DNA from: an uncultured Candidatus Saccharibacteria bacterium
Lineage (GTDB): Bacteria; Patescibacteriota; Minisyncoccia; UBA6257; JACOXY01
DNA: 64,000 bases
Reading direction: 5' to 3'
NCBI GenBank assembly: GCA_964357615.1
Contig: CAYHMC010000003.1
Span: 34,678 to 98,677 of the forward strand
In this document: in pieces, positions 1 through 64,000 of the stretch
Layout of the letters: every line of letters begins with the position of its first letter
Position numbering within the stretch: position 1 is the stretch's first letter
Notes under the pieces: generated by a model
What the model was told of the DNA's origin: nothing
The model's input: the letters and a program-made list of their open reading frames with translations, nothing else
Database searches by the model: none
Translations under genes and position numbers: made by a program

Positions 1-2
1 CA

Positions 3-1559
3 GTACTTGCAACAAGCGATGTAGATAAAGACATTATAAATCTAATTTATAGCAACTTATTCGACATTAGCGAGAGCGTAAAAGTTGCAGACAATAAATT
101 AGTTTGGAATATAAGACTCAAAGAAGGAGTACTGTGGCACGATAATATTCCTTTTACTGCCGATGATGTTATCTTTACAATTCAATCAATTCACGACCGA
201 GAATCACGATCACCAATCAGTATTACTTGGGATGGAATTTCAGTTGAAAGACTTAGCGAATTAGAAATAAAACTCACGACATCTGCTCCATACGCGTTTT
301 TTGAAGATAATCTAAAACAATTATATATTTTACCAAAGCATATTTTTGAAGATGTCCCCCTTGCAAACTGGAGGTCTTCGTCATTTAACCTACAACCTAT
401 TGGAACGGGACCATACAAATGGGTATCCCACGAACAAGAAAAAAGTGGTTTTATTTCTGATTACCAACTCACTAGGAATGAAAATTATTTTGGTTCTAAA
501 CCATATATTGAGAATATTGAATTATTATTTTTTAAAAATGAGGAAAGTGCAATTTCTTCATTTAATATGGCGCGCATTGATGGATTGGCTGGAGTTAGCC
601 CAAGTAACTTAGCACGATTAACACGATTTAATAATACCCACGAGTTACACATGCCAAGTTATTATGCAATTTTCTTAAATCAAAGCACTAATGAATTGCT
701 CAAAAATAAAAATGTTCGCCAGGCATTAAATTATGCCACACCAAAAAAAGAAATTATTGAAAAAGTATTTAATATGCGTGCGACTGAACCAACTGGACCA
801 TTGCCTTATAGTGGAGTCAAAGCTCCAGAGATTGATCTTCTCTCAAGTTATGATATCGAAAAAGCCAATCAAATACTTGATGATGGCGGAATTAATATCG
901 ATAAAAATGGAACTAGAGGAAAAATTACGCTAGTCGTTCCTAATATGCCTTTTCTTGTAAGTTCTAGTGAAATTATTAAAGAAAATTGGTCAAAATTAAA
1001 TTTAGAAATAGAAGTATTAATAATTGAACCTGCATTAATAAATGATGAAATAATTAAGACTCGTAATTATGATGCTATTCTTTTTGGTAACGCGCTTGCT
1101 AGAAATCCAGACATAATATCATTTTGGCATACAAAAGAGCGCTTCTACCCCGGGCAAAACTTAAGTTTATATAGCAATAAAACAGTTGACTCACTACTTG
1201 AATCAGTTCGTCAAGATTTCGATTCTGAAAGTCGTCTATCTCGTTTATTAAAATTACAATCACAAATTATTCAAGACATTCCAGCTATATTCCTTTTTTC
1301 TCCAAATTACATATTTATAACAAGCACCAAAGTAAAAGGAATAAATGAACTTGTAATAACAAATCCCTCTGACCGCCTTCTTAAAATTGGGTCCTGGTAT
1401 TTAAAAACAAAAAGATCTTTTAGTAACACCAAGGCAACTAGCACAACTTCAACTAGCATAAATTCATTAAAGTTACACAAAAACGATCAAAACCAAGAAA
1501 ATGAAAATGGTGGGGTTAGCACACCAAAAGCAACTACAACTCCAGCTAAATCAGAATAA
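3..1559 (+). CDS. ABC transporter substrate-binding protein, family 5 (oligopeptide/nickel type), 5' end outside window; Ser/Thr-rich low-complexity C-terminal tail
   Basis: Frame 3 is open from the window start and runs into the listed 567..1559 ORF. The translation (…WHDNIPFTADDVIFTIQSI…ILPKHIFE…GTGPYKW…) fits SBP_bac_5 architecture. Confidence 0.75.
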   Translation, partial: VLATSDVDKDIINLIYSNLFDISESVKVADNKLVWNIRLKEGVLWHDNIPFTADDVIFTIQSIHDRESRSPISITWDGISVERLSELEIKLTTSAPYAFFEDNLKQLYILPKHIFEDVPLANWRSSSFNLQPIGTGPYKWVSHEQEKSGFISDYQLTRNENYFGSKPYIENIELLFFKNEESAISSFNMARIDGLAGVSPSNLARLTRFNNTHELHMPSYYAIFLNQSTNELLKNKNVRQALNYATPKKEIIEKVFNMRATEPTGPLPYSGVKAPEIDLLSSYDIEKANQILDDGGINIDKNGTRGKITLVVPNMPFLVSSSEIIKENWSKLNLEIEVLIIEPALINDEIIKTRNYDAILFGNALARNPDIISFWHTKERFYPGQNLSLYSNKTVDSLLESVRQDFDSESRLSRLLKLQSQIIQDIPAIFLFSPNYIFITSTKVKGINELVITNPSDRLLKIGSWYLKTKRSFSNTKATSTTSTSINSLKLHKNDQNQENENGGVSTPKATTTPAKSE

Positions 1560-1593
1560 ACAAATAACAAAATCAAATTATCATATACTTATT

Positions 1594-1676
1594 GCCGCGG
1601 TGGCGAAACGGCAGACGCGCATGGTTCAGGGCCATGTATTCGTAAGGATGTGTGGGTTCAAATCCCACCCGCGGCA
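1594..1676 (+). tRNA. tRNA-Leu (anticodon CAG), long variable arm
   Basis: Acceptor stem GCCGCGG/CCGCGGC. Anticodon stem CATGG/CCATG with loop TTCAGGG gives anticodon CAG. Long variable arm, and a T-arm GGGTTCAAATCCCAC. Close to the E. coli tRNA-Leu layout. Confidence 0.85.
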
Positions 1677-1810
1677 CAAAAATTAATTGGTAATAAAATA
1701 AATAAAATTAAAAAAATATTATTAAAATTGTAACTCATTATTATTAAATTATTATTAGTCTCTAAAATATATTAATTTTAAGACAATAAACATTATAAAG
1801 ACAAAAACTT

Positions 1811-3742
1811 ATGGAAACCAAAAACCAACCTCCAAAAAGAATCCCGCCACGAAGACCCGACGAAAATCACGAAACAACAAAAGGCCGAAGACAACCAACT
1901 ACAACAAGAAGAGGCTCAACTCTAGGTCAAAATAATCACCCAGATAGACCTAGCCAAAGCAAAACGCGTGCCCGCCGACCCGCTTTTGGAGATAATCGCT
2001 CTAGACGACCTTCTTTTCGCGCCCCTGGAAGAAAATTTGTTTCGGGAAATGCAAACTCAACTAAAAATATACATAATGACGAAAGCGACTTGCTCCGCTA
2101 CATTCCCCTTGGCGGATTAGAAGAAGTTGGTCGCAATATGTGTTTCTTTGAATATAAGGACGAGATTGTAATCATAGATATGGGAATTCAATTCCCTGAA
2201 GAAGAAACTCCTGGCATAGATTTTATTTTACCGAATATAGAATATCTCGTTCCTAAAGCAAAAAATATAAGAGCTATTGTTCTTACGCATGGCCATCTAG
2301 ACCACATCGGAGCTATTCCATATCTAATAGAAAAGCTAGGCAACCCACCAATTTATACGACCGACCTAACTGCCGAGATGGCTAAAAAGCGCCAGCAGGA
2401 GTTCCCCAATGCTCACAAACTTGATATCAATCTAATTAAAAACCGAGATAAAGTTAACGTTGGAAAATATTTTGACTTGGAATTCTTTGGAGTAGCACAC
2501 ACAATTCCAGAAACAATGGGAATTGTAATTAAAACTCCCGTTGGAAATATTGTACACTTTGCCGACTTTAGAATTGCATACGACGATAACAATGTCGCAG
2601 AAGGCACCGAAGAATATGAACGCATTGGAAAGCTTGGAATTCATTCTTTTTTAATTGACAGCACAAATTCTCAAAAAACTGGTTTTTCAACTTCAGAAAG
2701 AGTGGTTCAAAAAAATCTAGAAGAACTATTTAGCAAAGCAGAAGGCAGAATTATTGTTGGCACATTTTCTTCTATGATAACTCGTATTGCCGAGATGATT
2801 GAAATAGCCCATAAACTAGGCAGAGTAGTGGCAATAAGCGGAAGGTCAATGCAAGAAAATTTACAGATTGCTCAAAATCTTGGTCACATTAAACCACCTA
2901 AGGGCACACTTATTACCCTAAACGACCTTCATAAATACAGAGACAACAAGATTGTAATCCTTTCAACTGGAGCTCAAGGAGAAGCAAATGCCAGCTTAAT
3001 GCGTGTTATCTCAGGCGAGCATAGACAAGTTCAAATTAAATCTGGTGATACAGTTATTCTTTCTTCTTCTGTTATTCCAGGCAACGAAAGAAGTGTTCAA
3101 AACCTAAGAGACAACTTGGCACGCCAAGGTGCTATTGTTTATACTTCTGGACTAATAGATATTCATGCTTCAGGTCATGCACCAAAAGAAGACTTAAAAT
3201 TGGTAATGGAAATTATCAAACCGAAATTTTTAATTCCAGTTCATGGCTATTACTTTATGAGATCGCTCACCGGCATATATGCCGAAGAAGTTGGTATTCC
3301 AAAAGAAAATGTAATTATGTTAGATAATGGTCAAGTTGCAGAAATGAGCCCAGATAAAGTAAAAGTAAGCAATGAACAAGTGCCCGCTTTTTATGTAATG
3401 GTAGATGGCTTGGGCATTGGAGATGTTGGTGAAATAGTGCTTCGCGACCGCAAAATGCTCGCCGCAGAAGGAATGGTTGTTGTAATTGCTACCATTGACA
3501 AACATTCGGGAAGAATATTAAAAAATCCTGACATTATTTCTAGAGGATTTATTTACCTTAAGGATAATGCAGAGATGCTAGATGAAATTCGAAAACGCAT
3601 CAGAGCTATGATTGGACGAATGGGCGAACAACATATTGATGGTGATTACCTAAAAACCTTAATGCGCGACCAAATTGGACAATTTTTGTTTACTAAAACC
3701 CACAGAAGGCCAATGATATTGCCAGTCGTAATAGAGGTTTAG
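1811..3742 (+). CDS. rnj: Ribonuclease J (beta-CASP metallo-beta-lactamase RNase) with ~90 aa Arg/Pro-rich N-terminal extension
   Basis: HGHLDHIG motif (HxHxDH), then LIPVHGYY and the beta-CASP region, with RNase J-like overall order. N-terminus is low-complexity basic: PPKRIPPRRPDE…RRPSFRAPGRK. Confidence 0.9.
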   Translation: METKNQPPKRIPPRRPDENHETTKGRRQPTTTRRGSTLGQNNHPDRPSQSKTRARRPAFGDNRSRRPSFRAPGRKFVSGNANSTKNIHNDESDLLRYIPLGGLEEVGRNMCFFEYKDEIVIIDMGIQFPEEETPGIDFILPNIEYLVPKAKNIRAIVLTHGHLDHIGAIPYLIEKLGNPPIYTTDLTAEMAKKRQQEFPNAHKLDINLIKNRDKVNVGKYFDLEFFGVAHTIPETMGIVIKTPVGNIVHFADFRIAYDDNNVAEGTEEYERIGKLGIHSFLIDSTNSQKTGFSTSERVVQKNLEELFSKAEGRIIVGTFSSMITRIAEMIEIAHKLGRVVAISGRSMQENLQIAQNLGHIKPPKGTLITLNDLHKYRDNKIVILSTGAQGEANASLMRVISGEHRQVQIKSGDTVILSSSVIPGNERSVQNLRDNLARQGAIVYTSGLIDIHASGHAPKEDLKLVMEIIKPKFLIPVHGYYFMRSLTGIYAEEVGIPKENVIMLDNGQVAEMSPDKVKVSNEQVPAFYVMVDGLGIGDVGEIVLRDRKMLAAEGMVVVIATIDKHSGRILKNPDIISRGFIYLKDNAEMLDEIRKRIRAMIGRMGEQHIDGDYLKTLMRDQIGQFLFTKTHRRPMILPVVIEV

Positions 3743-3772
3743 AGAAAAGCTTATAGTATGAATGACATAAAA

Positions 3773-3804
3773 AATAACGAATTAAATTGCGTTATTTTTT
3801 ATTT
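3773..3804. terminator. Bidirectional intrinsic terminator between rnj (+) and the convergent minus-strand gene
   Basis: Stem AATAACG…CGTTATT followed by a T-run. Confidence 0.55.
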
Positions 3805-3820
3805 GAATTAAAACAATATT

Positions 3821-4885
3821 CTAGGGAGTGTACCTAGGGCTATCTACAACCAAAAAACTAGTACCAGTTTTTTTAACAGTGTATTTAAAATCTGTTTTGG
3901 GTGGCTCTGGCGTCTCTTCTGTAGCTCCACAGCAAAGACCAATACCAAAAGTAGTTCCATCTTTGTTGACGAACTGGATCACAAAACTAAACTCAGTTGG
4001 AGAAATCTCATTTTGACTTAAAATTGTTTTTATTTTTAAGCAATTCAAACCATTAACCTCACAACCTGATTTAATCAACCCAACATGATCGTTAATGTCC
4101 ATATCAGGATTCCAATATTGGAGATATTCATATCCGGACCCATGATACTGCAGCGCTTCAGCGTATTGTCGCTCATTTAAAAGATTAAAATATGAAACAA
4201 GCACTTCCTTAGCCAATTCAATATCAGCTTCAGTTTTAGCCTGTTTAACTAATTTACCACTTATAAATTTATAAGTTTCTTTAATTGTTGGGTAACCAAC
4301 CCCCTCAATTAATACAACAAAAGTATTATTATAAATCGAGATTATTTTTCCATTTTGTTTTCCAAATCCAACTGTATCTACAATTTTTGCTATACCATTA
4401 AAATTTTTAAAGACATATAATTCGCCTCCGCTTGAAGCACGAACAACCCTACCCGGAACAAGCGCTTCTAAAAGATTGTCGCCATCCAAGTCGGCAAAAA
4501 TAAGACCATCATAAGAACCGGAACCTCCGGAACCCAACCCAATATAAGGCAATTCATCTCCAAGAGAATCTTTGCCACCCTCAGCTACTCCGTTTTTAAA
4601 TTGTCGATTGTACATATCAAATCCATTCCATACCTGCTCTTTGGTAATTTGCACAGTATTTTTGTTTATAGTCTCTAAAATTGCATCAGCCATTATTTCT
4701 GTTAGCGACGTCGTTGGTGATGATGTTGGTGATGGTATAGCTGGTCCAACTAAACCAAAACGCTCAACCAACGAGCTTTTTTCTAAAACCACATATCCGA
4801 TTCCGCCAATCAAAACTGTAGCCAAAATAATCATTAATATGTTTGCAAAACCCTGTGTTTTCATAGAAATAATTTTCTTATCCAT
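3821..4885 (-). CDS. Hypothetical secreted/membrane-anchored protein (N-terminal TM; DLDGDN FG-GAP-like motif)
   Basis: Long ORF with an N-terminal hydrophobic helix and a Pro/Ser/Thr linker. No recognisable catalytic motif. Confidence 0.5.
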   Translation of the reverse strand: MDKKIISMKTQGFANILMIILATVLIGGIGYVVLEKSSLVERFGLVGPAIPSPTSSPTTSLTEIMADAILETINKNTVQITKEQVWNGFDMYNRQFKNGVAEGGKDSLGDELPYIGLGSGGSGSYDGLIFADLDGDNLLEALVPGRVVRASSGGELYVFKNFNGIAKIVDTVGFGKQNGKIISIYNNTFVVLIEGVGYPTIKETYKFISGKLVKQAKTEADIELAKEVLVSYFNLLNERQYAEALQYHGSGYEYLQYWNPDMDINDHVGLIKSGCEVNGLNCLKIKTILSQNEISPTEFSFVIQFVNKDGTTFGIGLCCGATEETPEPPKTDFKYTVKKTGTSFLVVDSPRYTP

Positions 4886-4888
4886 AAC

Positions 4889-5827
4889 TTACGGCTGAAA
4901 TATATCCAAAGTCCTACCTTCTACAGAAAGCTTAACGCTTTTTAGGGTAGGAAATTGTAATAGTGTTTCCTTTATTTGAGCTACTCGCATTGTCATACTG
5001 CAAGATCCACCACCAGATTCTGTTATTGAATTAAAATCTGCGCGCGCTTCTCCGTTAACTATTACTAATGAATTAAGCTTGCTACCAAAAGGAATGCTGG
5101 TAATAAAACCGTCCTTTTTTTCTTCGACAGTAGGACCCTTCAACAATTCACTAATTGCAGCCGTAGCAATTTTCTCTGTCTTTTCAATTACTCTAGTAAC
5201 CAAGGTAACTTCATCACAAGAATTGGCTTCTTGGGTTTTGGTATTATGAAAATATACTTTAACGGGAGTAGTTTCTCCTGTTACTACAAAACTAACTTCA
5301 TTGCTCTTTTGCGCCCAAGGATCAACATAAATTTTATAATTTCCTGGAACTAATTTAAGAAAAGAATCGCACGGCAATCCACTATAAGAGGTGTCGTGAG
5401 AACACAAAGAACTAGCCAAAGTAACTTTTATAAGATTGTCGGTTGAGTCATTACTACCCCTAAGCAATCCTTTTACCCCAGATGCATTTTGAATCCATGC
5501 ATTCTTATCTCCTTCAAATCCAGAAAAATAACATCCCTTGATTTCTAATTTTGTTCCAGCAGTACCTGAATAACTTGAAAGTTGATGTATTATTGGAACA
5601 CTTTCCTCTCCGTCTTTCTCGGGCTCGCAGGGAAGCTCCATGGCGACTGGCGAAGGTGATGTCAAAACCGACAAATTAGGCGAGTTCATTGGGGAGGGTG
5701 CCCCATCTTCAACATATCTAATTGAATTTCTAAGCAAGGCAACGCACACTGAAACTACAGCCAAAACAATGAACATACTAACTACTAAAATATTTACAAA
5801 TCCCTTTTTTTTCATATTATTAAGCAA
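4889..5827 (-). CDS. GerMN domain-containing secreted protein
   Basis: N-terminal TM helix. C-terminal region VKVYFHN…LLKGPT..E…ADFNS…GGSCSMTMRVAQIKETLLQFPTLKSVKLSVEG matches the GerMN consensus pattern. Confidence 0.55.
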   Translation of the reverse strand: MLNNMKKKGFVNILVVSMFIVLAVVSVCVALLRNSIRYVEDGAPSPMNSPNLSVLTSPSPVAMELPCEPEKDGEESVPIIHQLSSYSGTAGTKLEIKGCYFSGFEGDKNAWIQNASGVKGLLRGSNDSTDNLIKVTLASSLCSHDTSYSGLPCDSFLKLVPGNYKIYVDPWAQKSNEVSFVVTGETTPVKVYFHNTKTQEANSCDEVTLVTRVIEKTEKIATAAISELLKGPTVEEKKDGFITSIPFGSKLNSLVIVNGEARADFNSITESGGGSCSMTMRVAQIKETLLQFPTLKSVKLSVEGRTLDIFQP

Positions 5828-5831
5828 ATTT

Positions 5832-6428
5832 TTATTTTATAAATTTAAAAGTAGAGAAAATAATGTTCAGCTCTTGCAATGCTTTATCTGCAATAACCTT
5901 GTCTACTCCAAGGTGTGCATACGCATAGATAGTCTTTCCGCTGAGCTCACCAGCAATCATCATGGCATACCCCAAGGGTATTCCTCGTTCATCTGAACTT
6001 CTAAAATTTATGGTTTGGTATGTTACCCCATTTGCAACAAAATTTCCCCCTTTACATCCTGAGGCTGGATTATTTGGAGTTGCGCACTCAAGTAGACTTT
6101 CTGGAGATCTATCTTCAAACATTATAAAATTAATCCAAAAAAAGCTACCGTCCCCAATGAGCCTCCAATGATAACTGTCGTTTAAAGTCTCTTCGATTTT
6201 AAAAGTTGATGGATACCTAAACTCAAATCCAGCTATTTTATTTAGATATATTTTCCAGCTTGAGGGCTCGGTAGCTAACACTAATGGCGATGGCATACTT
6301 AATCCAGGCTCCATGAGTATATCGGGAATTGCTTTATCTCTTTCTGTGAACATTACATACCCAACCACCCCAACCAAAACTACCCCCAAAACAACTATTA
6401 ATACATTTATAAATCCATTTTGCTTCAT
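5832..6428 (-). CDS. Hypothetical membrane-anchored protein
   Basis: N-terminal TM helix. Third in a run of co-oriented secreted proteins. Confidence 0.45.
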   Translation of the reverse strand: MKQNGFINVLIVVLGVVLVGVVGYVMFTERDKAIPDILMEPGLSMPSPLVLATEPSSWKIYLNKIAGFEFRYPSTFKIEETLNDSYHWRLIGDGSFFWINFIMFEDRSPESLLECATPNNPASGCKGGNFVANGVTYQTINFRSSDERGIPLGYAMMIAGELSGKTIYAYAHLGVDKVIADKALQELNIIFSTFKFIK

Positions 6429-6482
6429 AAAGTTAATTATAACAGATTGGATAAAAACTAATTGTAGAAGTATAATAATTTT

Positions 6483-7544
6483 ATGTCTAAACCAATTTTA
6501 ATATCCGGAATGCAACCCTCTGGGAAGCTCCACATTGGAAACTATCTTGGAGCACTAAAAAACTTTGTTGTCTTACAAAACTCAGGCAAATATCAGTGTT
6601 ATTTTTTTATTGCTGATTATCATGCTCTCACCGAGCCATTTGACCCATCTCAAACACCAGCATTAATGAGTAATTATCTTGCAGCGGGTTTGGACCCAAA
6701 AAAGTCTGTCCTTTTTGTACAATCTGAAGTGCCATATTCTACAGAGTTGGCATGGATATTAAACACCATAACGCCATTTAGCGAACTTATCCGCATGACA
6801 CAGTTCAAGGAAAAGGCGATGTTTAATGCAAAATCATTGTCAGGAAAAATTGCAGAGGAATATATGCCAGTAGATGGCGACATAGAGAATAGTGAGGTAA
6901 TTGAAAGACAAAATAAATCAGTATTAAGCCCCAATGTTGGACTATTCACCTATCCAACACTAATGGCCTCAGACATTATTTTATATAACGCAGAATTTGT
7001 ACCCGTTGGAAATGACCAAGACCAGCACCTAGAACTAACAAGAGAGTTAGTGAAAAAATTTAATAATAAATTTGGAAAAGTTTTTATAGAACCAAAACCA
7101 GTTCACACCTCAACTCCACGCATTATGAGTTTAAATGACCCAGCAAAAAAAATGTCAAAATCTTCCCCCGAGGGATGCTTGTTTTTAGACGATAACCTAG
7201 AGACAATTAAGAAAAAAATATCTCGCGCTGTAACAGACTCTGAAAGTGAAGTTAAGCTCGATGAGGATAATAAACCTGGCATAGCAAATTTAATTCGTAT
7301 TTATCATGGAATAACCAATAAACCAATAGAAAAAATTGAATCCGAATTTAGTGGCAAAAATTATGGCCAACTTAAAGAAGCTTTAACTAATGTGATTGCT
7401 AAAGAACTAGAACCTTTTCGCAATAAAAACTCTGCGCTATCAAAAAAATCTAAATTAGCCTTTTCGGCAGGCGCAAAAAAAGCTCGGAAAAATGCCGAAC
7501 TAAAAATGAAGTTGATTAAAAAAGCTATTGGGTTAATAAAATAA
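6483..7544 (+). CDS. trpS: Tryptophanyl-tRNA synthetase
   Basis: Class I motifs HIGN (GKLHIGNYLGAL) and KMSKS. TrpRS-like length, with a ~25 aa insertion before the GLFTYPTLMASDIILY segment. Confidence 0.9.
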   Translation: MSKPILISGMQPSGKLHIGNYLGALKNFVVLQNSGKYQCYFFIADYHALTEPFDPSQTPALMSNYLAAGLDPKKSVLFVQSEVPYSTELAWILNTITPFSELIRMTQFKEKAMFNAKSLSGKIAEEYMPVDGDIENSEVIERQNKSVLSPNVGLFTYPTLMASDIILYNAEFVPVGNDQDQHLELTRELVKKFNNKFGKVFIEPKPVHTSTPRIMSLNDPAKKMSKSSPEGCLFLDDNLETIKKKISRAVTDSESEVKLDEDNKPGIANLIRIYHGITNKPIEKIESEFSGKNYGQLKEALTNVIAKELEPFRNKNSALSKKSKLAFSAGAKKARKNAELKMKLIKKAIGLIK

Positions 7545-7548
7545 ATTT

Positions 7549-8127
7549 ATGAGAATAGGAGAAAGGCGAGAACAACTAATGGGCGGAGAAGGAAAAAAGT
7601 TTGGCAAAGATTTTGAAATAGATCTATTTGGACTACCAAGAGTTGACGACCCTAAATATCGCGAGGAATTAGAAAGAGTGAAAGATAAGCAATCTGGTTA
7701 TGTGCCATTTAGGGAGGCATTGGGTCTAGTCAGTAAAATTCAACCAAGAAAATATCGTCCTTTTTCAATTAAACTCACTCATGAAATAGCTAGGGCCTTG
7801 GGTCAAAATAAAAATCCTGACATTAATGATTCTAGGATTCGTTTTTATACAACGGTTGATACTCCACTTGATACATTTCATGGGGCAGATGCCATTATAG
7901 AAGTACGGAGGGAAGGAAAAGAACCTATTCAAATTCGATTGGGAGCAACAATGGCCGATGAATATACCAAAGATAATAGGCAATCAAAAAAATCTGATGT
8001 TGAAATAGAAGCATCGTGGCTCAATCTTGAAGACGAAGAAGCCTTAGATAAGGAAAAAATACCAGAACTTGCAGCGCGAGTAATTAGCCAATTAGAAGAA
8101 AAAGTTATGCCAAAAGAACCTGCTTAA
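7549..8127 (+). CDS. Hypothetical protein
   Basis: ORF directly downstream of trpS, co-oriented. No recognisable motifs. Confidence 0.45.
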   Translation: MRIGERREQLMGGEGKKFGKDFEIDLFGLPRVDDPKYREELERVKDKQSGYVPFREALGLVSKIQPRKYRPFSIKLTHEIARALGQNKNPDINDSRIRFYTTVDTPLDTFHGADAIIEVRREGKEPIQIRLGATMADEYTKDNRQSKKSDVEIEASWLNLEDEEALDKEKIPELAARVISQLEEKVMPKEPA

Positions 8128-8129
8128 AA

Positions 8130-9920
8130 TTATTTTAATCCAATCTGTAGCTCATATAACTTTTTATATGAGCCATCTTTAACTTTGATAAGCTCGTTAT
8201 GTGTTCCACGCTCAATAATTTTTCCTTTATCTAAGACTAGTATTAAATCAGCTTTTCTAACTGTGCTCAAACGATGAGCAATAATAAATGTGGTACGCCC
8301 TTCCATAAGTTTTTCGAGTGATTCAGTAATATATTTCTCATTCTTAGCATCAAGTGCTGAAGTGGGCTCGTCTAAAATTAAAATCCGCGGATTTCGAAGT
8401 ATTGCTCTCGCAATTGCAATGCGCTGTTTTTGACCAGCCGACAACCTAATGCCTCTATCTCCAACTCTTTGATTATATTTTTTAGGAAATTTACTTATAA
8501 ATTCATCTGCGTGAGCCATCTTTGATGCCTCGAGCATTTTTTCATTACTCGCACCAAAAGAACCATATTTAATATTATTTTTTATAGTCTCGTTAAATAA
8601 AATTGGTTCCTGAGCAACAACTGCGATAAACGAGCGCAAAGATATAAGGTCGGCTCGCGAGATGTCATGATGATCAATTAAAATTCTTCCTTTTGTTGGT
8701 TTATAATAATATGACATTAAATCTGTAAGTGTAGATTTACCAACTCCTGATTCTCCGACCAAAGCAACAATTTGACCAGATGAAACCTTAAAGGTAATAT
8801 CATGCAAAATTGAATTCTGTCCCCTACCATATTTAAAACTTACATTCTCAAATTCCACATTTCCTTTAATATCAGAAAATACAAAAGCATTGCTTGGTAC
8901 ATACTCTTCCTCTGCTGTTCCTAATATTTTTTCAGACCTCTGAATTGCTATTAAGCCATTTTGTATAAGATCCCAATTTGCCCCAACGCGATAAAAAGGA
9001 CCGAAAATTATAGCAGCGTAGCCATTAAAGGCGGCAAGTTCTCCCAATGTGATTCGCCCACTGCTTACAAAAAACACAGAAATAACAAAAATAGAGAGTT
9101 GTGTAAATGTAACAATTAATCTTTGAGATAAATTAAGGTTTGAAAAAACTTTTATATATTCTGTCCAGTAATGCACTGTTCCATATGTAAAGTTTTTTTC
9201 TAGTTTTCTTTTTTCAAAATTTTCAGCAGTTCCCTGTTTTACCGCAGAAACATTTATTACTGAATCATATGCCTCTCCATATGCCTTGTTGTAGGCTTTA
9301 TTCATTGATTGAAGCACTCCAGTATATTTGGGCGTAACAATTACTATAACTAATAAAAAAATGAAAAGTCCACCAAAAAGCACTGCTGTTAAAATTGGAT
9401 CAATAAAAATTACAATAAAAAAAGCTATAACTACACTAAAAATATCTGGTGCAAGATTTATAATAACTTGACCTATGATATTACTAATTCTTCCCGCAGC
9501 GCGCTCAACACGATTTATAACCTCCCCCATTTTGTGCTTCTTGTGAAATCCAAGCGGAGAATTAAGAAGGTGCGTCATTCCCTCTACAATATAATCGCTC
9601 TCTACTAAGGCATTTATTCTTTCGGACTCAACACTTTTATAACGCTCGGCAAAATCTGTTGTAATTTTAAATATAGCCCAAATAACCAAAAGGGCTACAA
9701 GAGGCGAAACGGGATATCCAAAAAATACAAACGGCAAAACATTTCCAAGAAGAGCATCGAAGTATTTTCCTACTAAATAAGGAACAATTGCGCTACCAAT
9801 AGCAGAAATTACACTTACTACAACTAAAATAACTATCTTTTTTTGATAGGGTTTTAAATATCTAGTAATTACTGTGATTCCATCTTTAAATTCGCTGTAA
9901 GTTATTTTCTTTTTAGCCAT
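8130..9920 (-). CDS. ABC exporter, fused permease/ATPase (MsbA-like)
   Basis: Six-TM N-terminal half. Walker A GESGVGKST, signature LSAGQKQRIAIARA, Walker B ILILDEP. Confidence 0.85.
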   Translation of the reverse strand: MAKKKITYSEFKDGITVITRYLKPYQKKIVILVVVSVISAIGSAIVPYLVGKYFDALLGNVLPFVFFGYPVSPLVALLVIWAIFKITTDFAERYKSVESERINALVESDYIVEGMTHLLNSPLGFHKKHKMGEVINRVERAAGRISNIIGQVIINLAPDIFSVVIAFFIVIFIDPILTAVLFGGLFIFLLVIVIVTPKYTGVLQSMNKAYNKAYGEAYDSVINVSAVKQGTAENFEKRKLEKNFTYGTVHYWTEYIKVFSNLNLSQRLIVTFTQLSIFVISVFFVSSGRITLGELAAFNGYAAIIFGPFYRVGANWDLIQNGLIAIQRSEKILGTAEEEYVPSNAFVFSDIKGNVEFENVSFKYGRGQNSILHDITFKVSSGQIVALVGESGVGKSTLTDLMSYYYKPTKGRILIDHHDISRADLISLRSFIAVVAQEPILFNETIKNNIKYGSFGASNEKMLEASKMAHADEFISKFPKKYNQRVGDRGIRLSAGQKQRIAIARAILRNPRILILDEPTSALDAKNEKYITESLEKLMEGRTTFIIAHRLSTVRKADLILVLDKGKIIERGTHNELIKVKDGSYKKLYELQIGLK

Positions 9921-9971
9921 ATAGCTATTATATAACGAATAACAGCAATTTAGTTACAAAAAAAGACCGCC

Positions 9972-10124
9972 TCAGTTGTTCTGGGCGATCCGGTGAAGTT
10001 CGCGCTTTTCTTGTCTGCGGTCATAGCCGTGCTTTCCTTTCTTAGTGGAATGATATCCACCAGTTTGTCTTGGTAGTGGAACACGCATCATTGCAAGCGG
10101 ATTCTTTGCTTTTACTTTTTTCAC
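9972..10124 (-). CDS. Small basic protein (50 aa, GTG start), GC-rich cassette 1 gene A
   Basis: SD GAAGGAGG sits 4 nt before the GTG start. ORF is MKKVKAKNPLAMMRVPLPRQTGGYHSTKKGKHGYDRRQEKRELHRIAQNN. An intrinsic terminator (GATCGCC…GGCGGTC plus T7) follows the stop. Not in the ORF track (<60 aa). Confidence 0.4.
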   Translation of the reverse strand: MKKVKAKNPLAMMRVPLPRQTGGYHSTKKGKHGYDRRQEKRELHRIAQNN

Positions 10125-10459
10125 TTTTCCTCCTTCGGTAAGTCGTAGCTTTAGCGAAGGTTACCCTTCATTAGTTTTTCTACTAGCTATAGTCTCTCCC
10201 TTTCAAAATCCACATTTAAACATGAACTTTAAAAGAAGCCCGAGGGACAAAACAGAGATGCGATTTCTCTGATGTGTCACTCGGGGTATAAATCGCGCAG
10301 TCCGCATACTTGATTGCAATCAAGTAGTTGCGGTTGACAGTGGTTACCGTGTGAATCTTGCAAAATGCACACAGATGCCTCCACTGCCTAACTCCTCTCA
10401 TTTCATCGCAAGGGTTGGCACGGTTTGGATTGGCTGCGCAACCAACCACCCGTAGATTT

Positions 10460-10714
10460 CTATTTGCGACGCTTGCGACTCTTGCCACCGCCACTCTTCA
10501 ATCCTTGAACCATCATCTGGAAACCTACGTAGATGATCCCAAGAATCACCACGTAGTTCAAAATGTGCTCGAGGAGTGGAGTTATGTGGTTTACAGCCAC
10601 AATTCCAAGTCCCGGAACCACAGAGAGGAACACAAGGACGAGAAACCCAATCGTCCAGAGACCTCTGGGAGGAAAGAAAAGATATCTTCCCCATGCTTCG
10701 AAAAAATCTCTCAT
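10460..10714 (-). CDS. Small membrane protein (84 aa, two TM helices), cassette 1 gene B
   Basis: SD GAGGAG sits 8 nt before the ATG. Two hydrophobic helices and a basic C-terminus. GC-rich codon usage unlike the flanking genes. Confidence 0.45.
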   Translation of the reverse strand: MRDFFEAWGRYLFFPPRGLWTIGFLVLVFLSVVPGLGIVAVNHITPLLEHILNYVVILGIIYVGFQMMVQGLKSGGGKSRKRRK

Positions 10715-11064
10715 ACTCTTTTCTCCTCGCTCAAATTTTTATTTGAGCTGTTATTGGTTTTTGATGTGCTGTCATTGCTTCCTTTCAAAATATTTATTGA
10801 GTTAAATATTTTGAAAGGAACCCGAGAGAGTCGACCGGCAATTTCTTGCTCGGCTCGCTCCCTCGGGAAAACGGGTTTTTCTCCGGCTATAAACCCGAAA
10901 ACGGTTCTGCTTTTTTTTGAGTCCGAGAGGGGGATCGGCCCTTCACAGCTGGCTTCTGCCCTCTCGGTGGTAGGTTTTTGCTGAAAACCTTTCCCCAAAA
11001 CAGCGCGCGCAATCCAGGTCAGGCACCTGGGAGCAGGAAGGATTTGGAGTCGTTTAGCACTCCG

Positions 11065-11298
11065 TTATCCTGCTCGTTCGCTTTGAGTCCGGAATGGACC
11101 CCTCACCCGACCCGGGCGAGCAAGCCTATCGTCCTGAACGAATCGGCATGGCAGCGAACCGCCTACATTCTGCATCGAGTGGCCAAACTCGTATGCAGAC
11201 CTCTGCTGAACACATGGGATTTTCCCCTGTGACCCCGTACCCGGATGGCTGCGCGCGTCCATCTGTACAGGAATTAAGATTTTTCTTCGGTAAGCCAT
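11065..11298 (-). CDS. Questionable small ORF (77 aa), cassette 1 gene C; start lies inside the repeated leader element and has no SD
   Basis: Open frame in GC-rich DNA. The region is full of hairpins and may instead be non-coding. Confidence 0.2.
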   Translation of the reverse strand: MAYRRKILIPVQMDARSHPGTGSQGKIPCVQQRSAYEFGHSMQNVGGSLPCRFVQDDRLARPGRVRGPFRTQSERAG

Positions 11299-11578
11299 AG
11301 CTTTAAACGAAGGCTACCCTAATTTCTGTACAGATGATTTACATACCTACTTAAAAAATTTAGCGAAGAACTTTTCTGTTTCGTCCTGAGCTTGTCGAAG
11401 GACTCATCAGTACGAGCATACACTCGTAGACAGAAAGGAGTTTTAAGGTCTCCTTAAACCCTACGCTGTGGTCTCGCTCATGCTTATCAAAAAGTTTGGC
11501 TAGAACTTTTATGTTCTGCTAATGCAGAACTTTTGCATGAATCCCCACTTACGTCTGCGCAAACGGCCAGAGCAACCC

Positions 11579-11857
11579 TTAACCGATACTCAGGTCAAGT
11601 ATTTGTCCGACGTAATCCTTAACATCAACACCTTGCGGTGGAGCGCCAAGAACCACGTACAGACAACGGTCGCTGTAGGCGGATGACATAGCTCGGAAGT
11701 CTGCGCTAATATTCTTAGCCGCAAGCGTCCGACGCACATGCGCAATCCGCCTCTGGCAGGTAGGACAACCATCCGCTTCGGCTACTTCGAAAAGAATGTT
11801 GCCATTCTCCTCCAGTATCGAGCGCGGAGTTGCCCAGCCTTGCACGCGAACTTGCAT
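11579..11857 (-). CDS. Small CxxC (CPTC) protein, thioredoxin/glutaredoxin-like guess, cassette 1 gene D
   Basis: SD GGAGG sits 6 nt before the ATG, and a 7-bp hairpin (CCTCAGA…TCTGAGG) sits just 5' of the SD. The protein contains GCPTCQ. Confidence 0.4.
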   Translation of the reverse strand: MQVRVQGWATPRSILEENGNILFEVAEADGCPTCQRRIAHVRRTLAAKNISADFRAMSSAYSDRCLYVVLGAPPQGVDVKDYVGQILDLSIG

Positions 11858-12039
11858 AATTCACCTCCTTTCATGCCTCAGAGCCATCTGAGGGTTAGTT
11901 GTGAATTATAAATCCATTCTCGAAGAACTTTCAGAAAACAAAATGTTTTCCTGTTAAAACATTCCAATCTTGAAATGCTTTAACAGAAACCCGAATTTTG
12001 TCTCGGGCGGGACACTCGTTTTTCCGGATAACGAGAAAC

Positions 12040-12273
12040 CTACATCGCGAGCTGGGGCTCCTTACGAACTGGGAGTCCCAGCTGGGCGAGTTCGGCGCGA
12101 ACCTTTTGGACCAGCGGACGGTCCGGAAGATTCACTTGCAAGGTAGCTTTACAGCCCTTGCACTTGCCGACCTGACCCAAGAGAGCAAGACGAATGCCCT
12201 CTCGCGGTGAGCGATGCGGACGATTTCGATGTCCGCATTCCTCACAGTAAACATAGAATGGTTTAAAGAACAT
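12040..12273 (-). CDS. Small zinc-ribbon protein (CxxC…CxxC), cassette 1 gene E
   Basis: SD GGAGG sits 4 nt before the ATG. Cys pairs YCEECGH and KCKGCK are spaced 24 aa apart. Confidence 0.4.
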   Translation of the reverse strand: MFFKPFYVYCEECGHRNRPHRSPREGIRLALLGQVGKCKGCKATLQVNLPDRPLVQKVRAELAQLGLPVRKEPQLAM

Positions 12274-12629
12274 TCGACCTCCGATTTCAACCCTAACCTG
12301 CTATTTCTAGTCAGGATTTTACAGGGCGTGATTCCTTAAGGAGAGACCACAGCAAAAGTTCAAATTACTATTTATAACTATGCTAAACTTTTTTCTATGG
12401 CCTCCCCTAAAGGAGGCGGGAGAGATATGTTTAGGTCTGTTATTTTGTAGTTACGACCAATCATCATATCTGCACCCCATATTTATTTTCTGCGGTCATT
12501 ATACTCGATTTTTATGTATTTGTCAAGTGTCGGTGACAAACCGCTAAAATAAGCCTTATTTACTATATTTTATAAGAAAATTACTCTTTATTACTATGTC
12601 AAAATAGATAGACTTAGTTTTTAATATAC

Positions 12630-12658
12630 TTGACTAAAAGTAAATTATATGTTACAAT
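12630..12658 (+). promoter_or_regulatory. Consensus sigma70-type promoter (TTGACT-17-TACAAT) driving a non-coding unit
   Basis: The -35 TTGACT is at 12630, then a 17-nt spacer, then -10 TACAAT at 12653. Confidence 0.5.
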
Positions 12659-12664
12659 CTGCTC

Positions 12665-12938
12665 GAATGTGGCTATTCTGGTTTTTGTTTGGGCCAAGCT
12701 ATGTTCAGAGTCTGCGCAACCCTCGACTAAGTCGAGGTGGGGCTAAGGAGGTGCCAAATGAAGCTAGGCGGATCAGGTATCTAAAGCAACTCAATTCTGT
12801 GGTCTCTTTTGCAATCACATAGTCTGCTAGGCCAGAGAACAGCAACCAAAAAAAGTCAGTTCAATAGGCATTCCGATATAATTAAATATATCAACTTCCG
12901 GAGGCACCACCATGTGGCAAGCCTCCACTTTTTATTTT
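12665..12938 (+). ncRNA. Candidate structured sRNA (~270 nt), identity unresolved (6S-like architecture possible)
   Basis: Runs from the promoter to an intrinsic terminator (CCGGAGGC…GCCTCC plus T-run, 12898..12938). No ORF beyond 8 codons. The 5' end (GGTTTTTGTTTGGGCCAAGCTATG) pairs with the 3' end (CATAG.GCTAGGCC…AACCAAAAA). Confidence 0.35.
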
Positions 12939-13025
12939 AGCCTACAACTTTAATGCTAATTTTTAATCAAAATTAAAAAATCCAAAGAATTTATTCTTTG
13001 GATTGTAACAACCATAAAAGCTAAC

Positions 13026-13787
13026 TTAATTTAATTTCTTCCACAAAAGCTCAAAAAGTGCTCGCATTGAATTCGCAATATCTCTGTCTTCTATTAAAAC
13101 ACCAGCTGACTTATCACGAAAAGCTGAAATACTCATAACATCGTCATAAATAGCTAAATCACAGGTAAACGGAAATTGTTCTACTGGAATAAATCTTGTT
13201 TCGCGAAGCAACGCTTTATTTTCTCTGCCTAAGATATCCCCCTTACTACTAGTGTAAATGAGTCTTGATTTAATACCTTTTTGCACTCGGCGTGGCGCAT
13301 GCTTTTCTGGATGATTAGGAAAAATTTTTAAAATACCATCAACATCTGCAATTGATATAATTTGTTTATTTTTCATCTTAAGAGCTTCGTCCTGCATTGT
13401 TTGCAATCCTTCCTTGCCCTCAAAAAATCTAACCTTGGGACGCGTACCAGAAAGTTTAAATAAATTTGAAAGCTCTGGGAGATTATTTTTTAGTGTTGAT
13501 GCACGCTCTTTAGCCTTAGCATTTTCGTTCTCAACAATTTTTTGTAAATGATCAGGATCTTCAGCCCGGAAATAAGTTTTGCCAGCTCCGCCCTTTTTTA
13601 TAATTTTTTCGAAACTGGAAACAAGCCCCATTTTCATGAGTGCTTCAAGTTGAACATAAGTTGTTGGTCTTTTTACTCCAGCCTTTTTTGCTACCTCATC
13701 TGCCGTAGCGCTGCCAATTTCTAAAAGCGCTAGATATACCCTTGCTTCATTTTCAGATAAACCAATTTTTTTAAGTTCTTCGTGCAT
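13026..13787 (-). CDS. TrmB-family transcriptional regulator
   Basis: N-terminal wHTH LSENEARVYLALLEIGSATADEVAKKAGVKRPTTYVQLEALMKMGLVS, typical of TrmB. Confidence 0.7.
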   Translation of the reverse strand: MHEELKKIGLSENEARVYLALLEIGSATADEVAKKAGVKRPTTYVQLEALMKMGLVSSFEKIIKKGGAGKTYFRAEDPDHLQKIVENENAKAKERASTLKNNLPELSNLFKLSGTRPKVRFFEGKEGLQTMQDEALKMKNKQIISIADVDGILKIFPNHPEKHAPRRVQKGIKSRLIYTSSKGDILGRENKALLRETRFIPVEQFPFTCDLAIYDDVMSISAFRDKSAGVLIEDRDIANSMRALFELLWKKLN

Positions 13788-13822
13788 AAAATTATTATAT
13801 CACTAGTTTGCTTAATTTTAAT

Positions 13823-16800
13823 CTAATGACTTTTTAATCCCACCCACACATCGCTTTCTTCGATTTTAGTCTCTATTTCTGCATCAATTTTATTCGTGCG
13901 CTTTAAATTAAGTTTTGTAGCACCCACCTGCTTAATAAATTCTTCACTATGACGTTCAATAATACCTCCGAATTGCTTTGAATCTAAATAGATTTCTATT
14001 TTATTTTTTGGTTGCAATTCAGCTTTTTGTCTTAATTCTTGCACAAGCCTTATAAATTCTCGAAGTATTCCTTCTTCGCGAAGCTCAGGTGTAATTTTTG
14101 TATCTAATTCAACACTCACATCTTTAAGTGTGTCGGAAATTTTTATTTCTTTAACATTAATTTCTTCTTTCAGAATACTAATAAGTTCTTTTTCTTTTAC
14201 AATCTTCGAAGCATCAGATTTTTTAGAAATATAAAGAACCGAAAGTGGTTGTCTAACTTTTATTCCAGCCTCTGCGCGCTTCGCTAATGCTTCGGTTGCG
14301 AGAGATCGCACCCAATGCATATTTTCAAGCAAGTTATTATCAATATGTTTTTTACTTACCACTGGCCAATCCTCAATATGAATTGAATCTTTATGCTCCC
14401 CACTTAAATTCAAAGACTTATAGATTGATTCTCCAAAAAATGGAGCGAATGGGGCCATAAGTTTTGCAATTTCTAAAATTGCAAAGCCCAAAGTTGCCGA
14501 ACAATCCTTAAAATCATTATTATCTTCTGGCCTCTGGAGACGACGACGAGAACGCCTTATGTACCATCTTGATAAATTATCTATCAGTTCTTCAATTGCT
14601 TTTGCTGCATTGCCAACTTCATATTTTTCTAATTCTTCTGTAACTTTCAATATTGTTTTGTTTAAACTTGCCAAAATCCACTTATCTAAAATATGTTTTG
14701 ATTTTAAATTTTTAAATACAGGGATTGGACTCTTATCTGCGTACATTTCATAAAAAACAAAAGAATTATACAAAATATTAAAAACTCTATTTTGAACTTT
14801 TTTAATATCAATTTCATCAAAGTTTTTTGTTTCTCCTGGGGCATTGATTGTATAAAAATACCACCTAATAGCATCAACACCATATTTAGCAATTACATCC
14901 CAGGGATTTACAACATTGCCCTTAGACTTCGACATTTTTTGCCCAAATTTATCATTAATAAGTCCAAGACAAATCACATTTTTAAATGGTGGCTCTTTAT
15001 GTCCCAGTAGCGTCCCAACCGTAAGGAGCGTATAAAACCAACCGCGCGTTTGATCGATTGCTTCACAAATAAAATCAGCTGGGTATGGAAATTCTTTTAA
15101 TCCTAGTCGTCTATCGTCTTTAACCAATGGATTACTTTTTTTGTATTTATTATCAACTGCAAACGGATAATGGGCTGATGCAAGTGGCATTGCGCCAGAA
15201 TCAAACCAAACATCGGCAACTTCTTTTATTCGCATCATCTTTCCATTACACTTTTTACATTTTAATACTACTTCATCTATGAAGGGGCGGTGCATATCAA
15301 GCTCGCCCTGTGTGTTATATGGCCAATTATTTAATTTTACTTTACGCGACTCACCAACCCGAATATAATCCATAGCCAACATTTCTTCATTAGAAAAATT
15401 TTTCATAGCACCCTCCATCATCCACAGTGGATCTCCGTGACTAACTATTAGAATGCGCTTATTAACATGGAGCTTATTAATTTCTCTAATAAATCCAAAT
15501 ACTCTCTTTTTTATATCAGTTAAATTTTCTCCCCCAGGCGGTGTTTTTGTAAATTCTTCAGACGGTGAATCAAAGAAAGCTTTGTGTTCTTTGGTTGGTT
15601 TTTCATTGAATATTCCAGCATTTGCTTCTTCTATTCTTTTATCTACAATAACTTTTATATCTGATGCTTTTCCTATTTCTTTGGCTAGCTCTAGTGCGCG
15701 CTTATAGGGAGATGAATAAATCACATCAATTTTTCCCTTTAACTTTTTAGCAATTTCGATTGCTTCTTTTTTACCTTTTTCTGTAAGTGGTTCTATTTTC
15801 CCCTTTGGGCCAGATGCCACAATATCCTTAACATTGTGTAATGCTTCTGTATGGCGCTGTAGCATAAATTCATTACCATAATAATCATGCTCGTTTAACT
15901 CCGATAAACCTTGTATTACATTTTCAATTCCACAATCCTCACAAGACCAAACAGGAAGCGGTGTACCCCAATAACGCTGTCTTGAAATAGCCCAATCTTT
16001 TGCTTCTTTAATCCATTCTCCAAAACGCCCTTCTTTTATGTGCTCTGGTATCCAATTAATTTTTTTATTGGAAGATAGAAGTTGTGGTCGGAGCTTAGAA
16101 ACTTCTATAAACCATGCTGTTCTAGCAAAATAAATAAGCGGAGTAGAACATCTCCAGCAAAAAGGATATTCATGTTCTTGTTTCTCTGACTTATACATCA
16201 ATCCCCTTTTTTCTAAGTCAGCAATGATATCATTGTCTGCGCTTTTGATAAATTTATGCGCTCCTGGGAATCCAGCTACCATATTACCATCGTCATCAAC
16301 TGTCACTGGAATATTTTGATATGAAAAACTATCCACAGATGATTTAATCAAATTAAAATCATCGACACCAAAAGCTGGCGCGATATGAACAAAACCTGTG
16401 CCATCTTCTACTAAAACAAAATCAGCGCTATAGACGCGATAAGAATTATCGCTTGATAGCTTATTGTGCGAAGTTTTATACAATGGTTCGTATTCAAGAC
16501 CAATCAATTTTTTACCAGATATTTTCTCGACAGCTTCTATGCTGTAATCTTCTTTCGTGGGAGGAGGATTTATAGACCAAATATATTCCAGCTTAGCGCC
16601 AGTCGAAAAAGATTTTTTTATAGCGTACTTTGTATATGTAACTCCAGAATTAACTGCGATAGCAACATTAGCTGGAAGTGTCCATGGCGTTGTAGTCCAA
16701 ACCAATAAGTATTCGTTTGTTTTATTTTTTATTTTGAACTTTATGTAAATTGATGGGTCTTTAACTTTTTTATATACACCAGGTTGACCCAACTCATGAC

Positions 16801-17368
16801 TCGCTAAAACCGTTTGACACCTTGGACAATATGGAACAACTTTATAATCTTTGCGTAATAAACCTTTATTTGATATTTGCGACAAAACCCACCAAAGCGA
16901 TTCAATATAATAATTTTCATAAGTAGCATAGGCGTTTTTTAAATCCAACCAAAATCCTATACGATTAGTCATTTTTTCCCACTCATCTTTATATTTCCAA
17001 ACAACTTCTTTAGCTTTTTGATTAAATAATCCTATGCCGAACTGTTCAATATCTTTTTTGTTCTTAATTCCTAATTCTTTTTCAACTTCTATTTCCACGG
17101 GGAGGCCATGAGTATCCCAGCCAGCACGGCGCGGAACATAATAACCACGCATAGTTTTATATCTAAGTATAATATCTTTAAAAACACGGCCCAATATATG
17201 ATGAATACCTGGCCTTCCATTGGCTGTTGGAGGACCTTCGTAAAAAACAAATCTTTCTCCCTTCTCTTTGGTCTTTAAAGTTTTCTCGAAAATTTGATTC
17301 GTTTTCCAATATTCTAAGACTTTTTCTTCAATGTCTGCTAGTTTAAATTCTTTTAGATTTTTTAACAT
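13823..17368 (-). CDS. ileS: Isoleucyl-tRNA synthetase (type 2) carrying an inserted histidine-phosphatase-like domain
   Basis: PPTANG…IHHILG (HIGH region), the CP1 editing domain, KMSKS, and zinc knuckles WSCEDCG and CKKCNG. About 185 aa between the knuckles carry LQRHTE, SSPYKRALELA and IVSHGD (RHG / SHG phosphatase motifs). Confidence 0.9.
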   Translation of the reverse strand: MLKNLKEFKLADIEEKVLEYWKTNQIFEKTLKTKEKGERFVFYEGPPTANGRPGIHHILGRVFKDIILRYKTMRGYYVPRRAGWDTHGLPVEIEVEKELGIKNKKDIEQFGIGLFNQKAKEVVWKYKDEWEKMTNRIGFWLDLKNAYATYENYYIESLWWVLSQISNKGLLRKDYKVVPYCPRCQTVLASHELGQPGVYKKVKDPSIYIKFKIKNKTNEYLLVWTTTPWTLPANVAIAVNSGVTYTKYAIKKSFSTGAKLEYIWSINPPPTKEDYSIEAVEKISGKKLIGLEYEPLYKTSHNKLSSDNSYRVYSADFVLVEDGTGFVHIAPAFGVDDFNLIKSSVDSFSYQNIPVTVDDDGNMVAGFPGAHKFIKSADNDIIADLEKRGLMYKSEKQEHEYPFCWRCSTPLIYFARTAWFIEVSKLRPQLLSSNKKINWIPEHIKEGRFGEWIKEAKDWAISRQRYWGTPLPVWSCEDCGIENVIQGLSELNEHDYYGNEFMLQRHTEALHNVKDIVASGPKGKIEPLTEKGKKEAIEIAKKLKGKIDVIYSSPYKRALELAKEIGKASDIKVIVDKRIEEANAGIFNEKPTKEHKAFFDSPSEEFTKTPPGGENLTDIKKRVFGFIREINKLHVNKRILIVSHGDPLWMMEGAMKNFSNEEMLAMDYIRVGESRKVKLNNWPYNTQGELDMHRPFIDEVVLKCKKCNGKMMRIKEVADVWFDSGAMPLASAHYPFAVDNKYKKSNPLVKDDRRLGLKEFPYPADFICEAIDQTRGWFYTLLTVGTLLGHKEPPFKNVICLGLINDKFGQKMSKSKGNVVNPWDVIAKYGVDAIRWYFYTINAPGETKNFDEIDIKKVQNRVFNILYNSFVFYEMYADKSPIPVFKNLKSKHILDKWILASLNKTILKVTEELEKYEVGNAAKAIEELIDNLSRWYIRRSRRRLQRPEDNNDFKDCSATLGFAILEIAKLMAPFAPFFGESIYKSLNLSGEHKDSIHIEDWPVVSKKHIDNNLLENMHWVRSLATEALAKRAEAGIKVRQPLSVLYISKKSDASKIVKEKELISILKEEINVKEIKISDTLKDVSVELDTKITPELREEGILREFIRLVQELRQKAELQPKNKIEIYLDSKQFGGIIERHSEEFIKQVGATKLNLKRTNKIDAEIETKIEESDVWVGLKSH

Positions 17369-17400
17369 ATTTTACAAATTTACTAATCAAAGAGTTATTA

Positions 17401-17557
17401 GGCCTGTTCCGCAATAATTTTCGTAGCGAGAGTTCCAGATTTTGAGCGAAGTGAAGTAAAAATTTCGAGAATGTATATAGAATATACTTCAAGAAATTTT
17501 TACAAAACTGGAGCCAAAATATGGAAATTGTAGTAGAGAATTATTATGGAACAGGTC
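17401..17557. repeat. 157-nt repeat element, copy 1 (covarying terminal helix; second copy at 28949..29105)
   Basis: Core identical or near-identical to copy 2: TTCCAGATTTT..GCGAAG.GAAGTAAAAATTT.GA…GTATATAGAATATACTTCAAGAAATTTTTACAAA..TGGAGC.AAAATATGGAA. Closed by a ~20-bp helix ggcctgttcc…ggaacaggtc. Confidence 0.7.
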
Positions 17558-17734
17558 TATCGTTACATTCTACAGAAAATCCACCATTTTGTGAAACGCA
17601 TGCTATAATAAACTTATGAATCCCGTACGAAATCACGAACACAAATTTAAACATAACATATCTACCATCTTTATTATTAAACATAATATTACGCGAAAAA
17701 ATAAATCATTAGTTCGTGTTCTATTTCGTACGGG

Positions 17735-18616
17735 ATGAATTTTCTTATTCCATTTTTAGGTGCGCTACTTGGCTCTGGAGCAATTATTGTAGATAAAATT
17801 CTTCTTGGCGGAAAAGGCATCACATACAAAAACTATTCTATAATATCATTTCTTGCCGCACTTTTTGTAGCAGGTATAGCATTTATTTTCGTAGGCAAGC
17901 CAATAGTGTCCGAGTTGTTTTATGGCTATGCTGGCTTTCTCTTGATTTTTACGACAATCGCGATTCTAACTTCAAACCTACTTTATTTTCATGCGCTTAA
18001 GCACGACTTGTTAACTGAAATGGAAACGGTGGGTTTATTATCATATATTCCAGTTATAGCTACTTCGTATATTTTTTACACCGATGAACGAAGTTTGCCA
18101 GTTCTTATTTCTGCAATAATAGCATCGCTAGCTGTAATATGGTCACACTGGAAAAAAGGACATCCATTTGTTAGGAAAAGAACTTATCCTTACCTTTTGT
18201 GGTTATTGATTATTGCGCCGATAGAGGCGATTGCTTTTAAAGAAATATTTCTTATGTGGGACCCGATTTCACTTCAGTTTGTGCGTGAAATTATTATAGT
18301 TCCAATTCTGGGTTATATGTATGCAGACACACTAAGGCGTGTTCCAGTGCGGTCTTTTTTTGCAATTTTTTTTACAGGAGCAGTTCTTACTTTAAGTTCT
18401 ATTTTGTTTTTTGTTAGCTACAGCAAATTAGGCATAATCCGTACTACTCTAATTTTTAACTTACAACCATTGCTTGCGTATATCGGAGCGCTTCTTTTTC
18501 TTAAAGAGAAATTTAACAGAAAAAAATTTATTGCATTTTTAATAGTTCTAATTTCAATTGTAGTAGCTCAGAATTACGAACAAATAGAGCTTTTTATAAA
18601 ACAATCCCTACAGTAA
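17735..18616 (+). CDS. Polytopic membrane protein, DMT/EamA-like transporter
   Basis: About 10 predicted TM helices; duplicated 5-TM organisation. Confidence 0.5.
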   Translation: MNFLIPFLGALLGSGAIIVDKILLGGKGITYKNYSIISFLAALFVAGIAFIFVGKPIVSELFYGYAGFLLIFTTIAILTSNLLYFHALKHDLLTEMETVGLLSYIPVIATSYIFYTDERSLPVLISAIIASLAVIWSHWKKGHPFVRKRTYPYLLWLLIIAPIEAIAFKEIFLMWDPISLQFVREIIIVPILGYMYADTLRRVPVRSFFAIFFTGAVLTLSSILFFVSYSKLGIIRTTLIFNLQPLLAYIGALLFLKEKFNRKKFIAFLIVLISIVVAQNYEQIELFIKQSLQ

Positions 18617-18650
18617 ATTGTCTATCTTGGTTTTTCTAAAATAAAAACCG

Positions 18651-18926
18651 CTACTTGCGGTTTGGATAATTTACTAAAATATTCTGAACTCTTCCCTCTG
18701 AAAAAACAAGAGAGGTGCCCGGATAAATAATCTCAAAATAATCTTCTTGAACTATCAGCTCAAATCCATCACGAAATTTTATATAATGTTTATCGCTAAA
18801 TGATATTACCTCGGAAGGAATAACAACCCCAGCATCATCATAAAGATTTCCTTTCCTTTTCCTTAAAACTTTATAGAAGTACACAATCAGACAAGGTTTT
18901 GAATTTGTCGCCACCACTACCTCCAT
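18651..18926 (-). CDS. Hypothetical small protein (91 aa)
   Basis: ORF between convergent genes. No motifs. Confidence 0.3.
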   Translation of the reverse strand: MEVVVATNSKPCLIVYFYKVLRKRKGNLYDDAGVVIPSEVISFSDKHYIKFRDGFELIVQEDYFEIIYPGTSLVFSEGRVQNILVNYPNRK

Positions 18927-18953
18927 CAGATAATAAAAACCGTCCGAACTATA

Positions 18954-20558
18954 CTACATCTTTTTTGGCTTAGCAATGCCAAGCAAATCAAGTGTGTTAC
19001 TTAAAATTGTTTGGGTTGCTTCTACAAGTTTTAATCTAAGTAAAGCTAAATTTTTATCTTTTTCTCCCATTATCCTTTCTTTCTCGTAGAAGTTATGAAG
19101 AGCGTGCGAAAGTTCACTTGCATAGCGCGTAAGTCTGTGCACTTGATAGTCTTCTGCTGTGCCTAGAACCACCTCTTTAAATTTCGTAAGTTCGCGAATA
19201 AGTCTTAAGCTTGCCTCTGAATTCAAGAGGCTTAAATTGAGCTTTAGATTTTTTTTATCTAATTTTTGCTTTTTGGCTTTTTGCAATATTGCACCACATC
19301 TGACATAAGCGTATTGAACATAATAAACAGGGTTTTTAACAGAGCGCTCTTTAGCGAGTTTCAAATCAAAATCCATATGACTTTCTGGCGCATGCATTAA
19401 AAAGAAAAATCTTGTGGCATCTACTCCAACTTCACTTATTACTTCCTCAAAAGTTATAAATTCTCCTTTGCGTTTTGACATCTTTACTTCAACGCCATCC
19501 TTAATAACCCTTACTGCTTGGGTTACCAATATATCAAGACTCTCGAGTCCCAATATAGTGGCGGAGGCTTTAATTCTACTCACATAGCCATAGTGATCTG
19601 GTCCCAAAATTAAAATCTTTTTAATAAAACCCCTAGTTTTTGTTTCTAACATATGACCAGAGTCGGCAAGAAAATAAGTGGGAAACGCATCGCTTGTAAT
19701 TAAAACTCTATCCTTGTCATCGCCAAAATGCGTTGTTTTAAGCCAAACCGCACCATCTTTTTTATATGTAAGTTCTTTTAAGTCAAAAATAGCGATGGTA
19801 TTTTTAATAAAATTCTTCTTGTGAATATTTTTATCCTCTGAAGTATAGCGATCAAAATGAATACCAGATTTTTTCTCAATTATTTTTTTAATATCAGAAA
19901 GCAAATCTTTACCAGCTTTTTTACCAATAGTAATTGGGTCTTTCTGGTTCTTTCTTATAAATGTTTTATTTTTAGAAGCCCAAGTTTTTATATAATGACC
20001 TTGGTAGAATTTTTCATCACCTGCGATTAAGCCAACCGCAGATAAAAGTGATTTTCCTAAAGTTATAATCTGATTTCCAGTATCATTTACATAATATTCT
20101 CTCTCAATTTTTTGTCCGGTAAATTCTAAAACATTTGAAAGAACATCGCCCAAAAAACCTCCGCGTCCATTTGCCATTGTGAGTGGACCAGTAGGATTTG
20201 CTGAAATAAATTCAACTTGGATTTTCTCTTTAGATTTTAATTTAGATTTACCATATTTATCTTTATCCTTTAAAATCTCATTAAATTCAGCCTGAATCGT
20301 TTTCTTAGAAAGCCAAAAATTAATAAACCCTGGATTTGCGACATCAATTTTATCGAACAACCCACTAGTGTCTTTCGCAGAAATCTCCTCTTTAAGTTTT
20401 TTGGCAACTTCAATTGGTGACATTTTCCATATTTTCGAGAGCTCGAAAGAAACATTAGTAGAATAATGTCCAAAAGCAATATTTTCTTGCGAAGAAACTA
20501 ATATACTAACATTTTCTAATATGGCTTTTCTTAGTAAATCAATTATCTTTGTGCGCAT
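18954..20558 (-). CDS. argS: Arginyl-tRNA synthetase with degenerate HIGH motif
   Basis: FISANPTGPL…GRG matches the ArgRS signature. The C-terminal DALR region is YVQYAYVRCGAIL. Canonical H(V/I)GH is replaced by TMAN. Confidence 0.9.
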   Translation of the reverse strand: MRTKIIDLLRKAILENVSILVSSQENIAFGHYSTNVSFELSKIWKMSPIEVAKKLKEEISAKDTSGLFDKIDVANPGFINFWLSKKTIQAEFNEILKDKDKYGKSKLKSKEKIQVEFISANPTGPLTMANGRGGFLGDVLSNVLEFTGQKIEREYYVNDTGNQIITLGKSLLSAVGLIAGDEKFYQGHYIKTWASKNKTFIRKNQKDPITIGKKAGKDLLSDIKKIIEKKSGIHFDRYTSEDKNIHKKNFIKNTIAIFDLKELTYKKDGAVWLKTTHFGDDKDRVLITSDAFPTYFLADSGHMLETKTRGFIKKILILGPDHYGYVSRIKASATILGLESLDILVTQAVRVIKDGVEVKMSKRKGEFITFEEVISEVGVDATRFFFLMHAPESHMDFDLKLAKERSVKNPVYYVQYAYVRCGAILQKAKKQKLDKKNLKLNLSLLNSEASLRLIRELTKFKEVVLGTAEDYQVHRLTRYASELSHALHNFYEKERIMGEKDKNLALLRLKLVEATQTILSNTLDLLGIAKPKKM

Positions 20559-20660
20559 AAAACTATTGTAACCTGTATTTTGAAATTAAATAAGTGCGAT
20601 TGTAAACCAAAAAAACTGTGCTAATATAATTAACAGTTCACAAAAAAGGAGTATAACCCA

Positions 20661-21317
20661 GTGAAATTCCAAGACCTCGTGCGAATAAATTTGGCAGCAA
20701 AATTTATTCATGAATCTAACTTAATTGAAGATGTTGATATTAAAATTGAGGCAATAAGAGAATGGATTAAAATGCGCTATAAACTTGGTCATGTAGGGGC
20801 ATTATTATTTTTAGAATATTGTCTAGATAAAGATATTCGTTTTAGCGAGATAGTTCTTTTTCAAATTCATAGATATATCATAGATGAACAAAACGAATAT
20901 TTTTCTGATATTTTAATTTCAGAAAATTTAATTGGTAAATATAGAAATAAACCGGTAAAAATTGGGACGCGCTTCGGACTTGATCATCGCTTAATCAGAG
21001 ACGAGATGGCTAAGCTAATTGAAAGAATTGAAAAATTTCAGCTTAAAGAAAAAAATAAAACAGGACTACTTAGAAAAAGCGACGAGCATGGTATCGTAGA
21101 AAAAATCGCCGATTTCCACTTTAGATACGAGCGCATTCATCCATTTATTGACGGTAACGGCAGAACTGGCAGACTTTTGGTTTGGTACTTGATGAAATTC
21201 GCAGGACTTAAACCTTTTATATTTACCTCACGCGACAAAGGACACACCTATTATGAAGCGTGTCGCTCGCAAAAATTAATGCGAGAATATTTTGCAACTC
21301 GAGCACTGTCAGCTTAA
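20661..21317 (+). CDS. Fic family protein (AMPylator-type)
   Basis: Core motif HPFIDGNGRTGRLL (HPFx[DE]GNGRxxR). Confidence 0.85.
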   Translation: MKFQDLVRINLAAKFIHESNLIEDVDIKIEAIREWIKMRYKLGHVGALLFLEYCLDKDIRFSEIVLFQIHRYIIDEQNEYFSDILISENLIGKYRNKPVKIGTRFGLDHRLIRDEMAKLIERIEKFQLKEKNKTGLLRKSDEHGIVEKIADFHFRYERIHPFIDGNGRTGRLLVWYLMKFAGLKPFIFTSRDKGHTYYEACRSQKLMREYFATRALSA

Positions 21318-21361
21318 TATGGTACAAAATCAAAAGAGCCAACTAGGCTCTTTTTTAAATT

Positions 21362-22057
21362 TTAATCATGATGGTTGCTAAATTCTCTATATAAACAAAA
21401 TTCGCATCTTTTGTTTACTGGTGGTAATGGCTCTCGTAGTGTTAGGACGGCCTCTCGAAAAGTTTTTAGCACACTGTCTGGGTCTGTATTAACTTTATAA
21501 ATTGAAATATTAAACGCTAAGGGATTTTTAATATCCATATTCTTATGGTCCAGATACCAATAAACTAAATAAGCTATATTTTCAGTTTTAATATCATTCT
21601 CTCTTAAAAACAAAGCATATGCACTCATTTGATATGCATAAGATGGATGTGGCTCGCCAGGTGGAAAACCCTTTGTCTTGTTATCGAGTGGCACTATAGA
21701 CCCATCTTCAAGCTCTAATGCATCATCTAACATTCCCTGAAAGTAGGCGTTAGTTTCTTTATCTAAAATACCAAAAGTTCTCGAGCGAAATTTTGCAATA
21801 AGTGCCTCATTAGACAAAAGTTTTACTTTTATTTTTTTAAATTTTTCATCTAAAAACGGTGGGGAACCTCCATTTTTTCTAAAATAATCAAAATAGTTTT
21901 TAAGCGTATAGTCCACTCCATTTGGGAGCGTTGACATAGGTCCAGATGGGCGCTTTATTTCTTCGTTAAACTGAAGCCAAAAACATCTCGAACAATCTCG
22001 ATAGAGAGAAAGGGATGAAGGAGATAATTTTATTAAACCAGCTTTTGATTTTGACAT
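21362..22057 (-). CDS. PD-(D/E)xK nuclease, Cas4/RecB-like with four-Cys cluster
   Basis: N-terminal CSRC and C-terminal CEFC give four Cys, as in Cas4/AddB Fe-S nucleases. Also a QxxxY motif (YQMSAY) and D/E-K residues. Confidence 0.5.
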   Translation of the reverse strand: MSKSKAGLIKLSPSSLSLYRDCSRCFWLQFNEEIKRPSGPMSTLPNGVDYTLKNYFDYFRKNGGSPPFLDEKFKKIKVKLLSNEALIAKFRSRTFGILDKETNAYFQGMLDDALELEDGSIVPLDNKTKGFPPGEPHPSYAYQMSAYALFLRENDIKTENIAYLVYWYLDHKNMDIKNPLAFNISIYKVNTDPDSVLKTFREAVLTLREPLPPVNKRCEFCLYREFSNHHD

Positions 22058-22117
22058 GAAATTTATTCAAACATATTAAGAATAGCGTAAAGTAAATCTT
22101 TGGTCTATTCTTAATAG

Positions 22118-22579
22118 ATGATGCAAGATAAAACAGGAAACATTTTAAGCATAAACAAAAAAGCTTCATTTGATTATGAAATCATTGAAACATATGTGGC
22201 TGGCGTGCAACTTTTAGGATTTGAGGTTAAGTCTATTCGAAAAGGATCAGCGTCTTTAATTGGCGCTTTTGTTGTAGTTCGTGGTGGTGAAGTATATTTG
22301 CTAAACGCCAATATTCCCCCATATCAATCAAACAATTCTCCAAAAGATTATGAATCAACCCGTAGCAGAAAACTACTTCTCAAGAAATCAGAAATTGCTG
22401 AGTTAATTGGTAAAACAGAAAAGACTGGCTTGACACTTGTGCCACTTAAGTTGTATAATATGGGCAGTAGAATTAAGTTACAAATCGGCTTAGCGCGCAA
22501 TAAAAAGAAACATGACAAACGTGCTTCCATAAAGAAGAAAGATGTTGAGCGCGAAGTTGGGCGTAGACTTAAAGGATAA
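22118..22579 (+). CDS. smpB: SsrA-binding protein
   Basis: Typical SmpB sequence (KKASFDYEIIETYVAGVQLLGFEVKSIRKG…). The tmRNA gene follows immediately. Confidence 0.9.
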   Translation: MMQDKTGNILSINKKASFDYEIIETYVAGVQLLGFEVKSIRKGSASLIGAFVVVRGGEVYLLNANIPPYQSNNSPKDYESTRSRKLLLKKSEIAELIGKTEKTGLTLVPLKLYNMGSRIKLQIGLARNKKKHDKRASIKKKDVEREVGRRLKG

Positions 22580-22583
22580 AAAT

Positions 22584-22931
22584 GGGGATGAAAGGCCTCG
22601 ACAGGCTACTAACCTTAAAAATTGCAAGCAGAGATGTGAAATCTCTTAAAACATTCACAAAAGAATAAGTGCAAACTCATTCAACAAACAACCGGCCTTA
22701 GCATTTGCATAAGACCCATCGACGCTACTTACGCCTAATCGGTTGATCGTCGGTGTTAAATTATTAGGCTCTGTTCCCTACTCCTGCGGAGGGAATGAAT
22801 ATTGAGCGGGAAAGTGTTGTGTGCTTGGCCTCCTGGCACTTGGCACATGACACTTAAAATAATGTCAGGATAAGCTTGTAGATATTTTTAATTTTACGGC
22901 CTGGACGGCGGTTCAAATCCGCCCATCTCCA
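22584..22931 (+). ncRNA. ssrA: tmRNA (SsrA)
   Basis: 5' GGGGATGAAAGGCCTCGACAGG. Tag reading frame GCA AAC TCA TTC AAC AAA CAA CCG GCC TTA GCA TTT GCA TAA gives ANSFNKQPALAFA. 3' tRNA-like end GGCGGTTCAAATCCGCCCATCTCCA. Confidence 0.85.
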
Positions 22932-22943
22932 CAAACTAAAAGA

Positions 22944-22972
22944 TCGCCCATTACAGGGCGGCTTTTTGTTTT
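22944..22972 (+). terminator. Intrinsic terminator of ssrA
   Basis: Stem TCGCCC…GGGCGG followed by TTTTTGTTTT. Confidence 0.6.
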
Positions 22973-23073
22973 ATGAGTGGATTTGAACGGGAAGGGGGTC
23001 GGGGGAACTCCTGTTTCCCCGTGGCGGAAGTTTTGAAACCGATGGGTTTCAAAAAATTTATAAAGTAAATTTG

Positions 23074-23095
23074 TTCAAATCCCCCATCTCCACCA
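23074..23095 (+). repeat. Direct repeat of the ssrA 3' end (att-like scar)
   Basis: TTCAAATCCCCCATCTCCACCA compared with the ssrA 3' end TTCAAATCCGCCCATCTCCACA (21 of 22 positions match, one indel). It lacks the 5' half of the T-stem, so it is a fragment and not a gene. Confidence 0.6.
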
Positions 23096-23134
23096 GATAA
23101 AATTGCTCGACTTTATATTGGGTGATTTTTAATA

Positions 23135-23163
23135 TATTGACTTTATAGATAAAATATAGTATA
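23135..23163 (+). promoter_or_regulatory. Consensus sigma70 promoter TTGACT-17-TATAAT (cassette 2, P1)
   Basis: Exact -35 and -10 hexamers with a 17-nt spacer. Confidence 0.55.
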
Positions 23164-23215
23164 ATTTATACAGTTCAGAAAACGCGCTATTGGCGCCCAC
23201 AAACAAGGAGAACGA

Positions 23216-23392
23216 ATGACAACCGCACAAGCAATGAGCGACTACAACACCAAGTGCTATGCAGCTGCACTTGGTCTTCCGGAAAACGCAGGGCTTCGAG
23301 CTGTAATGGACGAGATTAGCTCGCGCCGAGAAAAGGGTGAGCCCATTCCCACCCTGCGAGAGATCTTCGCAGCGCGCAACCAGAAGCGCTAG
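23216..23392 (+). CDS. Small hypothetical protein (58 aa), cassette 2 gene 1
   Basis: SD AAGGAG sits 6 nt before the ATG. GC-rich codons. A terminator follows. The antisense 105-aa ORF on the track is rejected. Confidence 0.45.
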   Translation: MTTAQAMSDYNTKCYAAALGLPENAGLRAVMDEISSRREKGEPIPTLREIFAARNQKR

Positions 23393-23433
23393 AAATATTA
23401 TTTCCCCAACCAAGCCCAGCATCCCCTGCTGGC

Positions 23434-23470
23434 AGACCCATCTCACGGTGGGTCTTCTTTTTTTTATTTT
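23434..23470 (+). terminator. Intrinsic terminator
   Basis: Stem AGACCCA…TGGGTCT followed by T9. Confidence 0.6.
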
Positions 23471-23586
23471 AAATTGACTTAATACTTTTTTATAGTAAGC
23501 TTTGAAAAGAAAAGTGATTTTATATCACTTAAAAAACACTAGGAAACAAATATGAGCACTACAAAGCAACGCGGGAGGAATGACAG

Positions 23587-23859
23587 ATGGGGTCTAAAGA
23601 TAGAGCTGGAATTTTAATTCGCAAAGCCCGCGTTAAAGCCGGTGATTATGGCAGTTGGAAAATTGCCAAAAAACACGACGGCATGGAAATATGGATTGTC
23701 GCAGAGAAACCAGTACACAAACGCTTTCGAAATCCTCGTGGTCAAACATCCGAGGGATTAGTATATCGCCGTCTCGATGGACTCGTCGCTCGAGCAGAGT
23801 ATCTTGAGCTTACAGATGAATTTGCGGTGTACAATCCAGACAATGCTGGCCATGCATAA
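23587..23859 (+). CDS. Hypothetical protein (90 aa), cassette 2 gene 2
   Basis: SD GGGAGG sits 7 nt before the ATG. GC-rich. A terminator follows. Confidence 0.45.
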   Translation: MGSKDRAGILIRKARVKAGDYGSWKIAKKHDGMEIWIVAEKPVHKRFRNPRGQTSEGLVYRRLDGLVARAEYLELTDEFAVYNPDNAGHA

Positions 23860-23889
23860 AGTAGTTACCCGACTAATCCTATTTCGTCC

Positions 23890-23927
23890 CCCGTTATATC
23901 TTCGCATCTAACGGGTTTTTTATTTTT
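23890..23927 (+). terminator. Intrinsic terminator
   Basis: Stem CCCGTT…AACGGG followed by T6ATTTTT. Confidence 0.6.
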
Positions 23928-23993
23928 ATAAAATCTATTTATTGCTATAAGAATTTATTCCATAGCTGATATTTCTATTAACTTTGCTTGATA

Positions 23994-24021
23994 TTGACTT
24001 TTTGATAAAAATTAGTATAAT
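23994..24021 (+). promoter_or_regulatory. Consensus sigma70 promoter TTGACT-16-TATAAT (cassette 2, P3)
   Basis: Exact hexamers with a 16-nt spacer. Confidence 0.5.
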
Positions 24022-24080
24022 GTTAAAAGCAAAAAGGCATTGTAGCTACATCGCACCCTAAAAACCAAAAGGAGAACTGA

Positions 24081-24221
24081 ATGGATGGGAGCTTGATTGT
24101 TCCAATTATTGTCTTTGCTGTTGCGGTCATTTTTTTTGGATGGTGTCGCTGGGTGCTAGACACAAAGCAACCACATCGCCTCAAAAGACTTAGGGACAAT
24201 TGGAAGGTTATTCCCGATTAG
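24081..24221 (+). CDS. Small membrane peptide (46 aa, one TM), cassette 2 gene 3
   Basis: SD AAGGAG sits 6 nt before the ATG. ORF is MDGSLIVPIIVFAVAVIFFGWCRWVLDTKQPHRLKRLRDNWKVIPD. Confidence 0.35.
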   Translation: MDGSLIVPIIVFAVAVIFFGWCRWVLDTKQPHRLKRLRDNWKVIPD

Positions 24222-24255
24222 CAAAAAGAAACCAAAAACCAGACGGAGGTAAAGA

Positions 24256-24564
24256 ATGCCATACATCGTCGCGCTCAGATACACCAAGGGAGCTGGTGGC
24301 TACTGCGGAGTAGTTACCTGGACACAGTTTCCGTCCAAAGAAGAGTTCGATAAGGTTCGAAAACAATTCCTTAATAGTTCCAATCAGGAAGTCGTCGAAG
24401 AGGGCATCACGGACGAGCGCGCCATTGAGCTCTCTAAGCAAACGCCAGCCGAATGCCGCATCAATGCCGCCGTCGAGGAGTCTCGAATCCCCGGCACCAA
24501 TTTAGTCGATGGCGAAGCGCTCAGTCATCATCTAACAAACGCAATTCTCGCTGAAATTTTATAA
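24256..24564 (+). CDS. Hypothetical protein (102 aa), cassette 2 gene 4
   Basis: SD GGAGG sits 6 nt before the ATG. Co-oriented with the 46-aa peptide 35 nt upstream. Confidence 0.45.
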   Translation: MPYIVALRYTKGAGGYCGVVTWTQFPSKEEFDKVRKQFLNSSNQEVVEEGITDERAIELSKQTPAECRINAAVEESRIPGTNLVDGEALSHHLTNAILAEIL

Positions 24565-24650
24565 TTCAAAGTTCAATCACCAATAAGAAGCTCACCTACT
24601 TCAATGCGGTTGGGCTTATTTTTTTTATTTATTATATATTTAAAACAATC

Positions 24651-24678
24651 CATATAAATTTGACAATTCTAAAAAAAA
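24651..24678 (+). promoter_or_regulatory. Consensus sigma70 promoter TTGACA-16-TATAAT (cassette 2, P5)
   Basis: Exact hexamers with a 16-nt spacer. Confidence 0.55.
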
Positions 24679-24726
24679 TTATATAATTACACCGAGAACT
24701 TTGAAGCAGGTGGCTTTGTAACCCCT

Positions 24727-25122
24727 TTGAAAAATAAGGGTGGAAATGAGGCGGAGGCTATGGAGCGTCAAGTAAAGATGTGGGCGGATACCGAAACCAA
24801 AAACGTTATTCTTGTGAGTCCTGATGGCACATGTGTCCATTCAACACTTATTCGCATCGTTGCGTACAAAGTAACGCTTGATGTCACAATCGCCCCAGGA
24901 CAGAATGGCGTTCCAGAAAGCATTGAAGATGCCGAAGTCGAAAGACTCGTGCTCGAGTTCTACTCCACTGAAATTCTACCAGGAGAATCCTTGGATGAAT
25001 TATTGTTTAGACTTGCGAACAAAGATAATAATTTCATTAGTCCAGAAACCGAAGAACTGCTTAATGCTGTCTGCAATGAAGGCAATATAATTATGCTTGG
25101 AAGCAGAGATTTTTTTATCTAA
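24727..25122 (+). CDS. Hypothetical protein (131 aa; alternative start at ATG 24760 with SD GGAGG), cassette 2 gene 5
   Basis: GC-rich ORF followed by a terminator (CCCACC…GGTGGG at 25136..25164). Confidence 0.45.
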   Translation: MKNKGGNEAEAMERQVKMWADTETKNVILVSPDGTCVHSTLIRIVAYKVTLDVTIAPGQNGVPESIEDAEVERLVLEFYSTEILPGESLDELLFRLANKDNNFISPETEELLNAVCNEGNIIMLGSRDFFI

Positions 25123-25223
25123 ACGATTACCAAAACCCACCCTTACATAGGTGGGATTATTTTATTAATTGAAGTTTTTACAACTTATAAAATATAACTT
25201 TCCGTGTTACTCTTAAAAAACAT

Positions 25224-26639
25224 ATGATACAACCAAACAGCACCAAGGTTAAAATCGTGGCAACACTAGGTCCATCAACCGACACCGTAAAGAATATAAA
25301 TAAAATAATTCAGGCTGGAGTTAGAATTGTTCGTATAAATTTTTCACATGTTTCTTCGTACAAAGACGCAAAAAAACTTGTTGACAACGTTAGAATCGTA
25401 GAAAAGACTACCAAAAGACCAATAGCAATTTTAGGAGACCTAGCAGGACCCAAAATACGCATTGGTAATATAGATGGAAATCCAGAACTTAAAAGCAATA
25501 AAATTTTTATATTTCACACAAAAAAAATTACGGGCACCAACGAAGCAACTTCTTTAAACTATCCGAAAGTATTAGAAAACTTAAAAATTGGAAGTGAAAT
25601 TTACTTAGGTGATGGAGATATAAAGCTAAGTGTAATAAGCAAATCTAGAGACGAAGTTAGGGCAAGAGTTCAGGTTGGTGGAATTCTTCGTTCTCGAATG
25701 GGATTTTCAGCCATAGGAATAAAAAGGCCCACGCTTTCGCTTCAGAAAAAAGATATTGCGGATATAAAAACATTGGTATCTCTTGGAATTGATGCTCTAG
25801 CAATTTCTTTTGTTGAAGACGAAAATGACATACATCAAGTAAGAAAATTATTGCCTAAAAATAACCCCCCATTAATTTTTGCGAAAACTGAAACCGAAAA
25901 TTCAGTGAAAAACGCTGAAAGTATAATTGATGCAGCCGACGGCCTTTTAATTGCAAGGGGTGATTTAGGATTTTCCGTGCCAATTGCTGAACTACCATTT
26001 ATTCAAAAGAAATTAATAAATCTTGGTTTAGAAAAATCAAAACCAGTTATAACTGCAACCCAAATGCTTGAGTCTATGATAAAGAGTCCTTATCCAACAA
26101 GAGCAGAGGTTACTGATGTTGCAAAAGCTATTTTGGATGGCTCAGACTGCGTGATGTTATCAGGAGAAACAGCCAATGGAAAATTTCCTGAAGAAACTGT
26201 AAAAATGATGTCTCACATTATAAGACGCGCAGAAAAAGAAATAGTAAATCCTCTTAAATTCCCAAAAGCAAAATCTGTTGCAGATACGGTAAGCGCAAGT
26301 GCAATACAGGCCACAGAACAAGTTGATGGAAAACTCATTGTAGTTTTTACGGATAGCGGATCTACCGCAAGACGCCTTGCGCGCCACAGAGCGACTTATC
26401 CAATCATAGCGCTTACTCCAAACAAAATTACATTTAGACAATTAAGATTTACATGGGGTGTATTTCCTTATTTAATTAATAAAACTCAAAATTTTGACAC
26501 TATATTAGTAGAGGCAAGAAAATTCGCAATGAGTAATGGAATTTGTAAATTAAAATCTGGTGATTTATATGTTATAAGCGCTGGACTACCACTCGGAAAA
26601 CCAGGGACTACAAACTTGCTACTAGTACAAAAAATATAA
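25224..26639 (+). CDS. pyk: Pyruvate kinase
   Basis: KIVATLGPS at the N-terminus, the K+/Mg2+ site region and MVARGDLG-like motifs (IARGDLGFSVP). Length 471 aa. Confidence 0.9.
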   Translation: MIQPNSTKVKIVATLGPSTDTVKNINKIIQAGVRIVRINFSHVSSYKDAKKLVDNVRIVEKTTKRPIAILGDLAGPKIRIGNIDGNPELKSNKIFIFHTKKITGTNEATSLNYPKVLENLKIGSEIYLGDGDIKLSVISKSRDEVRARVQVGGILRSRMGFSAIGIKRPTLSLQKKDIADIKTLVSLGIDALAISFVEDENDIHQVRKLLPKNNPPLIFAKTETENSVKNAESIIDAADGLLIARGDLGFSVPIAELPFIQKKLINLGLEKSKPVITATQMLESMIKSPYPTRAEVTDVAKAILDGSDCVMLSGETANGKFPEETVKMMSHIIRRAEKEIVNPLKFPKAKSVADTVSASAIQATEQVDGKLIVVFTDSGSTARRLARHRATYPIIALTPNKITFRQLRFTWGVFPYLINKTQNFDTILVEARKFAMSNGICKLKSGDLYVISAGLPLGKPGTTNLLLVQKI

Positions 26640-26676
26640 AAAATCCTCGCAGTGCGAGGTTTTTAAATTAAAATTA

Positions 26677-27162
26677 TTATGAAAATGATTTGATTTTTAC
26701 TTTCTGCCTAAGACCAGAGAACATCAATTCTTTGTCTGCTACTCTATCCGGAGAAGTGACTACATATAACTTATCGAATCCAAGATAAACAGTGCGAACC
26801 ATTTGATCTCCATTTACAGGACAAAGCACTGTTCCAATTGTTAAAACTGGAATCTCAACAGTAGCGAAAATATTATTCTTTAAAAGCCAGTTCTGCAATT
26901 TTTCTTGATTTGCCTCCAATACATCGCGCTGAATTTGTCTCTCTTTAAATATTTTTGTTTCGCGTCCCATCGGACCATGTTTCTTTACTTTAAATCCAAG
27001 ACGCTTAAACTCTTTGTTAATTTGAGTGCCTCCACCAACACATATTACAACCCACGCTTTTTTGGTTACTTTTTTAATCCACCTAAGAAATTTTGGATTT
27101 AAATACTCATCACCAGAAACTTTAATAAAAATCTTCTTACGAGCCTCTCTACCCTTTAGCAT
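26677..27162 (-). CDS. Hypothetical protein with amino-acid-kinase-like motifs (KVSGD … VVICVGGG)
   Basis: Weak resemblance to the AAK-fold glycine-rich loops. Too short for a canonical kinase. Confidence 0.3.
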   Translation of the reverse strand: MLKGREARKKIFIKVSGDEYLNPKFLRWIKKVTKKAWVVICVGGGTQINKEFKRLGFKVKKHGPMGRETKIFKERQIQRDVLEANQEKLQNWLLKNNIFATVEIPVLTIGTVLCPVNGDQMVRTVYLGFDKLYVVTSPDRVADKELMFSGLRQKVKIKSFS

Positions 27163-27619
27163 TTGCTATTCCAAAATATCTACCGATAAGATGCTGATGA
27201 GATTTATGAGAATTTCTAGGAAATGCGCCAAGCTTAAACCAATGGGGAGAGATAATGCTACCCGCAAACTTAGTAATTGACTGTCTACCACCCACAATAC
27301 TCCCCAAATATGTGTGGCGTACAAATTTTTCACGACTTTCAGGATGTAAAAGTTCATCCGAATAAAGTAATTCAACTTTAGCAATATAACCAGTTTCTTC
27401 TAAAAATTCTCGAATGGCAGTTTTTTCTGGTGTTTCGGTGCAACAATTATGTGTCTTTAATTTATCATCACAACATTTACCACCTGGAAGCCCCCATCGA
27501 TTGCCAGGTTTTAAATCATTTTTGTGTTTTGGCTTATCATAAACCATTAAAATTTCTTGATTGGATGGCTCTTTGATTATATTTCTAAGACAGATTACTA
27601 GAGACGAGTGCTTAGACAA
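27149..27619 (-). CDS. Nudix hydrolase with Cys-rich insertion in the Nudix box
   Basis: GGKCCDDKLKTHNCCTETPEKTAIREFLEETGY. The Nudix consensus Gx5Ex7REUxEExGU is recognisable but interrupted by CC…CC. Confidence 0.65.
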   Translation of the reverse strand: MSKHSSLVICLRNIIKEPSNQEILMVYDKPKHKNDLKPGNRWGLPGGKCCDDKLKTHNCCTETPEKTAIREFLEETGYIAKVELLYSDELLHPESREKFVRHTYLGSIVGGRQSITKFAGSIISPHWFKLGAFPRNSHKSHQHLIGRYFGIANAKG

Positions 27620-27716
27620 GATCTCCTCCTTGTTATCGAACTAGGCGCATTATAATCGATAGGAAACAAAATGTAAAATAAATGACCAGCCAATAAGGCC
27701 AGTCATTTATTATAAA

Positions 27717-28397
27717 CTATGTCGTTTGTGCTTCTTTTCCTCCAGAAACTCTCATAAAAACAACTACACCGAATATCATTGCAAACACTATGAGCACAAT
27801 GACTCCGGGTGGTGAATTAAGAGATGATTTAAGTGATGATAGCAATCCTTTATCTGCTGATGTTTCATTTGTGATTTTTTCGCTAGCTACCATTTCTTCT
27901 TTTACAACATTTTTTTCTGGAACCATTGCAGATCCTTTTTTTTCTAAATTGCTAAATGGACTTACTTCACTCACATTTTTCTTAATTACAATTGGAGCTG
28001 AATTTAATTCCACAAGATTGCGCACAGGAGTTTGATTTGCAGATGCAAGAGTGCCATTTAATGCCACGAGGTTTACACTCATTGAACTTAGCGTAGCATT
28101 CATTTCTCGAGCAATTAACGCTCTTTCATTACTTTCCTTAGGAAGCTTCGCAACATACGCATCCAGCGCAACAATCACCCCCTGTAAACCATCAAGCGCA
28201 GCTTTGAGCGCAACTAAATCTTCTTTAGAGAAAGTTACGACTGCAATTTTTGTAGCTTCGCTAGTTACTGTGGCAGTAACTGCATTCGTTGCTGTCATAA
28301 CACCTTCTTCAGCAAATACTGGCGATGCAATCGCTACGACCATCAAGCTAAGCAGGAAAAGCACACCGAGCATGTTTCTTTGATAAACATTTGTCAT
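27717..28397 (-). CDS. Hypothetical surface protein (signal peptide, Ala/Thr-rich, C-terminal TM anchor)
   Basis: N-terminal and C-terminal hydrophobic segments, with a low-complexity middle. Confidence 0.45.
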   Translation of the reverse strand: MTNVYQRNMLGVLFLLSLMVVAIASPVFAEEGVMTATNAVTATVTSEATKIAVVTFSKEDLVALKAALDGLQGVIVALDAYVAKLPKESNERALIAREMNATLSSMSVNLVALNGTLASANQTPVRNLVELNSAPIVIKKNVSEVSPFSNLEKKGSAMVPEKNVVKEEMVASEKITNETSADKGLLSSLKSSLNSPPGVIVLIVFAMIFGVVVFMRVSGGKEAQTT

Positions 28398-28676
28398 ACT
28401 CGATTATCCATATTTAATTTTAATACTCGACTTAACTCACTTTTAACTTTTCAAAGAAATAATTCTTTGAATAATTACTTGGTTTTTTACTTTTCAAATT
28501 TAAGATAGGGGCCTCACTCCACTAACAAAAATAATAAAAAGTCTTACCAATTTCTACTATACTTGAAATTAAAACCTCTGCAACCATTGACAAAGATTCA
28601 TAATAATTTTGAATTAAACTAGTATTATATTTTATTATTGATATACTAGAAGCAGAACATTTGAGGAGAAAAGGCT

Positions 28677-28886
28677 ATGGTTATAGACTGCATGCGAGGA
28701 CATAAAACTAGGACAGTTCGATGTACTGAATGCAAAGAAGAATTTAGTCAAAGTGGATTTGGTGAGGATGGGTGTTTTTCTCAAACTTTTTGGACCCCAA
28801 ATGAGTGTCCTAATTGCGGAGCATTTAAAAAATTCGAAGTTCCTTATATGTTCCCGATATTTCCATCAGATCTTGAAAAAACCTAA
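28677..28886 (+). CDS. Small zinc-ribbon protein (69 aa)
   Basis: SD GAGGAG upstream. Cys pairs DCMRGH…RCTEC…CPNC. Confidence 0.4.
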   Translation: MVIDCMRGHKTRTVRCTECKEEFSQSGFGEDGCFSQTFWTPNECPNCGAFKKFEVPYMFPIFPSDLEKT

Positions 28887-28948
28887 GTTTCCGGCGATTA
28901 GCCGGATTTTTTATATGAAAAGGATAGAGTCTTAACAAATGAGGAGCT

Positions 28949-29105
28949 GGGCTTCTTGCGAAATACTTCCGAAGCGAAACTTCCAGATTTTCTGCGAAGC
29001 GAAGTAAAAATTTTGAAGTTGTATATAGAATATACTTCAAGAAATTTTTACAAAGTTGGAGCTAAAATATGGAAGTTGGAGTAGAATGTATTTTGCAAGA
29101 AGCCC
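28949..29105. repeat. 157-nt repeat element, copy 2 (closing helix gggcttcttgcgaaatac…gtattttgcaagaagccc)
   Basis: Core about 85% identical to copy 1. The terminal helix sequence differs from copy 1 but stays complementary. Confidence 0.7.
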
Positions 29106-29127
29106 AGGATTTGGTATTATAATCGCT

Positions 29128-29499
29128 ATGGTAACGCTAGATGACTTTAAAAAAATTGAACTACGGATAGCTAAAATAGTGAGCGCAGAACTCGTTGCTG
29201 GTTCAGAAAAATTACTTAAACTCAAAGTTACGCTTGGAACTCAAAAATCCATATCTGACACCAGCGAAACGCCGCTTGAAAAAGTCGAAGAAGTTAGACA
29301 AATACTTGCTGGCATAGCAAAATCATATACTCCCGAAGATCTTGTGGGACGTGAAATTGTGATTATTGCCAACTTAGAACCAAGGAAGTTGATGGGTGAA
29401 GAAAGCCAAGGAATGCTTCTTGCAGCTACTAATGAAGACGGTCTACCAATCATGCTAGCGCCAGAAAAACCAGTTCCACCTGGCACTCTTATTAGATAA
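29128..29499 (+). CDS. tRNA-binding protein (CsaA/Myf-like)
   Basis: DFKKIELRIAKIVSAE…LLKLKV.LG…VGREIVIIANLEPRKLMGEESQGMLLAA matches the MetRS C-terminal/CsaA tRNA_bind domain. The track's TTG start at 29056 lies inside the repeat element; ATG 29128 is preferred. Confidence 0.75.
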   Translation: MVTLDDFKKIELRIAKIVSAELVAGSEKLLKLKVTLGTQKSISDTSETPLEKVEEVRQILAGIAKSYTPEDLVGREIVIIANLEPRKLMGEESQGMLLAATNEDGLPIMLAPEKPVPPGTLIR

Positions 29500-29506
29500 A
29501 TCTAAC

Positions 29507-30013
29507 TTGCTATTTACCACTCATACAATAGTAGGAGCTGCCGTAGGCGTTGCTACCAAAAATCCAGTCCTTGGCTTTGTAGCCAGTTTTTTTATACATC
29601 ACGCCCTAGACTCATTACCGCACTTCGACCAAGGAAGTTTTCATATAAAAACATCTGGTCCGCGCTATTTAGGAAACAATGAAATTGTCGATAAATTTAG
29701 CTTTACAAAAAAGGATTGGGTTATGCTTGTTGCCGATTTTGCAATTGGTGGAACAACGATACTTTTCTTACTATATTCTTTCCCCTTGCTTTGGAGTTCG
29801 TTGCTCATTGGAATTATTGGTGGTTTAATGCCCGATATTATTGATTCCTCTCCCTTGTGGTCTAAGCGACTTCGAGCTAAATATAAAATTAACTTTCACT
29901 ACCATAGATTTCATATATTTTTCCATTGGACCGCCACAAAAAATGAACTAATTTTGGGCTCCGCTACTCAAATTAGCGTAATTACACTATCATTATTATA
30001 TCTTTATTTATAA
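29507..30013 (+). CDS. Membrane protein, possible YdjM/DUF457-like metal-dependent hydrolase
   Basis: N-terminal THTIVGAAVG…HHALDSLPH and 3-4 TM helices. Low confidence. Confidence 0.35.
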   Translation: MLFTTHTIVGAAVGVATKNPVLGFVASFFIHHALDSLPHFDQGSFHIKTSGPRYLGNNEIVDKFSFTKKDWVMLVADFAIGGTTILFLLYSFPLLWSSLLIGIIGGLMPDIIDSSPLWSKRLRAKYKINFHYHRFHIFFHWTATKNELILGSATQISVITLSLLYLYL

Positions 30014-30068
30014 GATATTTTGCTGTCCAATACTTGATTATTCTTTAAATTAGGATATACTAACTACC

Positions 30069-30569
30069 ATCATACGAGCTAAAATAAACAACCAAATAAC
30101 AGCAGTCGAGCTTAGAGTAATAAGTCCAGAAGGTGACAATCTTGGGGTGCTCACTAAAGAAGAAGCTCTAAAAAGAGCCTTGGAGGCAAATTTAGACTTA
30201 ATTGAAATTGCACCAACTGCTAAGCCACCGGTAGCTCGCATTATGAGCTTTGATAAGTTCCGTTATCAAAAAGAAAGAGAGGAAAGAAAACAACGATTGG
30301 CCCAAAAAACAGAGGAATTAAAACAAGTTAGAATAAGTCCAAAAGCAGCAAAACATGATCAAGAAGTAATGGCTAAAAAAGTAAACGGATTTCTTGATAA
30401 GGGATCTAGGGTAGAAATTATGATGAGACTTCGTGGCAGAGAAAAAGCAAATAGAGATTGGGCAAGATTAAAACTTGAAGAGTTTCTAAAATTGCTTTCA
30501 CCAGAATTCAAATTAATTTCTCCACCAAGATATACTGGCAATGGATTTACAGTTCAAGTAACAAAATAA
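30069..30569 (+). CDS. infC: Translation initiation factor IF-3 with non-AUG start (ATC/ATA candidates 30069-30096)
   Basis: The frame is open from 30054. The N-terminal domain I.NNQITAVELRVISPEGDNLGVLTKEEALKRA aligns to the IF3 N-terminus upstream of the track's GTG 30147. IF3 genes classically use AUU/AUA starts. Confidence 0.8.
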   Translation: MIRAKINNQITAVELRVISPEGDNLGVLTKEEALKRALEANLDLIEIAPTAKPPVARIMSFDKFRYQKEREERKQRLAQKTEELKQVRISPKAAKHDQEVMAKKVNGFLDKGSRVEIMMRLRGREKANRDWARLKLEEFLKLLSPEFKLISPPRYTGNGFTVQVTK

Positions 30570-30570
30570 T

Positions 30571-30732
30571 ATGAAATCGAGTATCAAAAAAAGATTTAAA
30601 ATAACTAAAAATGGAAAAGCTATGCATAGACTTGGTGGTTTTAATCATTTTAGAGCAAAAAAATCTAGTCAAACAAAACAGAGGGGTCGTAAAAAAACTA
30701 GCTTGAAAAGACTAGTTGATATGAATTCATAA
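30571..30732 (+). CDS. rpmI: 50S ribosomal protein L35
   Basis: MKSSIKKRFKITKNGKAMHRLGGFNHFRAKKS… lies between infC and rplT, as in the canonical operon. Not in the ORF track (<60 aa). Confidence 0.8.
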   Translation: MKSSIKKRFKITKNGKAMHRLGGFNHFRAKKSSQTKQRGRKKTSLKRLVDMNS

Positions 30733-30744
30733 AAAAATCTAACC

Positions 30745-31089
30745 ATGACAAGAGTTAAAAGAGGCAAAATCGCCACAAAAAAACGAAGGAAAATATTAAA
30801 ATATACAAAAGGATTTCGCTGGAGCAGAAAATCCAAGGAGCGAGCCGCTAAAGAAGCGTTACTTCACGCATGGACTCATGCATTTATGGGAAGGAAGAAA
30901 AAGAAACGTGATTTTCGTTCTTTATGGCAAGTTAAAATTAATGCAGAGGTCCGCAAAAACGGCTTAAGCTATAGCAAATTTATAAATAAGTTAAAAAATT
31001 CAAAAATAGAATTAGATAGAAAAGTCCTTGCAGAAATAGCCGAGAAACATCCAAAAGTATTCAAAAAAATAGTTGAGAAAATAAAATAA
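30745..31089 (+). CDS. rplT: 50S ribosomal protein L20
   Basis: MTRVKRGKIATKKRRKILKYTKGFRWSRK… is typical L20. Confidence 0.9.
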   Translation: MTRVKRGKIATKKRRKILKYTKGFRWSRKSKERAAKEALLHAWTHAFMGRKKKKRDFRSLWQVKINAEVRKNGLSYSKFINKLKNSKIELDRKVLAEIAEKHPKVFKKIVEKIK

Positions 31090-31117
31090 CCCGCCTCTTC
31101 GGCGGATTATTTTTTAT
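31090..31117 (+). terminator. Intrinsic terminator of the infC-rpmI-rplT operon
   Basis: Stem CCGCC tcttc GGCGG followed by ATTATTTTTT. Confidence 0.6.
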
Positions 31118-31758
31118 CTATGTCTGTCGATTATAAACTGGTGCGCTCGCTCAAGAACTTTTTGATTTTCTTTATATCTACCGACAATTTGTTTTGCTTC
31201 GCGGTAAAGAAACCAAGCATATCCTTGATGTTCATGCGATATTTTGATGCGAGGCTCTCTTGTTTCAGCTAAATAAATAATTACAACTTTAAATATCGTG
31301 TCCTTTCCTTTTTTAAAATAAAATCTTTCGTACTCTTTAAAACCAGGAATAATTCTAATATCGCTTCTCTTTAAACCAGTTTCTTCAGCCGTTTCTCTAA
31401 TTGCTGCATCCAAACTCCTCTCTTCCAGCTCGACGTGACCTTTTGGAAAATTCCAATACTGACCCCTGTGATATAAAAGCAAAAATTTTAATCCCTCGAT
31501 TGTTTTCCTATATACTACGATGCCAGCGGTAATTTCTTTTTTGGAATTGTCATTTTCTCCTTGCTCATTTTCTCTATGCTGACGCTGTACCCCACCTTCT
31601 TTATTTATATCTAAGGCAGGATTAACTCTATAGCTTTGAGGTTTGGGAGATAAACCTCCTCTCATAAATGGTTTATGTGGGCCAGAGTTCATTTTGTGAC
31701 GAGCGGCTTCATTATGTATACGATTCTGACCTATTCTTTGATTGGGACGAGTTGTCAT
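31114..31758 (-). CDS. Nudix hydrolase with ~75 aa basic low-complexity N-terminal extension
   Basis: Nudix box GHVELEERSLDAAIRETAEETGL. Confidence 0.7.
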   Translation of the reverse strand: MTTRPNQRIGQNRIHNEAARHKMNSGPHKPFMRGGLSPKPQSYRVNPALDINKEGGVQRQHRENEQGENDNSKKEITAGIVVYRKTIEGLKFLLLYHRGQYWNFPKGHVELEERSLDAAIRETAEETGLKRSDIRIIPGFKEYERFYFKKGKDTIFKVVIIYLAETREPRIKISHEHQGYAWFLYREAKQIVGRYKENQKVLERAHQFIIDRHR

Positions 31759-31895
31759 ATTTCTTCAGTATAATTTAAAATCAGACTTATTTCAACTTAA
31801 CGAGAAATATTTTGAGCAAATACTTAGTTTATTATTTTTTCAGTTCTTCTAAATTCAGTGAATTACTTCATTTAGTTTCAGTAATCCAAAGTGAA

Positions 31896-34415
31896 TTAAT
31901 TTTCTGTTTTACTAAAAATAAATTTATCACCAAGAACTTGAACTTCAACATTATCAGCTTTGGAAATTTTGCCCAATAAAAGCTGATTCGCTAATTCTCC
32001 GCGCAATTTCTCCTCAATGGCTCTACGAAGTGGTCTCGCTCCAAATGTTTTTGTAAACCCAATTTTAGTAATAGCTTCAATAGATTCTGGTGAGAATGTT
32101 AGTGTAATCTCCTGAGCTTCTAAAATATCATCTGCTAATTCCTTAAGCTGTAAAATTGCAACTTTTTTCATATCTGCCATACCAAGCGGTTCAAAAATTA
32201 TTATATCTGAAAATCTATTTATAAGTTCTGGTTTAAAATAATCAACGAGGTGTTTTTTTACTTCATCTTTAATGTCTTCAGATTTTTTGCCAGTCTCTAA
32301 TGCTTCTATAATAAATTGCGAATGAGCATTTGAAGTAGCTACGATTATCGTGTTTTCAAAATTAGCTATTCGTCCAAGTCCGTCGGTCAAGCGACCCTCG
32401 TCTAAAACTTGTAAAAAAAGATTTAGTATGTCTTTTTCAGCTTTTTCGAATTCATCAAGCAAAACAAGAGCATATGGCTTCGACCGAATTGCATCAGTTA
32501 AAGATCCTGTTATGGCTCCATCAGAAGACCCAATAAATCTCGTTAAACTTCCTTTTTCTTGAAATTCTGACATATCAAAGCGGACCATCATGTCTTTTGA
32601 ACCAAATTGCAGTTCAGCAAGAATTTTAGAAAGTTCAGTTTTGCCAACTCCAGTTGGGCCGACAAACAAGAAAGATGCTATTGGCCCTCCTTTTCTAGTT
32701 AGTCCACTTCTATACTCTCTAAGCACCCTAGAAACAGAAGACACCGCTTCTTCTTGATTGATGTAATTTTTGTGAATCCTTTCTTCTAAATGCAGAAGCT
32801 CTTTGCTTTCTTCACCACCAACTTTGTGGATAGGAATATTAACGCGCCTCTCGGCTATTTTAATTATTATATCAGCGGTAACAGCTTTTTCACGCAATCT
32901 TGCTGCCTCCGCTATTGATTCTCTAAGCAAATCTTCTGCGCTTCCAGGCAGTGGTCTATCTCTAAAATATTTATGAGCCAAAGTAACAGCTTCTTTTATG
33001 GCACCCAAGGTTACAATTACTCCATATTGTTTTTCAAGCGACAAAGCTGCAAAAGTAAGATAGTTAAGCGCATCTTCTTCAATTATTTCAGCAACAGTTA
33101 TTACATCGAAAATTGATTTGAAATCTCCTCGATTTTCAATATATTTTTTATAAGCTTGAGGAGTTGTAGTTCCTATAACCGGAAATAATCCTTCGCGTAA
33201 TACTGGCAATAAAGTATCTACGACATTTAAAAGTCCCCCCTCTGATGTTCTAGCAAGCATATCCATTTGTGGAATATAGAGAATTATATTGCCGGCCGTA
33301 ATAATTTCTTCAACTAATTTTTGCATTCGTCCTTGTGCCGCATGAGGATCAAGACCAGCGATAGCACTTTCAATTCGAAGCTCTACCAAACGCTTATCAA
33401 AGAGAATTGGTGGAACCTTATCTTTTGTTATGTTAAACGCCAAATGGCGTATAAGAGAGTCTTTTCCGTTGCCAGTATCTCCCACAAGCAATGCGGCTGG
33501 ATTGCCAGGCCTCGAAAGCACATCAAGCAAACGACCATACTCATCCTTGTGACCAATTAAAAATCCCAAAGCGCCAGCATATGCGAGATCAGTTAAATCG
33601 TCTCCATGGTCACCAAGTAGGGGCGTAGGACGAGCAGTCCACGCCCTATTCATTGTTCGATGCCTAACTCGCCTTGCATAAACTCCCCCCAGCTCCCTCG
33701 GTCTTACTAATCGAGACAGCACATTAGTTCGTGCGTGACTGAAAATTAATGCCGTACGAAGATAGGCAGGTTCTAACGAAAAAAGTGATAATAATTTTTT
33801 TATGCTAGCGTCATCGACATCAAAAAGGCCAGCCACTAAAGCATGCGCTTCGATATAGTGCTCATTGCTTAGCCGACTCTCGCTATAAGCACCGAAAACA
33901 ATTTTTTCGATTAACTGCAAAATTGCATCTTTGTTATAATCTGAATTTTTAGAGAATAGGCGCTCTGCCTCACCTAAAAACTCAGAATAATTTATTTCCA
34001 TGCGAATAAACACATCTTGAATTTCTTTTAGTGCAAATAACTTTTTTAAAAGCACAAACTTAAAATCATCACCGCTTATAGTAGCGCGATCAAATGCGGA
34101 TTCCAAAATAGCAAAAGCTTTTGGAGAAAGCGAATCTGTTAGATTGTACCTTGTCCCAGCAGGAATGTAGTCTAAAGAGCGATTACCTTTTGTAAAGTGA
34201 AAAAGCTGATGCAAAAGCATTAATAAGAACAACACACCAAGCCAAAAAACATGTGCATTAGAAGAAAGTAAAAGAGCGAAAGCAAGCATCGCAAATACAA
34301 TAAATCCACCAAATCTGAAAAACCTAACAAACATCCTTCCGGGAGCAGTCATATAAAGCCTTGGGTCATCAAAATAAAAAATTGTCTCCTCTTTGTTTTG
34401 CATTTTATTAAACAA
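31896..34415 (-). CDS. ClpA/B/C-family AAA+ protein, N-terminal two-TM anchor, degenerate D1 and intact D2
   Basis: D2 has Walker A VGPTGVGKTELS and Walker B LVLLDEFEKA. D1 has GDTGNGKDS and ILYIPQMD in place of hhhhDE. Hydrophobic helices at aa 35-75, then Clp_N-like repeats. Confidence 0.7.
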   Translation of the reverse strand: MFNKMQNKEETIFYFDDPRLYMTAPGRMFVRFFRFGGFIVFAMLAFALLLSSNAHVFWLGVLFLLMLLHQLFHFTKGNRSLDYIPAGTRYNLTDSLSPKAFAILESAFDRATISGDDFKFVLLKKLFALKEIQDVFIRMEINYSEFLGEAERLFSKNSDYNKDAILQLIEKIVFGAYSESRLSNEHYIEAHALVAGLFDVDDASIKKLLSLFSLEPAYLRTALIFSHARTNVLSRLVRPRELGGVYARRVRHRTMNRAWTARPTPLLGDHGDDLTDLAYAGALGFLIGHKDEYGRLLDVLSRPGNPAALLVGDTGNGKDSLIRHLAFNITKDKVPPILFDKRLVELRIESAIAGLDPHAAQGRMQKLVEEIITAGNIILYIPQMDMLARTSEGGLLNVVDTLLPVLREGLFPVIGTTTPQAYKKYIENRGDFKSIFDVITVAEIIEEDALNYLTFAALSLEKQYGVIVTLGAIKEAVTLAHKYFRDRPLPGSAEDLLRESIAEAARLREKAVTADIIIKIAERRVNIPIHKVGGEESKELLHLEERIHKNYINQEEAVSSVSRVLREYRSGLTRKGGPIASFLFVGPTGVGKTELSKILAELQFGSKDMMVRFDMSEFQEKGSLTRFIGSSDGAITGSLTDAIRSKPYALVLLDEFEKAEKDILNLFLQVLDEGRLTDGLGRIANFENTIIVATSNAHSQFIIEALETGKKSEDIKDEVKKHLVDYFKPELINRFSDIIIFEPLGMADMKKVAILQLKELADDILEAQEITLTFSPESIEAITKIGFTKTFGARPLRRAIEEKLRGELANQLLLGKISKADNVEVQVLGDKFIFSKTEN

Positions 34416-34752
34416 ATACCTTATATACTATAAATACGGGAACAAGGGCCCACAAGATACAAAAAGCCACGGCAATCACAATAACCACAATATAAAATAA
34501 GCCACCGAAAAGTAGTCTAAATGACCTAAAAAAGAATCCGAGTATGTAACCAACTATACTTCTGTCTTGAAAAAGTGGTTTCCCAAAATATCGAAGAGTA
34601 ATTCTAAATGCAATAATTCTATCAAGTTCGACTAAAAAATCTATTAGGTGCCCACTAAACATTCGATATCCTCCCACATACCAATGCGTAAAAAACTCTA
34701 ATATTTCATTTAGAGTTTGTTTAAATATGTATATTAAAGCAAATTCAGTCAC
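34408..34752 (-). CDS. Small membrane protein (114 aa)
   Basis: Two TM helices; overlaps the clp start by 8 nt. Confidence 0.35.
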   Translation of the reverse strand: MTEFALIYIFKQTLNEILEFFTHWYVGGYRMFSGHLIDFLVELDRIIAFRITLRYFGKPLFQDRSIVGYILGFFFRSFRLLFGGLFYIVVIVIAVAFCILWALVPVFIVYKVFV

Positions 34753-34808
34753 AATTTAATTATAAACCAATGTGCGATTATAAGCTAAGGCGTTTATCAA
34801 TGTAAAAC

Positions 34809-35438
34809 CTAATCAATCTTTTTGTTGTAGTTATTATTTAAGAGTTTTTTTAATATTTTAAAATCTCTTTTCATTATTTTAATGGTATTGGAATTATATG
34901 CTCCGACTGCTGGATGATATAAAGCAATAATTTTTATCTCACCATACGAAGCGGGTGCCTCAAACACCTTTCCGTGTATTTTACCAATTGTTTGCAATTT
35001 ATCTTTTAATCCAAATTTTTCCAATATGAACGCCATGGGGATTCTGCCGAGGGTAGCGATAATTCTTGGCTTAATTATATCGATTTGCTTAATTAAAAAT
35101 GGAGAATAAATTGCAATTTCTGATGGTAATGGATCGCGGTTTTTGGGCGGTCTGTCTTTGATAATATTTGTAATATAAACTGAACTTCTATTGATACCAA
35201 TTGACGCGATTAGTTTATCCAAAATTTTTCCAGAAGCCCCACAAAATGGCCTGCCTTGCTTCGCCTCATTTGCACCAGGAGCCTCGCCAACAAACATCAG
35301 ACTAGCTTTATGGCTGCCTTCTCCTAAAACAGGGAAGTAATTATTACTTATTCTGTATTTATACAGAGGTGACCTCTTTAGTCCGATTACTTTCTTTTTA
35401 ATTAAATCAAGACTTGCGATTCTATTTTCTTCATTCAT
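34809..35438 (-). CDS. Uracil-DNA glycosylase, family 4
   Basis: LMFVGEAPGANEAKQGRPFCGASGKILD matches the family-4 UDG motif GEAPG…G.PF.G.AG. Confidence 0.8.
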   Translation of the reverse strand: MNEENRIASLDLIKKKVIGLKRSPLYKYRISNNYFPVLGEGSHKASLMFVGEAPGANEAKQGRPFCGASGKILDKLIASIGINRSSVYITNIIKDRPPKNRDPLPSEIAIYSPFLIKQIDIIKPRIIATLGRIPMAFILEKFGLKDKLQTIGKIHGKVFEAPASYGEIKIIALYHPAVGAYNSNTIKIMKRDFKILKKLLNNNYNKKID

Positions 35439-35448
35439 TGTTTGAGTA

Positions 35449-37161
35449 TTACAAACTATTACTCATCAAAGCAAGATCGTGTTTTTTGAGCTTATCCAAA
35501 TGTTCGAATCCATCGTCTTTCTTTATAGACTGCGCAATCTGAAGACCTCCTATAAAGTGGGGTAAAATTACATAATGGGCTCCCATCTTATAAAGATCTT
35601 TTGCTTCCCATTCATTCTCTGCGGTTAAAATTGAAATGGCTTTTGGATTCTCATTTCTAATATAGTCGAGTAGGTGCATATTATCGTTAAAATCTGGGAT
35701 TGTAGATATTACAACTCTAGCCAGGTGCAATACTGCAATTTCTTTGATTTCATCTTCTTCAATATCACCATATATAATTGGTTCACCGCGTTTTTTATAT
35801 TTTTCAATTACCAGCGGATCAAAGTCAACTAACACATAGGGTTCTTCTATTGATTTAAGCGCATTCAATATATTTGCACCCATTCTATGAACGCCCAAAA
35901 GAACTATGTGATTTGCATATGGCACAGGTGTAGAACTTGATAACTTTTCCAATTTCCCGCCTTTAAATTCCAGCCACTTAAGACTTGGTCGCAAATAAGC
36001 ATACAAGGAATCTCCGTGAAGAATAAGGTATGAGGAAATGGTAATTGTTATCACGCCGACAAGAGTTACAAGCGACACATCAGTATCTGAAAGATGTCCG
36101 AGCCCCTTACCCATAGAAGCAATAATTAAACTAAATTCTGAAATCTGAGCAACGGTTAAGCTGGCCAAAAAAGCCGTCCGCAAACGATATCCCAAAAAAG
36201 ACATAATTAAAATCACTATAAGTGGGTTGCCAACTAGAACAAACAAAGAAAGAATTAATGTTTCAAAAATTATGGCGCTGATATTTTCAAAAACTAACTG
36301 TGAACCCAAAAGAACAAAAAACAACATGATAAAAAAATCGCGCATCGGCCTAATGCGACTCGCAAGCTGTGCATGTTGTACAGAACTTGCAAGTGATATA
36401 CCAGCAAGAAATCCACCAATTTCGTAAGAAAACCCAATGAATGGCGAGGCCATAAGCGCGGCAAGCCCCAATCCCCAAGCGTTTCCAAAGGCGAATAAAA
36501 GCTCCTGTGATTTACCTAAGAAATCGAGCACTCTTGGAAAAACATATTTAGAAAGAATGAGTGATACTAAAATAAGCGCGCCACCCTTAACAAGGGACAT
36601 TGTAAAAATACCAACCGTATATGTTATTGAAGCACTTTCTTCAATGCGTGATAATCCCGAAAGAAATATAAGCGCAAGTAAAGCAATAAAATCTTGAACC
36701 AATAAAAATCCCACGACTATCTTTCCGTACAAACTTCCTAAATCTTTTTTTTGTGATAATAACTGGATAATTATAATAGTTGATGAAAGCGTAAGTGCTA
36801 TTGAAATATAAATTGCTGGAATGATACCAACGCTAAGAGCTTTTAAAATAATTACGCCAATAACAAAAGTACAAACAACTTGACCTAAGGCAGTCCAAAG
36901 TGCAGGCTTTCCGATTTCTCTTAAGCTACTCCAATTCATCTCAAGCCCTACTAAAAAAAGCAGGAATGCAATTCCAAGGTGCGAAAATACATTCATGTAT
37001 TCATGAAAATTTTCAGAAACTAACCCAGCTTTAATTAAAGTTGCCAAAAAAATACCAGCAAAAAGATAACCAACTAATGTTGGTTGCTTTAAGTAATGAG
37101 CAACAAATCCAAAAACAGCCGCCAATACAATTATTAATGCTAATTCAGAAAAAGGATCCAT
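35449..37161 (-). CDS. CPA2 cation:proton antiporter with C-terminal TrkA-N (KefB/C-like)
   Basis: About 12 TM helices, then a Rossmann region HIVLLGVHRMGANI (GxGxxG) in the cytoplasmic domain. Confidence 0.8.
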   Translation of the reverse strand: MDPFSELALIIVLAAVFGFVAHYLKQPTLVGYLFAGIFLATLIKAGLVSENFHEYMNVFSHLGIAFLLFLVGLEMNWSSLREIGKPALWTALGQVVCTFVIGVIILKALSVGIIPAIYISIALTLSSTIIIIQLLSQKKDLGSLYGKIVVGFLLVQDFIALLALIFLSGLSRIEESASITYTVGIFTMSLVKGGALILVSLILSKYVFPRVLDFLGKSQELLFAFGNAWGLGLAALMASPFIGFSYEIGGFLAGISLASSVQHAQLASRIRPMRDFFIMLFFVLLGSQLVFENISAIIFETLILSLFVLVGNPLIVILIMSFLGYRLRTAFLASLTVAQISEFSLIIASMGKGLGHLSDTDVSLVTLVGVITITISSYLILHGDSLYAYLRPSLKWLEFKGGKLEKLSSSTPVPYANHIVLLGVHRMGANILNALKSIEEPYVLVDFDPLVIEKYKKRGEPIIYGDIEEDEIKEIAVLHLARVVISTIPDFNDNMHLLDYIRNENPKAISILTAENEWEAKDLYKMGAHYVILPHFIGGLQIAQSIKKDDGFEHLDKLKKHDLALMSNSL

Positions 37162-37191
37162 TTAGTTAAGTATAACAAGTAAATCAATACA

Positions 37192-37536
37192 CTAAAAGAA
37201 GAGTCGCCACATGATTATTATTTTTTTTGACAAAACATGGGCTAGTTTTTGCAAGAGATAAACAAACAAGAAAATGGTTAGCGCATTTAATATAATACCC
37301 AAAGAACCTAAATAAAAATTCGAATCGTAATCTATCCAATTTAACAAAGACGATATTATGTATGACCATGGATATGTGATAAAACCTAAAAACAGTCCTT
37401 CGTGAAAAGCACAAAAGAACTCCCCCTGGCACCCACTTCGCACGACATAGTAATGAATAAAAACTTTAATTGCGAAAATTACATAAATCAGAGAAAGAAC
37501 TAAACTGGGCACATATTTTGAGTATTTCATATACAA
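37192..37536 (-). CDS. Small membrane protein (114 aa)
   Basis: Hydrophobic ORF co-oriented with its neighbours. Confidence 0.3.
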   Translation of the reverse strand: MYMKYSKYVPSLVLSLIYVIFAIKVFIHYYVVRSGCQGEFFCAFHEGLFLGFITYPWSYIISSLLNWIDYDSNFYLGSLGIILNALTIFLFVYLLQKLAHVLSKKIIIMWRLFF

Positions 37537-37582
37537 ATCTTAAAAAAGAATCGAGTAAAAAATTATATTAATTTTGACTAAT

Positions 37583-38812
37583 TTATTTAGTTGACTTAGC
37601 TGTGATTACAAAAAGAGCAATTAGTACGATAGCTGCGAAACCAATACCAAGCCAAGGCAACCAAGGATACTGTTCTGTTATCCGGCTCTCCTCTTTATCA
37701 CACACATTCCCTATCTTATCTCCATCAACATCCGCCTGATCTGAATTGGGCAAATCTTTACAGTTATCTTTGATATTAATAATTCCGTCTCTATCAAAAT
37801 CATCACAGGCATCACCCCTACCATTTCTGTCTATATCAACTTGATCAAAATTGCTAAGCGACACGCAATTATCATAAATATCTGAGATATTATCCTTATC
37901 AGTATCAGAAAGCGTATAAGTTGGATTGCTCATGGTCGGCAAAGTAGCAAGCTTAAGCACTCCTTCGTTATTAGACAAATTTCCAGCCTCTCCAGTTACG
38001 TGATAAACTCTTCTATCAGAATCAAAGTAAATTCGATAAGTTGTGTTTGGGCTGGCTAAAAACCTTAGCCCTCTAGAAATTGTTTTTGATACATTTTCTT
38101 CTTCTAATCTAAGCTCTGATATTCGAAGCGGCTGTGAATAAGTTAAATTTATACGCCAAGAATTTGATGTTGTCTTTGGAAATTGTATCGACTGTCGACT
38201 CATACTACGCTTAGCAACAATAATTTTATCAAAAACGCCTACATTGGCTCTTATTTCAATCGATGTTGGCAATGCAACATTATTATCTAGGAGCACCGTC
38301 AAAGCCGAGCTTGTAATCGGCTCAGAACTTTTGAGCGCTATGGACACCGTTCCAACTGCATTTTCTGGAAGCATAAATTCTGAAAATGTATTTACGTTAT
38401 TATCAACCATTAAATTTGCACTTGAAATATCTAAAGACGATTCAGCCGTGACTGGTATTTTTTGAATTAGAATATCATTTTTAAGATACGATGGTTCAAA
38501 TTTATTTTCTGTTTCATTAAAAACTGCAAAATCAAGACGCTCCAAAAAATCGTTTTCAATTGGAACTTCAACCACAGTTGGGACATTTATTTTTAGGATT
38601 TTGCATGAGCTCTCCGTTATTGGATACTCTAAAAGACAGGCTTTGTAGCCAATATTATCTATTTTTTTATATTTTCTGAAGGCTGTAAAAATTTCTATTG
38701 TGCCTGAATTTGGTGCATCTTGTGCAAATACTAAATTGGCTAAGCTGAAAATACATGCCACCATAATCAAACTTGCTCTTTTCTTTTTTTGATTTGACAT
38801 TAGTATTTTCAA
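37583..38812 (-). CDS. Secreted protein with thrombospondin type-3-like calcium-binding repeats and C-terminal TM anchor
   Basis: Repeated DxDxDGxxD segments ([14 protein letters not shown]…[26 protein letters not shown]…[12 protein letters not shown]). Signal peptide present. Confidence 0.6.
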
Positions 38813-40690
38813 TTAACCATTAAGAATATTCTTATTTTTATTTGCTCTTCCAAGAAATGCGGTGCTGATGAGTAATGCTCCAATTAAGAAAAAGGTTGCG
38901 GTTCTGATAGGTAATTCCATTTGCCAAACATCAACCAGTAGCAACCTACCTATCACAAAAGCCAAAAGCGCTCCTCCATAAGTAAGCATACCTTTTACTG
39001 CATTTGTTCGACCATAAAAATATGCCATAAGACCAACGATTGTATAAGCAACAAGCGAAATCATTACCGCAGCTTGAGCCCAATCTTTAAAAACAATGTG
39101 AAGCGAAAGCCAAATTAGCGCAAAAACATAGATAGAACTAAGGACGAGGGAGATTATGGTTAGAGATGATTGCGGTATTTTTTCTTTTTCGCTAGCTAGA
39201 TAGAAAAATGCACCAATGCCAAAGAGAGAAAGGGCGAGCATTAAAAGCACAAAAAAGTGTGTATTTAATATGCTGTTATGCCACTCATATAAATCTAGAC
39301 TTCCAAAAGACATAAGTATCGGCCCAATAATAAGAAATGAAAGAGCTTCGCTCTCTTCTCTCCTGCGCAAGACAACATAAGAAATAATTGGGATAAGCGC
39401 GCTTTCTATCGTGTAGGCTATTGTAAGTACAGCTCCATCTAGCTCAGCTGCAGTTGCAGCGGCAAGCATTGCAATACTTACGCCCAAATAGATATAAAAT
39501 GGTTCGCGTCTACCAGTTGCCCTAAAAATACTAAATCCACCGGCAGCGAAAACAACCATCCATGCTGAGATTATTAAGCTTCTCCACTCGGTTGACGCAG
39601 CAGACCAAATCCACAAAAGAAGCAGTAGACCATTTATTGATGCGGTAACAAGATCTGATGTAATTGATTTATCCTGAACCTTTAGAGCTCCTAAAGTGTG
39701 CGAAACATAAAATATTCCAGAGAACGCATATATAAAAAGCAAAACAACTTGAGGATCAGCTCCGCTGTATCCATTCAAATCTGGCAAACTATATAATCCA
39801 ACCATCATTAATCCTGCCGTAATAAGCTCTCTCCACCCCCTAAGTGCAGCTACCCAAAGAGTTCCAATAACAACAACCAGCAAATATGAATATAGTCCTA
39901 TGTGAGTTGTATCAGTCGAATTTGTAAGTAGCGGAGCAAAACCAGCCAAAATTAAACTTGAAAATGCTAAACTGCGACTCTGGTAGCGAACCGAAGCAAA
40001 CGCAACAAGCGCAGTGCTCATAAACATAATTACAAGCGCAGATAAAGGATCGAAAAAATTATAAAGTTGTCGCGCTGCAAATGTAGTTAGTAAAATTACA
40101 GTTGAACCCAAAACAATAAAAGTACCACCTTGATTTAGGTATTTGTTTATTCTCCAAAAACCCAGAATCATAATTAATGCTCCAGAAACAAGACCTAATG
40201 AAATTCGGCCCATCTCACCAATCCAGTCGTTTAATATGGCATAAGTGACAAACCATCCAAAACCAAGAAGAATTAGGAATGCGCCGAGCTTTAAAAGCCA
40301 ATCATCTTTTAGCCATTCAAAAAATCGCCCACTCCAATCCGATTCTGATTCATAAGAACTTGGCATCATTGAATCTCTATCCTGATCTTTATGAAAGTGA
40401 GATGTATAAGGTGCTGGTGGTAAATTTCCTGTTGTACCCAAATTACTGCTTGCCTCGCCAGAAACAAAAACACCTTCATCTTTCTTAAGATTACTCATCT
40501 GTTCTTTGATTTCTCTTCTAGAAAGTTTGTCGATTTGATTTTCTAGATTTCTAACACGCTCCCCAAGTTTTCCAATACGAATAAAAGTAATTATAGGAGC
40601 AACAAAAACAAAAAAGACAATTAAGCCACCGAAGAAAAGTAATGAATCCATCCCGTTAGAAGCAGATCGCGATAAAGATAACGCGATCAA
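38813..40690 (-). CDS. Large polytopic membrane protein (DUF2339-like), N-terminal coiled coil
   Basis: More than 14 predicted TM helices. Abuts the upstream TSP3 gene with no gap. Confidence 0.45.
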   Translation of the reverse strand: MIALSLSRSASNGMDSLLFFGGLIVFFVFVAPIITFIRIGKLGERVRNLENQIDKLSRREIKEQMSNLKKDEGVFVSGEASSNLGTTGNLPPAPYTSHFHKDQDRDSMMPSSYESESDWSGRFFEWLKDDWLLKLGAFLILLGFGWFVTYAILNDWIGEMGRISLGLVSGALIMILGFWRINKYLNQGGTFIVLGSTVILLTTFAARQLYNFFDPLSALVIMFMSTALVAFASVRYQSRSLAFSSLILAGFAPLLTNSTDTTHIGLYSYLLVVVIGTLWVAALRGWRELITAGLMMVGLYSLPDLNGYSGADPQVVLLFIYAFSGIFYVSHTLGALKVQDKSITSDLVTASINGLLLLLWIWSAASTEWRSLIISAWMVVFAAGGFSIFRATGRREPFYIYLGVSIAMLAAATAAELDGAVLTIAYTIESALIPIISYVVLRRREESEALSFLIIGPILMSFGSLDLYEWHNSILNTHFFVLLMLALSLFGIGAFFYLASEKEKIPQSSLTIISLVLSSIYVFALIWLSLHIVFKDWAQAAVMISLVAYTIVGLMAYFYGRTNAVKGMLTYGGALLAFVIGRLLLVDVWQMELPIRTATFFLIGALLISTAFLGRANKNKNILNG

Positions 40691-40832
40691 TGCTTATTAT
40701 AAAATAACTCGACTTGTATTTAGATTGTATTTTCATATTTGTAAAAATAGTGATCGCGGCTTCTAACGGGATCCATTTATTAATTATAGTGTTATTTACG
40801 ATATTATCACTGTGGATAATATTCTTAAATTT

Positions 40833-41879
40833 CTATAATTCTTTTAAGTCAATAATTTTAAATTCCGGTTGAAATTTATTATTTATTACGACGGGCACGC
40901 TCAAAACCTGGGTAACTCTACCCCCTTCAACATAAAAAACTAAAGCTAAACTATTCATTGTATCTTTGCTAAAACTTTGATCGAAAACAAAATTCCCTAA
41001 ACTCCACGCCACCCAAGTATTATTAATTTTCTCTACGCCCTGAACAACATGTGGATGATGTCCGATTATTAAATCAGCACCAGCACCAGACAACTGTTTT
41101 GCCAATTTTTTTTGAGATACATTTGGTACTTTTTCATATTCATCTCCCCAGTGCAATAGTATCGTAACAAATATATTTTCTTTCTTAAGTGATTTAATTA
41201 AATTCAAAGTCGTTGAGGCATACACATTGCTTGTTCCTGCTCGCGAGTCATGCGCCATTAGTGATTTTGGATATAAAGTTGTATAAGATAAAAATGCAAA
41301 TTTTTGACCATTCACTTCTTTTATATTTGGTTTGTTGGCTTCATCAAAATTAGAACCAACTCCAACGCCATAAATACCAACATCACTCAATCGTTTTATA
41401 GTATCCAAGAAAGCTTCACTGCCATAATCAAAAATATGATTATTCGCCAAAGAAAACACATCAAATCCAGCATAAAGAATACCTTCTAACATTTTTGGTG
41501 CGAAGCGGAAAGAATATATGCTACCAACTTTTTTGCCTCGGTCAGAAATTGACCCCTCAAGATTTCCAATTGTTATATCAGCGCTTTTTAAAAAAGTAGC
41601 AGATTTCAAAAATGGGAATAGTGGATCATTATTCTTATTGCTAACATGAGCTACGCCTCTATCTAGCATAATATCCCCGACAAACAAAAGAGAGGTGATT
41701 CTTTTATAATTGGCTAATTTATTTTCGTTCTTAATAGTATTTTGTATTGAAGCAAAATCAGGCAACTTATTTTGCTTTTTAAACTTAGATTCAAAAACTA
41801 AAGTTATGGATATCGTAAATATAAAAAAACCAACGAATACAATAATTAAGTATTTGTTGAATATGAACTTTTTATGCAT
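40833..41879 (-). CDS. CapA/PGA_cap family metallophosphatase
   Basis: LLFVGDIMLDRGV…GNLEGSIS…NNHIFDYG motifs. Confidence 0.7.
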   Translation of the reverse strand: MHKKFIFNKYLIIVFVGFFIFTISITLVFESKFKKQNKLPDFASIQNTIKNENKLANYKRITSLLFVGDIMLDRGVAHVSNKNNDPLFPFLKSATFLKSADITIGNLEGSISDRGKKVGSIYSFRFAPKMLEGILYAGFDVFSLANNHIFDYGSEAFLDTIKRLSDVGIYGVGVGSNFDEANKPNIKEVNGQKFAFLSYTTLYPKSLMAHDSRAGTSNVYASTTLNLIKSLKKENIFVTILLHWGDEYEKVPNVSQKKLAKQLSGAGADLIIGHHPHVVQGVEKINNTWVAWSLGNFVFDQSFSKDTMNSLALVFYVEGGRVTQVLSVPVVINNKFQPEFKIIDLKEL

Positions 41880-41896
41880 ACGAAATCTATATTTGC

Positions 41897-43504
41897 TTAT
41901 ATTTTTTTTAATAGTGCCTGAGTTTTTTTAACATCTCGAAGAATTTGTTTTTCGTAGACTTTAGCGCTGGCAACTTGTTTTATTTGTTCATCTTGAACTA
42001 TGTAAATGTAATCCAACCTCGCTTGATCTAAAAATGCCCTGTCGTGCGAAACTAAAATAACTGTGCCCTTAAAAGACTCTAGAACATCCACTAGGGCGGT
42101 AATGGCAGGTTCATCTAAGTGATTTGTTGGTTCGTCGAGCAATAAAACATTAACAGTTCTGGCAGCAAAACCAGCAATAAGTAACCTCGATCTTCCGCCT
42201 GGGCTAAGTCGCGAAATTGGCTTACTGGATTCAGCAGAATCAAATCCATATTTCTTAAGAATATTAAAAATAAACTCACGCGAAAAACCAATCTCTCCTT
42301 CTAAATATTCTAATAAATTTTTATCTCTTGGTAGGTTTTCGTGTGCTTGTGTTAGATTGCCAAAGATAAGTGCCGGCCCAACTTTTCTTACGCCTTTAAG
42401 TAGTTTTTGATTACCAGCTATCATCTTAATTAAGGTTGATTTTCCAGATCCATTTTTACCCAATATTCCTATTCTTCTTCCGAATGGGATTTCTAAAGAT
42501 ATTGGGCCAAGTTTAAAATCAGAATATCCTCCCAGGGCTTTTATTAAGTGTATACTTGGCTTAACTTTTAGGGCAGAATCACCAATTTCAATTGAAAGCT
42601 TTGCTCGTTCTATCGGTTTGTCTAAATGCGGAAGTTGAGAAATGCGGGACTCAATCGCTTTAGTTTGAGAGCTTAGATTTCTTTGGGCTCTGTTTTGATG
42701 ATACCCACTTGCCATTTTATCGTTATCACCAGTTCCATATTTGATACTTCTTTGCACGTGCTCTTTCTTTTTTTGAATTGCCGAAAAAAGTTGGTTTCTT
42801 TTTTCTTCTCTTTGGTGATACTCGTATTTTTGTTTTAGAAAAAGTTTTGCTTTATAAGCTAAGTACTCTGTGTGATTTCCAACAAAACTTACCACTTCTC
42901 GCTTAAACCAATCAATCTCTAAAACGCGGGTAATAACGCCATCCAAAAAACGCCGGTCATGAGAAACAATAATTGCAGATTTTTTTGATTCTCGAATATA
43001 TTCCTCTAGCCAAAGAAGCGCGGGTAAATCTAAATTATTTGTTGGTTCATCAAGCAAAAGTATTGGAGCATCATCCAAAAGCAGGGCTACAAGCGCCAAC
43101 TTGCTTCGCTCTCCTCCACTCATTTCGGAGATCACAGATTTAGAATTTATTTTATCCAATCCAAATCCTCTAAAAAACATCGTAGCGCGAAGCATAATTT
43201 TTTTATCGTCTGCTCTCGCCCCAAGAACTTTGCCAAAATATTCTCCGACATTTTTTACTTCTTTTACATCTATCTCTTGCTCAAGATACCCTATACGAGC
43301 GCCCCTTTTTAATTCCATGCTTCCCGTGTCGCTTGGTAAATTTTTAGAAATTATTTTAAGAAGCGTTGATTTACCAGCGCCATTTGCGCCAACAAGCGCC
43401 ACTTTTTCTCCTTCTTGCAACAAAAATGAAGCGTTTTTAAGTATAACCCTAACGCCATATAGTTTACTTATATTTTTTAATATTAGAATTGGTGACATAA
43501 TCAA
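41897..43504 (-). CDS. ABC-F family ATPase (tandem ABC domains, no TM)
   Basis: Two Walker A sites (GANGAGKST, GKNGSGKST) and two signatures (MSGGERSKLALV, LSPGGRSRLLIA), with a linker between them. Confidence 0.8.
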   Translation of the reverse strand: MIMSPILILKNISKLYGVRVILKNASFLLQEGEKVALVGANGAGKSTLLKIISKNLPSDTGSMELKRGARIGYLEQEIDVKEVKNVGEYFGKVLGARADDKKIMLRATMFFRGFGLDKINSKSVISEMSGGERSKLALVALLLDDAPILLLDEPTNNLDLPALLWLEEYIRESKKSAIIVSHDRRFLDGVITRVLEIDWFKREVVSFVGNHTEYLAYKAKLFLKQKYEYHQREEKRNQLFSAIQKKKEHVQRSIKYGTGDNDKMASGYHQNRAQRNLSSQTKAIESRISQLPHLDKPIERAKLSIEIGDSALKVKPSIHLIKALGGYSDFKLGPISLEIPFGRRIGILGKNGSGKSTLIKMIAGNQKLLKGVRKVGPALIFGNLTQAHENLPRDKNLLEYLEGEIGFSREFIFNILKKYGFDSAESSKPISRLSPGGRSRLLIAGFAARTVNVLLLDEPTNHLDEPAITALVDVLESFKGTVILVSHDRAFLDQARLDYIYIVQDEQIKQVASAKVYEKQILRDVKKTQALLKKI

Positions 43505-43573
43505 AAACTAATTTTGGGCTTACAATCTGCACGAATTAACTCTCGTGCAAATTATAAAACTTAAATCAAAGCT

Positions 43574-44950
43574 TCAGTTTTTGGGTGCATTCATTTTCTC
43601 TGAACTCAGCTCACCCACGCCCATCACCATACCAATTACAAGCCACAACATCAACCTTCCGGGTTCTAACGTCCAAAAATAATGATCTACCATACCCAAG
43701 GCAAGCAGTGAAAGTAACATTATTTTTGTGGTATAGTTTTCGAGATTAAAGTTCAAGCGAAACGACTTCATGGGAAATATTCCCTGTGCTAGTATTTTTA
43801 CTATAAAAATTAAAAACACTAAAAGGCCAAATATACCAATCTCTACGGCTATTAATATGTAAATATTATGAATTGGTTGCCACTCCCAAACATTTACCAT
43901 TCCTGCGTTATGATAAACACGATTATCGACTGAATAAATTACTTGATTCCCCAAACCAACACCAAGTGGATTATTTTTAATCAAATCGATGCCCACTCTA
44001 TTATAAGATAACCTATAAGAAACGGCTGGATCTTTTTTAGAAATTTGTGAGCGTGGAAAAATAAATGGCCAACAAGTCACCAGCAATATTACGCTGGTGA
44101 ATGCAAACAAAATTGCCAAACGAACTGCTTGAATCCAATGCTTTGTGAAAAAAGTAATAAAAATTATAGAGAATGTTAAAATCAAAGAAACAATCCAAGC
44201 GCTACGAGAAAATGTCAAAACTATTCCCAAAAGAATTATAAATATTCCTGTGCCTAGGAATAAATCACTTTTTAAGGTTTTTAATCCTGCCCAAATTTTC
44301 CATTCCGATGGACGCTTGAGCCAAAAATAATATATGGATGCTAATCCTAAAACAAGAAATGCTCCCAATATGTTTGGATGTGGAAATGTTCCATACGCCC
44401 TAAGTATTTGTATCCCCTCTATGATAATTTTTGCAGACCCTGGGACAAATTGACCGAGCCACGATTCGCCAAGCCACCAAAAACCCAAACTCTTTTGTAA
44501 AACAAATTGAAAATATCCAATAATCGCCTCGAAAACCGCCAAGGATGCAATTGAGCCTATAGATAACACAAAATTGCTCTTATCACTCGTGATTGCTCTG
44601 GAAACAACAAACGAAGTAATGCATAAGAATAAAAGGCGAACAAAATTATAGAGCGATAAAAATGGTAGGGTTGCTGAAAATATTGAAATTCCACAAATGA
44701 CAATAAAAAAAAATAAAATTTTTATACTACTTGCTTTATGCAATTTATTCGAACTTTTAAATAAGTGAGCGTGTTCTTTAAGACTAAAATTACTAAATAG
44801 AAAAAAACCAACTAATAAAAGCAAAGTGATATCGTTAGCATAAAAAAAGGCTGTTTCATATTCATCGAACCCCGGAGTCCATTGATATAATATCTTTCGA
44901 TAACCAAAGGGTATATTAATTAAAAAAAGATAAAAAAGTGCAATCCACAC
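43574..44950 (-). CDS. Polytopic membrane protein, O-antigen ligase/Wzy-like
   Basis: About 12 TM helices with a periplasmic loop. Weak family assignment. Confidence 0.4.
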   Translation of the reverse strand: MWIALFYLFLINIPFGYRKILYQWTPGFDEYETAFFYANDITLLLLVGFFLFSNFSLKEHAHLFKSSNKLHKASSIKILFFFIVICGISIFSATLPFLSLYNFVRLLFLCITSFVVSRAITSDKSNFVLSIGSIASLAVFEAIIGYFQFVLQKSLGFWWLGESWLGQFVPGSAKIIIEGIQILRAYGTFPHPNILGAFLVLGLASIYYFWLKRPSEWKIWAGLKTLKSDLFLGTGIFIILLGIVLTFSRSAWIVSLILTFSIIFITFFTKHWIQAVRLAILFAFTSVILLVTCWPFIFPRSQISKKDPAVSYRLSYNRVGIDLIKNNPLGVGLGNQVIYSVDNRVYHNAGMVNVWEWQPIHNIYILIAVEIGIFGLLVFLIFIVKILAQGIFPMKSFRLNFNLENYTTKIMLLSLLALGMVDHYFWTLEPGRLMLWLVIGMVMGVGELSSEKMNAPKN

Positions 44951-45024
44951 TTAATAGGCGACCCACAACCCAAAACCTAAAACGATTGCCTTGCGATTAG
45001 TCATAGGTTATTAGTTGTTGGTAA

Positions 45025-45555
45025 TTATTTGTCTAGTAATTTTATTTTTATATATGTCACGTCGCTTGGATTAGGGCTGAAAGATATGTCTCTCGTGGAT
45101 TTATTTAGCATTTGTTTTAGCTTGCGAGCAATTTTTAAAGCTAATTGATTTTCAGTTGTTGTAATTACTAGTTCTTTTTTATTTTTAACAACTGCGATAA
45201 CTCTATCCATTGGATCTCTTTCCCAAGCGCGCCGGCCATATGCCGAAACAAAACTGGTTATTTCCTTCTCGTTTTTTTCTGAAACATTTTCAATGGAAAT
45301 CTTACCTTCAAACTGCTTTGATTTTAACATTACGCAAGCCGGACACTTTTTAAAAATTACGGGGAGATTCTGATTCTCTGATTTTATTTTTTCTAGACCA
45401 TGATACCACCTCTTCTTAAAATAAGCGGCTTTGCAAATTTCACAAATTATTACACCCTTGCTACCACTTAAAGATTCTTCCGATCCCTTTTTATTAATTG
45501 GTTTTTCTGTATTCTGTTTTGATCGTTTTATTCCATTATAAGATATTTGATTCAT
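45025..45555 (-). CDS. Hypothetical zinc-ribbon protein (CEIC…CPAC)
   Basis: Cys pairs 28 aa apart. Basic N-terminus. Confidence 0.4.
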   Translation of the reverse strand: MNQISYNGIKRSKQNTEKPINKKGSEESLSGSKGVIICEICKAAYFKKRWYHGLEKIKSENQNLPVIFKKCPACVMLKSKQFEGKISIENVSEKNEKEITSFVSAYGRRAWERDPMDRVIAVVKNKKELVITTTENQLALKIARKLKQMLNKSTRDISFSPNPSDVTYIKIKLLDK

Positions 45556-45568
45556 AAAAGTTTATATA

Positions 45569-46720
45569 TTAAGGATATATTATTTCGGCTATCATTCCAA
45601 TTGCAAAAATCAAAATAACAAAATAGGCTGTTGTTTTTCCAAAATTAAGTAGCAATAATCGTGGCTTGTGCAATTCGTTCAGTTTGTTCCATATTAATGC
45701 AATGAAAATACACTCTACTGCTAAAAATATTCCACCCGCAATATCTATAAGTTCCAGAAATCCAAAATCCAAAAAATATATCATTGGTGGCAAAACTACA
45801 ACCAGAATGCCTGCTGTTAAGTGAGAAAATTTAAAATCTGCTTCCAGCATTTTTTTCAAACTTGAACCAATCGGTACATAAGTTGTAAAAAGTGCAGCAA
45901 TGCCCACGACTCCTAAAATTGGTAATAAAAAATTACCACTATTTGTAATGCCGGCTACGGAATCATCAGAAATATAATCAGAAGACAATCCCCAAATACC
46001 CAAGACAAATATAATATAGAGAATCGAGGGAATTGCTGTGCCCCAAAAAATTATCTTAGTTAGATATTTTTCTGAAAGGCGACTTTTTTTCATATCATCT
46101 AAAAGTGGCGTTATTGCGCTTCGTCCACTTAAAGAAAATAGCACTGGACCGAATGGAATAAAAAATATTGGTATTGATAACTCTCTTAAATAAAAATTTT
46201 TATTGCTGAAATCTCCGACTTGAATTCCTAGCACAAAAATAAAACCAATTAAAAATAAAATTGCGATCATAACAATAAATTCTATCATCGCTATTTTTTT
46301 TGCTTTTAAAAATATTGCAAATGATCCAATTGCCCAAAACAAAAAAACTATAACGGACGGAGAAATATCTGGAAATATGAGCTGAGCAAAACTAACCGAA
46401 AGAATAAGGTATGCGGCAGAAACAAGAATGGTGCCTATTCCAGTTGCAATTATAGATGGAATTCGTGCCCACTCACCTAGATATTTTCTAACATAGAGCA
46501 CAAAACCGGGAAGTCTTTCGGTGCGGAGAATAATATCAGCATACATAGAGTGAACAAGATAAAAAATAAAAGTAAACAAAGCTAAATAGAGTAACCCAAT
46601 CAAAAAACTAGATTCGCTAAAAATAAAAGGCAGGGAAAACATCCCCGCTCCAATTATTGTTCCAGCCAATATACTTGCTGGATATACATATTTTAATATA
46701 TTACCCATAACTCTGTGCAA
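45569..46720 (-). CDS. Polytopic membrane transporter (amino-acid-permease-like)
   Basis: About 11 TM helices. Confidence 0.4.
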   Translation of the reverse strand: MHRVMGNILKYVYPASILAGTIIGAGMFSLPFIFSESSFLIGLLYLALFTFIFYLVHSMYADIILRTERLPGFVLYVRKYLGEWARIPSIIATGIGTILVSAAYLILSVSFAQLIFPDISPSVIVFLFWAIGSFAIFLKAKKIAMIEFIVMIAILFLIGFIFVLGIQVGDFSNKNFYLRELSIPIFFIPFGPVLFSLSGRSAITPLLDDMKKSRLSEKYLTKIIFWGTAIPSILYIIFVLGIWGLSSDYISDDSVAGITNSGNFLLPILGVVGIAALFTTYVPIGSSLKKMLEADFKFSHLTAGILVVVLPPMIYFLDFGFLELIDIAGGIFLAVECIFIALIWNKLNELHKPRLLLLNFGKTTAYFVILIFAIGMIAEIIYP

Positions 46721-46729
46721 TTAATATTG

Positions 46730-47233
46730 CTATTCGGCAAAACGATCATTCTGATTTGATGGTCTATATGAAAGATTTTTTACAATTGCTTCTTCTACTA
46801 TCCAAAGAGCAACAAAAACAATAAGAACTAAAAAAGTGGTAAATGTAGCCACTGCATAAAATTTATACCCAACCGCCATGCCGATTGCAGCAGCAACCCA
46901 AAGCCCAGCAGCAGTTGTGACACCACGAAGCTTTGATGAATCAAAAATAATAATACCTGCTCCCAAAAAACCAATACCAACAACTATTTGAGCTGCAATT
47001 CTAGTGGGGTCAAAATTTATTGCGCCAATAACTTCTGCTCCACCAATAAATTTTAAAGCGTTTACGGAAATAATAGAAAAGAGACATGAGCCAAGCGACA
47101 CCAGTCCAAATGTTCGCATGCCAGCTTTTTTCTTTGCAATTTCTCGTTCAACTCCTAAAGCAGTACCCAAAAGCAACGCTAGTGTTAATTGACCAAATAT
47201 CTCCATATTCTCTTGTCCAAAAAATAATTCCAT
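46730..47233 (-). CDS. MgtC/SapB family membrane protein
   Basis: RGVTTAAGLWVAAAIGMAVG matches the MgtC signature. Confidence 0.7.
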   Translation of the reverse strand: MELFFGQENMEIFGQLTLALLLGTALGVEREIAKKKAGMRTFGLVSLGSCLFSIISVNALKFIGGAEVIGAINFDPTRIAAQIVVGIGFLGAGIIIFDSSKLRGVTTAAGLWVAAAIGMAVGYKFYAVATFTTFLVLIVFVALWIVEEAIVKNLSYRPSNQNDRFAE

Positions 47234-47234
47234 A

Positions 47235-47582
47235 CTATTTATAAATTAAATCACCCTCCCTAACTCTTTTCTTTACTTTTATACCAATTTCTTTATTGAG
47301 AGGAGTGGCTTTTATTTCTTTATAATCATACTGCATTGAAGAAATTTTTTGCTTAAAATCTGTTGTAGCTCCTTTAAAACGAACTTCGTCTCCAATTTTA
47401 ATCGGTTTTTTGCACTTAATTATACCCACTTTAATGTTACTAAAATAATGAGTTACGCGACCAATAGGCTTGCCGAGAACTTTATCGTTAGGCTTATTTT
47501 TTAAGACCACTTTTAAAATCTTTTTCTTTTTTAAAAGCTTTTTGGATATTTTTTTCTTTTTAACAACTTTCTTTTTTGTCAT
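47235..47582 (-). CDS. Lys-rich protein with C-terminal beta-barrel-like segment (115 aa)
   Basis: N-terminal 35 aa are K-rich. The C-terminal GRV…VGIIKCK…IKIGDEVRFKG resembles EF-Tu domain-2-like barrels. Confidence 0.35.
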   Translation of the reverse strand: MTKKKVVKKKKISKKLLKKKKILKVVLKNKPNDKVLGKPIGRVTHYFSNIKVGIIKCKKPIKIGDEVRFKGATTDFKQKISSMQYDYKEIKATPLNKEIGIKVKKRVREGDLIYK

Positions 47583-47589
47583 ATGCTTT

Positions 47590-48180
47590 TTATTCTTTAT
47601 ATTCCTTTTCTATTATAGCAACCAATCTATCTAATAACCTAACTGGATTTTCTTCGAAAACTGTCCTGTCTGAGGTACGGAATGTTTTATCAATAATTCC
47701 AGAAATAATATCTGCTGTGCCTCCAGATTTTAGCAAAACACCGGTGGGTTTTTTATCTTCATACCCAATCGTATACTCGTTTAAAGTACCCATACGACCA
47801 CAAATAGTAATAATAGCATCTGAAGACCTAGTAAGAATTAGGTTTCTTCCGGAATAATCGAAGCCGGTATATATAATAATGTCATGATAATCAGTTGGAA
47901 GATGATAGCTACGAAGATGGGCTGCTTTAGATGCGGCTGGCGAAAAACCAATAACCATTCCACCGGCCTCATAACACCCCTTGGCCGCCCAATACGGCAT
48001 TCCTGTTGTTGCTCCTGTTACTAAAACCATATCGCGCTCTGCAATAAGCCTACCAATTTCTTCGGCGTTTTCTACGGCAGATTTTGAGCAGTGGTCAGTA
48101 ACAGCTGCGCCAGAAACACAAATTTTATATTTTAGTGCCTTTTTGGAATGGCTATGTTTTTTGAGTGGTGACTTTGGCAT
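47590..48180 (-). CDS. LOG-family Rossmann-fold protein (TIGR00725-like)
   Basis: ICVSGAA…VLVTGATTG…ICGRMGTLNE, matching the GxGTxxE LOG signature. Confidence 0.55.
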   Translation of the reverse strand: MPKSPLKKHSHSKKALKYKICVSGAAVTDHCSKSAVENAEEIGRLIAERDMVLVTGATTGMPYWAAKGCYEAGGMVIGFSPAASKAAHLRSYHLPTDYHDIIIYTGFDYSGRNLILTRSSDAIITICGRMGTLNEYTIGYEDKKPTGVLLKSGGTADIISGIIDKTFRTSDRTVFEENPVRLLDRLVAIIEKEYKE

Positions 48181-48203
48181 TGTTAATTAATAAAATTTTT
48201 AAA

Positions 48204-48599
48204 TTAATATTTCTGATCTGGTGTTTTTTTTAAATTAAGGTCTATTTTTATATTTCTATTTCTCGTTGTTAAAAAAGCTACCGCGATGAGGCCAATTATT
48301 GATCCAGTAAAAAAAGTAATCATGCTCGAAAGTAATACAAAAAATATATAACCAATATTATTAAACATTCCTTTCGCCTTAAGAATGGATAAGCTCATGA
48401 TTGACACATAAATAATTTCGAAAGCTGATCCAAATTTTAAACCTATCAATCCAATTTTATCAGCACTAGTTTCAGTAATATATATGCCGAAAGCGACAAA
48501 GAATGCCCCAACTACAAGCACTAATGCAAGATTGATAATATAAAACAATATGGCTTGTTTCCAAGTTCTTGTTACAGATAGATCTATTATTGATTGCAT
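48204..48599 (-). CDS. Small membrane protein (131 aa)
   Basis: Four predicted TM helices. Confidence 0.35.
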   Translation of the reverse strand: MQSIIDLSVTRTWKQAILFYIINLALVLVVGAFFVAFGIYITETSADKIGLIGLKFGSAFEIIYVSIMSLSILKAKGMFNNIGYIFFVLLSSMITFFTGSIIGLIAVAFLTTRNRNIKIDLNLKKTPDQKY

Positions 48600-48611
48600 A
48601 AACTAATTATA

Positions 48612-49973
48612 TCACAACTCAACCACTTGATTTATTTTAGGCATCTCCGCATCAATATTAAACTCAGTTTTAATTTTAGAAATCAACATTTCAGCTTGAT
48701 CCGGTTCACCCATACAAGTAAAAACATATTTCAGATTTTTTTTGGCATGACTTAACCATTCGATTAATCTTGGTTGATCAGCATGAGCTGAATAACCACC
48801 TATTGCCACAACTCTACAATTCACAGGAACTTCCTCGTCAAATATTCTAACACTAAAAGGTACGCTTTTTTTAGATTCCTCTAAAATACGCCGACCAAGT
48901 GAGCCAATTGCCTGGTAACCAATAAATAGAAGTGTGTTATTTGCATCTTGCAAATATCTTCTTGCGTGATGAATCATTCTGCCTCCCTGCATCATTCCAG
49001 AACCAGCAATAATAATTTTGGGATTTGGTGTGTTATTTATTTCTTTGGATTGTTCAGTTTGAAGCGTAGTATGAAGTCCGGGGAAATTAAAAATTTTATC
49101 TCCGCTCTCTATTAGCTTGCGTGCTTCATCGTTAAAATAAGAATCATATTTTCTATAAATCGTAGTTAGTTTAATTGCAAGAGGGCTATCTAAATAAACT
49201 GAAATGCGGGGTATTTTATTATTTTCAATCAAGTCATTTAACTGATACAAGATATCCTGAGTGCGCTCCATTGCAAAAGTTGGAATCATTAATATTCCTT
49301 TTTTTGCAATTGTCTCCTCTATTATTTTTTCAAGTTTTTCTTTTTTAAGCTCAGTTGGCTCATGAACTCTACCGCCATACGTAGATTCAATAAGAACATA
49401 ATCCACGTCATTAATAAATTCAGTTTGTTTAATAATTGGTGCGGGATAATTACCAAGGTCACCAGTAAAAGCAATTTTCTTTCCCTCTGCTTCTACTAAA
49501 TAAATTGCCGAGCCTAGTATGTGGCCAGCGTCATAAGCAGTAACTCGAACATCGCCAATAGAAACTGTTTTATGATATGGAATTCCTTCCCAAAGCTTCA
49601 TTAAAGAAATAACATTGTCGGTATTATAAAGTTCTTCCTGTTTGAGTCTATCAGTCTCTCTTTTCATTATGTGCTCTGAATCTAAAAGCAACAGCTCAGC
49701 AACATCTCGAGTGGCTTCCGTGGAATATACCTTATTTTTAAATCCTGCCCTTACCAATTTAGGCAACCTACCGGTATGATCGATGTGGGCGTGAGTTACG
49801 AACACGGCATCAATTTCAGATGGGTCATAAGGAAAAGGATTGCAGTTGATTTCATCGCAAAAACCTATGCCTTGGCGCAACCCACAATCAATTAAAATTT
49901 TCTTTCCGCTTGTTTCGAGTAAAAAATTTGAACCGGTTACTGTTTCTGTCCCTCCAAAAAAATGTAATTTCAT
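48612..49973 (-). CDS. MBL-fold beta-CASP nuclease (CPSF/RNase J-like RNA-metabolising hydrolase)
   Basis: VFVTHAHIDHTG (HxHxDH) followed by beta-CASP and a C-terminal RNA-specificity region. Confidence 0.75.
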   Translation of the reverse strand: MKLHFFGGTETVTGSNFLLETSGKKILIDCGLRQGIGFCDEINCNPFPYDPSEIDAVFVTHAHIDHTGRLPKLVRAGFKNKVYSTEATRDVAELLLLDSEHIMKRETDRLKQEELYNTDNVISLMKLWEGIPYHKTVSIGDVRVTAYDAGHILGSAIYLVEAEGKKIAFTGDLGNYPAPIIKQTEFINDVDYVLIESTYGGRVHEPTELKKEKLEKIIEETIAKKGILMIPTFAMERTQDILYQLNDLIENNKIPRISVYLDSPLAIKLTTIYRKYDSYFNDEARKLIESGDKIFNFPGLHTTLQTEQSKEINNTPNPKIIIAGSGMMQGGRMIHHARRYLQDANNTLLFIGYQAIGSLGRRILEESKKSVPFSVRIFDEEVPVNCRVVAIGGYSAHADQPRLIEWLSHAKKNLKYVFTCMGEPDQAEMLISKIKTEFNIDAEMPKINQVVEL

Positions 49974-50036
49974 AGATTAATTAATTTAATACTAGGGTAA
50001 ATAATAATGATAGTTTTTGAAACATAAAATTTAAAT

Positions 50037-50612
50037 TTATTTCTTAAGCAATTTTAGAGCTGCCTTAAGTCGCCCAGAATCTCCTTCTATCGTAGCGTCT
50101 ACTTTTTGTAGGGCCTCTTGAGCATCTCTCTGCGCATAACCTAGATTTTGAAGGGCACCGAGCACATCTGCGTCTGACTTCATTGTAGCAACCAACTCCC
50201 CACTCTCAATTCCTGTTATTTTTTCTTTTAACTCTAATATAATTCTTTCTGCTATTTTTCTACCAATACCAGATGCTTTGGTCAAAAGTTCTAAATGACC
50301 TCCTTTTATAGCGGACACTAACTTGTCGGCCGAAGTAAGGCTAAGAATACCTAGCGCTGTTTTAGGGCCAATACCAGATATACCGTTTAACAAAGCGAAA
50401 AGGTTCAAATCTTTTTCATTCAAGAAACCATAAAGAGAAACGTGGTCCTCTCGTAGGTAAAGAAATGTATATAGCCTTAGACTACTCTCAACCTGTGGCA
50501 ATTCTTTTAAAACAGAATCAGAAACAAAAATTTTATACCCAACCCCACCAACCTCTAAAAGAATAAAATTATTACCAACGGCACTTAATTTGCCAGAAAG
50601 CGTATGTATCAT
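50037..50612 (-). CDS. ruvA: Holliday junction DNA helicase RuvA
   Basis: N-terminal OB fold (LLEVGGVGYKIFVS) and HhH region (ISGIGPKTALGILS). Confidence 0.9.
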   Translation of the reverse strand: MIHTLSGKLSAVGNNFILLEVGGVGYKIFVSDSVLKELPQVESSLRLYTFLYLREDHVSLYGFLNEKDLNLFALLNGISGIGPKTALGILSLTSADKLVSAIKGGHLELLTKASGIGRKIAERIILELKEKITGIESGELVATMKSDADVLGALQNLGYAQRDAQEALQKVDATIEGDSGRLKAALKLLKK

Positions 50613-50736
50613 AAATATATTATAACTCTAAAATTAGTTTATTTCATCTTTATTTTTTTAAAAATTAGCAAACATGGTGTTGCATTATTTTAATTTTTGT
50701 TATACAATAAGAATCTAATAATAACTAGCAAACGAT

Positions 50737-50997
50737 ATGCCAATCACTAAATCAGCCAAAAAGGCACTGCGCCAAAGCGTAAAAAGACGCGTATTAAACA
50801 TAGCAAAAAAGGAAACCTACAAAAAAGAATTGAAGAATTTTAGAAAATTAATTGCTTCGAAGAATATAGAGGGCGCCAAAACCCTACTTCCTAAAGTTTT
50901 TAAAGCGCTAGACAAAGCAGCTAAGACAAATGTTATAAAAAAGGGCAAAGCCAATCGACTCAAATCTAGAATAGCTCTTAACTTTAAATCAAAGTAA
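50737..50997 (+). CDS. rpsT: 30S ribosomal protein S20
   Basis: MPITKSAKKALRQSVKRR… A terminator follows at 51010..51030 (ACGCC tttc GGCGT followed by T5). Confidence 0.85.
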   Translation: MPITKSAKKALRQSVKRRVLNIAKKETYKKELKNFRKLIASKNIEGAKTLLPKVFKALDKAAKTNVIKKGKANRLKSRIALNFKSK

Positions 50998-51031
50998 TTT
51001 AAACATAAAAACGCCTTTCGGCGTTTTTATG

Positions 51032-51817
51032 TTATTGCAATGAAAGCTCAAGAAGCGCTTCATTGTATTCAATCTTTCCGGATTTGATTTCTATATCATA
51101 ATCAGCAAATCGCCTTATTTGACCTGGGTCTTGATACGCCAATATATTAAAAATTTTTGCGGAATCGTTTTTGAAATTAAACAGCCTTTCAAGGGTTGCT
51201 AGTTTTTCTATATACGATTTTCTAAACCACCCTGATATATATGAGAAAAAATCATTTTCTATAAATATTCCACAATTTTTTAACAAATCTAATGTTATAG
51301 GAGAAGAATTAATGAGCGACAATTTATTTAACTCTTCTGTGACACCCCATGAATCACCATTAAAAGCTCTGGATAGATATTCAATAATTTTTGCCTCTAA
51401 ATTCATGTTTCTTTTCTTCGATTCTTGATGAATAAATTCAGAAAAATCCCCTGCGCCGAGTTTTTTAAACTCCTGTACAAGATTTGGTTTAGCGCTTAAG
51501 AATTGAATATCTTTTGTAATCTTATCTGTCTCGTCACTTATAATGACTACGGTTTTATCGTTTAAAATATTTTTAAACAACGACTTTAAGCTGGTGTGAT
51601 TTAGTTCACTAATCCAGTTCTTTAGTACGATTAATTTAGAGTCTTGAAATAAGCTTGTGGTGGCTAAAAAAACACTTGCTTTTTGAAAGGCGTTATCATC
51701 CAAAGCATCAATTATCTCATATGCTAAGCTTGAATTTTTTTTAAGAAAGCTCGTAACTAACTCTTCGAGTTTTTTCTTTCGCCTGTATGCATCTTGTCCA
51801 TGAAGGGTGATAATCAT
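51032..51817 (-). CDS. holA: DNA polymerase III delta subunit-like protein
   Basis: The N-terminus IITLHGQDAYRRKKKLEEL resembles HolA. Shorter (261 aa) than typical. Confidence 0.4.
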   Translation of the reverse strand: MIITLHGQDAYRRKKKLEELVTSFLKKNSSLAYEIIDALDDNAFQKASVFLATTSLFQDSKLIVLKNWISELNHTSLKSLFKNILNDKTVVIISDETDKITKDIQFLSAKPNLVQEFKKLGAGDFSEFIHQESKKRNMNLEAKIIEYLSRAFNGDSWGVTEELNKLSLINSSPITLDLLKNCGIFIENDFFSYISGWFRKSYIEKLATLERLFNFKNDSAKIFNILAYQDPGQIRRFADYDIEIKSGKIEYNEALLELSLQ

Positions 51818-51875
51818 TGGTAATTAATTTAAAAAAAATATTATTTAAGAGTAGAATATTTAGCGTTTCCCTTTA

Positions 51876-53201
51876 CTAATCAAGTATAGTTTCTTTTTTG
51901 GGTATAAGATTAGGGTCCGTAGGGAGAAAGAAATGAAAAGTAGTTCCACGATTTAATTCAGATTCCACTCTCATATCTCCACCATGCCTTTTAATGATAT
52001 TTTTTGTTATATATAATCCAAGACCAGAACCCTCGGTTTGAATTTTTACAATATTCTCGCCTCGGAAAAATTTTGTAAAAAGCTTTTCAAGATTCTCAGA
52101 CGAAACACCAATCCCAGTATCAGCAATAGATATATCTATAAACGGGGAGTCAGTTAGCTTAGAAATTTTTACCGTTACAGACCCGTTTTTAACATTATAT
52201 TTTATGGCGTTATCTATTACATTGTTAAATGCTAATGCTAATTTTTCTTTATCTGCAATAATAACAATTTTTTCGTCTCCAGACTGATCGAGATATAAAT
52301 TAACTCCATATTCCTCTGCGGCAGCGCTATCAGCGCTAAGTATCTCATTAATAAATTGAACTAAATCAATTTCAGCAAATTGGTAACCAAATTTACCTTC
52401 TTCAATTTTTGCAACATCCAATAAATCATTTACAATTTTAGATAACTTGTTAGCCGCCTTAAGGCCATTATCCACAAACATTTTACCCTCATCACTTAAT
52501 GCTGATTCTTTTTTTAATGTTTCCATTGTCCAAGAAAGAGCATTTACTGGAGTGCGTAATTGGTGCGCAGCCACGGTGATAAAAGCACTTTTTGATTTAA
52601 GTAGTTCTATTTGGCGTGTTCTATCATTTATTATTTTTACAAAACCCAACAATCTCCCGCCAGGATCTAAAACTCTAGTAGTTGTTACCCTAAGTTCAAG
52701 ACCCGAGTCATCGAAGGATATATCAACTATTTGAATATTTGACCCAATCTCAGTTCGATTAACACTTGTGGCCGCAAGAGATGGAAACATGGACTGCATT
52801 AGTGTTTTTGACTTCATTTTAGAAGCGTAATCAAGCGAAAATATTTTTCCAATTACTGCCTCTGCTGGCATTCCGAAAATATTCTCCGAAGCACGATTGA
52901 AAACCAAAATTTTAAAATCAGTATCATATGCGATTATACCATCCTGAAGATTAAAAATAATGCTCTTCATCTGGTTCCTTTCTAATTTAATCTCCAAATT
53001 TGTGGTTGCCAGCCTTAAGCTGATAGCTAAAATAGAAGCCCCAACAATTGAAAGTAGGACAATGGATATATAGTTAGACCCTGGAATGTTTAGTAAATTA
53101 ACAATAATAAAAACAATTGCAACTATCAAAAAAATCCAAAATGTAACCAGTTCTGGAAGAGAAGCGTAAATTTTTATTTTTTTAAAAAGGTGCTTAAACA
53201 T
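51876..53201 (-). CDS. Sensor histidine kinase (TM + PAS + HisKA + HATPase)
   Basis: H-box AAHQLRTPVNAL. N, G1 and G2 boxes (DTGIGV…GSGLGLYITK). No adjacent response regulator. Confidence 0.8.
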   Translation of the reverse strand: MFKHLFKKIKIYASLPELVTFWIFLIVAIVFIIVNLLNIPGSNYISIVLLSIVGASILAISLRLATTNLEIKLERNQMKSIIFNLQDGIIAYDTDFKILVFNRASENIFGMPAEAVIGKIFSLDYASKMKSKTLMQSMFPSLAATSVNRTEIGSNIQIVDISFDDSGLELRVTTTRVLDPGGRLLGFVKIINDRTRQIELLKSKSAFITVAAHQLRTPVNALSWTMETLKKESALSDEGKMFVDNGLKAANKLSKIVNDLLDVAKIEEGKFGYQFAEIDLVQFINEILSADSAAAEEYGVNLYLDQSGDEKIVIIADKEKLALAFNNVIDNAIKYNVKNGSVTVKISKLTDSPFIDISIADTGIGVSSENLEKLFTKFFRGENIVKIQTEGSGLGLYITKNIIKRHGGDMRVESELNRGTTFHFFLPTDPNLIPKKETILD

Positions 53202-53204
53202 CCT

Positions 53205-55694
53205 TTACGAAAGATCAGCTAGGTTTTCTCCTTTTTTTATATTCACAATAAGTGGCACAGTTTGCGAATATGCAGACTCCATTATTTTTCGAATTAAATT
53301 CTCTGCTTCTTTAAGCATATCATCACGAACTTCAAACAACAATTCATCGTGTATAGAAAGCAATAGCACAATACTTTCACTCCATGATTTATTTTTACTT
53401 ATGGCTTCATCTATTTGAATCATGCTGAGCTTAATAATATCTGCGCCTAGGCTCTGAATTGGCATATTAAGAACAACTCTTTCTGCTGCGCTAGATTCCC
53501 TAGATCCACCAAATCGAATTGCTGGAACGCGCCTTAGTCGCCCGTTTAAGTTTCTAACCAAGCCACTATTTTTTGATTCAGCTTTTATTCGTTCTTGCCA
53601 TTCTTTTACGCCACTAAACTCTTTGAAATAATTTGTTATAAATTTTTTTGCTTCGTCTTGCTTGATACCAGCGGACTTAGAAAATGCACGAGGACCCATT
53701 CCATAAACAATTCCAAAATTTAATGTCTTTGCCAGTCGTCTTTCTGTGAGAGTTACATCTCCAAGCGGAATATTAAGCACGGTGCTCGCTGTTATACTAT
53801 GAATATCGTCTCCATTTTTAAATGCATTTATCATTTTAGTATCATTTGATAACGATGCTAAAATTCGAAGTTCTAGTTGAGAATAATCAAAAGAAACGAA
53901 TTTAAAACCAGGCGTTGGCACAAATGTTCTGCGAAGCTTATCTGCTAAATTATTTCCAATTGGAATATTTTGTAAATTTGGATTTTGAGAAGATAATCTT
54001 CCGGTGGCCGCGCCTGTTTGAATAAAATTAGTACGAATTCTTCCGTCTTTATCGCATAATTCTAAAATTGGTTTAATGTATGTCGACAATAATTTGTGTA
54101 ATTCTCGATACAATATTATAGATGATACAATCGGATGAGCTGATTCTAAATCCCTTAAAACCTCTTCGTCTGTTGAAAGTTTTCCTTTCGGGGTTTTTTT
54201 ATTCTTCGCTCCACCAAGGTGAAGTTTTTCAAAAATAAGCTCTCCTAATTGCTGTTGGGAATTCAGATTTATTTTTTTATCAGCCACTTTATAAATTGCG
54301 TCTTCGCACGCCTTAAGTTCTTTCTGAATTTCTTTTTTTAACTTAATGAGATTATCGCGGTGAATTGCAATTCCTCTACTTTCCATTTTAGCCAAAACTT
54401 CAATTAACGGGATTTCGATTTTTTCAAAAATTTTTTTGAGATTATTTTGTTCTATTTCTTTTTTGATGAAGTTATAAGCCGAAATATAATCATCGTCGTT
54501 ACCATGCCACTCATAACCCATAAATTTTACAAAAAGATCTTCAGGTAAGTATTTTTTAAAATCTGAATAACACACCCAATATCCAATACCTATATCAAAA
54601 AAAGGGCCGTTTACTCTAATGTTTTTTAGATGACATTCCTTAATAATCTCTTTTAAATTAAAACCGATTTTAAGTTTATTTGATGTTAGCTCTGGACTAT
54701 AAATTATATTTTTACCGTCCTTTAAAATAATTAAATCGTTTCGAATGGGATTTTTTACCACAACATTTTCTGCAAATAAGTTTAGAGTTTTTGATGAATT
54801 GTCTTTTTTAATTGAGCTATTAGTTGGTCCACTTACGCCATTAAATCTTTTTATCAAACTCTCAAATCCTTGAAACTCAAAATAGGGCAATAACTTTTCT
54901 GGTATTTGCTCTGTGCTAAGCTCTGAAATATCTACTTCAGGCAACGGGGCATCCCTACGAATATAAACCAGCCTTCTAAAAAGGGCGATGTTTTCTTCTT
55001 GTCCCTTAAACTTACTTACATATTTTGGCTCATTTTGAATTCCGGAAACAATATTCTCTAAAGTTCCATATTTTTTAAGTAATTCACTAGCGGTCTTAGG
55101 GCCAACTCCAGCGATACCTGGAATATTGTCAGACTGATCTCCCACAAGCGTTTTGTAATCTGGGAGTTTTTCTGGCGGAATCCCGTATCTATTAATGACC
55201 GCTTGCTCGTTATATGTTTCAGTGCTTGAAACTCCGACCTTCAATGTCTTTACAGTTATCCTATCCTTAACAACTAGCTGTAATGCATCTAAATCTCCTG
55301 TTAATATTTGTATTGATAAGTCTGGGGTATTCGAAAACCTATGGGCGAATGTTCCTATTAAATCATCGGCCTCGAATCCTGGAAGTTCATACGCAACTAT
55401 ACCAAACGCATTAAAAAGATTTCGCGCTTCAATAAGTTGCGAAATAAGAGCATCTGGGGCTTTTGGACGCTGAGCTTTGTATTCTTTAAATTCAATTTTT
55501 CGAAATGTTGGTTCTGGACGATCAAAAAAGGCAGCTGCGTAGTCTGGTCTTTCATCACGCCATACTCTAAGCAAAATACTGGACACGCCATAAAGAGCTT
55601 GGGTTGGTTTGCCGTTTTTATCTGTCATTGTTGGAAGCGCATGAAATGCTCGATGTATAAGCGCATTCGCGTCGATTAACAAAAGTTTTTTCAT
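53205..55694 (-). CDS. polA: DNA polymerase I (5'-3' exonuclease + polymerase; no recognisable 3'-5' exo motifs)
   Basis: FEN domain at the N-terminus. Polymerase motifs A (DYSQLELRILA), B (RRLAKTLNFGIVYG) and C (HDE). Confidence 0.9.
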   Translation of the reverse strand: MKKLLLIDANALIHRAFHALPTMTDKNGKPTQALYGVSSILLRVWRDERPDYAAAFFDRPEPTFRKIEFKEYKAQRPKAPDALISQLIEARNLFNAFGIVAYELPGFEADDLIGTFAHRFSNTPDLSIQILTGDLDALQLVVKDRITVKTLKVGVSSTETYNEQAVINRYGIPPEKLPDYKTLVGDQSDNIPGIAGVGPKTASELLKKYGTLENIVSGIQNEPKYVSKFKGQEENIALFRRLVYIRRDAPLPEVDISELSTEQIPEKLLPYFEFQGFESLIKRFNGVSGPTNSSIKKDNSSKTLNLFAENVVVKNPIRNDLIILKDGKNIIYSPELTSNKLKIGFNLKEIIKECHLKNIRVNGPFFDIGIGYWVCYSDFKKYLPEDLFVKFMGYEWHGNDDDYISAYNFIKKEIEQNNLKKIFEKIEIPLIEVLAKMESRGIAIHRDNLIKLKKEIQKELKACEDAIYKVADKKINLNSQQQLGELIFEKLHLGGAKNKKTPKGKLSTDEEVLRDLESAHPIVSSIILYRELHKLLSTYIKPILELCDKDGRIRTNFIQTGAATGRLSSQNPNLQNIPIGNNLADKLRRTFVPTPGFKFVSFDYSQLELRILASLSNDTKMINAFKNGDDIHSITASTVLNIPLGDVTLTERRLAKTLNFGIVYGMGPRAFSKSAGIKQDEAKKFITNYFKEFSGVKEWQERIKAESKNSGLVRNLNGRLRRVPAIRFGGSRESSAAERVVLNMPIQSLGADIIKLSMIQIDEAISKNKSWSESIVLLLSIHDELLFEVRDDMLKEAENLIRKIMESAYSQTVPLIVNIKKGENLADLS

Positions 55695-55709
55695 TTTTTC
55701 GATATATTT

Positions 55710-56192
55710 TTATTTAAATAATTTACTAAAATGCACATTGTCCACTTTGATTATTCTCTCATTGTTTTTAGCTCCATGTTCAAAATAAATCCAAATGGTT
55801 TCTTTGGGGAGTATTTTTTTAATTTTACCAGCCCACTCAATTAGAATTATTCTTTTTTTCTCCTTTAATATTTTAGTTAAATTTACCGCTTGGATTATTT
55901 CTGTTTTGTTTAGGCGGTATGCATCAATATGATAAGTTTTTTTATAATACTTACTTAGCCCAGTAAACCCGCTTGGATAATACTCTCTCATAATAACAAA
56001 AGTGGGGCTAGCGATTTTATTTTTAACTCCGATATATTTTAAAAAATTTTTAACAAAAAATGTTTTGCCGCTACCTAAATCGCCAATCAACCCAAACACG
56101 AGTGAGGATCTTTGTTTTTTATTTGTCTTTGCAATTTCATTAATTATTTTTAAAATAATTTCTTTTGTTTGTTTCTCTGAGTTTGATTTCAT
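55710..56192 (-). CDS. tsaE: tRNA t6A biosynthesis protein TsaE
   Basis: P-loop GDLGSGKTFFVK, typical length. Confidence 0.8.
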   Translation of the reverse strand: MKSNSEKQTKEIILKIINEIAKTNKKQRSSLVFGLIGDLGSGKTFFVKNFLKYIGVKNKIASPTFVIMREYYPSGFTGLSKYYKKTYHIDAYRLNKTEIIQAVNLTKILKEKKRIILIEWAGKIKKILPKETIWIYFEHGAKNNERIIKVDNVHFSKLFK

Positions 56193-56266
56193 ATCTACTA
56201 TTGAATTAAAAAATTAACTAACAATGAATTAGATTAAATTCATTAAAACAAATCAGTGGTCTCTCT

Positions 56267-57301
56267 TTAAATTAACGAACCGCCAGGCCTCAGCCCTAAG
56301 TGCTTATAAGCTAACTCGGTAGCAATACGCCCACTGGGTGTTCTTTCTAAAAATCCTAAACTCATTAGATATGGCTCATAAACATCCTCAATCGTTCCTT
56401 TGTCTTCATTTAATGCTGCGGCAAGCGCATTAATACCAACTGGTCCGCCACTAAATTTTGAAATGACTGTTTCAAGAAAGCGCCTATCAGAATCCTCAAG
56501 ACCACCCTCATCAATACCTAGAAAGCTTAGGGCTTTTTTACAAATTTGCTCGTCAACCAAACCTTGGCCCTTAACTTCAGCGAAATCACGAACACGCTTA
56601 AGCAAGCGATTAGCCACGCGTGGCGTAGCTCTACTAGCTTTAGCTAAAACATTAATAGCTCCGTCGTCTATTTTAACACCCAAAAGCTTACTAGATCTTT
56701 TAACGACTTGAACGATATCGTTTAAGTCATAGTAATCCAACTTAAATGTTGCCCCAAACCTAGACCTTAGTGGACCAGAGAGCAGGCTCATACGAGTTGT
56801 TGCGGCTATAAGCGTAAACGGTGGCAAATCTAAAGTAATACTTCTAGCTCCTGGCCCCTTACCAACCATTAAGTGAAGTTTGCGTGATTCAAGGGCTGGA
56901 TAAAAAACTTCTTCTATTAGCCTATTCAACCTGTGAATTTCATCGATAAAAAGCACATCACCTTCTTCGAGATTACTTAAAACAGCGGCAATGTCTCCTG
57001 TTTTTTCTAATGTAGGTCCTGAGGTAATTTTTATAGCGCTACCCATTTCCCTGCAAACCAAGTGAGCGAGGGTAGTTTTGCCAAGCCCCGCTTGCCCATA
57101 GAACAATAGGTGGTCTATGCATTCTTTCCTTCTCCTCGCAGCCTCAATGATAATTTTAAGATTCTTTTTGACCGTTTCTTGACCAACATATTCATCCCAA
57201 GTCGTTGGACGCAAAATTTGATCAATATTTCCAGTTGGTTCACTATCTTTCTTTGACTTTTCTTCTTTTTCAGCTTTGTCGTTTTGTTTTTTATCTATCA
57301 T
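56267..57301 (-). CDS. ruvB: Holliday junction DNA helicase RuvB
   Basis: Walker A GQAGLGKTTLA and Walker B LFIDEIHRL. Winged-helix C-terminus. Confidence 0.9.
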   Translation of the reverse strand: MIDKKQNDKAEKEEKSKKDSEPTGNIDQILRPTTWDEYVGQETVKKNLKIIIEAARRRKECIDHLLFYGQAGLGKTTLAHLVCREMGSAIKITSGPTLEKTGDIAAVLSNLEEGDVLFIDEIHRLNRLIEEVFYPALESRKLHLMVGKGPGARSITLDLPPFTLIAATTRMSLLSGPLRSRFGATFKLDYYDLNDIVQVVKRSSKLLGVKIDDGAINVLAKASRATPRVANRLLKRVRDFAEVKGQGLVDEQICKKALSFLGIDEGGLEDSDRRFLETVISKFSGGPVGINALAAALNEDKGTIEDVYEPYLMSLGFLERTPSGRIATELAYKHLGLRPGGSLI

Positions 57302-57396
57302 GATTATTAGTATTTATACACTAAAACGGTCGAAATTACAGTTTTTTCACTAATTTAGCTCGAATGATTCTAGTAATGGCCCCTAAATATAGGGGG

Positions 57397-57425
57397 TTGA
57401 CATTTTCATTTTTTTATGCTAATAT
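57397..57425 (+). promoter_or_regulatory. Consensus sigma70 promoter TTGACA-17-TAATAT in an intergenic region with no downstream ORF
   Basis: Exact -35 hexamer, 17-nt spacer, and a near-consensus -10. Confidence 0.5.
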
Positions 57426-57431
57426 TTGTAC

Positions 57432-57632
57432 GATATTTGTTCTTTGTTTGGGTCTGTGGGCGGGAATTTCTTTTAGCACCAAGGATTGTCTGGCTTCGGC
57501 TGGACTTCTCCTCGAAGGAATTCTAACCTCTTTTTATTTTAAGAAGAGACTAATTTAGTCCCTCCCACCAGTTTTGCTGATTATTCGGCAAAAGTGGCGG
57601 GGGGGCATATGCCCACAGACCCAAACAAAAAA
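57432..57632 (+). ncRNA. Candidate structured sRNA (~200 nt), 6S-like closed-hairpin architecture; identity unresolved
   Basis: TTGTTTGGGTCTGTGGGC (57444..57461) pairs perfectly with GCCCACAGACCCAAACAA (57611..57628). Internal hairpins, including a UUCG loop. No ORF. Confidence 0.35.
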
Positions 57633-59315
57633 CTACCAATTTAAAGGACCGGTTATCCTTTCCACCTCATCTAAAGTAGTAATCCCTAGAAGAGCTCGCA
57701 AAATACCCGCCTGCTGAATTGTTACAATACCCAATGATTTAGTAGCGGTCTTTATATCAACATCGGTTACTTCTTTTGAAATCAGCTGACTTACTAAGTC
57801 GGTTACTTTTAGAATTTCCATTATGGCAATTCTTCCTTTGTAACCTATGCCATTACAAGCGCTACAACCCACTGGTTGGTATAAAATTATATTTTTATAT
57901 TTATCTTGTGGCACCGTGCTGGGGAGAGACTGTAAAAATGTAGAAATTTTAGGTTTGAATTTTTCTGTTGCCTCGGTTTGAGGTTTTTTGCATTTATCAC
58001 AAAGACGCCTAACTAAACGCTGTGCGATTATTAAATTTATTGCCGGTCCCATAATAGCTGGCTTTGCTCCCAAATCAACAAGCCTCGGAATAGCTCCGAA
58101 AGAATCATTTGTGTGTAGTGTTGAAAATACAAGATGTCCGGTAAGTGCAGCGTTCAGTGCAATGTCTGCTGTTTCATAGTCTCTTATTTCTCCTATTAAA
58201 ATTACATCTGGGTCTTGCCTAACAATCGAACGCAATCCGCTTGCAAATGTGTAACCTGCTTCGGGGTTTACTTGGGTTTGTTCAACTCCTGGTAATTTAT
58301 ATTCAATCGGGTCTTCTATGGTAATCATTTTGTCCTCTGGTTTATTTACATGAACTAAAAAAGCGTATAGTGTTGTGGTTTTCCCTGAGCCAGTTGGTCC
58401 AGTGTTTAAAATCATTCCATTGGGTCGCTGAAGTTCTACTTCGATAATCTTAAGGTCTTCGTCGTTTAGGCCAAGGTCTTTTAGAGAAAGTAAAATTGTA
58501 TCTGGATCAAGAACTCTTAAAACTACGGTTTCTCCGTATTCAGACGGGAGAGCTGACGCCCTAATTTCGATTGTTTTTTTACCCATCTTCACCGAGAATC
58601 TTCCATCCTGAGCTGCATTGTGAATATTAAGTTTCATTGATGCAAGAAGTTTAATTCGCGAGAGCACCAAAAAATATTCTGACTGTGGAAAACCAGAATA
58701 TATTTCATGCAACAAACCATCAATACGAAGTCTAAATTTTACTCCTTCTTGTTCTGGTTCTAAATGAATATCGGATGCTTTAAGAGAAAGGGCTGCGGCA
58801 AGTACAATTTCTAAAACCTGTCCCGTGGCAACCTGCGACTTCAGAGCACTATCAATTGTTATTCGCGTTGCCTCTAAAGAAGAAATGCTCTCTTGAAGTT
58901 TGATTAATCTATCGTTATCTATCTCAACTTTTCCAGTAATATCTCCTAATTTTTTTCCAGCCAAATCATAAAAACTCCAAACTCTTTCGATGCCAGACAT
59001 AGAACCAATTAGTATGTCTATTTTTTTTGCTTTTTTAAGTAGTTGGTCGATTGTTTTTTTTGTGTTTGGTAATGAAGGGTCATAAGCAACAACAATAAGT
59101 TTATCTCTTTTTTCAGCAAGAATTGCGCATTTTGCTTCGTGTGCTTCTTCTTTTGATAAAATCGATACGGCGCTCACTTGAATTGGTGCTGTTTTTAGAT
59201 CAATATAAGTATATCCAAGTTTTTCGGCTCTTCGCTTTGCATCGCGCTCCTCTGCCTCTCGTGACATTTTCGTCAGTTTTTCTCCTAGTTTTGGCTTTGA
59301 AGATAAAGATGACAT
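57633..59315 (-). CDS. pilB: Type IV pilus / type II secretion assembly ATPase (PilB/GspE family)
   Basis: Walker A GPTGSGKTTT, an Asp box, a His box, and a C-terminal tetracysteine (CDKC…CSAC). Confidence 0.85.
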   Translation of the reverse strand: MSSLSSKPKLGEKLTKMSREAEERDAKRRAEKLGYTYIDLKTAPIQVSAVSILSKEEAHEAKCAILAEKRDKLIVVAYDPSLPNTKKTIDQLLKKAKKIDILIGSMSGIERVWSFYDLAGKKLGDITGKVEIDNDRLIKLQESISSLEATRITIDSALKSQVATGQVLEIVLAAALSLKASDIHLEPEQEGVKFRLRIDGLLHEIYSGFPQSEYFLVLSRIKLLASMKLNIHNAAQDGRFSVKMGKKTIEIRASALPSEYGETVVLRVLDPDTILLSLKDLGLNDEDLKIIEVELQRPNGMILNTGPTGSGKTTTLYAFLVHVNKPEDKMITIEDPIEYKLPGVEQTQVNPEAGYTFASGLRSIVRQDPDVILIGEIRDYETADIALNAALTGHLVFSTLHTNDSFGAIPRLVDLGAKPAIMGPAINLIIAQRLVRRLCDKCKKPQTEATEKFKPKISTFLQSLPSTVPQDKYKNIILYQPVGCSACNGIGYKGRIAIMEILKVTDLVSQLISKEVTDVDIKTATKSLGIVTIQQAGILRALLGITTLDEVERITGPLNW

Positions 59316-59433
59316 AATATGTAATCACTATCCCATGTTTTAAATCAAAAATCAAACCTATTTCCGTTTATTTTTAAAATACTTAGTCGGTTTGTGCTTA
59401 TTTTTTTAAAATTATAACTTATAATACTTAAAT

Positions 59434-59973
59434 ATGGCTGGTCATAGTCATTGGGCTGGAATAAAACATAAAAAAGAGGAAAAAGATCAGAAACGAGGTG
59501 TTCTTTTTTCAAAACTTTTAAAAGCAATTTCTGCGGCTGCCCAAAAAGAAACAGACCCTAATTTTAATCCTCGCCTTAGAACCGCTATAAAAAAAGCAGA
59601 AGAAGCATCTGTTCCTGAAGAAAATATTAAACGCGCCATAAACAAGGCCAGTATCGAAAATAGCGACTTAGAAGAATTATTATTTGAATCTTATGGTCCG
59701 GGTGGTGTTGCTCTTTTGATTTCAGTTATAACTTCTAGTCATAATCGTTCAGTTTCTGAAATAAAAAAAATATTAAATGACCACGGGGCTAAATGGGCAG
59801 AACCTGGAAGCGTAATTTGGATTTTTGAAGATGTGGGTCTTGGTAAAAAGCCGAGGGCTAAGTTTTTTCAAAATATCTCAGATAACGACCTTAAGCTTCT
59901 TAAGGTGTTGCTATTGGAATTATACAAAAACGATGACGTGTTTGATGTGTACTCAAACACTAAACTGGAATAA
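59434..59973 (+). CDS. yebC: YebC/PmpR (TACO1) family protein, short form
   Basis: MAGHSHWAGIKHKKEEKDQKRG…NPRLR is the DUF28 signature. 179 aa against the usual ~240. Followed by ruvC, as in the canonical operon. Confidence 0.7.
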   Translation: MAGHSHWAGIKHKKEEKDQKRGVLFSKLLKAISAAAQKETDPNFNPRLRTAIKKAEEASVPEENIKRAINKASIENSDLEELLFESYGPGGVALLISVITSSHNRSVSEIKKILNDHGAKWAEPGSVIWIFEDVGLGKKPRAKFFQNISDNDLKLLKVLLLELYKNDDVFDVYSNTKLE

Positions 59974-59991
59974 TAAAATTATTTTAACAAT

Positions 59992-60483
59992 ATGAATGAA
60001 AAAATTTCAAATGTTCTGGGTTTAGATCCAGGAACAACAAGGATAGGATTTGGTCTTATAACCAACGAAAGAACACCGAAATTAGTTTCGTGTGGGGTGC
60101 TTAAAATAAAAACAAAAAACAACGAAGAGCGCATTTTTGAAGCTATTAGCCATTTAAAACAATTATTAAAAAAATTTAAACCAGAAATAGTTGCCCTTGA
60201 AAAATTATTTTTTGTAAAAAATCAAAAAACTGGCCTTCAGGTAGCTGAGATGAGAGGAGCATTACTTTACGCAATAAAAGAAGCTGGCTTAAATGTAGTT
60301 GAGTATGGTCCAAAAGAAGTAAAGAAAAGTATCACCGGAGATGGAAATGCAGATAAATATTCCGTAGCAAAAATGGTTAAAATTACATTAAAAGAAAAAG
60401 AAATTGCCGGTCCTGATGATATTACTGATGCGCTTGCTATAGCACTAACTGCTTTTTACGATATCCGAAATAAACTAAAGTGA
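59992..60483 (+). CDS. ruvC: Crossover junction endodeoxyribonuclease RuvC
   Basis: VLGLDPGTTRIGFGLI at the N-terminus. Catalytic D/E positions are conserved. Confidence 0.85.
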   Translation: MNEKISNVLGLDPGTTRIGFGLITNERTPKLVSCGVLKIKTKNNEERIFEAISHLKQLLKKFKPEIVALEKLFFVKNQKTGLQVAEMRGALLYAIKEAGLNVVEYGPKEVKKSITGDGNADKYSVAKMVKITLKEKEIAGPDDITDALAIALTAFYDIRNKLK

Positions 60484-62904
60484 GGTTTGTCCAAACAACA
60501 CAATGTCTTTTTGAAAGGCACTATTTTGGCTATTAATTACTCTTATTGAAAGTTTGTTTTGAACTTCAATACCAGAAACAACTAAGGTTTTTTTATAAGT
60601 AATAGGGTTTTCGTTAATTAAAGCCTGGTCAATTAAAGAGTCGTTCCACAAAATTTCGAGTCGCTCTAGTTTTTGTGATATTGTTACTACGCTAAAGTCT
60701 AGATTTATTTGGTTATTTATAAAATCACCAGCTTGAGGAGAACTAACTACGATTTGTACGTTGGGATTTTCTCCAATATTATTAACCCCTTTATTATATA
60801 AATTAAAATCTACTAGGTTTTGTTTTGCCCATTCTAAGACTGGAATTTCCCAATTCCAAAACTGTGAATCTTCTTCTGGGTTTGCGGGCCCAGGTCCGGT
60901 TGGATTATTTTTATCTACATAATAAAGAATTGAGTGAACCTGTTTTTGGTTAAGATAGTCTCCGTTTAAAATGGGCTTATTCGCTATATATGGTTCTGGC
61001 TTCATAAAAGCTTCGGGTTCTTTTTGTTCTAATGCTTTATTCATAAAATCACTCCACATAGGAAGCGCAGCTAAAACACTTCCTCCGTTTTCTTGAAGTG
61101 GCTCTCTGTGATTGTTTCCCGCCCAAACACCAACGACTATACCTGGAGTATACCCAATTGCCCATGCATCAACATAATTGTTGGTAGTTCCGGTTTTTAA
61201 TGCAACCTCATGTCCTGGAAAAACTGTTAGCCTTAAAGAGTTTCCTAATAAACCCGAACGCGCATCAATATCGGACAAAATATCGTTAATCATGCGTATA
61301 TACTGCGGTTCAGCGATTTTACTAACTTCGTTTTTGTATGTTTCTAAAACTACTCCTTTGTCGTTTTTAACCTCAAGAATCATTGTTTGTATGCTTTGCA
61401 TTCCATCGTTAGCAAAAACAGTATATGCGTGAACAAGCTCTGATAAACGCACTTCGCCACCACCTAAAACCAAAGACAACCCATAACGAGACCTGTCTGT
61501 TAATGTGCTAATTCCAAACTGTTGCGCATTTTTTATAACATCATCAATTCCTGCCAAATACATAATTTTTACAGCTGGTATATTAATTGACCGCGCAAGA
61601 GCGCTTCTTAAATTCATGGGCCCTCTATATACATTTCCGAAATTTACTGGCTTATAGCTATTTTCTTTAATTTTTGTTGTATCAAACTCGGTTGGAAGGT
61701 CAAAAAGAACTGTATTTGGACTATACCCCTTAACAAAGGCGGTGTAATAAGCAAATGGTTTAAACGAAGATCCTGGTTGGCGCAATCCTTGCATTGCAAC
61801 ATTAAAATTTCCTTCATTTTCTGTGTCAAAGTAATTTTTTGAACCTACCATTGCTAAAATTTCTCCGGTTTTTGGATCTTCGACAAACATTGCTCCATTT
61901 TTACCTTTATAAAGCTCTGTATTACGATTAACATTCCTTAATACAATTTCTTCTGCAGCTTCTTGTAGTTTTAAATCTAAAGTTGTAATTACATTTAGTC
62001 CTCCTTTTTCGACTGTATCGAAACCATATTTTTTTACTAAATAATCTTGTGCTGCAATAACAAAATGAGGCGCTTTTATTGATGTTGCTTGTGGAGAAAA
62101 AACAAAACGATATTTTTCGGCGACAACGAGCTCTTGTTCATTAATAAACCCAAGTTTTTTCATTTCTTTTAAAATAAAACTTTTTCTTGTTATAAGGTTG
62201 TCTTTGTGTGAACCATACGGAGAATAATACGATGGCGCATTTGGAAGGGAAGCGAGTAGTGCTGATTCTGCGATATTTAAATCTTTTGCTTTTTTATTAA
62301 AAAATGTTTTTGCAGCTGCTTCGATTCCGTACGCATTCGACCCGTAAGGAATTTGATTAAGATAAAGATTTAGTATCTCATCTTTTGTGAATTGCTTCTC
62401 TAATCTCATAGCCAAAAAAAGTTCTTTGATTTTTCTTGTGATTGTTTTTTCTGGTGTGAGATAAGCGTTTTTTGCAAGTTGTTGAGTAATAGTAGAACCA
62501 CCTTGCTCAAATCTAATATAAACAATATTTTTTATTACTGAGCGAAGTATTGCTTTCCAGTCAAACGCAGGATGATTATAAAAACCTTGGTCTTCTATTG
62601 CTAGGGTTGCGTTTTTTACAGAATCTGGAATTTCGGTAAATGGTATAATTGTTCTTTTTTCCTCACCATGTATTTCATAAAGAACTACCTTGCCTTCTCT
62701 GTCGTACAATTTCGTCGACTGACTAACTTGATGATTAAATAAGTCTTCTTGTTTTGGAAGATTTTTATAAATTACTGCAACCGTAACAAGTGTTATTAAA
62801 GCAAAAACAAATAATAAAAAAATACCACTATAAACAAAATATTTAATAGGTTTGTTTTTAATTTTTAAAAATCTAAAGATGTTGCTTTTCTTTTTTTTAA
62901 CCAT
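60475..62904 (-). CDS. Penicillin-binding protein 1A (bifunctional transglycosylase/transpeptidase)
   Basis: GT51 motifs EDQGFYNH and RxxITQQ. TPase SxxK = SSFKP, plus KTG. N-terminal TM helix. Confidence 0.85.
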   Translation of the reverse strand: MVKKKKSNIFRFLKIKNKPIKYFVYSGIFLLFVFALITLVTVAVIYKNLPKQEDLFNHQVSQSTKLYDREGKVVLYEIHGEEKRTIIPFTEIPDSVKNATLAIEDQGFYNHPAFDWKAILRSVIKNIVYIRFEQGGSTITQQLAKNAYLTPEKTITRKIKELFLAMRLEKQFTKDEILNLYLNQIPYGSNAYGIEAAAKTFFNKKAKDLNIAESALLASLPNAPSYYSPYGSHKDNLITRKSFILKEMKKLGFINEQELVVAEKYRFVFSPQATSIKAPHFVIAAQDYLVKKYGFDTVEKGGLNVITTLDLKLQEAAEEIVLRNVNRNTELYKGKNGAMFVEDPKTGEILAMVGSKNYFDTENEGNFNVAMQGLRQPGSSFKPFAYYTAFVKGYSPNTVLFDLPTEFDTTKIKENSYKPVNFGNVYRGPMNLRSALARSINIPAVKIMYLAGIDDVIKNAQQFGISTLTDRSRYGLSLVLGGGEVRLSELVHAYTVFANDGMQSIQTMILEVKNDKGVVLETYKNEVSKIAEPQYIRMINDILSDIDARSGLLGNSLRLTVFPGHEVALKTGTTNNYVDAWAIGYTPGIVVGVWAGNNHREPLQENGGSVLAALPMWSDFMNKALEQKEPEAFMKPEPYIANKPILNGDYLNQKQVHSILYYVDKNNPTGPGPANPEEDSQFWNWEIPVLEWAKQNLVDFNLYNKGVNNIGENPNVQIVVSSPQAGDFINNQINLDFSVVTISQKLERLEILWNDSLIDQALINENPITYKKTLVVSGIEVQNKLSIRVINSQNSAFQKDIVLFGQTSL

Positions 62905-63044
62905 AAAGATTGGGGTGTTTCTCTGTTGTAGTGATTTTGTATTTATTATAACAGAACATTAATTAAAAATCCCACTAATTATTCTTGTGGTGAACAAAAA
63001 TATTAGATGGGATTTATTTTAGTTTTGTCTGTTTTAAAAATGCT

Positions 63045-63227
63045 TTATTCTTCGTTAAACTTATCGTCTCCTACTTCTAATTCTTCGTCATCTTCGTCAT
63101 CACTACTTAAATCATCGCCTGGTGGAATTACACCTTCGTCTTCGTCGCTTTCATCAGAAAGTTGCCATCCGTGTCGATTCAAAATACCTGGTAGTTCTTT
63201 TATGATTTTTGTTCCTGTGCTTGCCAT
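63045..63227 (-). CDS. Questionable small acidic protein (60 aa)
   Basis: ORF with an Asp/Glu-rich C-terminus downstream of dnaN. No SD. Confidence 0.2.
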   Translation of the reverse strand: MASTGTKIIKELPGILNRHGWQLSDESDEDEGVIPPGDDLSSDDEDDEELEVGDDKFNEE

Positions 63228-63349
63228 ATGTTTGTATTGTATATGGGTGTTTTACGACCTTTTTCCAATTTGTTATGTTTACTAATTTTAATAATATTGG
63301 TTTTTAAGAAGTATATGTTTATTTTTACTACTGTCAACCCTTGGTTTTT

Positions 63350-64000
63350 CTATTGTTTTATCGGCATTAAAATATAGAAGTATTGGTTGTTTTCTGATTG
63401 AATTAAGGCCGGACGAGAATTTCCGTTTAAAATAAATGTTGTTGTTTTTTCTTGTGTGTTTTTTAATCCGTCTAAAATAAATTGCCAATTAAAAATTATC
63501 TCATTGTTTTTTCCTTTTATTTTAGCTGGGATTGTAGTTTTAAGTTTTCCAGAACTTTTTTCAGTTGATTGAATTTCAAAGTATTTTTTTTCAAAATGAG
63601 CAATTATTTTAACTTCATAAATAGATTGATTTGACGATCCGACAAATTTTAATGCGTTAATAAATTCATTTTTATCCACTTCTATTTCTGTTTCTTTTTC
63701 TTTTGGAATAATAGAAGTGTAGTCAGGAAAATTACCTTCTAATAATCTTGATATTAGTTCTGTTTGATTGTTTTTAAATAAGATTTGGTTTTCATCTAAA
63801 AATATTTTTACAGTCTCGTCTTTTTTAAAGATTTTAATACACTCTTGTATTGTTTTTATAGGTATAATGCATTTAAATCCTTGGGTATAATTTGATTTAA
63901 AATTAGTGCTTTGTATCTTTTTTTCAGCTAAACGAAAACTATCTGTTCCAACAAGAGTTATTGAATTTAAATCAAAATTAAAAAAAACACCACTAATTTC
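63350..64000 (-). CDS. dnaN: DNA polymerase III beta subunit (sliding clamp), C-terminal portion; 5' end outside window
   Basis: The frame is open from 64000 with no stop. …LVGTDSFRLAEKKI… and FNWQFILDGLKN are typical of DnaN domains II-III. The track's start at 63679 is an internal GTG. Confidence 0.75.
   Translation of the reverse strand, partial: EISGVFFNFDLNSITLVGTDSFRLAEKKIQSTNFKSNYTQGFKCIIPIKTIQECIKIFKKDETVKIFLDENQILFKNNQTELISRLLEGNFPDYTSIIPKEKETEIEVDKNEFINALKFVGSSNQSIYEVKIIAHFEKKYFEIQSTEKSSGKLKTTIPAKIKGKNNEIIFNWQFILDGLKNTQEKTTTFILNGNSRPALIQSENNQYFYILMPIKQ

Follow-up and report, generated by a model that had tools for sequence, protein, structure and literature searches.

A family of short mismatched hairpins in a GC-rich island of Saccharibacteria-like genomes, with the same core in uncultivated phage and giant-virus contigs

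We describe a family of short hairpins with a fixed, mismatched core. Comparison of related loci shows that, at the level of sequence, its members are scattered through intergenic spacers in a GC-rich island of Saccharibacteria-like genomes, being present, absent or inverted at orthologous sites. The starting point is a 35-nt repeat found twice in the 64-kb stretch of DNA analysed here (the window), both times on the minus strand and within the island. A viral scan revealed the same core in 41 loci of uncultivated phages and giant viruses, which often carry several copies.

Two copies of a repeat in a GC-rich island

An earlier note on this DNA had pointed to a near-identical repeat. This repeat is genuine and not a product of chance: a search with a degenerate 21-mer, allowing 3 mismatches at most, retrieves just the two copies in 64 kb, against 0.00 expected from 100 shuffles. 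The sequences quoted in the note are present on the minus strand, but copy 1 had been placed 9 nt away from its true position (at 10141-10175) and copy 2 was 1 nt off (at 11286-11320); the corrected positions are in Table 1. A repeat search finds a 21-nt core at 10133-10153 and 11285-11305, with 90% identity and a spacing of 1152. Overall, the copies are 86-90% identical, with one indel. Three assemblies made independently from one groundwater site (L001, L002 and L004) contain copy 2 at 99.9-100% identity, so that this copy is not an assembly artefact. Assembly L001 stops within copy 1.

The island is flanked by genes for a TrmB regulator and an ABC transporter. Related loci were located with the 92-aa protein as query; no relatives of the TrmB regulator were found in the genome contigs searched. 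The island is syntenic in L005. In L018 it begins after TrmB, and the contig ends before any ABC transporter could show. The cassette content of the island varies among relatives.

Pfam and PHROGs searches on the island ORFs gave nothing significant, and the 92-aa family has no match in the viral contigs searched. For gene B, which has a homologue in L018 (61% identity over 69 aa), the best lead is a weak, sub-threshold MntP-like match. A word-index search found no homologue of the 50-aa protein, and an exhaustive HMMER search found 28 cluster representatives at E<=1e-3. They define an uncharacterised family with the consensus RIPLPxQTGGxHSTKKGKRGYDRK and no Pfam, NCBIfam or PDB match. Kinship with ArfA (PF03889) was considered and rejected: the query has no Pfam match, 1 of 29 family members reaches E 0.013, and hhalign gives a probability of 2%, aligning KKGKxxYxRK alone.

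Table 1 Features of the island, in window coordinates
Feature	Position	Strand	Remarks
GC-rich island of small genes and structured RNA	9950..12530	-	45-57% GC in a ~34% GC genome
50-aa basic protein gene	9972..10124	-	directly downstream of copy 1
Repeat copy 1	10132..10166	-	GGGTAACCTTCGCTAAAGCTACGACTTACCGAAGG, reads 10166->10132
Gene B, 84-aa small membrane protein	10460..10714	-	good SD; between the two copies; exact match P0012
AT-rich hairpin, perfect 18 bp	10779..10820	-	between structured RNA and gene B; 100% complementary
Closed multi-helix structured RNA domain, ~250 nt	11005..11256	-	directly 3' of the long hairpin; contains ORF C
Conserved long hairpin	11260..11336	-	arms CATCTGTACAGRAATTA / TAATTYCTGTACAGATG; 17-nt arms, 94% complementary; -32.1 kcal/mol, z -6.3
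Repeat copy 2	11285..11319	-	GGGTAGCCTTCGTTTAAAGCTATGGCTTACCGAAG, reads 11319->11285
Predicted type III hammerhead ribozyme	11373..11436	-	~50 nt upstream of copy 2; full catalytic core
Conserved RNA-like motif after the 92-aa gene	11468..11548	-	GUGGGGAUYC - P2 - P3 (loop UAGCCA) - GAUAA - P2' - GCGAGACCAC
92-aa conserved small protein gene (CxxC)	11579..11857	-	11 homologues, 61-100% identity
Perfect sigma-70 consensus promoter (TTGACA-17-TATAAT)	12498..12526	-	island head; kept in L005, L016, L018

Structured RNAs around the repeats

The region around copy 2 is rich in predicted RNA structures. The hammerhead ribozyme matches RF00008 with 44.6 bits (E 9e-8), 3.9 bits below the gathering score of 48.5. 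It has the CUGAUGA...GAAA core, a GUC cleavage triplet and three stems, stem III being open. It is kept in L005 and L018 with an invariant core, and its stem I carries compensatory changes in relatives including L005 and L006. The L005 hammerhead was missed by the Rfam search, yet its core and stems are seen by eye and in the alignment; L006 has two further hammerheads (47.1 and 46.5 bits). A literature search returned nothing relevant on hammerheads in Saccharibacteria.

The multi-helix RNA domain is closed by a long-range helix, GCGCGCAG.../...UGCGCGC, and the fold of its region (576 nt) has an energy of -250.5 kcal/mol with a z of -9.07. No Rfam family corresponds to it. Comparison with three relatives reveals 21 compensatory pairs and frame-breaking indels within the domain. 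ORF C, suspected to be non-coding, is so on two counts: its region is a structured RNA, and its ATG belongs to the inserted copy 2 and is missing in L005 and L018. In the motif that follows the 92-aa gene, eight examples show P1 switching between GUGG/CCAC and GCGG/CCGC, and P2 between CCAUGC/GCAUGG, CCCGC/GCGGG and CCUGC/GCAGG. As a whole, the island is a conserved RNA-rich locus of compact size, in a reduced genome, and has apparently not been described before.

Copy 2 is an insertion into a conserved hairpin

Comparison of orthologous loci shows that the conserved long hairpin acquired copy 2 at its tip by an insertion specific to this lineage. This tip is occupied by a repeat copy in the window only; it is a 5-nt loop in L005 and a ~95-nt extension in L018. 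Both window copies have in common a derived basal stem (GGUARC/GYUUACC) and the 4-nt 3' flank GAAG, therefore one copy is a DNA-level duplicate of the other. Microhomology is visible at both junctions of copy 2, with GGG on the left and an A-run (AAAA) on the right.

Such junctions, the co-copied GAAG flank and the restriction to two copies in the window are also what a functionless local duplication would leave. A single slippage or template switch would have put 32-35 nt of leader into the hairpin loop, the wider similarity being due to common descent or chance. We consider this improbable: it leaves unexplained why the core is identical and the stems covary across 41 unrelated viral loci and several island sites of other lineages.

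The earlier note had also envisaged that the two copies are direct repeats around an insertion of ~1.1 kb made of gene B and the hairpin-rich spacer; such repeats would be a target duplication or att-like sites. The direct orientation, the 1.15 kb spacing and the variable cassette content are in line with this proposal. The relatives contradict it. DNA predicted to be absent from them is present: the structured RNA occupies the same place in L005 and L018, gene B is found in L018, and copy 2 is in neither. Moreover, the interval that separates gene B from the small basic gene is longer, not shorter, in relatives, and fresh att or target-duplication sites would be identical, unlike the two diverged copies. 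The probability of a bracketed insertion is close to nil.

Copy 1 and the Shine-Dalgarno sequence of the 50-aa gene

As the earlier note had observed, one copy lies directly 5' of the Shine-Dalgarno (SD) sequence of the 50-aa gene: the 3' end of copy 1 adjoins it (GGAGG, 10133-10129). From this arrangement, a duplicated cis-regulatory leader had been proposed, in which a CCUUCG/CGAAGG hairpin hides the SD sequence of the downstream gene. CCUUCG is indeed complementary to CGAAGG, and the 3' arm of copy 1 overlaps the SD region. In the ensemble of copy 1, however, this helix has a pair probability of 0.0, CCUUCG being taken with a probability of 1.0 by an upstream UGAAGG through a GUAA loop. In copy 2, the same helix is worth just -3.2 kcal/mol, as compared to -8.4 kcal/mol for the pairing register of the family and -10.0 kcal/mol for the minimum free energy fold, which is in the family register.

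Pairing of the SD sequence in the leader of the 50-aa gene is 0.35, versus 0.42 with shuffled upstream sequence, and in the orthologous leader of L005 it is 0.59, versus 0.59. Leaders with a fairly paired SD occur in front of the homologous small basic genes of L011 and L018 (0.77 and 0.67), which could be taken in favour of sequestration; pairing in orthologous leaders is nevertheless not above that of shuffled controls. The family-consensus fold uses other pairing partners and places the SD sequence outside the hairpin. Copy 2 has neither an SD sequence nor a gene, and the majority of the family does not occur as leaders of related genes. Other copies follow stop codons, stand upstream of promoters or are inverted, which does not suit a duplicated cis-regulatory RNA. 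Sequestration is therefore very unlikely. We infer from the folding models that the repeat does not act by hiding the SD sequence.

A hairpin family with a fixed mismatched core

The family consensus, built on non-ascertained copies, describes imperfect-palindrome hairpins of ~30-35 nt with the fixed core 5'-C-UUCGC...GCUAYG-G-3'. The pairing order in the core is C-G, U•Y, U-A, C•U, G-C, C-G, with two fixed Y•Y mismatches. The apex is variable (UAAA, CAAG or an extra stem-loop). The 5' flank is also variable and the 3' flank is a conserved CAAG. In this register, the copy 1 hairpin extends over 10137-10165, with basal stem GGUAA/UUACC and core CUUCGC-UAAA-GCUACG, and that of copy 2 over 11289-11318, with basal stem GGUAGC/GC(U)UACC and core CUUCGU-UUAAA-GCUAUG. 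The basal stem covaries: 87% of its cells are paired, versus 29-53% in slid controls, with pairs switching between CG, UA, GC and AU, and the covariation score was reached by none of 500 shuffles. Among ~700 stem cells, 8 are G•U and 16 A•C, that is, without G•U excess.

In the 116 kb examined in the core census, we found 8 copies, where 0.22 are expected, all in islands; L018 has an additional diverged copy with a window-type basal stem. Occupancy differs between relatives. The TrmB-proximal site carries a sense copy in L018 and an inverted one in L005 and is empty in the window, and the site after the stop codon of the membrane gene is filled in L018 only. No consistent insertion target or target-site duplication is recognisable at filled and empty sites. 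No conserved antisense or kissing partner for the loop was found in the island transcripts, apart from the inverted L005 copy.

Model R1, which matches copy 1 at 10144-10159 (22.2 bits, E 0.0019), has 102 matches in 494 kb, with ~4-6 copies in some phage loci of 10-15 kb. The phages that carry the core are uncultivated and range from 39 to 71% GC. Inverted hairpin pairs are occasional (L029/L036 and L040). Orientation is mixed, with 14 sense and 13 antisense. The genes downstream of family copies are unrelated to one another.

Searches for the hairpin elsewhere were negative. Rfam has no match at either window copy at E<=5. At E<=0.05, none was found in 11 hairpin-bearing viral loci, RAGATH motifs, pistol, hatchet and twister-sister included. 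The long-form motif pattern gave 0 matches in viral contigs, cultured phages and plasmids gave only short chance-level matches, mostly within genes, and the sequence of the hairpin core was not found in print by a literature search.

Function at the DNA or RNA level

The mixed orientation and the lack of G•U excess favour a REP- or IS200/IS605-like hairpin of single-stranded DNA. We give about an even chance to the repeat working at the DNA level, as a REP/PATE-like ssDNA hairpin belonging to the IS200/IS605-RAYT (Y1 HUH nuclease) type. In this case, the hairpin would form on the plus strand of the window, where the apex ...GC-T[TT]A-GC... would stand for the CTT(T/C)AG motif of TnpA-bound hairpins. 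New copies would arise in trans or through template switching, and an influence on the 50-aa gene would be incidental. The CTT(T/C)AG apical motif is matched by the reverse complement of the core, CCRTAGCTTTAGCGAAGG; in IS608 and ISDra2 hairpins it has a T-A closing pair, followed by C-G, and a TT loop (bioRxiv 10.1101/2024.12.22.630000). Both window copies and every pattern-selected copy have the UAAA apex (TTTA on the complementary strand), as do about half of the non-ascertained, divergent ones. The repeat also has a 10-nt identity, TAGCTTTAGC, with what we take to be the full sequence of the IS608 hairpin. No Y1 transposase or TnpB was found in the best 25 families from the 200 ORFs within 2.5 kb of viral copies, nor among the families listed for the 55 ORFs of the window.

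Alternatively, the hairpin may be a gene-junction element at the RNA level, which we hold to be possible, if rather unlikely. The fixed internal loop, two Y•Y mismatches around U-A, would be the binding or cleavage site of a trans-acting factor. The 5' end, the stability or the translation of the downstream cistron would depend on this factor, which could be either an RNA-binding protein or an RNase specific for double strands. The spread of copies would be due to duplication, with copy 1 as operator of the 50-aa gene and copy 2, on its hairpin tip, as a second site or a decoy. Protein-binding RNA hairpins typically show such a conserved internal loop, flanked by helices that vary at the base and at the apex, and the surrounding transcript is rich in RNA elements (hammerheads, structured domain, further motif). 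The C->U change in copy 2 retains a G•U pair on the sense strand only. In phage-like loci, 12 of 34 sense copies have an SD sequence and start codon within 45 nt downstream, versus 2 of 34 when reversed. Sense orientation outnumbers antisense there, 12 to 5, and also predominates among island copies. This polarity towards downstream start codons and the sense bias would also fit a role in RNA. Against such a role, giant-virus-like loci show 8 antisense and 2 sense, copies are inverted at orthologous sites, G•U is not above A•C, downstream genes are unrelated and no Rfam family exists. In addition, a universal partner would be required for a core whose 18 nt are identical in phages, giant viruses and bacteria.

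The earlier note had set against its own proposals the case of many dispersed copies unrelated to gene starts, as in REP or MITE elements. This is essentially what we find, with a residual gene-start polarity in the phage loci.

Implications

As a local feature, the repeat is minor and does not serve the 50-aa gene as a riboregulator. It pointed to an invariant mismatched core, common to Saccharibacteria-like genomes, uncultivated phages and giant-virus contigs, that belongs to no Rfam family. We tentatively suggest that C-UUCGC...GCUAYG-G could be the recognition module of an undescribed system, either trans-mobilised ssDNA mini-elements or a gene-junction RNA motif. As ssDNA, the mini-elements would be exchanged among giant viruses, phages and CPR bacteria; as RNA, the motif would be read by a conserved factor. 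If such a system exists, the Saccharibacteria island, with its hammerheads, ~250-nt RNA, second covarying motif and swappable cassettes, would be a habitat in which it drives cassette turnover. A REP/IS200-like DNA hairpin would extend this mechanism to CPR bacteria and to viruses of prokaryotes and eukaryotes, and would provide a marker for gene flow among them. An RNA element would be a new, widespread gene-junction motif.

Comparison with known systems

Translational riboregulators and RNA thermometers that sequester the SD sequence in a leader hairpin resemble the repeat by the position of copy 1 and of the L005 copy, directly 5' of an SD sequence, and by the anti-SD-like CCUUC. They differ in that the sequestering helix is unpopulated here and the SD sequence is as accessible as in shuffled controls and outside the family fold, most copies not being in leaders.

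PeSLs are mobile regulatory stem-loop cassettes of T4-type phages, and the early mRNA of T7 contains RNase III processing hairpins. Both are repeated hairpins at small-gene junctions, in hyperplastic regions or polycistronic transcripts, with cassette shuffling and a position upstream of ribosome binding sites, as for the family described here. There is no sequence relation, the repeat has no attached promoter, and its hairpins are shorter than RNase III substrates.

Members of the IS200/IS605 family are known from bacteria as well as from phages and giant viruses. Their subterminal hairpins (IS608, ISDra2), to which the Y1 transposase TnpA binds, and those of gene-less derivatives, the PATEs, are, like the repeat, imperfect palindromes, and their CTT(T/C)AG is the apex of the repeat on the complementary strand. 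Unlike them, the repeat shows no LE/RE pairs around tnpA/tnpB. A structured RNA and an 84-aa membrane ORF stand between the window copies, and neither TnpA nor TnpB is among the families listed next to viral copies. On the complementary strand, the stem of the repeat has two purine•purine mismatches instead of one extrahelical T, and its apex is not kept in about half of the divergent copies.

REP/BIME elements with their RAYT (TnpA_REP) have a conserved 5' GT[AG]G at the hairpin foot (PMC6006769). The repeat family lacks it: GTAG occurs on the complementary strand inside the stem only, apart from a chance occurrence in the basal stem of window type, GGTAGC. REPs are genome-wide, from which the repeat may differ, with 2 copies in the 64 kb covered here, both in one island. 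REPs typically flank the RAYT gene; no RAYT is seen near copies of the repeat among the families listed, and the family is also in phage and giant-virus contigs. Nevertheless, REPs are imperfect palindromes of 30-40 nt with required stem mismatches and compensatory variation (PMC3333891), and the repeat resembles them in all three traits. It is likewise intergenic, found in both orientations and occasionally in inverted pairs, and polymorphic in presence or absence between relatives.

A repeat and its island in the window

The ~35-nt repeat proposed in the earlier note is real and has two copies, although copy 1 had been placed 9 nt off (10141-10175) and copy 2 was 1 nt off. A repeat search of the window returned a 21-nt core at 10133-10153 and 11285-11305, with 90% identity and a spacing of 1152. 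With up to 3 mismatches allowed, a degenerate 21-mer matched only at these two copies in 64 kb (0.00 expected). Copy 2 was also found at 99.9-100% identity in L001, L002 and L004, contigs from the same groundwater site (independent assemblies; ENA Hainich H41). L001 (3629 nt) has its 3' end at window position 10168, 2 nt upstream of copy 1 and at the foot of a GUAA hairpin overlapping it. This break is consistent with an assembler confused by the repeat.

Copy 2 has the derived basal stem in common with copy 1, together with 4 nt (GAAG) of its 3' flank. On sequence comparison it is best read as duplicated, at the DNA level, from an element of the copy 1 type. Its junctions show GGG and A-run microhomology to the recipient loop. 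Taken locally, the feature is of an ordinary kind: a short palindromic repeat that is dispersed.

Both copies lie inside a ~2.5-kb island of 45-57% GC, in a genome of ~34% GC. The island and both flanking genes are all on the minus strand. Outside the island, the window consists of ordinary host-chromosome sequence (Pol I, IleRS, RuvB/RuvC, SmpB and tmRNA, RNase J etc.).

Features of the island, 5' to 3' along the minus strand, and of its surroundings, with equivalents on related contigs
Feature	Position in window	Strand	Details
TrmB-family regulator	13026-13787	minus	Flanks island
Perfect sigma-70 consensus promoter	12526-12498	minus	First element of island
77-aa zinc-ribbon ORF		minus	Between promoter and 92-aa ORF
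92-aa ORF		minus	After 77-aa ORF
Covarying RNA-like motif	11548-11468	minus	GUGGGGAUYC-P2-P3(loop UAGCCA)-GAUAA-P2'-GCGAGACCAC; L005 2850-2925; L007 ~445-515; L010 ~905-985; L013 ~520-615; L016 ~9360-9455; L018 ~3000-3095, 5845-5915
Type III hammerhead ribozyme	11436-11373	minus	RF00008, 44.6 bits, E 9e-8 (gathering score 48.5); others at L005 ~2945-3008; L018 ~3113-3175, ~5510-5562; L006 207-261, 1794-1848
77-nt hairpin with copy 2 at tip	11336-11260	minus	-32.1 kcal/mol, z -6.3
Copy 2	11319 to 11285	minus	GGGTAGCCTTCGTTTAAAGCTATGGCTTACCGAAG
Closed multi-helix RNA domain, ~250 nt	11256-11005, reaching ~10770	minus	L005 3227-3540; L018 3346-3690
Gene B, 84-aa membrane ORF		minus	After 576-nt structured ORF-poor stretch
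Second structured spacer		minus	Between gene B and copy 1; z -4.5
Copy 1	10166 to 10132	minus	GGGTAACCTTCGCTAAAGCTACGACTTACCGAAGG
50-aa basic protein	9972-10124	minus	Last element of island, after copy 1; L005 ~6080-6253; L018 6001-6219; L011 497-778
Intergenic AT-rich hairpin modules	10225-10265, 10779-10820, 11354-11380, 11489-11540, 11905-11934	minus	Similar in L005, L007, L010, L016
ABC transporter	8130-9920	minus	Flanks island
smpB	22118-22579	plus	
tmRNA	22584-22934	plus	Directly after smpB; tag ANSFNKQPALAFA

The DNA between the copies is ancestral

Homologues of the 92-aa and 50-aa ORFs led to further loci with the window layout, on contigs L005 and L018. The 92-aa ORF has 11 homologues (61-100% identity), and a relative of its gene sits on L016, a Candidatus Saccharibacteria MAG contig; Saccharibacteria is thus the probable host. 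Gene order is TrmB, island, ABC transporter in L005 and TrmB, island, small basic gene, then the contig end, in L018. The window, L005 and L018 all retain the hammerhead as well as the long hairpin with the RNA 3' of it, and L018 has a gene B homologue (61% identity). The DNA between the copies is thus ancestral, and the idea that they bracket a ~1.1 kb insertion does not hold. The relatives carry ~2 kb extra, not less, in the stretch from gene B to the small basic gene. At its tip the long hairpin has GGG-AAAAA-CCC in L005, an extension of ~95 nt in L018 and, in the window only, the 32-nt copy 2.

The island regions compared were window 9950-12530, L005 1242-6284, L018 1264-6269 and L016 7650-9560. 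Their ORFs are swapped among relatives while the promoter, leaders and trailing RNA elements stay. In L018 the 92-aa and 77-aa genes are missing, and a 123-aa ORF stands between the trailing motif and the conserved leader of the 92-aa gene. The gene B slot of L005 is taken by an unrelated 91-aa membrane ORF, and this relative has three genes more. The island keeps its high GC even though identity in the flanking genes has fallen to ~68%. Such persistence points to selection acting on RNA structure and away from a recent import.

The core TCGY(N0-2)TAAAGCTW was counted 8 times in 116 kb (the window plus related loci), where 0.22 would be expected; it is always in island DNA, at positions that vary between relatives. 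In the window and L005 it lies in the small basic gene's leader, and the hairpin tip has it in the window alone. A site between TrmB and the promoter has it in sense orientation in L018 and inverted in L005, and is empty in the window. Other copies are found 90 nt upstream of another ORF in L018, in L016 upstream of a promoter, there with different arms (CCUGCG/CGCAGG), and in L010, inverted, ahead of the 92-aa gene. A diverged copy directly follows the membrane-gene stop in L018.

Fold of the copies and ORF C

It had been proposed that the repeat hairpin, through a CCUUCG/CGAAGG helix, sequesters the Shine-Dalgarno (SD) sequence downstream of copy 1. Ensemble folding of the copy 1 leader gives this helix a pair probability of 0.0; CCUUCG pairs with an upstream UGAAGG around a GUAA loop (probability 1.0). 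Mean SD pairing is 0.35, against 0.42 with shuffled upstream sequence, and 0.59 against 0.59 in the L005 leader. SD sequestration is unsupported. In the family register, both copies fold as GGUARC/GYUUACC plus core, and the hairpin excludes the SD. Copy 2 reaches -8.4 kcal/mol in this fold (MFE -10.0, same register), compared with -3.2 for the helix first drawn; the basal stem of copy 1 is weakened (-2.7). The mechanism of the earlier note is mostly wrong; its suspicion about ORF C was sound. The ATG of ORF C is part of copy 2, and a three-sequence alignment of the whole structured region contains 21 compensatory pairs and frame-breaking indels, so ORF C is not a gene.

RNA elements and genes beside the repeat

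Conserved RNA elements are abundant in the island around the repeat. The 576-nt ORF-poor stretch is strongly structured (z = -9.07). Its ~250-nt domain is closed by a long-range helix, lies 3' of the long hairpin and 5' of the small membrane-protein gene, and matches no Rfam family. The hammerheads, located between small island-family genes, all possess the complete core; their scores are 44.6-47.1 bits against a gathering cut-off of 48.5, and their stem I changes are compensatory. One L018 hammerhead has CUGAAGAG, with A at the variable core position. The Rfam search did not report the L005 hammerhead, though it is intact by eye. The covarying RNA-like motif, absent from Rfam, is located 3' of the 92-aa gene, or of other genes in L018. 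Its P1 exchanges GUGG/CCAC for GCGG/CCGC, and its P2 is CCAUGC/GCAUGG, CCCGC/GCGGG or CCUGC/GCAGG. A recurrent intergenic module (C-rich arm, AAAGTTYT, AT-rich centre, TTTTGAAAG, G-rich arm) forms long AT-rich hairpins between cassettes; the one at 11934-11905 overlaps a promoter-like site.

The 50-aa protein belongs to an uncharacterised family of 28 cluster representatives (49-112 aa) with the motif RIPLPxQTGGxHSTKKGKRGYDRK. Its L005 orthologue has a 1-nt frameshift, either an assembly error or real. The stretch KKGKxxYxRK resembles the ArfA tail, but the likeness is not significant and kinship was rejected. With smpB and tmRNA, trans-translation is present in a genome that has this ArfA-like-looking small basic protein. 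The isoleucyl-tRNA synthetase ORF (13823-17368, minus strand) is unusually long, 1181 aa. By eye, an internal segment (…LQRHTEALHN…SSPYKRALELA…SHGDPL…) resembles a histidine-phosphatase / phosphoglycerate-mutase-type domain.

A hairpin family in viral contigs

A scan of IMG/VR with the pattern CCTTCGCN{0,1}TAAAGCTAYGG identified 41 loci on phage-like and giant-virus-MAG contigs of 30-71% GC. The 4-5 bases on each side of the 18-mer are mutually complementary yet vary by locus. Flank cells are paired in 87% of cases, against 29-53% with slid partners, and single positions exchange among C-G, U-A, G-C and A-U; 0/500 shuffles reached the covariation score. The covariance model of the family gave 102 matches in 494 kb; among them are many divergent extra copies, ~4-6 in single 10-15 kb loci. 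In the consensus of the non-ascertained copies, a basal stem that varies is followed by C-UUCGC, an apex that also varies (UAAA, CAAG or an additional stem-loop) and GCUAYG-G, frequently with CAAG behind it. What stays constant is therefore a 6x6 helix that contains two pyrimidine•pyrimidine mismatches.

In nine AT-rich giant-virus MAG contigs (L023, L027, L035, L037, L039, L043, L049, L055 and L059), the stem is always AUAUU/AAUAU and is followed 3' by AAUC(A/G)GAAAAC-N20-24-GUUUUCCUCCA; there the hairpin thus belongs to a longer repeat unit with multiple copies. An additional variant hairpin, CCUUCGGCUAACGCCUUCGG, is found in L039.

Rfam has no family at the repeat sites of the window or of the viral copies, the literature searched prints the sequence in no paper, and cultured phages and plasmids gave nothing above chance-level matches. 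The family appears to be undescribed, with an unusual host range.

Possible mode of spread

We see an even chance that the family is a REP/PATE-like single-stranded-DNA hairpin that would spread in trans or through template switching. Copies are gained, lost and inverted at orthologous sites, as for a DNA-level element. A basal stem is common, at non-orthologous sites, to the window copies and the diverged L018 copy, and another to the two L018 core copies and the L005 leader copy. To judge by sequence, such subfamilies point to copy-and-paste behaviour. Orientation to flanking genes is mixed (14 sense, 13 antisense), which also argues for a DNA-level element. Selected sense-strand RNA helices have G•U in excess over A•C; the covarying stem, with 8 G•U and 16 A•C in ~700 cells, has no such excess. 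Against REP membership, the 64-kb window holds two copies only. No Y1 transposase or TnpB was observed among the matches listed for 200 ORFs flanking viral copies or for window ORFs.

The evidence also points towards a second, less probable reading: an RNA element at gene junctions, which a trans-acting factor would bind or cut. In phage-like loci an SD and start codon follow within 45 nt in 12 of 34 sense copies, against 2 of 34 reversed ones, and 12 copies are sense and 5 antisense; island copies are sense in most cases. The two readings do not exclude each other, since REPs can affect mRNA when they are transcribed. In either, an acting strand, a mobilising enzyme and a function for the hairpin are putative.

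REPs, which a DNA-level element would resemble, are 30-40-nt imperfect palindromes with compensatory variation, whose stem mismatches are needed for RAYT binding (PMC3333891); unlike them, the family lacks a conserved 5' GT[AG]G foot (PMC6006769 for the REP foot). A CTT(T/C)AG motif has been described in hairpins bound by the IS200/IS605 transposase TnpA (bioRxiv 10.1101/2024.12.22.630000), and, in favour of a DNA-level element, the reverse complement of the family core, CCRTAGCTTTAGCGAAGG, has a CTT(T/C)AG apex.

What the first reader, a model, noticed from the sequence alone, without database searches (positions are those of the whole stretch)
12630..12938. Promoter-to-terminator unit with no ORF: candidate ~270-nt structured sRNA
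A TTGACT-17-TACAAT promoter is followed by about 270 nt lacking any ORF longer than 8 codons. The unit ends in a strong terminator (CCGGAGGC…GCCTCC plus U-run). The 5' and 3' ends of the transcript pair (GGTTTTT.GTTTGGGCCAAGCTATG with CATAG.GCTAGGCC…AACCAAAAA), closing the molecule. It shares a 5' TTTGTTTGGG / 3' CCAAA.AAAAA signature with the second candidate at 57432..57632. I could not find the RNase P P4 motifs or the SRP RNA domain IV motifs, so 6S RNA or a lineage-specific sRNA are the main options.
Basis: partly seen in the sequence, partly recalled or inferred. Interest (0 to 1): 0.55.

Follow-up and report, generated by a model that had tools for sequence, protein, structure and literature searches.

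The report
Tiny glycine-rich ORF on conserved RNA
The promoter-to-terminator unit is real and conserved in Patescibacteria, but it is not a 6S-like structured RNA: it is a short, self-contained transcript whose conserved core is a strong ribosome-binding site and a 3-15-codon glycine-rich reading frame (MKLGGSGI here), of unknown function.

Summary
The unit (promoter 12630-12658, terminator 12900-12938, + strand) is real. Promoter, a hairpin starting about 7 nt after the -10 box, and the terminator recur tail-to-tail with a TrmB-family regulator gene in relatives down to about 40% protein identity. Rfam finds nothing there (6S, SRP and RNase P included). The 10-mer shared with candidate 2 is not conserved.

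AGGAGG (12746-12751) plus ATG opens an 8-codon ORF (12758-12784, MKLGGSGI*). Thirty units carry such an ORF of 3-15 codons:
- Glycine makes up 43% of residues in frame, against 5-7% out of frame.
- The penultimate residue is Gly in 20/30.
- The stop codon is TAA in 26/30.
- GGNGG tracts lie in the Gly-Gly frame in 36/49 cases; controls are flat.

The leader is under purifying selection, and in about a third of units it sequesters the SD. In many relatives a TTGTCA-N8-TGACAA palindrome overlaps the promoters.

Function is unknown. I favour a translated mini-gene RNA whose ribosome loading is the functional event. A peptide product is the main rival. Just upstream lies an unannotated structured RNA with a hammerhead ribozyme.

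The parts
12630..12658 (+). Sigma-70-type promoter of the unit: -35 TTGACT (12630-12635), 17-nt spacer ending in TG, -10 TACAAT (12653-12658)
   Evidence: 10/12 matches, TG present. Conserved as TTGACw-N14-TGyTAyAAT in L001, L003, L004, L005, L086, L087, L089 and L090.
12665..12706 (+). 5'-terminal hairpin P1 (GAAUGUGGC ... GCUAUGUUC closing a variable insert). It starts about 7 nt after the -10 box, at the inferred transcription start
   Evidence: MFE fold. Pair probability about 0.7. Nine pairs are kept in L003, L087 and L004 with one-sided changes only. It lies at the same distance from the -10 box in all four. The start site is inferred, not measured.
12720..12737 (+). Hairpin CCCUCGAC-UAA-GUCGAGG, which carries a CCCUC anti-SD-like arm
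   Evidence: conserved in L003 and L087, with U-A to C-G changes. Analogous CCUCC elements pair directly with the SD in other clades.
12746..12751 (+). Shine-Dalgarno AGGAGG, 6 nt upstream of the ATG
   Evidence: Read directly from the sequence. Conserved in all catalogued units. Predicted to be mostly paired in the full-length RNA (unpaired probability 0.03-0.33) but open in local context (0.77).
12758..12784 (+). Mini-ORF ATG AAG CTA GGC GGA TCA GGT ATC TAA = MKLGGSGI*
   Evidence: Homologues include MKYGGSGI, MKIGGGAGY, MKTGGGGY, MKHGGEAI, MSNGGEGV, MGLGY, MLGV and MGW.
12785..12899 (+). 3' untranslated region. It is poorly conserved and contains GGCAUUCC (12868-12875), which the MFE fold pairs with the SD
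   Evidence: prediction only. Identity to homologues is 0.56-0.72.
12900..12938 (+). Intrinsic terminator: stem GGAGGC.CCAC...GUGG...GCCUCC (12900-12926) and U-run (12929-12938)
   Evidence: Conserved in position, with compensatory changes.
12979..13004 (.). Second, bidirectional terminator hairpin between the unit and the convergent TrmB-family gene. It insulates the two transcripts
   Evidence: 11-pair stem, T-run on the minus strand. One search shows the same hairpin.
13026..13787 (-). TrmB-family (TrmBL2-like) transcription regulator gene. It is convergent with the unit and is its only constant neighbour
   Evidence: Pfam TrmB HTH. Full-length match to TrmBL2 structures. Linkage to the unit is kept even where IleRS, the block or the ABC gene are absent.
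12520..12539 (.). Perfect palindrome TTGTCAAGTGTCGGTGACAA (TTGTCA-N8-TGACAA), a candidate operator. It overlaps the -35 of the divergent minus-strand promoter (12526 to 12498)
   Evidence: Only perfect site in the 64-kb window. About 37-fold enriched downstream of TrmB genes; present in 51/82 loci, and 19 loci have two or more sites, in at least seven of them about 127-137 nt apart. In relatives such as L035, L024, L034 and L087 a second copy overlaps the unit's own -35; in the window it does not.

Best explanation
The region is a self-contained gene for a short RNA, about 270 nt, built like a very small, stable mRNA.

What the sequence and comparisons show:
- A strong extended -10 promoter starts the transcript at a 5'-terminal hairpin.
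- A leader of about 90 nt, constrained as RNA, carries CCUCC-type anti-SD elements.
- A near-perfect Shine-Dalgarno and an ATG open an 8-codon ORF (MKLGGSGI), which closes with TAA.
- An intrinsic terminator ends the RNA.
- The unit is single-copy in the window and lies tail-to-tail with a TrmBL2-like regulator gene across Patescibacteria (Paceibacteria-type lineages).
- In many relatives its promoter and the divergent promoter each overlap a TTGTCA-N8-TGACAA palindrome.

What is inferred:
- Ribosomes load on the SD and translate the mini-ORF.
- Loading is gated by alternative pairing of the SD with anti-SD segments.
- The palindrome is bound by the adjacent regulator.

My committed reading of the mechanism carries about 0.35 probability. 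The functional event is ribosome engagement and translation of a Gly-codon-rich mini-ORF, which reports on translation or Gly-tRNA status, or stabilises the RNA. The output would go through the conserved leader RNA acting as a riboregulator. This resembles stand-alone attenuator RNAs with leader peptides. On this reading the peptide is not a stable effector.
For: Unit and conservation:
- Promoter, 5' hairpin and terminator are conserved.

Mini-ORF:
- It is present in 30 catalogued units at a fixed position 120-380 nt from the TrmB stop.
- SD+ATG+short ORF containing Gly-Gly occurs at 0.21/kb there against 0.016/kb elsewhere in the same loci (Poisson p = 4e-11).
- GGNGG tracts after an SD+ATG are in the Gly-Gly frame 36/49 times (22 loci against 6 and 3), while control DNA gives 51/36/54 (p = 1e-8).
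- Gly is 43% of residues in frame against 7% and 5% out of frame. The penultimate residue is Gly in 20/30. The stop is TAA in 26/30.

Favouring 'act of translation' over a stable peptide:
- ORF length varies from 3 to 15 codons and the sequence drifts quickly.
- The leader is more conserved than neutral sites, and in the L001/L086 pair more than the ORF.
- One hairpin sequesters the SD and AUG in about a third of units.
- No peptide-modifying genes lie within about 12 kb, and none is listed in the relatives' gene tables.

Regulon context:
- The palindrome is enriched about 37-fold next to TrmB genes.

Precedents:
- mccA, a ribosome-bound abundant short transcript (PMC4231749).
- rnTrpL/peTrpL (PMC7298713).
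Against: - There is no expression or ribosome-occupancy data.
- No downstream gene exists on the same strand for the unit to regulate, and a second terminator (12979-13004) blocks read-through, so a classical attenuator has no target.
- No trans target has been identified.
- SD sequestration is bimodal and overall not different from ordinary genes (Mann-Whitney p = 0.11).
- The frame-specific Gly enrichment and the G-hydrophobic-stop pattern are amino-acid-level signals. They fit a peptide product at least as well.
- Part of the catalogue was selected for Gly-Gly. The frame test avoids that bias but counts overlapping tracts.
- Giovannonibacteria-type loci (L009, L013, L020) keep the promoter and terminator but have degenerate ORFs.
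- The window's own unit promoter lacks the palindrome.
- Leader structure has little covariation support with the few sequences available.
Confidence: 0.55

Rival explanations
1. The peptide is the product. The unit is a mini-mRNA that mass-produces a tiny Gly-rich peptide (formyl-MKLGGSGI here). The peptide would act as a signal, a cofactor or antibiotic precursor, or a ligand of the adjacent TrmB-family regulator, in the manner of mccA or of peptide-regulator pairs.
For: - Amino-acid-level constraints: 43% Gly in frame only, penultimate Gly in 20/30, hydrophobic or aromatic last residue in 20/30.
- Strong SD, TAA stop, 5' hairpin and terminator, as in the stable, ribosome-bound mccA transcript (PMC4231749).
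- Rapid diversification of the ORF next to a conserved regulator.
- An ABC exporter gene is nearby in the window's clade.
- Some clades have 30-49-codon in-frame extensions with their own SD that could be precursors.
Against: - Many family members encode only 3-5 residues (MGF, MGI, MGW, MLGV), and L013 has at best a start-stop.
- No conserved modifying enzyme, dedicated exporter or importer travels with the unit. L088, L086 and L003 lack the ABC gene.
- The long in-frame extensions show no codon-position signature and match no family.
- The regulator resembles TrmBL2, which is not known as a peptide sensor.
Confidence: 0.3
2. It is a purely non-coding structured sRNA, the reader's 'lineage-specific sRNA'. 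The AGGAGG...AUG...GGNGG segment would be an RNA or protein binding motif or a structural element and is not translated.
For: - The leader is under purifying selection as RNA.
- The 5' hairpin and a second hairpin are conserved.
- In one subclade AUGGG pairs with CCCA, and AGGAGG with CCUCCU, so part of the G-richness serves pairing.
- Weak overall fold signal on the sense strand only (z = -2.1 against -1.0).
Against: - A binding motif does not need to keep GGN in the ATG frame (36/49 against flat controls).
- It also does not need a prompt in-frame TAA (26/30), or correct SD-ATG spacing in every unit.
- No consensus structure spans the body of the RNA.
- There is no Rfam family.
Confidence: 0.12
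3. It is 6S RNA, or another housekeeping RNA such as SRP RNA or RNase P RNA, too divergent for Rfam.
For: - Its size is roughly right for 6S if processed.
- In the window alone, a 5'/3' helix can form at about 30% probability.
Against: - No hit to any of these families, even at E<=10 with relaxed filters.
- The closing helix is not conserved in any homologue.
- Length and sequence vary widely between close relatives, unlike housekeeping RNAs.
- The conserved core is an SD plus an ORF.
Confidence: 0.02

Closest known systems
mccA mini-mRNA of the microcin C operon (Zukher et al. 2014, PMC4231749; 2019, PMC6495379)
   Same: - A 7-codon ORF with a strong SD sits on a short, abundant transcript.
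- That transcript ends at an intrinsic terminator shortly after the ORF.
- The ribosome-bound RNA is very stable.
- The peptide sequence is poorly conserved between systems.
   Different: - mccA is the first gene of an operon whose MccB enzyme adenylates a mandatory C-terminal Asn. Here the peptide ends in Ile (or Tyr, Trp, Val, Phe, Gly in relatives).
- No ThiF/MccB-like gene is nearby.
- Nothing follows on the same strand.
- ORF length is not fixed (3-15 codons).
Stand-alone or released ribosome-dependent attenuator RNAs with leader peptides (rnTrpL/peTrpL of Sinorhizobium; PMC7298713, PMC7968998)
   Same: - A small RNA with a short ORF enriched in one kind of codon, followed by a terminator.
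- Both the RNA and the peptide can act in trans.
   Different: - trpL has Trp codons and, in S. meliloti, sits upstream of trpE(G).
- Here the enriched codons are Gly, no biosynthetic gene is linked, and no antiterminator alternative has been shown.
SD-sequestering translational control elements (RNA thermometers such as ROSE and fourU, and riboswitch expression platforms; from general knowledge)
   Same: A CCUCC(U) anti-SD a few nucleotides upstream pairs with the SD, and in one subclade with the AUG as well, in a single hairpin.
   Different: - Those elements control a normal downstream gene. Here the gated ORF is only 3-15 codons.
- Sequestration is seen in only about a third of units and is ambiguous in the window.
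- No conserved aptamer-like core is shared across clades.
   Same: An independently transcribed RNA of a few hundred nucleotides without an annotated gene.
   Different: - No model match.
- No conserved closing stem or central bubble.
- It contains a conserved translated-looking mini-ORF.
Toxic or regulatory minigenes (phage lambda bar, the 23S rRNA E-peptide minigene; general knowledge; see also PMC2490762, PMC8708949)
   Same: ORFs of 2-8 codons with a good SD, whose effect comes from being translated (peptidyl-tRNA drop-off, or a peptide acting on the ribosome).
   Different: - Those are embedded in other transcripts.
- The last sense codon is not fixed here, so depletion of one specific tRNA is unlikely.

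Membership tests
6S RNA | Match to the Rfam 6S covariance models | tested here: not met
   No hit at the gathering threshold on the window, and none at E<=10 with permissive filters on 12450-13050.
6S RNA | Conserved rod: closing stem formed by the 5' and 3' ends, central bubble, terminal stem | tested here: not met
   The closing helix has pair probability about 0.3 in the window only. RNAalifold on five and on four homologues finds only the terminator and two local hairpins.
6S RNA | Binds sigma-70 holoenzyme and templates pRNA | not testable with these tools
   Needs biochemistry.
SRP RNA / RNase P RNA | Match to Rfam models (domain IV, or the P4 and CR-I to CR-V elements) | tested here: not met
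   tmRNA and one tRNA were found elsewhere in the window, so the scan does detect structured RNAs in this genome.
mccA-type peptide-nucleotide antibiotic precursor | Very short ORF with a strong SD on a short terminated transcript | tested here: met
   8 codons, AGGAGG-N6-ATG, and a terminator 115 nt after the stop.
mccA-type peptide-nucleotide antibiotic precursor | C-terminal Asn as the site of adenylation | tested here: not met
   The window peptide ends in Ile. None of the 30 catalogued ORFs ends in Asn.
mccA-type peptide-nucleotide antibiotic precursor | Adjacent mccB (ThiF/E1-like) gene and exporter genes downstream on the same strand | tested here: not met
   Neighbours within about 12 kb are housekeeping genes. 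Nothing follows on the + strand before the convergent TrmB gene. Gene tables of relatives list no ThiF.
Ribosome-dependent transcription attenuator | Leader ORF enriched in codons of one amino acid | tested here: met
   Gly is 43% of codons in frame, often in runs of 2-5.
Ribosome-dependent transcription attenuator | Terminator with a mutually exclusive antiterminator controlled by ribosome position | tested here: inconclusive
   The terminator is present. No conserved antiterminator pairing was found. The distance from stop to terminator varies from about 16 to 150 nt.
Ribosome-dependent transcription attenuator | Regulated structural gene downstream on the same strand | tested here: not met
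   The next gene is convergent (13026-13787, minus strand), and a second terminator lies in between.
SD-sequestering RNA thermometer or riboswitch platform | SD paired with an upstream anti-SD in the default fold | tested here: inconclusive
   The SD is closed (unpaired probability below 0.1) in L019, L024, L025, L027, L028, L030, L035, L076 and L087, and open in others. Overall the units do not differ from ordinary genes (p = 0.11). In the window it is 0.77 open locally and 0.03-0.33 in the full-length fold.
Rgg/RRNPP-type peptide-regulator pair | Small peptide gene next to its cytoplasmic receptor-regulator of the Rgg/RRNPP (TPR) class | tested here: not met
   Adjacency is conserved, but the regulator is TrmB-family and TrmBL2-like, not RRNPP. 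The window peptide has no secretion-competent precursor.

The most novel reading that the evidence does not exclude
The unit is a stand-alone sensor of translation in ultra-small CPR bacteria. Its only 'gene' is a 3-15-codon Gly-rich mini-ORF, and ribosome or Gly-tRNA occupancy of that ORF sets the fate of a trans-acting leader RNA. A TrmBL2-like repressor, through a shared TTGTCA-N8-TGACAA operator, would co-regulate it with the divergent multi-kilobase structured RNA, its embedded hammerhead and the unannotated 50-residue basic protein. Together these would form a previously undescribed RNA-centred regulon.
Probability: 0.15. Interest if true: 0.8.

Novelty: new variant of a known kind. Interest (0 to 1): 0.5.

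Why it matters
Patescibacteria (CPR) make up a large share of bacterial diversity. They are almost entirely uncultured, and very little is known about their regulatory RNAs or small proteins. This locus shows a recurrent, unannotated gene-like unit whose conserved core is an ORF of only 3-15 codons. Both gene callers and RNA-family scans miss this class of element. If the mini-ORF is translated, it adds either one of the smallest conserved coding units known or a new kind of stand-alone, translation-coupled riboregulator. It also gives a concrete, testable regulon (palindromic operator plus TrmBL2-like regulator) in organisms where no transcription-factor regulon has been worked out. More generally, 'no ORF' calls on intergenic transcripts should be checked for SD-preceded mini-ORFs by comparative frame analysis.

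Tried and rejected
- **Rfam:** gathering scan on the window and permissive E-value scans on both candidates and on 11 related loci gave nothing at the unit.
- **Related loci with a single protein** in the species-representative genomes: no hits. An alignment query then worked.
- **Metagenome pattern search** with promoter plus 5' hairpin: only one, truncated hit with the same sequence as the window.
- **nhmmer profile of five units:** it finds only its own members, so primary sequence drifts too fast for profile searching.
- **CsrA-sponge idea** (many GGA motifs): I rejected it by inspection. By my own count the window unit has only about 3 GGA, roughly what its composition predicts. No tool test was run.
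- **T-box idea** (IleRS is nearby): rejected. The unit is on the wrong strand, lies downstream of ileS, and gives no Rfam T-box hit.
- **Leaderless 51-codon ORF from ATG 12667:** not conserved. L004 and L087 have ACG at that position.
- **Long in-frame upstream ORFs (30-49 codons) in some clades:** no codon-position signature and no family match. I treat them as leader RNA.
- **Short repeats between the unit and the block** (D6-D8): by my estimate, about the number of 9-mer seed matches expected by chance in 3 kb. Not pursued.
- **Source record look-up** through the 100%-identical protein: not indexed.
- **Database search with the 50-residue protein:** no candidates.
- **Candidate 2 (57432-57632):** not followed with homologues, for lack of remaining locus look-ups.

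Full report
**What is at the coordinates.** The + strand of 12630-12938 carries TTGACT-17-TACAAT with an upstream TG. At the other end is a terminator: a GGAGGC...GCCUCC stem (12900-12926) followed by a U-run. A promoter-like match alone is not above chance here (9 found, 7.8 expected). The real evidence for the unit is comparative.

**The organism.** It is a member of the Patescibacteria, close to Ca. Giovannonibacteria and Liptonbacteria. The same sequence occurs in a Hainich groundwater metagenome (L085).

**Rfam and folding.** Rfam finds tmRNA and one tRNA elsewhere in the window. It finds nothing at this locus, neither at the gathering threshold nor at E<=10 with permissive filters. The same is true of the second candidate at 57432-57632. 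The sense strand folds only marginally better than shuffles (z = -2.1; antisense -1.0). Candidate 2 is very stable (z = -9.7). The two candidates do not align.

**Homologues.** The neighbouring TrmB-family gene (13026-13787, minus strand) served as bait. In relatives with 57-79% protein identity, an alignable unit lies tail-to-tail with that gene. These relatives share:
- the same extended -10 promoter;
- a hairpin beginning exactly 7 nt after the -10 box;
- a terminator at the same place, with compensatory changes.

RNAalifold finds no other structure common to the body of the RNA.

- The closing helix can form in the window RNA, but only as a minority conformer. Its pairs have probability about 0.3, against about 0.7 for the competing 5' hairpin. 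It has no counterpart in any homologue.
- The TTTGTTTGGG 10-mer shared with candidate 2 is statistically unusual in the window. Two of its three occurrences are the two arms of candidate 2's own helix. It is absent from all homologous units.
- The 6S, SRP and RNase P ideas therefore fail every test I could run.

**The conserved core.** The best-conserved internal element is AAGGAGGTGCCAAATG, followed by 8 codons and TAA (12746-12784, MKLGGSGI*). Close relatives encode MKYGGSGI, MKIGGGAGY, MKTGGGGY, MKHGGEAI, MSNGGEGV, MGLGY, MLGV and MGW. More distant Patescibacteria have units at the same position, each with its own promoter and terminator. They encode MILSGGSGW, MMKGGGNGGNY, MIRHQNHGGGGEGGV, MRRLKYDDGEGAGGF, MRSGGGW, MGF, MGI, MGAG, MGVL and others.

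Three tests argue that this is a reading frame and not just a G-rich motif:
1. **Enrichment.** SD+ATG+short ORFs containing Gly-Gly are 13-fold enriched on this strand within 1 kb of the TrmB stop, relative to the rest of the same loci (0.21 against 0.016 per kb; p = 4e-11).
2. **Frame.** Starting from GGNGG tracts regardless of frame, those that follow an SD+ATG lie in the Gly-Gly frame 36 times out of 49 (22 loci against 6 and 3). Control DNA gives 51/36/54 (p = 1e-8).
3. **Composition.** In the 30 catalogued ORFs, Gly is 43% of residues in frame against 7% and 5% in the other frames. The penultimate residue is Gly in 20. The last residue is hydrophobic or aromatic in 20 and Gly in 6. The stop is TAA in 26.

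Caveats:
- Part of the catalogue was chosen for Gly-Gly.
- Overlapping tracts are not independent.
- Giovannonibacteria-type loci keep the promoter and terminator but have degenerate ORFs.

**The RNA part.** The leader is constrained beyond neutrality:
- L001/L086: 91% identity (ungapped) against 64% at third codon positions of the adjacent gene.
- L005/L089: 75% against 41%.
- L004/L087: 71% against 47%.

The mini-ORF and 3' UTR drift faster in the L001/L086 pair.

In several clades a CCUCCU element 8-10 nt upstream pairs with the SD. In the L024/L025/L027/L028 subclade one hairpin sequesters both the SD and AUG-GG. Sequestration is bimodal, however, and overall it is not different from ordinary genes (p = 0.11).

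In the window a CCCUC-containing hairpin (12720-12737) precedes an SD that is locally open. The full-length fold instead pairs the SD with a 3' UTR segment; that is a prediction only.

Some clades have 30-49-codon upstream ORFs, in frame or overlapping by ATGA. They show no codon-position signature and match no family. I treat them as leader RNA.

**Context.** The only constant neighbour is the TrmB-family gene, which aligns over its full length to archaeal TrmBL2. A palindrome, TTGTCA-N8-TGACAA, is about 37-fold enriched in the kilobase downstream of these genes. It is found in 51 of 82 loci, and 19 loci have two or more sites. In at least seven of them two sites lie about 127-137 nt apart, one over each divergent -35. 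In the window it occurs once without a mismatch, at 12520-12539, over the -35 of a 12/12 consensus promoter on the minus strand. The unit's own promoter in the window lacks it. No peptide-modifying or MccB-like gene lies within about 12 kb.

**Interpretation.** The unit is best described as a very small, stable, mRNA-like RNA with a constrained leader and a gated, translated mini-ORF. Two things remain open: whether the 8-residue peptide or the act of translating it is the functional output, and what the target is.

I favour the translation-coupled riboregulator reading, for these reasons:
- The ORF can shrink to 3 codons.
- The ORF sequence drifts while the leader is conserved.
- The enriched codons form runs, as in attenuator leader peptides.
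- No partner enzymes travel with the unit.

The amino-acid-level pattern (Gly, then a hydrophobic residue, then stop) keeps the peptide-product model alive. The closest documented precedents are the ribosome-bound mccA mini-transcript (PMC4231749, PMC6495379) and leader-peptide attenuator RNAs that act in trans (PMC7298713). The defining features of both were tested and are only partly met. Two literature searches found no description of such an element in Patescibacteria.

**By-products.** The divergent minus-strand promoter drives a G+C-rich region of about 2.5 kb (about 9970-12490) with these properties:
- It evolves as non-coding DNA: no codon periodicity, mostly 1-2-nt indels, and no Pfam hits.
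- It contains a type III hammerhead ribozyme that is conserved in five loci, with covarying stems.
- It contains a domain of about 310 nt with an 86-pair consensus structure, of which 19 pairs are compensatory.
- It ends in an unannotated, conserved 50-residue basic ORF with its own SD and terminator.

Similar G+C-rich, ORF-poor stretches follow the divergent promoter in many other Patescibacteria. This neighbour may be more novel than the assigned finding.

Noticed in passing
window 9970-12500, minus strand: A region of about 2.5 kb with G+C 0.45-0.58 (surrounding genes about 0.33) and no real ORF. It is driven by a perfect 12/12 TTGACA-17-TATAAT promoter (12526 to 12498). It is conserved in patches at 66-88% identity in relatives. 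Substitutions show no codon periodicity (263/280/240), indels are mostly 1-2 nt, and there are no Pfam or Rfam hits apart from the hammerhead. Its length varies from 2.3 to about 4.5 kb between relatives. Similar G+C-rich, ORF-poor stretches follow the divergent promoter in many Patescibacteria. It is possibly a very large, undescribed structured RNA or leader.
   Followed up: partly
window 11373-11436, minus strand; also L003 8611-8666, L013 3337-3391, and aligned in L086 and L004: A type III hammerhead ribozyme (44.6 bits, just under the gathering score of 48.5, E = 7.7e-8). The core CUGAUGAG...CGAAAC and the GUC cleavage site are conserved in five loci, and stems I and II show compensatory changes. 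It lies about 1.06 kb into the long minus-strand transcript.
   Followed up: yes
window 10969-11285, minus strand: A domain of about 310 nt inside the block. Its consensus structure has 86 pairs, including a long-range closing helix and several hairpins. Nineteen pairs keep pairing through changes on both sides, in only five sequences. It matches no Rfam family.
   Followed up: partly
window 10124-9972, minus strand: An unannotated 50-residue basic ORF (MKKVKAKNPLAMMRVPLPRQTGGYHSTKKGKHGYDRRQEKRELHRIAQNN) with SD GAAGGAGG, a GTG start and its own terminator, at the 3' end of the block. The motif PLPRQTGG...KGK.GYDR is conserved by tblastn in L003, L087, L004, L013, L018, L005 and L045. It has no Pfam or NCBIfam match and is absent from the large protein database.
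   Followed up: partly
window 12520-12539, and 51 of 82 related loci: The palindrome TTGTCA-N8-TGACAA overlaps -35 hexamers next to TrmB-family genes. It occurs at 0.90/kb there against 0.024/kb elsewhere. Nineteen loci have two or more sites; in at least seven of them two sites lie about 127-137 nt apart. It is a candidate operator of the TrmBL2-like regulator.
   Followed up: yes
window 57418-57640, + strand: The second candidate is an exceptionally stable RNA-like element (MFE -100.9 kcal/mol, z = -9.7). It has a closing helix of about 20 bp and three hairpins, and its own TTGACA-17-TAATAT promoter. It lies between the ruvB-like and pilB-like genes. It has no Rfam match, no SD or mini-ORF, and is not homologous to candidate 1.
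   Followed up: partly
window 13823-17368, minus strand: An isoleucyl-tRNA synthetase of 1181 residues with a histidine-phosphatase (His_Phos_1) domain inserted at residues 502-664. The same architecture occurs in relatives L001 and L005.
   Followed up: no
L028 about 4866-4905 (minus strand of the locus): The long upstream ORF stops at UGA immediately after GGAGGG. The +1 frame then continues E-M-G-A-G*, matching the in-frame C-terminus of L027. This is either an RF2-like +1 frameshift site or an assembly indel.
   Followed up: no
L030 1771-2112, L035 3412-3883, L031 27-346: Permuted (two-piece, alpha-type) tmRNA genes lie just upstream of the TrmB-family gene in these more distant Patescibacteria. 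The window has a standard one-piece tmRNA at 22584-22934, next to smpB.
   Followed up: no
window 12378-12467, minus strand: At the 5' end of the long minus-strand transcript there is a 29-codon ORF (MMIGRNYKITDLNISLPPPLGEAIEKSLA) behind GGGGTG-N5-ATG. The stretch is 80-89% conserved in relatives and includes a CCGCCUCC/GGGGAGG hairpin, another anti-SD/SD-like pairing.
   Followed up: no

What the first reader, a model, noticed from the sequence alone, without database searches (positions are those of the whole stretch)
15295..15860. Histidine-phosphatase (PGAM-like) domain inserted inside isoleucyl-tRNA synthetase
Between the first zinc knuckle (PVWSCEDCG) and the second (LKCKKCNG) canonical IleRS has only about 20-40 residues. 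Here about 185 residues intervene and carry the three signature elements of the histidine-phosphatase superfamily in order: LQRHTE (RHG-type catalytic His), SSPYKRALELA (second Arg) and IVSHGD (SHG). I do not know of an aaRS-phosphatase fusion. Possible roles are hydrolysis of a phosphorylated nucleotide or tRNA 2',3'-cyclic or 3'-phosphate end, an (p)ppApp or Ap4A link, or a regulatory pseudo-enzyme.
Basis: partly seen in the sequence, partly recalled or inferred. Interest (0 to 1): 0.7.

Follow-up and report, generated by a model that had tools for sequence, protein, structure and literature searches.

The report
Phosphatase domain built into isoleucyl-tRNA synthetase
The enzyme that loads isoleucine onto tRNA in this tiny-genome (Parcubacteria) bacterium carries a complete, apparently active phosphatase domain spliced into one of its zinc loops, and close relatives encode the same phosphatase as a separate gene directly in front of the synthetase gene, so the two probably work together in a way not yet described.

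Summary
ORF 13823-17368 (-) encodes a 1181-aa type-2 IleRS. About 197 residues (aa ~493-689) replace a 10-residue loop of the CP3 zinc knuckle.

- **Domain identity:** the insert matches His_Phos_1 (94.7 bits, E 7.5e-27). It folds with pLDDT 94.7 into a branch-1 histidine-phosphatase fold.
- **Catalytic residues:** R505, H506, R557 and H644 are invariant and E581 is kept in 119 of 120 homologues.
- **Not an artefact:** at least 345 GTDB species of Parcubacteria carry it at the same site.
- **New finding:** in insert-less sister lineages, a free-standing 180-198-aa phosphatase of the same subfamily sits directly upstream of ileS (argS-HP-ileS). This held in 33 of 33 informative loci. No locus has both forms. 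An NJ tree of the IleRS core implies at least two changes of architecture.
- **Other fusions:** related phosphatases are fused to ArgRS, Sua5/TsaC and ATP sulfurylase, all of which release PPi.
- **Literature:** I found no paper describing this.

Best reading: an IleRS-coupled active phosphohydrolase. The substrate is unknown; PPi is my leading guess. The main rival is a hitch-hiking metabolic enzyme, possibly the phosphoglycerate mutase reported as undetected in some Parcubacteria.

The parts
13823..17368 (-). ileS::HP, a single ORF of 1181 aa: type-2 isoleucyl-tRNA synthetase with an inserted histidine-phosphatase domain.
   Evidence: ORF. TIGR00392 ileS scores 859.5 bits (cutoff 621.4). Pfam domains tRNA-synt_1, Anticodon_1, DUF5915 and His_Phos_1. 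The AF2 full-length model has pLDDT 90.3 and pTM 0.84.
15956..17368 (-). IleRS N-terminal part (aa 1-471): first half of the Rossmann fold with the GIHH (HIGH-type) motif, the CP core zinc cysteines C181/C184/C404/C407, the CP1 editing domain and CP2.
   Evidence: Aligns to T. thermophilus IleRS 1ILE residues 2-477. Editing-domain structures 1WK8 and 1UE0 match aa 199-402. Coordinates.
15929..15955 (-). First half of the CP3 zinc knuckle, PVWSCEDCG (C476, C479).
   Evidence: Aligns with C461/C464 of 1ILE. C476 is kept in 114/120 homologues and C479 in 99/120. The zinc motif of Tth IleRS lies in the CP3 subdomain (PMC7191050).
15302..15892 (-). Inserted module, aa ~493-689: branch-1 histidine-phosphatase domain plus short linkers.
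   Evidence: It corresponds to the gap in the alignment to 1ILE. The Pfam His_Phos_1 envelope is aa 502-664, window 15377-15865. AF2 gives pLDDT 94.7 and pTM 0.91. The top Foldseek PDB hit is 4IJ6 PspA, E 3.5e-14.
15851..15856 (-). R505-H506 of the RHG-type motif (RHT in this protein). H506 is the predicted phospho-accepting histidine.
   Evidence: R and H are invariant in 120/120 homologues. They are also invariant in every group of related phosphatases examined.
15698..15700 (-). R557, the second phosphate-binding arginine (motif SSPYKR).
   Evidence: Invariant in 120/120 homologues, with S553 and P554 also invariant.
15626..15628 (-). E581, the predicted general acid.
   Evidence: E in 119/120 homologues and D in one. 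E or D in the other groups.
15422..15439 (-). H644 within HGDPLW, the second catalytic histidine and a subfamily-specific motif.
   Evidence: H644 is invariant in 120/120. D646, P647, L648 and W649 are each kept in at least 90%. This motif was used for the collection scans.
15242..15265 (-). Second half of the CP3 zinc knuckle, LKCKKCNG (C704, C707).
   Evidence: Aligns with C502/C504 of 1ILE. Both cysteines are invariant in 120/120.
13826..15241 (-). IleRS C-terminal part (aa 710-1181): second half of the Rossmann fold with KMSKS (window 14924-14938), the anticodon-binding domain and the type-2 C-terminal domain (DUF5915).
   Evidence: Aligns to 1ILE residues 488-821. Pfam Anticodon_1 and DUF5915. 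Motif positions.
18954..20558 (-). argS (ArgRS, 534 aa, no phosphatase domain), the syntenic upstream neighbour. In insert-less relatives the free-standing phosphatase gene lies between argS and ileS. In this window that position holds only an EamA transporter gene (17735-18616, +).
   Evidence: Pfam Arg_tRNA_synt_N, tRNA-synt_1d and DALR_1, and EamA. Synteny compared.

Best explanation
Shown: this is a genuine type-2 IleRS. A complete branch-1 histidine-phosphatase (HP) domain has been inserted into a surface loop of its CP3 zinc knuckle, and the domain keeps its full catalytic set (R505, H506, R557, E581, H644).

Shown: the insert is the fused form of a two-gene module. In related Parcubacteria the same HP subfamily is a separate 180-198-aa gene directly upstream of an insert-less ileS (argS-HP-ileS). 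The two arrangements are mutually exclusive. An NJ tree of the IleRS core implies that the architecture changed at least twice.

Inferred: the HP works with IleRS as an extra catalytic module, held at CP3. It would hydrolyse a phosphorylated small molecule linked to adenylate chemistry, through a phospho-histidine (H506) intermediate.

My leading candidate substrate is pyrophosphate. Removing this product would pull amino-acid activation forward and limit pyrophosphorolysis. The basis is that the other multidomain partners of this HP subfamily also convert ATP to X-AMP plus PPi: ArgRS, Sua5/TsaC and ATP sulfurylase.

My confidence by step:
- Identity of the domain: about 0.97.
- Functional coupling to IleRS: about 0.55-0.6.
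- PPi as the substrate: about 0.2-0.25.
For: Identity and fold:
- His_Phos_1 scores 94.7 bits and TIGR00392 ileS scores 859.5 bits.
- AF2 of the insert gives pLDDT 94.7. The whole protein gives pLDDT 90.3 and pTM 0.84, with pLDDT 94-97 across the insert.
- Foldseek finds branch-1 HPs at E around 1e-13 to 1e-14.

Selection on catalysis:
- R505, H506, R557 and H644 are invariant and E581 is kept in 119/120 homologues that share only 52-68% identity overall.
- The same residues are kept in a second insert-bearing clade and in the free-standing forms.

Distribution:
- All 120 best IleRS hits carry PF00300.
- 345 confirmed stretches in GTDB species genomes; of the 80 best listed, 78 carry Patescibacteria/Parcubacteria-type or generic labels and two (L077, L079) carry other labels.
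- All 80 are collinear IleRS-N / HP / IleRS-C, with one HP copy per locus.

Linkage to ileS:
- 6 of 6 insert-less relatives have argS-HP-ileS.
- In a metagenome sample of 80 loci, 48 were inserted. All 27 informative free-standing HPs lay upstream of an insert-less ileS on the same strand, 25 within 400 nt and 2 about 600 nt away. The other 5 were cut by contig ends.

Architecture changes:
- In the IleRS-core NJ tree, insert clade B groups with the insert-less sequences against insert clade A plus the outgroup in 200/200 bootstraps.

PPi theme:
- ArgRS::HP occurs in 3 clusters.
- Sua5::HP.
- HP::PUA_2::ATP-sulfurylase, 3 cluster members, next to a sulfotransferase gene.
- A branch-2 HP-superfamily enzyme with PPase activity has been reported (PMC7926622).
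Against: - No activity or substrate has been measured.
- The whole region (L20-L35-IF3, smpB, argS, ileS, recO, a class II aaRS gene (tRNA-synt_2b)) is syntenic in these bacteria. Adjacency alone is therefore weaker evidence than usual.
- The ArgRS fusions can be explained by simple read-through of neighbouring genes.
- The Sua5 fusion rests on a single 3.7-kb contig.
- In the ATP-sulfurylase context the substrate could equally be 3'-phosphoadenosine 5'-phosphate.
- All aaRS release PPi, so this idea does not explain why IleRS in particular carries the domain.
- I know of no branch-1 HP that acts as a pyrophosphatase. The closest solved relatives act on phosphomonoesters such as phosphoserine, glucosyl-3-phosphoglycerate and alpha-ribazole phosphate.
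- I had no model coordinates, so I could not check whether the HP active site faces the synthetic site.
- I could not determine whether these genomes lack a conventional pyrophosphatase.
Confidence: 0.5

Rival explanations
1. Hitch-hiking metabolic enzyme. The HP is an ordinary small-molecule phosphatase or mutase that the cell needs for reasons unrelated to tRNA charging. It happened to lie next to ileS and became embedded in a permissive surface loop. It is retained because its own function is essential.

A specific version: it is the divergent phosphoglycerate mutase that HMM surveys fail to detect in some Parcubacteria.
For: - Jaffe et al. [quoted passage not shown] Their dPGM model TIGR01258 used a 67.1-bit threshold (PMC7304191). 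The insert scores only 38.2 bits on that model and would have been missed.
- Among the best NCBIfam matches is the short archaeal dPGM family, at 66-71 bits.
- There is a pyruvate kinase gene in the window.
- A precedent exists for an apparently unrelated fusion, the bifunctional RNase H / acid phosphatase family NF005567.
- The locus is generally syntenic, so adjacency could be inherited rather than selected.
Against: - An internal insertion 1.4 kb into the neighbouring gene is not a simple read-through fusion.
- The NJ tree implies that the architecture changed at least twice, always at the same loop.
- The free-standing form was directly upstream of ileS in 33 of 33 informative cases.
- No curated cutoff is reached: pgm_1 scores 38 against 81.7, dPGM_arch 71 against 225, PspA 76 against 350.
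- Relatives fused to Sua5 and ATP sulfurylase point to nucleotide or PPi chemistry, not glycolysis.
Confidence: 0.3
2. tRNA end-healing module. The HP removes a 3'- or 2'-phosphate (or the product of an opened 2',3'-cyclic phosphate) from the CCA end of damaged tRNA, so that IleRS can charge it. This was one of the first reader's suggestions.
For: - The domain is tethered to a tRNA-binding enzyme, and the free-standing gene sits between two aaRS genes.
- An ATP-sulfurylase-fused relative sits next to a PAPS-type sulfotransferase. There, a 3'-phosphoadenosine phosphatase would make sense, and that substrate chemically resembles a 3'-phosphorylated A76.
Against: - As far as I know, no HP-superfamily enzyme is known to act on RNA ends.
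- A general repair activity would not need to be tied to a single synthetase.
- The Sua5 fusion partner has no known 3'-phosphate substrate.
- Nothing here was tested.
Confidence: 0.1
3. Regulatory or structural module. The HP would be a protein phosphohistidine or phosphoserine phosphatase acting on IleRS or a partner. Alternatively it would be a catalytically silent scaffold that modulates tRNA binding.
For: - The superfamily includes protein phosphatases. SixA gives a weak match, 22.7 bits against a cutoff of 74.5.
- The high pTM of the full model suggests that the domain is docked in a fixed position.
Against: - The catalytic residues are invariant over deep divergence, which argues against a pseudo-enzyme.
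- The closest sequence and structure relatives are small-molecule phosphatases.
- No kinase partner was identified.
Confidence: 0.07
4. Artefact: an assembly chimera, frameshift or mis-called gene creates an apparent fusion.
For: None found. Many database entries of the form 'HP plus C-terminal half of IleRS' do exist.
Against: - The ORF is continuous and its composition is uniform.
- The same architecture occurs at the same site in 120/120 homologues, at least 345 GTDB species and 48 metagenome contigs from independent projects.
- The half-length entries that I checked start 45-159 nt from contig ends, so they are fragments.
Confidence: 0.01

Closest known systems
Type-2 (eukaryote/archaeon-like) isoleucyl-tRNA synthetase, e.g. 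Thermus thermophilus IleRS (PDB 1ILE) and Priestia megaterium IleRS2 (8C8U)
   Same: All IleRS parts are present and collinear: the Rossmann fold with HIGH-type and KMSKS motifs, the CP core, the CP1 editing domain, CP2, the CP3 zinc knuckle with four cysteines, the anticodon-binding domain and the type-2 C-terminal domain. E values are 3e-225 to 1ILE and 1e-221 to 8C8W.
   Different: About 197 residues forming an independent enzyme domain replace 10 residues of the CP3 loop. No solved IleRS has this. It is not mentioned in a 2026 survey of 96,219 IleRS sequences (10.64898/2026.02.03.703510).
Small branch-1 histidine phosphatases: PspA phosphoserine phosphatase (4IJ5/4IJ6), PhoE (1H2E), Rv2419c glucosyl-3-phosphoglycerate phosphatase (4QIH), CobC (6E4B)
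   Same: The fold, the size (~190 aa) and the R-H / R / E / H catalytic constellation are the same. Foldseek E values are 1e-12 to 1e-14 and TM-scores about 0.7. phmmer gives E 5e-16 to 4IJ5.
   Different: Sequence identity is only 20-29%. No curated NCBIfam cutoff is reached. The domain has its own motifs, HGDPLW and F-N-W-R. It is embedded in, or encoded directly next to, IleRS.
Bifunctional RNase H / acid phosphatase of actinobacteria (NCBIfam NF005567; Rv2228c type, named from my own knowledge)
   Same: A branch-1 HP domain is fused to a housekeeping nucleic-acid enzyme. The insert matches the HP part at 55-57 bits.
   Different: That case is an end-to-end fusion, not an internal insertion. 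The partner and lineage are different. The score is far below the 326-bit cutoff.
NCBIfam NF040702, 'isoleucine--tRNA ligase, N-acetyltransferase domain-containing' (ileS_w_GNAT)
   Same: It is a precedent for an IleRS that carries an additional enzyme domain.
   Different: The extra domain there is a GNAT, not an HP. This protein scores 265.7 bits against a cutoff of 1999, matching only the N-terminal IleRS part.
Fusions of ATP sulfurylase with inorganic pyrophosphatase in some eukaryotes (from my own knowledge, not checked here)
   Same: They share the logic proposed here: a PPi-releasing adenylyl-transferase is physically joined to an enzyme that removes a product.
   Different: Those use a canonical family I pyrophosphatase. 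Here the domain is a histidine phosphatase whose substrate is unknown.

Membership tests
Histidine phosphatase superfamily, branch 1 (Pfam PF00300 His_Phos_1) | Profile score at or above the curated gathering score. | tested here: met
   94.7 bits in the whole protein and 98.9 bits for the insert alone, against a cutoff of 21.7.
Histidine phosphatase superfamily, branch 1 (Pfam PF00300 His_Phos_1) | RHG-type motif after strand 1, containing the nucleophilic histidine. | tested here: met
   The motif is L-Q-R505-H506-T-E. R and H are invariant in 120/120. The third position is G in 80, T in 24, C in 9 and A in 5.
Histidine phosphatase superfamily, branch 1 (Pfam PF00300 His_Phos_1) | The second arginine, the general-acid glutamate and the second histidine of the phosphate pocket. 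| tested here: met
   R557 in 120/120, E581 in 119/120 and H644 in 120/120. The same holds in clade B and in the free-standing forms.
Histidine phosphatase superfamily, branch 1 (Pfam PF00300 His_Phos_1) | Alpha/beta fold of the superfamily. | tested here: met
   The AF2 model has pLDDT 94.7. There are 302 PDB matches at E <= 0.001, and the 50 listed are all branch-1 HPs.
Histidine phosphatase superfamily, branch 1 (Pfam PF00300 His_Phos_1) | Phosphoryl transfer through a phospho-histidine intermediate (measured activity). | not testable with these tools
   This needs an enzyme assay with an H506A control.
Isoleucyl-tRNA synthetase (TIGR00392 ileS), type 2 | Equivalog profile score at or above the cutoff. 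| tested here: met
   859.5 bits against 621.4.
Isoleucyl-tRNA synthetase (TIGR00392 ileS), type 2 | Class I signature motifs, the CP1 editing domain and the type-2 C-terminal domain. | tested here: met
   GIHH at aa 54-57 and KMSKS at aa 811-815. Editing-domain structures match aa 199-402. DUF5915 is present at the C-terminus.
2,3-BPG-dependent phosphoglycerate mutase (TIGR01258 pgm_1; NF038349 dPGM_arch) | Profile score at or above the curated cutoff. | tested here: not met
   pgm_1 scores 38.2 against 81.7 and matches only part of the domain. dPGM_arch scores 66-71 against 225. Mutase activity as such was not tested.
Phosphoserine phosphatase PspA (NF045917) and alpha-ribazole phosphatase CobC (TIGR03162) | Profile score at or above the curated cutoff. 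| tested here: not met
   PspA scores 72-76 against 350. CobC scores 63-67 against 162.9.
IleRS with GNAT domain (NF040702 ileS_w_GNAT) | Profile score at or above the cutoff, and presence of a GNAT domain. | tested here: not met
   265.7 bits against 1999. Pfam finds no acetyltransferase domain.
Inorganic pyrophosphatase (considered as a function, not as homology) | Hydrolysis of PPi. | not testable with these tools
   There is no sequence relation to family I PPases.

The most novel reading that the evidence does not exclude
IleRS of a large group of Parcubacteria has acquired a third catalytic centre besides synthesis and editing. This is a histidine-phosphatase module that acts in cis on a product or substrate of the aminoacylation cycle. 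The substrate could be PPi, or a phosphorylated adenosine or tRNA end.

Evolution has repeatedly toggled between a non-covalent HP-IleRS pair and a single polypeptide, always at the same CP3 loop. That would be a new class of aaRS accessory activity. It would also be a rare documented case of recurrent domain insertion or excision at one site.
Probability: 0.3. Interest if true: 0.8.

Novelty: new variant of a known kind. Interest (0 to 1): 0.65.

Why it matters
Aminoacyl-tRNA synthetases are among the best-studied enzymes. Their known bacterial add-ons are editing, tRNA-binding and zinc modules. I found no report of a conserved, apparently active phosphatase built into the catalytic body of IleRS in hundreds of species.

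If the phosphatase acts on PPi or on tRNA or nucleotide ends, it would reveal a new way of driving or protecting tRNA charging in ultra-small, metabolically poor cells.

If instead it is the phosphoglycerate mutase reported as undetected in some Parcubacteria clades, it closes a gap in their predicted glycolysis. It would also warn that metabolic reconstructions miss enzymes hidden inside other genes.

There is a practical consequence too. NCBI labels the insert-bearing proteins only as 'class I tRNA ligase family protein', whereas insert-less relatives are named isoleucine--tRNA ligase.

The paired architectures, fused and adjacent, also give a natural experiment for studying how one domain becomes inserted into another.

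Tried and rejected
1. **Chimera or frameshift.** Rejected by recurrence across independent assemblies.
2. **Split IleRS.** I considered a version with the N-half encoded separately and HP plus the C-half as a second gene, suggested by many ~650-aa database entries. The two I checked start 45 and 159 nt from contig ends, so they are fragments.
3. **Canonical dPGM, PspA, CobC or SixA.** All score below their curated cutoffs.
4. **Direction of evolution.** I tried to decide between insertion of a free gene and excision of the insert.
   - Parsimony on the IleRS-core NJ tree favours two insertions.
   - The shared linker motifs of clades A and B favour one insertion followed by excision or recombination.
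   - The HP-domain tree (184 columns) is too weakly supported to decide.
5. **Conventional pyrophosphatase or iPGM.**
   - I looked in the window and in the fetched loci and found none.
   - Only about 64 kb of this genome is visible, so this says nothing about the whole genome.
6. **Foldseek against AFDB50.** The library was not available.
7. **Metagenome scan with 33 diverse free-standing HPs.** I repeated it with 10 sequences.
8. **Literature searches.** I found no description of the fusion.
9. **Geometry.** No model coordinates were accessible, so I could not examine the position of the HP active site relative to the IleRS active sites or the tRNA.
Full report
**1. The observation**

Window 13823-17368 (-) is one uninterrupted ORF of 1181 aa. 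PVWSCEDCG is aa 472-480, LQRHTE is 503-508, SSPYKRALELA is 552-562, IVSHGD is 641-646 and LKCKKCNG is 702-709.

The protein passes the curated IleRS model, TIGR00392, with 859.5 bits against a cutoff of 621.4. It also has a Pfam His_Phos_1 domain at aa 502-664, with 94.7 bits against 21.7 and E 7.5e-27.

Against solved structures, aa 2-492 align with T. thermophilus IleRS 1ILE residues 2-477, and aa 690-1036 align with residues 488-821. The foreign module is therefore about aa 493-689 (window 15302-15892). It replaces 10 residues of the loop between zinc ligands C461/C464 and C502/C504 of the Thermus enzyme, which correspond to C476/C479 and C704/C707 here. According to PMC7191050 this zinc motif belongs to the CP3 subdomain.

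GC content is even across the gene.

**2. The insert is a real, independently folding and probably active enzyme domain**

AlphaFold2 on aa 481-701 with a 25-sequence alignment gave pLDDT 94.7 and pTM 0.91. The full-length model gave pLDDT 90.3 and pTM 0.84, with pLDDT 94-97 across the insert.

Foldseek against the PDB returned only branch-1 histidine phosphatases among the 50 listed matches. They include:
- PspA phosphoserine phosphatase 4IJ6, E 3.5e-14
- Rv2419c
- PhoE
- CobC
- dPGMs

In 120 homologues that share only 52-68% identity with this protein, R505, H506, R557 and H644 are invariant and E581 is E in 119. No curated NCBIfam phosphatase or mutase model is passed. PspA scores 76 against 350, dPGM_arch 71 against 225, CobC 67 against 163 and pgm_1 38 against 82. 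The substrate class therefore cannot be read from homology.

**3. Distribution**

All 120 best hits to the whole protein are 1127-1219 aa long and carry PF00300. Where they are named, they come from Parcubacteria/Patescibacteria: Liptonbacteria, Harrisonbacteria, Colwellbacteria and Minisyncoccota.

A scan of one genome per GTDB species with the subfamily motif [IV][VI][GS]HGDPLW found 345 confirmed stretches. Of the 80 best, 78 carry Patescibacteria/Parcubacteria-type or generic labels. Two (L077 and L079) are labelled Acutalibacteraceae and Gammaproteobacteria, which I take to be mislabelled bins. All 80 are collinear IleRS-N / HP / IleRS-C, with a single HP copy per locus.

This count is a lower bound, because most members of a second insert-bearing clade lack that motif. 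An exhaustive profile-free search with the insert found 7020 representatives at E <= 0.001. Among the best 150, about two thirds are IleRS or IleRS fragments with the domain at the same place.

An assembly artefact is excluded.

**4. The key finding: a two-gene form of the same module**

The closest free-standing relatives of the insert are not scattered in genomes. P0168 and P0182 lie between argS and an insert-less ileS of 938 and 964 aa.

A search with that insert-less IleRS returned a mixture of insert-less (914-994 aa) and insert-bearing (1120-1198 aa) proteins with interleaved scores. Four further insert-less genes that I looked up all have a 192-198-aa His_Phos_1 gene 1-20 nt upstream on the same strand.

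A metagenome scan centred on a free-standing HP returned 80 loci:
- 48 had the HP inserted in ileS.
- 27 had a free-standing HP upstream of an insert-less ileS on the same strand, 25 of them within 400 nt and 2 about 600 nt away.
- 5 were cut by contig ends and were uninformative.

No locus has both forms. In the window itself argS (18954-20558, -) is present, but the position between argS and ileS holds only an EamA transporter gene.

**5. Evolutionary history**

I built an NJ tree of the IleRS core from 875 columns with the insert removed. It resolves:
- clade A, 120 sequences with the insert, including this protein
- clade B, 47 sequences with the insert
- clade C, 69 sequences without the insert
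- two further insert-less sequences
- an insert-less outgroup

B, C and the two singles group together against A plus the outgroup in 200/200 bootstraps. The order within that group is unresolved. At least two changes of architecture are therefore needed.

Parsimony favours two insertions. However, A and B share the exact junctions and linker motifs (N-x-[FY] before RHG, and xPYNxxGE[LI]D before HRP) that the free genes lack. This favours one insertion followed by excision or recombination. The HP-domain tree is too weak to decide. I leave the direction open.

**6. Other partners of this phosphatase subfamily**

Among the 150 best representatives, the non-IleRS multidomain proteins are:
- ArgRS with a C-terminal HP. 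This occurs in three clusters at 100, 88 and 49% identity. It sits at the same locus, consistent with read-through of argS into the neighbouring HP gene.
- Sua5/TsaC with a C-terminal HP, seen on one 3.7-kb contig.
- HP-PUA_2-ATP sulfurylase, a cluster of three members, encoded next to a sulfotransferase in a polysaccharide gene cluster.

All of these partners convert ATP into an adenylate plus PPi.

**7. Mechanism**

What is shown:
- an intact histidine-phosphatase active site under purifying selection
- physical or genomic linkage to IleRS in every case examined

What is inferred: the domain acts with IleRS.

I favour hydrolysis of PPi, because PPi is the only product common to all partners. 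The ATP-sulfurylase reaction in particular needs product removal (established knowledge). The superfamily can also cleave phosphoanhydrides, as in the branch-2 enzyme with PPase activity in PMC7926622.

The weak points are these:
- Every aaRS makes PPi, so the idea does not explain the tie to IleRS.
- I know of no branch-1 PPase.
- I could not see the geometry of the model or the rest of the genome.

The main rival is a hitch-hiking metabolic enzyme. Jaffe et al. note that PGM is undetected in several shallow Parcubacteria clades, with a 67.1-bit dPGM threshold. This domain scores 38.2 bits and would fail that threshold.

tRNA end-healing and regulatory roles are less likely. A pseudo-enzyme is disfavoured.

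**8. Novelty**

Searches of 8 million papers and preprints found no description of an aaRS-histidine-phosphatase fusion. A 2026 survey of 96,219 IleRS sequences does not mention it.

The architecture is visible in precomputed Pfam annotations, and NCBI calls these proteins only 'class I tRNA ligase family protein'.

I rate it a new variant of a known kind: IleRS with a new inserted catalytic domain. Interest is 0.65.

Noticed in passing
window 11373-11436 (-), within 10800-12300: There is a near-threshold type III hammerhead ribozyme: RF00008, 44.6 bits against a gathering score of 48.5, E 6e-8 for the 2.2 kb searched. Its catalytic core is intact (CUGAUGAG ... CGAAAC ... GUC). It lies in a ~1.5-kb stretch with GC-rich islands (50-60% GC in a ~33% GC genome) and no ORF with a Pfam family.
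   Followed up: partly
P0253/P0271/P0272; loci L093 6001-8070 and L094 6001-8163: These are ArgRS proteins with a C-terminal histidine-phosphatase domain of the same subfamily, in three clusters. In L093 the fused gene is followed directly by recO, so ileS has left the locus. In L094 it is followed by a divergent ileS with 39% identity to the window's.
   Followed up: yes
P0212, locus L081 8001-9707: This is a His_Phos_1 + PUA_2 + ATP-sulfurylase fusion of 568 aa, from a cluster with three members from three sources. It is encoded just upstream of a Sulfotransfer_1 gene inside a glycosyltransferase-rich cluster. No APS kinase is seen in the 17.7-kb locus.
   Followed up: partly
P0216, locus L087 977-2140: Sua5/YciO/YrdC (threonylcarbamoyl-AMP synthase) carries a C-terminal His_Phos_1 domain. 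It was seen on a single 3.7-kb contig.
   Followed up: partly
P0199 and P0214: P0199 is an IleRS with two tandem phosphatase domains (aa 541-697 and 743-899), with a duplicated knuckle segment between them. P0214 combines an IleRS N-part interrupted by an IS200-like Y1 transposase domain (aa 340-461), the phosphatase, and a C-terminal GNAT, and it lacks the rest of IleRS. It may be a decayed paralogue or a misassembly.
   Followed up: no
P0002, P0005, P0027 etc. compared with P0404, P0466: NCBI names the insert-bearing proteins only 'class I tRNA ligase family protein'. Insert-less relatives are named 'isoleucine--tRNA ligase'. The insert therefore seems to degrade automatic naming, even though TIGR00392 is passed here.
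   Followed up: no
window 20661-22057: A Fic/DOC-family gene (20661-21317, +) and a PD-(D/E)XK nuclease-family gene (21362-22057, -) sit between argS and smpB. Related loci have argS and smpB adjacent, so this pair looks like an insertion into the conserved gene order.
   Followed up: no
locus L085 6540-9434 (-): The outgroup-like insert-less IleRS has lost all four cysteines of the CP3 zinc knuckle (PIWETEDGE ... LKTPSGKE). It still has the free-standing phosphatase gene next to it, in convergent orientation.
   Followed up: no
window 22118-22934: smpB (22118-22579, +) is followed 5 nt later by the tmRNA gene (22584-22934, tag peptide ANSFNKQPALAFA). This is an ordinary trans-translation pair.
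   Followed up: yes
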